Shown: positions 1 to 18,772 of the stretch, piece after piece
Numbering within the stretch: the first letter of the stretch is position 1
How the letters are laid out: each line of letters begins with the position of its first letter
Source: Ginkgo biloba
Taxonomy: Eukaryota > Plantae > Ginkgophyta
Length of the DNA: 18,772 nt
Direction of reading: 5' to 3'
Assembly: GCA_024626585.2 (NCBI GenBank)
Contig: JANKJI020000005.1
Location: 694,459 to 713,230 of the forward strand
Program-made: the position numbers and the translations under genes
The notes under the pieces: generated by a model
Seen by the model: the letters and a program-made list of their open reading frames with translations, nothing else
Told to the model about the DNA's origin: nothing
Databases searched by the model: none

Positions 1-347
1 ATGAGATACCCAAGACATTACTAGTTTTTTCCCAGTTGAATTTTTAATGGTGATTTTCTGTGAGCTTCTCATGGAAATGTACACTTCAATGGCTTTTGCA
101 CTTGATGAGAAGTCAAAGTTACATTTTATTATAGCATGTGCTTATGTATGTGCAATACTATGTGATTTGGGAATAAAGTCAGAGAAACATATTTTATCTA
201 GTGTTTTGAATGTGTACTTAAGATACTACTAAGTGTGATAGGACATAAAAGAAAAATATCATCTTANNNNNNNNNNNNNNNNNNNNNNNNNNNNNNNNNN
301 NNNNNNNNNNNNNNNNNNNNNNNNNNNNNNNNNNNNGAATAGCATAC

Positions 348-452
348 TTTTGGTTGTGCTGGAGCCCAAGGCTGTAGCTTTTGCATTGTTTCATAAATGT
401 CCAAGAGTTGATGTTGAGAATTCGGATAGTCAGGTGTCTTAGTCACTATCCA
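348..452 (-). CDS. Patched-like gene, last visible exon (luminal loop 2, DYPN motif)
   Basis: attgtttgtAG | [35 protein letters not shown] | GTatgc; 105 nt, phase 0-0; resembles PTCH1 [20 protein letters not shown]. Confidence 0.88.
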
Positions 453-3400
453 CTACAAACAATCACAAGTTGAATCCAATTAAGTGTCAAGTGACCACCA
501 ATTATAGCATTTAAAAGATCTATAAGAAAGGTAACTGTATAATCTGCATAATGCTTACGATGTCATAAACTGGAAAACCATTCTCTGTCACGACTGCATA
601 ATCATGTTGATAAGATCCTGCCAAAATCCTCAAACACAAAATAAGTAAAATGATTACAACCATTATTTTGAATATTTGAGATCATATCAAAGAGAATGAA
701 CTATCCCAGTTGGTCAAAATATTAAAGAAAATCAACAATCTTTGTTATTGAATCTGAGTTATCTGGAACACAGCTTTAATATAAATAGACAACATTAGTC
801 ACATTTCAACTTACAATACAAATTTGTTTATGGGATGGGAGATGTCAATTCTATGCATTTGAATTAAAGATTTTTATGTTAGCTTATTTGTCTATGCTTC
901 ACTGAAGTCTTTTATATATCTTTTGGCCCACCTTCATGAAGCGAATTGTTATAATCTCAACTCCCAACTATTATTGGAGCATGCTCCTTTGTCATGCCGG
1001 TTCTTACTTGTGATCTTATAATTCATATCTTTTCTAGTTGTTTGACCTCCATGCTGAATCTGTTATCTGTCTATTGTTTTCCCTTTAATAATTATAATAC
1101 TGCTAGATACTTCATTCCCACTATCCAAGATCCATATATAGGTTAATATATAAACCAGAGAGAACTCACACACAATTTGTTGTTATTCAGTCTTAAAAGG
1201 GGAGGAGGATATCTCTTTTTTAGAAGAGGGGGCTAAGATAGATCATATATAATTAGGTCATAAACTAAAGAGAAGTTTGAAGATGATTCAAAACCTTTCA
1301 ATCATGGTATAAAAGTTTCTTATTGAACCCAAACTAAAATAAGAGTTCTTGAATCTTGGTTACTTGTGGAATCTTGGGATGGTCTTACTAGTACCTCTTA
1401 ATATGTTTGTGTAGTAGGTTATTAAGGAGATTCATATTGAGTATTTTGGATTGCTATGTTTTGATATGGTAAAATGTAACCTAGTTAAGAGGGAGTGTGC
1501 ATAAACCCTTGAAACATATATTATGGTATAAAAGGTTTTCCAAAGTAGTTATAGTTAACATAAGGATAAGTATGATAACTAAGTTAAACATAATATGGAT
1601 TATAGTATGGAATGTTCTAATATTGGGCAAAACCATATGCTATATATGAACTAGTTTATGTCCCATTTGTATGTAGAGGAAACATAGAAGGGGTATATTA
1701 GTAGTATATGGATTTGATTATACTCTTCAATGTGGAGGATTATTATCTTTTTTAGAACATTACGTAGGAATATGTTGTGTCCTATATTTAAGTGTGGAAG
1801 GTTGACTCCCTTAATAAGGAAGAAGCTATTATTAAATTGTAGGTGGATTGGTTTATCCTCTCTAAGGATTAGGTGGTGGGACTTTTTGACCCTCAGATAG
1901 AGGAGGTTGAATATTATGTTATGGATCTCTTGGTGGAACATCTTATGTACTTGAATTTTGGACANNNNNNNNNNNNNNNNNNNNNNNNNNNNNNNNNNNN
2001 NNNNNNNNNNNNNNNNNNNNNNNNNNNNNNNNNNNNNNNNNNNNNNNNNNNNNNNNNNNNNNNNCGATTTGACAAGGGATCTTGGCATATCCTCATTAGT
2101 AGATCTTTGGATGATGAGGAATTTTGGTCTTTGGTAAATTATGGTCTTTGAAGGGATGATGGTAATATATGGGTGAAGCGATTAGGCTCAATGGCTAGTT
2201 TGATTTTGGATTGCTGATTGAATAATTGAGGATCAGGCTAAGGGGCCAAATTTATTTATTGATGATTGATATGCCTCAATGGGTGGCATCTTTATATATT
2301 GAGGAGGATGAATGTTATTTAAACTTTGCAACCTTTCATCCTATAATAGTCATTACTTTTTTGATCTTCCAATCATGTCTTTTCAATATAGTTAGAACAA
2401 TAGCCACTAGTTTGTTTACCCTTGGGTTCTTTATTGTTCATTATCTCTTTGAAAAGTGGACAACTCCTTTGGTTGGAAGTATTACAAAAGTGATGCTGCA
2501 GGTGTGAATAATCTGAAATGTATTCTTTGACATAAAAAAGAACTGCATGACAGTTAACTAGCACCACCCATCACCACTCAAACTTATGGTTCATGTTGAA
2601 AGGTAAGCAAGTAATCACATTAGGAGGCACTGAGGTCTATAAAACTGAACATTAACATTTAGTTAACAATTCTAAAATGTCAAGGACCAATATATTATTT
2701 TGAGATTATTTTGTCAGTATGTTTAATTGTTTATTTTCAATCACTTTATCAGGACATTTCCTCTGAAGAGGCCATAAAGCTGCTCAACAGTCAGGAAGGA
2801 ATCAATCCTCCATTATTGAAGCTATCATGACATGCACTATGTATATGGAATTCTACAGATGGACATGAGCTCTATGATCTTGCCTATTCAATCCCCCAGA
2901 TGTTGACTGGTTTTTAATCAGATCATTATCAATGTAGAATATAGTTTTCCTTGAAAAATATATCTTTCCTTTGAAGAAACTGTATTTAAAATAATACTAC
3001 ATTGGATACCTTTCACTGTTACTTCGGAAATCTTCAACCCATGCTCAACCTTCGTCCCAAGATATATCATTGTTCCTAAAAGTCCAGCAAATATGATCAC
3101 CTGCAGGAACACCATAAACATTCTACTTGAGGTACTTTCTGGTGTGAAACTAGGTAACCTTTGGCCTTTTCAATACAATGGAGTTCAAATTGTCATCAGC
3201 AAAATTAAACTTGAAAATGTATTTGTAAATATACCACCAAATGTTGGAGTTGGCAATCAAAAGGAAAGCATACCACTCCAATTTTGAAAACGTTGCTATA
3301 GAACAATGGAGAGTAATAGTTTGCAACAAGTTTGGATAATAGAGAGCCTCCTGCGTGCCCTTCAACATCTTGATATGACCCAGGACTTTGCGCATCTGGG

Positions 3401-6400
3401 TTTCCTTTATTCTCTAATCCTGTTAGAATCATAGCATGATTTTAAGGTTGAGATAACTCACGCTTAAGAAAAATAATGTCATTTCTAAAAACTTCTGAGA
3501 TGCAGACAACTTTGATAAGCATGGAATATCATTTAGTGGTATTATTTTGTCATTTCATGCATGTATTTCATCCCAAAATAGTTCATGTTATTAGTCAATC
3601 TTTTCAGACACTGCAGCTTTTGCATAGTTCAATGAGATGAAACATGCACATGCCTGTATATAGATGCAAATATTTCCAAGTTGCAGGTGTTGAAGGATGA
3701 TGAGGAATCTGAACAATGTGTGTTGCAGGTTTGCAATGCATTAGAAAGACCTTTCTCCAATAAAAAAAAATTTTTAGCATTAAAAACATCAATTATAGTA
3801 CGAGTCTAAGAAACTTTATCACAAGCCATGATATCATACACAAATGTCTATTTGGTATATCTATTGTATGGAGAAATATTATTGAATATTATTTACAGTG
3901 AACACAGTATTTCCTTAATATTTAGACTATGATAGGTACCATTAAAGTACAAATTTATTTAAATTGCTTCAAAGCATTAAAATGTTTAGAGACAGTTAGG
4001 TGCTCACTACATTTACCCATCTCTATTTCTACGCATCATATCTGCATACCACATTGTACATTGTACAGCCTTTGGGATTATTTTAGCTTTATTTATTGAC
4101 ATTATTGTACTTTTATGTTTGATGTACTTAGGCAGGCATAGACTGGAGATGCTTTAGGCACTTGCCATGAGTCTAATACCATATGCAAGATTTTCGCATG
4201 TCCCGTTGATCGTTTTTGATGATCTATGGACTTCAATATAATATCTCTTTATCACTTTGATATGATAGAATCATAGAGTTAATGGCACATGGCATTTGAC
4301 TACTCATTGGGACATTGGCTTTGCCTAAATGGGGTGTACGCAAAATGTTCTGATAAAATAATCTTGGAACAACTGTTGAGGCAGATGAAGGAGTAAGAGC
4401 ACAATCCCATATGTTCGTTACTTGAACATTAATTCTTAATTTTGTGTTAAAACAATATGTTATGATATTATATGCCAAAGTTTACCATAAAGAAACATTC
4501 TTCAAGCAAGATAAAACATATGAATTAGTTTTCTTGAATTGTTGCTATTCCTCATCTTCGATAGTCACATCACTAAGCCAAATGTCACAAAATTTCTCAA
4601 CAAACTTTATCTTCTGCTCTATTGTGAATGATTGGTCCTTTGTCTTCTTAGTTTCACTTGATTCCCCCTATGTTGGATCCTTTATATCTTGCACTAAATC
4701 TCGAACCAATACTTCAATAATGTTTGCCGCAAAGGTAGGTTGCCACTGTTCATGATCGAACAATTCACACTCTTTTTTATCCAATCCAACTTCAAAGATT
4801 TTTCGTTGGTTTTCGTAATCTAACTGTGTCGATCGGGAAGAGATTCAGACCAACCAACTCGTGGAATGGAACCATCAGTTGTAATGTGGATTTTGGCTCC
4901 AACTTGCTATGTTTGAACTGCAGGTGTTATCAGCTAACAAAATATTGATTTTGCATGAGCAATTGACTCCTCGACTAGGGGGCTTTCCCCTTCTTTCATG
5001 TTCTCTCCTCGACTTCTTCTGATTGTCGCGAATCCATCCTTTGGCCATGAGGTGTAGTCGTCATTGGGCTACNNNNNNNNNNNNNNNNNNNNNNNNNNNN
5101 NNNNNNNNNNNNNNNNNNNNNNNNNNNNNNNNNNNNNNNNNNNNNNNNNNNNNNNNNNNNNNNNNNNNNNNNGCCTCTTAGAATTAGTACTTTGGACTTT
5201 GGAAAAAGCCAAAAGGCCTTTTTTTTTGTGGATTGCCTTGTTGCCAAAAAATTTTACACTTTGAGTAGAACTTCAAAGGCCATTAACTTAGTTCAAATTA
5301 CCTTTTATTAAATTTGGTCCAAGTGCATTGAATGTGCTTGTAAATGAGGACCTTAGCAATATATAATGGATGATTGGACACCAAGTAGAAGCTAGAGGCC
5401 AAGTTTTCATATCACTGCCTTTTTGGAACTAGGGTGAAAATCCAACATGTAGGAAGGAGGAAGGGAGCAAAATAGCTCAACATGTTAGAAGTAGAAAAAT
5501 TACAAAAGACAAGGGCATAATTGCAATAACTTAGCTAGAAGCCCTAGACTAAAGTTTGTTGACTTGGAAAAACACCAACTTATTGGAACTATCAAGGAAA
5601 GGGTAGGAAAACCAAATTAATAAGATTTCATATTACTTCAAAATCATTATTAAGCCTTCTTAATGCATTTATGTTCCAAGTTCAAGTCCGCCTCAAAATA
5701 ATAAATATTGTCCCTTGGATACAAGGGTATGGATGGTTGAATGCATAATAGGCTAGATGCTCATGCCTAAATGTTCTTGTCTATGCTTGTAAGAACCTAA
5801 TTGACCTTTGTGTATATCAACTAAGATGGATGGCTAATCCTTACGAAACACTATATCAAAGCACAGTAGCCAATTTGAGGGATGGAAGCAAGATGGGGAA
5901 TGGATTTTCAAATCCTCAATTAGCATCGGTCGATCCTAAATAACACTACCAAAGGAGGACATATTTATAAGGGTGGGATCACATATACATGATATGAGGG
6001 GAGGCCCAAAGAGAGATTTAAATAGGCATTTTTGGCTTTAATTCGTCATCATCATTTTCACCTTGCACTCAGTTATCGTGCTCCCCTCTTCTTATTTTTG
6101 TCATATCTTCTTTTACTCATCCTGAAAAGGACTTCAGTCTTCATTTTGAAGCCTCTAGAAGTTTTCTTGGTCCTAGAAATCCCCCAAGAAGAAGTTCAGC
6201 CTGTTACATGGCAATTTTGTTGCTGGAAATCATATTGGTCATCTAGGAGCAACCGAGTTTAGGCCAACAATGGTTTGGGATCGTTCCAAGCAAGGTTATC
6301 AGAGCTCATGGGTGTAGGCATGGGTTCAGGTGCAAGTGCTGCTTCGGGTTTGACATTTTGAAATTCCTAGTTCCAAGTGTAGGTGTGCAGTTATTTTTTT

Positions 6401-9400
6401 GGGGGGGAGTGATTGATGTGGATTTTCATTTGATGGTGTACAAGTTGCCACTAATGAACTATATCTATATCCAGTGTTTTAAATCTAACTTTTTGGAGTT
6501 TGAGACCTAAAATAAGTTTGTGACAATGGTTGAAGTTGAACTCATACCCAAAAACCTAACCCAGTTTACATACCAAGTTCAGGAACCCGCCTTATTGAGT
6601 GCTAGAATCTAATTACTCTAGTTCCAAGATTTTGACATGCTCCATTTAGCCTAAAACTACATGGAAACAGCCTAAAACAACTTGACATGTAGAGGAACTC
6701 TTTGGCCTATTGAATATGGTATTCTTGAATCTTCTTATTGCTTGATTGTTCTTTAAAATCAGTTTGGTTTTAGTCTTCTTTATGTGCATTTATGGCCAGT
6801 CTTTCTATGTGTACATCGACCAACGCTATTTCTAAGCACATAGACTCAGCATAAATACGAATTTACAGCCAAGACAATATTCTGACTTTTACTTTCAGTA
6901 GTACATATAGCATGAGAAACTATGGTAGCAATATACACGCAACAAGATAGCTTCTCACCTTAGTAGGGTATGTGTAGACCCTAACCACAAGTTGGAGAAG
7001 TGTGTTGGAACAATCTCTAAGCCTTTAGGATGCCGGTTATTCCTATTTTCTGTATGCACAAACAAATCTGGGCAGAGATTAAGACAAATTTTCTACACAA
7101 TGTACTCTGTTTCCACAATGTGCTCCTGTTCCACTCCAGCAAGTAGGATGAGTTTGAGGCAACAATTTCTAAGAAATAAAATAGAGATTTACCACTCCAA
7201 AATGTCAAGTAGAAATACACTGTTCTCTTTCTGTAGTATATGTATTCTTTATTCTGAATTCAGCTCCAATCAGCAAAATTCCAGAAAATTGGTTTGCTCA
7301 CAAAACTTGCCCTTCCGGTTCCGTCTAGAGTCCAAAATATCAAGTATTGAATATTTCTGGAAAAATGTTTCAGAGGGACATCTAATGGATTAGGTGTGCG
7401 CTCAATCAAAGGTCATTTGACTGAATTTGTCCTCCAAAGTGACTGCTTATGTTTGGCTCTGCAATTTCTAGTTTTTACCCCAAAAAATTGTTTATATTAA
7501 TTATTGGTTTTTGCTTCAGAAATCCATTTATATTCATTTCTGGATACCTGTTCCATGATGCAGTTTTCTGCATGTGCATACTGTTTATATTTCTAGAGAT
7601 TAGGATTGAGGCCTTCCTTATAGAGAGTTANNNNNNNNNNNNNNNNNNNNNNNNNNNNNNNNNNNNNNNNNNNNNNNNNNNNNNNNNNNNNNNNNNNNNN
7701 NNNNNNNNNNNNNNNNNNNNNNNNNNNNNNTGTAAACATGCTTTGTGACAGAGGTATACTACAATTGCAGCCAAGGCAGACAGTTCTCACGGCCGATGTA
7801 TACGATGATTACGATTGGTAGCCTGTAGGTAATGACCCATTGAACAAGATTGTTGTGGTTGATTATCTCTGTTATAACCAATCGATACTTCCGCAATTAA
7901 CTGTATACCTGTTGCAACCGATTATTCTTCTACTTTTGTGTATGAAATTTCAGGCATACATCCCACATTTTAGACAATGCCCCAAACATCTGTTGTGATT
8001 TTGGATTTCTTCTTGTTTTGTACTTTTCTCTATGGAGAATCCTATCCATCCTGACCTACGTGGATGTCAATGGGTTTGAGGTCTTGTGGTGGACTTATTG
8101 GGTATCAATGGGATTTACCAGCTCTGCTGAACATAACCATGATGCTTCCTTGCCTTTGACTAGTCTCATACCTCCTCTAATCTGTAGTGCAAAGCCACTT
8201 AGGTCTTGAGACAAGTTGGAGGGAACCTCAAGGTGGAGAACAAGCATCTGCATCCACCCCCAAGATACTTTTAGGTAAGGAAACAAATATTGTCATTTGT
8301 GAAGAGTAATATTCACATAAATAAGGACTTAACTCTTTTCTACTGCTTTTATGCATAACAACTTGTAATCTTACCCTTATGACATATGATAGAATTTTTT
8401 ACCATTGCTGCAGAAACAAAAGGGCCCCACTATTTGCCAACATGATTTTTTACAATGGAGTCTCTAAGGCTTTTATGCATATACCTTCAGTAAAGTCCAT
8501 GTGAACCATGACACCCATCAGCTTTGTATTTGAAAAAAATCTTCTTTGAGAACTCCATATGCTCAATAACCCTATTCTAGGAGTAAATTCACCAGGCAAC
8601 CCTGTTGGCATATAGATTTAAACAATAAATGTAAACATACTCGGCTAAAGTTGTACATTGTATAACAGTAACTTCATGGAAGCTCTACTGTTAGGAGTGG
8701 GGTTCTGTTTCACACTGTTTGGAATTCTTGTGTCATATTTGAAGTTAGCTTGACTGGAAATTAGTTTCACACTGCAAGTTTATTGATAATAATGTGCATG
8801 CAGCTTCCTTTGGTTACATATTGGGTATGTTGATGATATATTAAGAATGGGAGTTGTTAATGCCAAGACATCAAATAATATCAATTTCAAACACCTACAT
8901 AAAAGTTTATCTATTCTTTGTCCTGTTTAAGCATATAGTGCATTTTAATATATCTAAACAAAAATCTTGCACAAAATGACCTGTGAAGGAGCGTCGCTAA
9001 TTTCACGGTTCGTTTAATGGTGGTTAACCCATCTCAATTCTCACCTTTTTTTCTGCGTAACCCACAAAGTAGCCAAAGACATGGGTCAACAATACCAGCC
9101 TGCCGAACATGNNNNNNNNNNNNNNNNNNNNNNNNNNNNNNNNNNNNNNNNNNNNNNNNNNNNNNNNNNNNNNNNNNNNNNNNNNNNNNNNNNNNNNNNN
9201 NNTCTTGAAATTTTCTGAGCACAAGTAACTCTGATCTACCTTAACTCTTCGAGCATCGATGGACATGAGTGGGATGAAAATAAACAGCATGCCACACGTA
9301 TGAATAGACGCAGTAATACCCATTTGCCAGCAAAACCACCGGACGATAGGCATAGGATTCTACAGTGCAAAGCATGCGATTATTAACACAAGCCTGAAAA

Positions 9401-12400
9401 GGACTAGTTCTAGTTTTGTACTTGTGACAACCAGGATAAGCAAAAGTACACAGTTCTGTGTTGATACCAAGGAAGAAATAAAGAACGATGCCAGAATTGA
9501 GAATGTTGTAAGCACAAGTGAAGGTCCTGCTAGGGCTACAGTGAGTCTCATCTCTTTTTCAGGCACTGATGATGCAGCACTGTTCAAGTGTTCCAATTTT
9601 GGGTCCTTTAGGTAACTTCTCATTATGGTTGTAAGTACAAAAATGTCATCAATTCCTGCACACAACAATAGCTAGCATCTCAGTTTCCTGCACCAAACTT
9701 GCAGTCACAAAAGTTACAAATATAAGATTCGAAACACGATTGACATTTCCTGGTCAAATTTATACTTTGTGTCCCATTCAAGGTTCAAAGATCAAAGGTA
9801 ATGTCACTGTGGAAGAAGCACATTATTTCAAGGACTTGAAAGTGTACCTTGTTGTACTGACATTTTCTTCGAGAGTAATTTATTCATGTGTTTGCCAAGT
9901 TAAATCCTTTTGAAAAGCTCAGTTCTTACTCGCTATGAAATGTGTGTAACCACAAAGCAATGGAATTATTCTAAAGCGATCCTTTCTAAGGCAACATTGT
10001 GAAGTTTACTGTCATTAGTGGTGCACTGGATAACTACTCCTGCAAACTAAAGCTGATGTTTATATTATTAACATAACAGTGCAGCCTATGGTGTGACAAT
10101 ATTGTGATCTACATCCATTGGGCCAAAAAGATAAAATATACACAAGTCTCAAGGGTATCCATTGACTTACAAACTCAAAATTTGTCCCAAGACTTCAACA
10201 ACATCAATCTACTCCTTTGATGTGTGATAACTAAGGGGTTATCAAGATTGCCAAAAATCTCATATTTCATGCAAGGACAAAACATATAGAAGTGCATTAT
10301 CATTACATCTGGGAGAAAATTTAGTGTGGAGAGGTTGAATTAATTTACTATACATCAAAAGAGCAATTAGTTGCTTTGCTCACTAAGGCATTGAACAAGG
10401 ATAAATTNNNNNNNNNNNNNNNNNNNNNNNNNNNNNNNNNNNNNNNNNNNNNNNNNNNNNNNNNNNNNNNNNNNNNNNNNNNNNNNNNNNNNNNNNNNNN
10501 NNNNNNNAAGTTGATGCATCCATATGTTGTTCCAAAATTAGGACTATATATGTATCCTTATTAGAGTTCATATTAGATAACTCATGACTAGTGAAAAAAT
10601 TTATCCTTGATGTAGTGTCACCTGGGATTGGGATCTTTTTAGTCTTACACCTATTGCGATAAAACTATCTTCTTCATATCCTAGATTCCTCTTGTTTACC
10701 TTATTTATGTCACCTCTATAAATTCCCCTATTTTATTATCTTCCTTGNNNNNNNNNNNNNNNNNNNNNNNNNTGAAGACTTTAGTCTAACTGAGGTATTC
10801 TCATTAGTTTTGGTAGTAGCCATCCTAATTTTCTCCTTCAAAGATTTTAGAGGGAAAACACCTTAATGTCATTCAACTCCTTATATTTCTCAATATTTTG
10901 GGCTTGATCCCTTATTATATAAATTTTATTCTTCATATAATATATTCATACATTGATAAAAATTTTATAGAGATTGGATATATCTAGGAGCCACACTATG
11001 CCTTCTCTTTTACACTATCCAATTATAATCAATAGGATTTTTTAAGTCAATTTTTGGATCATTTGAATGAAAATAAGTCATTATAAATCATCTCATATGA
11101 CTAGGAAAAAATCCTTTAGGTTCATAACAACTATGATTCACCAAATCTAGTTGAAATCCTATTATATTTTTTGTAAAATATTTAATATGTCCCGTATTAA
11201 TGATAATTATGTCACCTAATTATAGAGGAAAGGTGTGGAAATAAATCTTGTTTGATTTATACACCAATATCTATTAAAATGAATAGATTTACCTATAAAT
11301 TTTATATAATATAGTCCTATAATCTATAAAATTTGGAATTTGATAGGTATTATCCTCAAAACTATATAGGAAAATGTGTAAAATTCTAATGTAAAATAAT
11401 TTACCTAGACCAAGTGTGAGAAAGGGTACAACTGAACCAGCCAGTGGCGTGAATTTTATTCCAAGTGCTGCTGTCAATCCAAAACCGGCCAAAATTGCAA
11501 GTGATACCACAACCATGCCCTGAAAATAAAGAACAAAGAGGTGAAAGAGAAAAACACCATGCTTTAATGAAGAAGCCATTGGTTTCCTCTTACAGACTTT
11601 TTAGATTCCTGTGTGTAACTGAACAAGACAAATTATCAATTTCGGATGTAAGTTTTAAAAGAAGCTATACATCTTCAATTGAGAGAAGAACTTCCATCAT
11701 GAGCTAAAAAGATATGTGCCAAAAAAGGGAAATAGAGACTCACCATAAGAACTAACATTGTATGAGAATGAATAGGATCTCTAATATTAATGAATGCAGT
11801 TACAGAATATATTGAAACAAGCAGAACACTCAGTACTAGCTCCCACCGAGGTGTGTGATTGGCATCTTTAATTACATCTTCTGCAGATTTCTGCAATGTT
11901 TAGTAAAATCATCAGTATAATGTGTAATTTACAAGGGAAGATAAGATTCACAATATATAGTCAGTCAAGATTTGTTAATAGGGATTATAATATATCAAGT
12001 TTGACAAGCAATTAATATACATCTTTGTTAACCATGGATAAGTATTCTTCTTCTCTCCTATTTTCCAGTCTAGATCTTGTAGACATATAAGTTTGACCCA
12101 CTCATATTGTACTCACCCACATGCTGAACTGGACTTGTAGATCTGAATTTCTCTCTCCAGTTCCAAATGTTGTTGTTGCCGTATTTTGCCGCAATGGATT
12201 CAGAGCTCTAACAAGATGATCTTCCCATTTTACACTATAGATTAAGATATCATCAAAGAAGATAAGGATGAATTTTTGGATTACTTTNNNNNNNNNNNNN
12301 NNNNNNNNNNNNNNNNNNNNNNNNNNNNNNNNNNNNNNNNNNNNNNNNNNNNNNNNNNNNNNNNNNNNNNNNNNNNNNNNNNNNNNNTTCCTGGTCTGTG

Positions 12401-13952
12401 ACATCTTTCAACATCTTTATGATTTCTTCTAACTTTTGTATTAGCTCTTGTGTCCATATAGTGCTTTGAATGGTGACATTTTTGTTGACATGTGGTGCCT
12501 CGTATTATACCACCATTTTGCTAGGTGATTGTTTATCTTCGGTGTAACATCGTAGGTATCCCTCAAGGCATTTATTAACTATTTCGGTTTGTCCGTCCGT
12601 CTGTGGATGATAAGTTGTGCTCATGTTAAATTTCATGCCTACTAACTAAAATTCTTCTTGTCAAAACTTACTCGTGAATCTTGAATCTCGGTCACATGTT
12701 ATTCTTTTAGGAAAGCCGTGATATTTGTATATTTGTTTCATGAATATTTCTGCTAATTGGGTTACCTTGAACTTTGTGCTTATTGGGATAAAGTGCCCGT
12801 AATTAGTTAATCAATCTACTATCACCCATATGTCATCTTTCCCTTATGATAATGGCAATCCTGATATGAAGTCCATTGAAATTTCTTCCCATATTTGTTG
12901 TGGCACATTCAAAGGTTGCAGTGTCCCTGGTGTTTCGACAATATTAGATTTTTGTCTTTGACACGTATCGCACTCGGCTACATGTTGTTCCACATTTTCC
13001 TTCATCCCCTTCCAGAAGAAGTTCCTTCTCATATTTGTATATGTCTTCTTGTTGCCTACATGTCCTGCGCTTGGAACGTTGTGCCCTTCATTCAATGCCC
13101 TTTTTACAAATTCACCTTCTTTACTAAGGGATATTCTATCTTTGTACATGATCATTCCATTTCTAATCTTCCATTTGTTATCTCTTTGGTTGTTGTTGAT
13201 ATCGTCCAGTAGCTTTACGGTGTCCTGGTTCTTACTATATTCCTCGAGGAGATTCTTTATCCATTTTGGTTTGATGGTTGTCATTGCATTGAATTCTACG
13301 TCTTCGTACTTGCGGGAGAGTGCATCTGCCACTATGTTTTCTTTTCCTTTCTTGTATATGATCTCGAAGTCAAATGCTTGAATTTTGTCCACCCACTTAC
13401 GTTGTTCATCCATTAGAGTCTCCTGTTTTAGTAGGTGTTTTAGGCTTTTATGGTCGGTTTCTACTTTGAATTTGCTTCCAAGTAGGTATTGCCTCCATTT
13501 TTCTAATGCGTGCATAATAGCTAGCATTTCCTTCTTGTAAGTTGATATTCTCTTCTTCCTGTCATTGAGTTTTCAACTTTCAAAGGCAATGGGCCTTCCT
13601 TCTTGCATAAGAACTGCCCCGATCCCTATTTTGAATGCATCACATGCTATTGTGAAGGCTTTTGAGAAATTTGGACTTGCTAATACTGGTGTGGTGGTTG
13701 ATGCCCTTTTTAGTTCTTCGAATGTTTTTTTTGCCTTTTCGTTCTAAGTGAATGCATCCTTTTTTGTTAGATCGATAAGTGGTGTTGCTATTGATGTGTA
13801 GTTTCTTACGAACTTCCTATAGAAAATGGTTAACACCAAGAATCCTCTTAGCATATTAATTTTCTTCATGCATTTACCTTTTTATTGATGTAATCAACCC
13901 ATAGTGGGTGGTTCTCATGGAAGTGATTTGTAATCCATCTTATAGCCCCTAC
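348..13952 (-). CDS. Partial multi-exon gene for a Patched-like sterol-sensing-domain RND membrane protein; join(complement 13878-13952, 11744-11890, 11405-11519, 9468-9655, 9240-9359, 9045-9099, 3274-3419, 3010-3100, 559-617, 348-452); 5' and 3' ends not in window
   Basis: Ten exons with canonical AG/GT borders and matching phases splice to 367 aa without a stop: [367 protein letters not shown]. This is collinear with human PTCH1 as recalled from memory ([67 protein letters not shown]). Confidence 0.88.
559..617 (-). CDS. Patched-like gene small exon (luminal loop 2); absent from the ORF track
   Basis: attttggcAG | (G)[19 protein letters not shown] | GTaagc; 59 nt, phase 1-0; bridges the flanking exons in frame and has the length expected from PTCH1 TREYDFIAAQFKYFSFYNM. 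Confidence 0.85.
1290..1545 (+). mobile_element. Possible decayed small LTR element (TRIM-like) internal region
   Basis: PBS-like tcaTGGTATAAAAG at 1305 (cf. tRNA-Met PBS TGGTATCAGAG), polypurine tract AAGAGGGAG followed by TGT at 1487-1498, and a second TGGTATAAAAG at 1524. Confidence 0.35.
3010..3100 (-). CDS. Patched-like gene exon (TM7 and start of luminal loop 2)
   Basis: gttcctgcAG | [31 protein letters not shown] | GTatcc; 91 nt, phase 0-1; resembles PTCH1 [29 protein letters not shown]. Confidence 0.9.
3274..3419 (-). CDS. Patched-like gene exon (cytoplasmic loop and pre-TM7 helix)
   Basis: attctaacAG | (G)LENKG...[24 protein letters not shown] | GTatgc; 146 nt, phase 1-0; resembles PTCH1 [21 protein letters not shown]. 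Confidence 0.88.
4130..4800 (-). pseudogene. Decayed reading frame of unknown, probably transposon, origin
   Basis: One frame reads about 200 codons with only scattered stops ([43 protein letters not shown]...[13 protein letters not shown]...). No family motif recognised and no splice link to the host gene. Confidence 0.35.
9045..9099 (-). CDS. Patched-like gene exon (post-SSD, Cys-containing juxtamembrane segment)
   Basis: gttcggcAG | [19 protein letters not shown] | GTgaga; 55 nt, phase 0-1; positionally equivalent to PTCH1 RRLDIFCCF. Confidence 0.8.
9240..9359 (-). CDS. Patched-like gene exon (SSD TM6)
   Basis: ttgcactgtAG | [14 protein letters not shown]...[13 protein letters not shown] | GTagat; 120 nt, phase 0-0; matches the SSD consensus P-x-x-R-x-F...D-x-R-R. 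Confidence 0.92.
9468..9655 (-). CDS. Patched-like gene exon (TM4 GxxxDD end, loop, TM5)
   Basis: ttgtgtgcAG | (G)IDDIFVL...[21 protein letters not shown] | GTatca; 188 nt, phase 1-0; completes GLGIDD and has the GPS motif typical of SSD TM5. Confidence 0.92.
10190..10407 (+). mobile_element. Degenerate Ty1/copia RNase H fragment
   Basis: [60 protein letters not shown] matches the copia RNase H motifs CDN, FH.RTKHI and Q.AD..TK.L; contains stops and runs into a gap. Confidence 0.92.
11405..11519 (-). CDS. Patched-like gene exon (SSD TM3 to start of TM4)
   Basis: tttattttcAG | [39 protein letters not shown] | GTaaat; 115 nt, phase 0-1; carries the SSD 'PFL' motif. Confidence 0.93.
11744..11890 (-). 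CDS. Patched-like gene exon (pre-SSD helix and TM2)
   Basis: aacattgcAG | KSAEDVIKD...[16 protein letters not shown]...SHTMLVLM | GTgagt; 147 nt, phase 0-0; resembles PTCH1 TLDDILK...SQGAVGLA. Confidence 0.88.
12200..12287 (-). mobile_element. Short Ty3/gypsy reverse-transcriptase fragment
   Basis: [21 protein letters not shown] contains the gypsy RT catalytic (Y/F)xDD motif; abuts an N gap. Confidence 0.85.
12388..13868 (-). mobile_element. Degenerate Ty3/gypsy LTR-retrotransposon pol fragment (RT C-terminus/connection, RNase H, integrase)
   Basis: Translation gives [28 protein letters not shown], then [51 protein letters not shown] (RNase H), then H-x5-GH...CDTCQR (integrase HHCC), [15 protein letters not shown] and [10 protein letters not shown] (DDE core). 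RT-RH-INT order is gypsy. Several in-frame stops; no LTR seen. Confidence 0.95.
13878..13952 (-). CDS. Patched-like gene, first visible exon (end of luminal loop 1)
   Basis: Acceptor ttattttactgcAG, donor aag|GTaaat; 75 nt, phase 0-0; [25 protein letters not shown] joins the next exon in frame. Little motif conservation, so support is mainly splice signals and frame. Confidence 0.72.
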
Positions 13953-14289
13953 CTGCAGTAAAATAAGGTTTTAAGACCTGTAGAATAGACAATGTCTAGT
14001 GTACAAATACCTAATTAACAACACTATAAACCAAAAGTTTATGTTGACCGTTTATTACTAGGAATGCATATATGAGGAAAATGTTACAAGCACAAAGTGC
14101 AAAAAGACACAGGCAGAAATCAGACTACCGAATACATAAATTTGATCAGAAATCACAAATCAGAAATTCACGTTGACCATACAAGTTCTTTATATGTTTA
14201 TTTTTTTAGGGGGGTGGGTTGGAGGGGGTGCTTGCAGGTTAAAAAACACAAATTTTAGAGGGTTTCTGGAGAAGACTGAGATGTATACA

Positions 14290-15604
14290 ATGTATATAAT
14301 GCAGAAAGCTGATGGCAACTTTGCTGGAAAATGCCTTAGGACAGCGGAAGAAGCCTTTTTGGAGTTCATTGGAACATCATTGAAGCTGCCCTGCCTTTTT
14401 CAAGCTTTTGGGATGTTGCATATACAATTAGATGATGCTGAAACTTCATCCTATCTATTTCCATCCAAGACTGGCTACAACAAGTTGAAAAAGGTTTTTG
14501 TGGGGAAACATGGGGTATAACTGATATTGCAGCCCAAGGAGAAGTCTTGGCTGGAAAATGGATAGTCCATTGTGCATAGGGACAGCCCCATGGCAAATCC
14601 TTGTTAGGCACAGGATTCTGACAGCAAAACATTGAATGGGAATCAAAGGACCATTTCATCTTTGTGATGTGCTAGCTGGCATATCTGCCTTCATACTCAC
14701 AGGATCTTAAGTTCTCAAGCAGTTGTGGAGGGCGTGGCAGATCATCTCTACTCAGTTACATTGGAATTTTGAAGGACAGAGAACTGGCTGGGATTTGGCT
14801 TCATGATGTATTTGGACCTTTTCTTTGTCCAAAGGAATGTTGGGCATGCTCCCCAATTTAGCAGGCAAAAGGCTATCAAGAAAAGGACTCTTCTCCTGGA
14901 AGGATCTTTGGGATCGGGAACGTCAGCAATGGTAGAACTGGACAATCCTGAGACGCACTTACAATTTGTCCTGTGTTGATAAGCCAGTTGCATTGGAGTT
15001 ATGTAAAGCTCTTCCATAGGACTGTCTCTTCAAGTTTCAATTTCCGGTTACTGGAATATATTGCAGGGATTGATGATGGAGCAACGACAAGACTTTTTAC
15101 TGTTATGATACTCGCTTCTTGTATCATGCAATTCGATGCGAGAGACCTGTTTCCCCTTGGCTTTATCTCAAGTGGGGAACTTGTGACCCGAAAGAGAGAT
15201 AGCAGAGGAGATTCCATAGTGTATGGAAGGCATAAGCATCATACAAACTTAAGATTCTGGGCTGGCTAGTGATACATCATAGTCTCGCCGTCAAAGATCA
15301 TTTGCATCAAATAGGGTTCACAGACCTGTACTTTGTTATATGTTGAAGGTTGAATCAATTTTACATGTATTCGGGCATTGTCCAATGGCTAGAACCTTGT
15401 GGGGCTGGATCCAGACCGAATATGCAGAATTGTTTGTAATGGCTCAAAGGTGGAAAGGAGTCTTTTTAGGTGACAATTGGATGATCAAAGATACTGGAAA
15501 AAATTTATGGGATACAATAAGGCTTACAGGCATCGCTTTCCTTTGGAAGCAAAGATGTAGTTTGGCATTCCAAGGAAGAAGCGAGGTCTTGCAGCTACAT
15601 GATT
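14290..15604 (+). mobile_element. Degenerate LINE (L1-type non-LTR retrotransposon) ORF2 C-terminal region with zf-RVT zinc finger
   Basis: Frameshifted pieces: FLWG-like segment, GITDIAAQGEVLAGKWIV...PWQIL, then VWKA*ASYKLKILGWLVIHHSLAVKDHLHQIG, ESILHVFGHCPMARTLW and LWKQRCSLAF (W..RN...F consensus). 5' boundary approximate; 3' end lost in the gap. Confidence 0.85.
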
Positions 15605-16275
15605 NNNNNNNNNNNNNNNNNNNNNNNNNNNNNNNNNNNNNNNNNNNNNNNNNNNNNNNNNNNNNNNNNNNNNNNNNNNNNNNNNNNNNNNNNNNNNNNN
15701 NNNNNNNNNNNNNNNNNNNNNNNNNNNNNNNNNNNNNNNNNNNNNNNNNNNNNNNNNNNNNNNNNNNNNNNNNNNNNNNNNNNNNNNNNNNNNNNNNNNN
15801 NNNNNNNNNNNNNNNNNNNNNNNNNNNNNNNNNNNNNNNNNNNNNNNNNNNNNNNNNNNNNNNNNNNNNNNNNNNNNNNNNNNNNNNNNNNNNNNNNNNN
15901 NNNNNNNNNNNNNNNNNNNNNNNNNNNNNNNNNNNNNNNNNNNNNNNNNNNNNNNNNNNNNNNNNNNNNNNNNNNNNNNNNNNNNNNNNNNNNNNNNNNN
16001 NNNNNNNNNNNNNNNNNNNNNNNNNNNNNNNNNNNNNNNNNNNNNNNNNNNNNNNNNNNNNNNNNNNNNNNNNNNNNNNNNNNNNNNNNNNNNNNNNNNN
16101 NNNNNNNNNNNNNNNNNNNNNNNNNNNNNNNNNNNNNNNNNNNNNNNNNNNNNNNNNNNNNNNNNNNNNNNNNNNNNNNNNNNNNNNNNNNNNNNNNNNN
16201 NNNNNNNNNNNNNNNNNNNNNNNNNNNNNNNNNNNNNNNNNNNNNNNNNNNNNNNNNNNNNNNNNNNNNNNNNNN
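15605..16275. other. Largest assembly gap; further gaps near 267, 1965, 5073, 7631, 9112, 10408, 10748, 12288 and 17523
   Basis: Runs of N; many are about 100 nt, suggesting gaps of unknown true size. Confidence 0.99.
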
Positions 16276-17409
16276 AAAAGTTCAACAAAACTTTGAGAGA
16301 TTCTTATTATTTATCATCTTCAAAAGTAAAGTTGACAATAGATGCAGGAAATGATGAGTAAAGATGATAATTGATGAATAATGAAGTATGGTTAAATGCC
16401 TTGTGATAAATTTCACCTATGACTGAAAATGAAATGTTGAGAATGTAATTGTCTCTGATTGAAGATAGATTATAAAGTGCTTATTGTAGAGAAGAAATGA
16501 GCATTATTTTTTTATCCTTATAACTCCTCAAGAAAGGAGAGAGTTTATTATTTCTATGCAGGTAGATTGCAGGATGAAAAATCTAAGTTTTGACCACTAG
16601 AAAAAGGTGGTAGATTGATCGTGAATGTTTGACAAGGATGAATGCTTGATTGAATTCAAAGGTTTGATGATTGAAAATAAAGCAGAGTATCAAGTAAAAG
16701 TAGAAATACTCAATAAGGATTGCAAAGCTCCAAAAAACCTAAACCAATATAAAGCACCAATGTTTGATGACAAGTGGAGGCCAAAACGAGTGAGGCAGTG
16801 TCTAGTTTAAAATCCCATTCCTCCATATTACCATGCCAATTGGTACACATATGGGAGGGTAGTTGTGTACTTACTAGAAATGTGTTTTGGACTCTTATTG
16901 CTTCGAATCCAACAAGAGTCTTTTACTAGAATTGACGAGTCCTCTTTGGGATTGAGGGGTGTTGAAGTGTCGTCTTATCATGGAATGATTGTCTCCTTGC
17001 ACTTTAAGTACAACCTTGGTGTTCTCACGAATCAACATTGTTTGATGCCACCTCCCAACAATGGAGGGAGGTTACACGGTGTGGAATTCCATTACTTACA
17101 TCATGTTTATTATGACCACCAAAATTCACATAAAGCAATATGAAGCTTACCAACTGGGTTTCCAACTCTTATTCTACTCCACCTAGTAGTTCTTATGTCT
17201 TGTTCAGCTCAACAAATCCTATCCTAGGGATTTTGCTCGAGTTGCTAGCAATTAGCTTGAATTTTCTTGAAATTGCTTCAACAATTTTAACACTTATCAA
17301 GTCTTCTTCAATATGGCCCTCTATCTTGTTTACACTTGTTTACAAGTTGATTGGAACCCAAAAATCAGCAACAAAAGTTTGGCAAAAACAGTAAAAAATA
17401 GTTAGTTAT

Positions 17410-17902
17410 CGTTTGTCGAATGATTGTGCACTATTTGCTGCAATTGTATATCATTCGTTGGCCCATTCGTTGCTGTTTGTCAAGGATAAAGACTCGTTCG
17501 CTAAACAATTAGTTAGTCCAATNNNNNNNNNNNNNNNNNNNNNNNNNNNNNNNNNNNNNNNNNNNNNNNNNNNNNNNNNNNNNNNNNNNNNNNNNNNNNN
17601 NNNNNNNNNNNNNNNNNNNNNNGTCTGACTGACTGCTTGGTATGTTATGTGCTTATAATTTATTATGTTATTTCATTACTAGATTTGTAAATCACTAACT
17701 TAGTGGTTGGGTTGAAAGACCAGACTATTACATTTAGGGGAGGGGGTAGATAGCATCTATTTTGTGGTTAGCCCCAACATTTTGTATAAGTCAAGAGTAA
17801 CTTTAAACAACTTAAGACATAGTGGGGCAATAAGACGTTGAAGGATGACTAACGAACGATAGTTGAACAATGCCCAAACATCCAAGAACCACTCGACAAA
17901 CG
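17410..17902. repeat. Imperfect inverted repeat with AACGA/TCGTT-type submotifs, possibly DNA-transposon subterminal sequence
   Basis: cgtttgtcgaatgatt (17410-17425) is the reverse complement of aaccactcgacaaacg (17887-17902) at 14/16 positions. The left arm is rich in tcgtt and the right arm in aacga. Confidence 0.4.
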
Positions 17903-18772
17903 TTTAACAAATTATGGATGGAAATGTTCATTTAGTTTGCATTTGTTATGAGTGGTAGTCATTGGGATTCGATACATCAATCGTCACCAATGACCCCCCA
18001 CCACCTTGTATAGAGTTTCCAACTAGCTATAGAGGGTCCCCCATCATTTTCATTGGTATGATCATCATTGTACTCATTGTCTGATCTTTGGATGATCCAC
18101 TTGTATCTTCATCCCACATATTAAACATATTAATGAGAATCTCTTGTTGCTATTGACTCCCAATGTCTTACTAATTTGTATGATCTATTTGGTATCTAGA
18201 ATGTTTTTGCAATCTCAATTTTATTCTAGATTCATAACTTCAAAATTTGTACTCAGCATCTAGCGTTGTTGTCAGCCCACACTGAACATAGGATTTCTCA
18301 ATCACGGGTGGTGACATTAGTTGTGATCGAGATTGGAAGAGAATATGAATTCGGTAGTTAGATCTGTGATTAGCATCACCATCCCCTCACATTAGCGGTG
18401 CAATGGATGACGAATTGACAAAGTTGATATTCACCTATGGTGGATCCGAATCGTTGTAGATTATGTTTTGGCCAAAGTGAACAACAACCAACAAACTATG
18501 TTCGAATTTGAAGGCAATTTCTTTAACAATAAAGTTGAATGAATTTTTTCCATGGTTCCAACTTTGTTGCCTCAACAAACATAAGAAATCGAAAGGAGAA
18601 GGATAATTGCACCAATGGCAGCCCGATTAAGTGAGGTGCAACTGCTCGAACAAACCTACATGTATGGCTAATGGTCAACAATCATTGTGCAATGTTCTTC
18701 ACCTCGCTTTCCACAATAACACACAAAAAGAGAACTCCAAACTTAGACAAATGCAAAGAGAACACAAGATAA

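Follow-up and report, generated by a model that had tools for sequence, protein, structure and literature searches.

The 18,772-nucleotide stretch of Ginkgo biloba DNA analysed here (the window) probably contains the exons for approximately residues 372-794 of a Patched-like, sterol-sensing RND membrane protein that belongs, as a gymnosperm representative, to an old streptophyte family. Patched is usually considered an innovation of animals, connected with Hedgehog and cilia, and according to one review it occurs in animals only (PMC3495828). The present gene, Patched-like and devoid of the NPC1 N-terminal domain, seems on the contrary to have been inherited vertically among streptophytes, from Klebsormidium to conifers. 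Plant biology would gain with it an unstudied putative lipid transporter with tractable models in Marchantia, Physcomitrium and Ceratopteris, and research on the evolution of Hedgehog an outgroup for examining Patched-type transport where Smoothened is absent. Since the family is already present in databases under automatic names, the gain consists of attention and a gymnosperm member rather than a new kind of gene; the find is real, its newness only moderate.

Gene model and transcription

Eleven exons, all with GT..AG borders, were delineated on the minus strand from 13952 to 348 and together encode a sterol-sensing RND protein (Table 1). All 11 match the family profile colinearly and in order (E values from 1.8e-28 to 0.0016), corresponding to profile positions 372-794 of a protein of ~1130 residues, that is, the middle third and ~37% of the gene. 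In the protein, this span runs from the last part of extracellular domain 1 through TM2-6 (which form the sterol-sensing domain, SSD) and TM7 into the beginning of extracellular domain 2; the N-terminal exons and TM8-12 lie outside the window, and the architecture of the gene is therefore read from its orthologues. The 406 exon codons contain no stop, and exons 2-11 splice into 381 codons, equally free of stops. The GxxxDD motif of TM4 reads GLG|IDD, divided between exons 4 and 5. Runs of N are all located in introns and none within exons, including those at 12288-12387 and at 267-336, the latter beginning 12 nt past the exon 11 donor.

Table 1. Exons and retroelement pieces in the window, in order of transcription.
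Feature	Position	Strand	Content and evidence
exon 1	13878..13952	-	75 nt; end of extracellular domain 1; profile 372-399; HMM E 2.9e-09; AG/GT borders; tblastn matches Riccia P0005 374-401, Cryptomeria P0042 39-67
Ty3/gypsy fragment, degraded	12444..13877	-	RT C-terminus, RNase H, integrase; Pfam RT_RNaseH, RT_RNaseH_2, Integrase_H2C2, rve
RT YxDD box (FFDDILIYS)	12235..12287	-	53 nt; Pfam RVT_1 E 0.045, profile 146-177
exon 2	12117..12234	-	118 nt; HMM E 2.9e-10; 69% identity to Cryptomeria; RNA joint 11890|12117
exon 3	11744..11890	-	TM2, SSD start; HMM E 7.5e-20; RNA joints at both ends
exon 4	11405..11519	-	TM3 and first half of TM4, ends ...PFLTLGLG; HMM E 6.9e-19; RNA joint 11518|11743
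exon 5	9468..9655	-	IDDIF..., DD of TM4 GxxxDD; TM5; HMM E 1.8e-28; RNA joint 9359|9468
exon 6	9240..9359	-	TM6, SSD end; HMM E 1e-23; RNA joints at both ends
exon 7	9045..9099	-	start of cytosolic loop; HMM E 0.0016; RNA joint 9098|9239; L001 451-510
exon 8	3274..3419	-	cytosolic loop and TM7 start; HMM E 2.7e-08; tblastn P0001, P0042; splice phases fit
exon 9	3010..3100	-	TM7, entry to extracellular domain 2; GLKISEV; HMM E 1.8e-09; 90% identity to Cryptomeria; L001 683-779
exon 10	559..617	-	extracellular domain 2; HMM E 1.4e-06; 19/19 identical to Cryptomeria
exon 11	348..452	-	extracellular domain 2; HMM E 2.6e-08; PDB matches PTCH1 chains only

Searches were run exon by exon, the exons being concatenated only for the stop counts and for one row of the tree. 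Submitted singly to Pfam, exon 4 matched Sterol-sensing (E 2.2e-05), exon 5 Patched within the SSD (2.4e-04) and exon 6 Sterol-sensing (1.8e-03); only exon 4 cleared the cut-off (PF12349, 24.8 bits), while full-length orthologues reach 1e-23. The family profile returned no upstream exons in 13953-18772. Weak colinear matches to Calypogeia P0014 at 16774-17099 ('CLTRFGLH') were considered as upstream exons and discarded, being without profile support. An Rfam scan of the window gave no match.

Transcripts of the gene exist, and their splicing follows the predicted GT..AG sites. Among 7.8 million records of polyA RNA, 18 reads map to it, each at least 99% alike, and they contain four intron-skipping joints that read CT..AC on the plus strand. 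Exon 2 is thereby tied to exon 3, with a read depth that reaches position 12240 and does not pass it, and exons 6 and 7 are joined by reads that bridge the N gap at 9112-9202. In L001, a relative's spliced transcript, exons 4-5-6-7 and 9 follow one another in identical order. An earlier note on this DNA had proposed a splice of 10 exons and 367 residues; its arithmetic is right (exon 1 plus exons 3-11, 1101 nt, 0 stops), but it skips the real exon 2.

Patched-type and NPC1-type features

In plant annotation, 'Patched family protein' usually means an NPC1 homologue, and NPC1 and NPC1L1 are indeed strong second-rank matches here, both in sequence and in fold. Domain content nonetheless separates the two groups. 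Full-length orthologues of the window gene carry PF12349 and PF02460 only, without NPC1_N, whereas the flowering-plant matches carry PF16414. PF16414 (NPC1_N) and PF22314 are found in none of the family members and in all NPC1 matches, save the fragment P0050, which is without PF16414. Four plant members score 240, 223, 231 and 223 bits on the Patched model TIGR00918, against 200, 136, 214 and 166 bits on the NPC1 model TIGR00917, a modest margin of about 17 to 88 bits that is small in Selaginella (231 vs 214), both sets of values lying far under the curated cut-offs (223-240 for a cut-off of 1120 bits, and 136-214 for one of 1016 bits). On the contrary, a true plant NPC1 (Oldenlandia, P0023) reaches 1524 bits on TIGR00917.

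Comparison with solved structures points in the same direction. In phmmer searches of the PDB, a family orthologue scores 175 bits with PTCH1 and 146 with NPC1, and the Cryptomeria protein 162 and 108, respectively; the next non-plant matches of the latter are dipteran Patched proteins. When the Riccia orthologue was modelled with AF2 (pLDDT 79), PTCH1 took all ten top places among the Foldseek matches (E 4e-36 to 5e-32), ahead of NPC1L1 and NPC1 (1e-31 to 1e-28). In the phylogenetic tree, family and NPC1 proteins fall on opposite sides of a branch of support 98. The nesting with plant NPC1 orthologues that would have undone the original proposal did not occur in this tree, and its central claim, that the gene is of the Patched and not of the NPC1 type, holds on three counts, namely orthologues without NPC1_N, TIGR00918 above TIGR00917, and PTCH1 as best PDB match by sequence and by fold.

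The exons of the window are by themselves less telling. Summed per-exon bits amount to 217 for insect Patched and 231 for NPC1, which fails to discriminate between the two, and exon 5 alone found no match in the PDB. Exon 11, on the contrary, matches PTCH1 chains alone (best E 0.045, 13/24 identical), through the domain-2 motif IVT..DYPN.QH.L.D that it shares with vertebrate PTCH1. Among the segments named in the earlier note as PTCH-like, it is this one that stands; the exon with YYSPLF (exon 8) gave only noise, and GLKISEV was not borne out on its own. Altogether, the view of the window gene as a plant NPC1 homologue is highly improbable and largely refuted.

The family resembles animal Patched (PTCH1 and Drosophila Ptc), its best solved-structure match in sequence and fold, in the 12-TM RND fold, the two extracytosolic domains, the lack of an N-terminal NPC1 domain, and the TM4 Asp-Asp pair together with the TM10 Glu. 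It differs from it in an identity of only ~18-25% and in having no long cytosolic C-tail. With NPC1, NPC1L1 and NCR1 (including the flowering-plant proteins P0023 and P0024) it has the superfamily, the SSD and the overall fold in common, and is set apart by the domains and TIGR00917 scores given above. Judged on these characters, the family is neither a canonical PTCH orthologue nor NPC1.

Other RND families were also compared. Dispatched, bacterial HpnN and MmpL share the RND fold with the plant family, with Foldseek E values of 1e-16 to 1e-14 as against 4e-36 for PTCH1; Dispatched appears at rank 36 and lower (E 1e-16), and none of the three gave a sequence match at E 0.001 by phmmer in the PDB. 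By language-model features, the nearest clusters to the plant family are PTR and PTCHD proteins as much as PTCH. Nematode PTR, PTCHD1/3 and the oomycete Patched-like PsPTL (PMC8530017) have SSD and Patched domains, no NPC1 N-domain, and roles outside a Hedgehog pathway.

A streptophyte family

The closest protein to the window gene is the uncharacterised LOC131056772 of Cryptomeria japonica (P0042), with 80% identity over 396 columns; its model comprises 860 aa and has an unrelated N-terminus. Further members were found in Riccia, Marchantia, Calypogeia, Ceratodon, Physcomitrium, Sphagnum, Selaginella, Diphasiastrum, Ceratopteris, Adiantum and Klebsormidium. Orthologues of the window gene include P0042, the Selaginella moellendorffii 'protein patched homolog 2 isoform X1' (P0018), the Riccia fluitans protein KAL2613615.1 (P0005) and the Klebsormidium nitens 'putative Patched family protein' (P0044), all of them having, like the window gene, an SSD and the GxxxDD motif. 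The database labels ('protein patched homolog 2', 'putative Patched family protein' and the like) are automatic. Protein searches returned no member from flowering plants, where all matches were NPC1, and a loss of the family in that lineage is suggested by these searches.

The tree (LG+G4, quick search, with long branches; PTCHD/PTR, Dispatched and SCAP left out, and X standing in the window's row for the unaccounted stretch between exons 1 and 2) places the window gene, the Cryptomeria protein and P0001 in one clade of support 100, nested among euphyllophytes. This gymnosperm clade groups with ferns (SH-aLRT 84), the fork beneath being without resolution. Bryophytes are monophyletic and Klebsormidium lies outside. 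The tree shows that the gene was passed down vertically, starting in streptophyte algae, by way of bryophytes, lycophytes and ferns, and reaching gymnosperms. With a terminal branch of 0.10, the window gene has the shortest among the three gymnosperm rows, and its comparison with the L001 transcript yields a dN/dS of 0.11 over 186 codons; by this sequence measure the gene is under purifying selection.

Patched being best known from animals, contamination of the plant scaffold by animal or other foreign DNA, or a gene gained recently through horizontal transfer, was also considered; a single match of 37% identity to an echinoderm LRR protein might be cited for it and was judged spurious. The tree and the sequencing runs refute this explanation, whose probability is practically negligible, considering that (i) the tree mirrors plant phylogeny, (ii) the nearest relative is the conifer protein, (iii) plant-type Ty3/gypsy and LINE remnants occur in and near the gene, and (iv) the stretch is present in 20 sequencing runs from 8 studies and two organisms, and is thus not a one-off contaminant. 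The fear that the scaffold might prove animal or contaminant did not materialise, and the host, previously judged a land plant, is a seed plant close to conifers, given the support of 100 and the 80% identity that unite its gene with that of Cryptomeria.

The description of a little-described plant Patched lineage was partly accurate. Literature searches found no paper describing such a lineage, but its proteins are already in databases for liverworts, mosses, Sphagnum, lycophytes, ferns, a conifer and Klebsormidium. Annotation throughout land plants, which had been named as an argument against novelty, was accordingly found in part, extending from liverworts to a conifer with no flowering plants.

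It had also been speculated, by analogy with the ciliary PTCH1, that only lineages with flagellated sperm have retained the gene. The non-seed lineages that have it (bryophytes, lycophytes, ferns and Klebsormidium) do make flagellated cells, and flowering plants are without both. Nevertheless, the gene is present in Cryptomeria japonica, a conifer without motile sperm, which argues against the idea; expression of the window gene was, moreover, observed in a polyA library with no tissue stated. One of the two organisms also has a near-identical sister species among the sequencing runs, which was taken to suit a conifer more than Ginkgo. A dependence on flagellated sperm would consequently seem very unlikely. 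Loss of sperm flagella in the group to which Cryptomeria belongs has been reported (10.1101/2021.07.25.453666).

The exon 1-2 junction

The gene had formerly been called intact, a term left unsupported by the retroelement pieces at the junction of exons 1 and 2 and by the frame that is broken there, besides the partial coverage of the gene and the transcribed exon missing from that model. Splicing exon 1 directly to exon 2 breaks the reading frame, and ~12 conserved codons are absent. The corresponding segment is conserved in all streptophyte relatives, whereas the window gene has retroelement sequence in its place. The first 9 nt after exon 1 (13877-13869) read V-N-A, matching the continuous Cryptomeria exon (P0042); a stop and Ty3/gypsy sequence come next. 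The Ty3/gypsy fragment occupies most of 'intron 1' and accumulates at least 3 stops and 1 frameshift over ~1.4 kb. The YxDD piece adjoins the exon 2 acceptor, just after the N gap 12288-12387, in an order that disagrees with that of the larger fragment. Pattern and family-profile searches did not find the ~12-codon segment in 12235-13877; a candidate, 'ILGVN', proved a chance match in another frame of the retroelement. A tblastn search of the retroelement piece against plasmids returned a Wolbachia RNase H and was uninformative.

These features could reflect a gene that is transcribed but defective, in which a retroelement-associated rearrangement removed the ~12 codons, the mRNAs being frameshifted or N-terminally truncated and a paralogue elsewhere being functional. 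The out-of-frame splice, the VNA codons that end in a stop and retroelement sequence, the failure to find the segment between 12235 and 13877 and the low expression (the 18 reads mentioned above) all favour such a scenario. On the contrary, the exons have kept their 406 codons free of stops beside a retroelement that has decayed, the terminal branch is the shortest in the gymnosperm clade, the dN/dS is low, and the absent piece could sit in the unread gap 12288-12387. A defective copy is hence possible, although unlikely, and the window gene is preferentially taken as the gymnosperm member of the streptophyte family.

Putative function

All 28 family members compared have D540 and E1002, and nearly all have D539; E1002 is the TM10 Glu, which lies outside the window. 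From fold and conserved residues, the protein may be envisaged as a putative 12-helix transporter in which the TM4 Asp-Asp pair and the TM10 Glu couple transport to a cation gradient. By analogy with PTCH1 and NPC1, its substrate, a sterol or a different membrane lipid, would pass between the bilayer and the two extracytosolic domains. Such a transporter would work without Hedgehog or Smoothened; plants in general are not known to possess Smoothened or a Hedge-domain ligand. As a long shot, the Patched-like transporter and secreted Hog/Hint-domain proteins might be the halves of an ancestral sterol-linked ligand/transporter module older than animal Hedgehog signalling, kept up to gymnosperms and lost in flowering plants. 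Hog-domain proteins have been reported in Physcomitrella and Selaginella, and not in higher plants (Burglin, PMC2362128).

Gene structure and expression

The window (36% G+C, ten N runs) holds a real, expressed fragment of a gene of a Patched-like transporter family. A set of short open segments on its minus strand matches one protein family and, when one of them (9468-9653) was searched with phmmer against 1.84 billion representatives, ten matches below 1e-10 were obtained, including a Riccia fluitans protein of 1126 aa (KAL2613615.1). Guided by this protein and later relatives (tblastn), together with a profile from 28 full-length members, 11 exons were placed, every one with AG..GT borders. 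They span positions 372-794 of the about 1130 in the profile and encode the last stretch of extracellular domain 1, TM2-6, which make up the sterol-sensing domain (SSD), then the cytosolic loop and TM7, and finally the beginning of extracellular domain 2, with Pfam recognizing the Sterol-sensing/Patched SSD on e4-e6. Neither tblastn nor the family profile found exons for the first 371 or the last 330 profile positions in the window, and the gene must therefore extend past both of its ends. Three weak colinear tblastn matches at 16774-17099 (minus strand) to positions 283-354 of a Calypogeia protein, including CLTRFGLH against the family's PCCLTWFG, were considered as upstream exons and rejected, since the family profile gives them no support; they are probably due to chance.

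Exons of the Patched-like gene (e1-e11) and the N gap between the first two
Feature	Position	Strand
e1	13952-13878	-
e2	12234-12117	-
e3	11890-11744	-
e4	11519-11405	-
e5	9655-9468	-
e6	9359-9240	-
e7	9099-9045	-
e8	3419-3274	-
e9	3100-3010	-
e10	617-559	-
e11	452-348	-
N gap, between e1 and e2	12288-12387	

Every N run lies within an intron and none touches an exon, so that it is the splice phases, rather than the gaps, that decide frame continuity. RNA reads linking e6 to e7 cross the gap at 9112-9202, the gaps in introns 4-5 and 7-8 are flanked by exons that keep the same order in a spliced environmental transcript of a relative (L001, 1098 nt; protein P0001), and the Cryptomeria protein, which is colinear, runs across intron 9-10. 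The 10-exon product of 367 aa described in the earlier note is evidently e1 plus e3-e11, which indeed joins into 1101 stop-free nucleotides but leaves out e2. This exon is supported by its profile match (E 2.9e-10), by 69% identity to Cryptomeria, and by at least three polyA reads across the e2-e3 joint (11890/12117); joined, e2-e11 provide 381 codons with zero stops.

DNA of the window is present in 20 runs from 8 studies under two species labels, the second for a near-identical species. One polyA RNA run contributes 18 reads, each at least 99% alike and confined to exons, which give four intron-skipping joints (e2-e3, e3-e4, e5-e6, and e6-e7) over a mapped region that starts after e1. The skipped parts end CT..AC on the plus strand, that is, GT..AG on the minus strand. 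Expression is low, with 0 to 2 reads in three further very large RNA runs.

Affinity to Patched and NPC1

The proposal that the gene is of Patched type rather than NPC1 type is borne out by its relatives. Full-length family members begin at TM1 and lack the NPC1 N-domain, and four plant members all score higher with the Patched model TIGR00918 than with the NPC1 model TIGR00917 (240/200, 223/136, 231/214, and 223/166 bits), both scores being far under the cut-offs, while a true plant NPC1 reaches 1524 bits. In phmmer searches of the PDB, PTCH1 exceeds NPC1 for both the Riccia (175 vs 146 bits) and Cryptomeria (162 vs 108 bits) proteins, neither of which matches Dispatched there, and the next non-plant matches of the Cryptomeria protein are dipteran Patched. 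In agreement with this, when the Riccia protein is modelled with AlphaFold2 (pLDDT 79, pTM 0.73), Foldseek returns PTCH1 for all ten best matches (E 4e-36 to 5e-32), followed by NPC1L1 and NPC1 (1e-31 to 1e-28), NCR1, and then Dispatched (1e-16). By language-model features, the nearest clusters are those of PTR, PTCHD, and Patched. The likeness to PTCH claimed beyond the SSD holds for e11, whose sole PDB matches are PTCH1 chains (best E 0.045), but not for the other exons, which do not separate Patched from NPC1. Thus, the plant family is Patched-like and not NPC1; PTCH orthology is not claimed, since PTCHD, PTR, Dispatched, and SCAP sequences stood outside the tree.

All 28 members share D540 and E1002, D539 is nearly invariant among them, and the window retains GLG/IDD. 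By analogy with PTCH1 and NPC1, for which structural work provides the ground, the protein would be predicted to move a sterol-like lipid by cation drive.

Distribution and descent of the plant family

Word-indexed searches and cluster look-ups located the family in liverworts (Riccia, Marchantia, Calypogeia), mosses (Ceratodon, Physcomitrium, Sphagnum), lycophytes (Selaginella, as 'protein patched homolog 2 isoform X1', and Diphasiastrum), ferns (Ceratopteris, Adiantum), the conifer Cryptomeria japonica (LOC131056772, 860 aa), and the streptophyte alga Klebsormidium nitens ('putative Patched family protein'). The same searches returned no flowering-plant members, the matches there being NPC1 with NPC1_N. 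The family is old in streptophytes, and the window adds to it a gymnosperm member in which one exon is apparently interrupted by retroelement sequence.

In an LG+G4 tree the window groups with Cryptomeria (80% identity) and P0001 with support of 100, which indicates a gymnosperm host. This clade stands beside the ferns (SH-aLRT 84, the fork beneath that node not being resolved), bryophytes are monophyletic, and Klebsormidium falls outside. Such a pattern reflects vertical descent and, together with the presence of the DNA in eight studies, excludes contaminant DNA as its source.

A eukaryotic protein of 1102 aa from a JGI metagenome contig of 48,976 nt, named 'predicted RND superfamily exporter', branches just outside Klebsormidium and land plants (support 98) and may mark the family in a further algal group. 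L001 (positions 1-1098, JGI sample 3300037849, named 'patched 1/patched 2') is a cDNA-like contig with 80-88% nucleotide identity to e4-e7 and e9, joined without introns, and with intron-like sequence at each end; its dS to the window, 0.66, exceeds what a single gymnosperm gene would lead one to expect, and L001 may thus represent a paralogue or stem from a distant gymnosperm. In the Cryptomeria protein, the first 38 residues are unrelated to the family and directly ahead of the e1 equivalent, so that TM1 and the greater part of extracellular domain 1 are missing, which reflects either a partial gene model over a huge intron or a real truncation common to gymnosperms.

Literature searches found no published description of this plant family, and a review confines Patched to animals (PMC3495828). 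The earlier suggestion of a little-described lineage stands in that the family is unstudied, though databases already list its members under automatically assigned names. In Phytophthora, knockout of a Patched-like protein gave no phenotype (PMC8530017). Secreted Hog-domain proteins are reported from Physcomitrella and Selaginella but not from Arabidopsis or other higher plants (Burglin 2008, PMC2362128), a phyletic pattern similar to that of the plant family, which bears only on a speculative reading. Retention linked to flagellated sperm, also proposed earlier, is unlikely, because Cryptomeria has the gene yet belongs to the conifers, which like the gnetophytes and the flowering plants have lost their sperm flagella (10.1101/2021.07.25.453666).

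The break between e1 and e2

Relatives carry about 13 additional residues between their e1 and e2 equivalents, where Cryptomeria reads ...EKVNASYTEDQRKDLIIKWED..., while e1 in the window ends AAG/GTAAATGCA TGA. The nine bases past its donor still encode V-N-A and, after the stop, degraded Ty3/gypsy coding sequence runs from about 13866 to 12444 (RT C-terminus, RNase H, integrase). The 53 nt between the N gap and the e2 acceptor correspond to a reverse-transcriptase YxDD box (RVT_1 E 0.045), which in an intact element lies upstream of the part seen at 13866, so that the order of the two pieces is permuted. Integration of a circular element could account for this order, within 12235-13877 (minus strand), as could nested insertion together with deletion.

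A pattern search and the family profile did not find the missing codons in 12235-13877, and e1 spliced straight to e2 is out of frame. We infer from the sequence that a retroelement-associated rearrangement divided what had been one exon in the ancestor; the frame is possibly restored in the mRNA by a micro-exon inside the N gap or by another 5' exon. Long-standing decay is argued against by the absence of stops in 406 exon codons, compared with at least three stops and one frameshift in 1.4 kb of the adjoining element, by the end branch of the window, the shortest of its clade, and by a dN/dS of 0.11 against L001 (186 codons).

Upstream of the gene, an ORF at 15340-15603 (plus strand), cut off by the N gap at 15605-16275, shows a weak match to zf-RVT (E 0.035), a domain that characteristically ends the reverse transcriptases of plant LINEs at their C-terminus, and is likely a LINE remnant.
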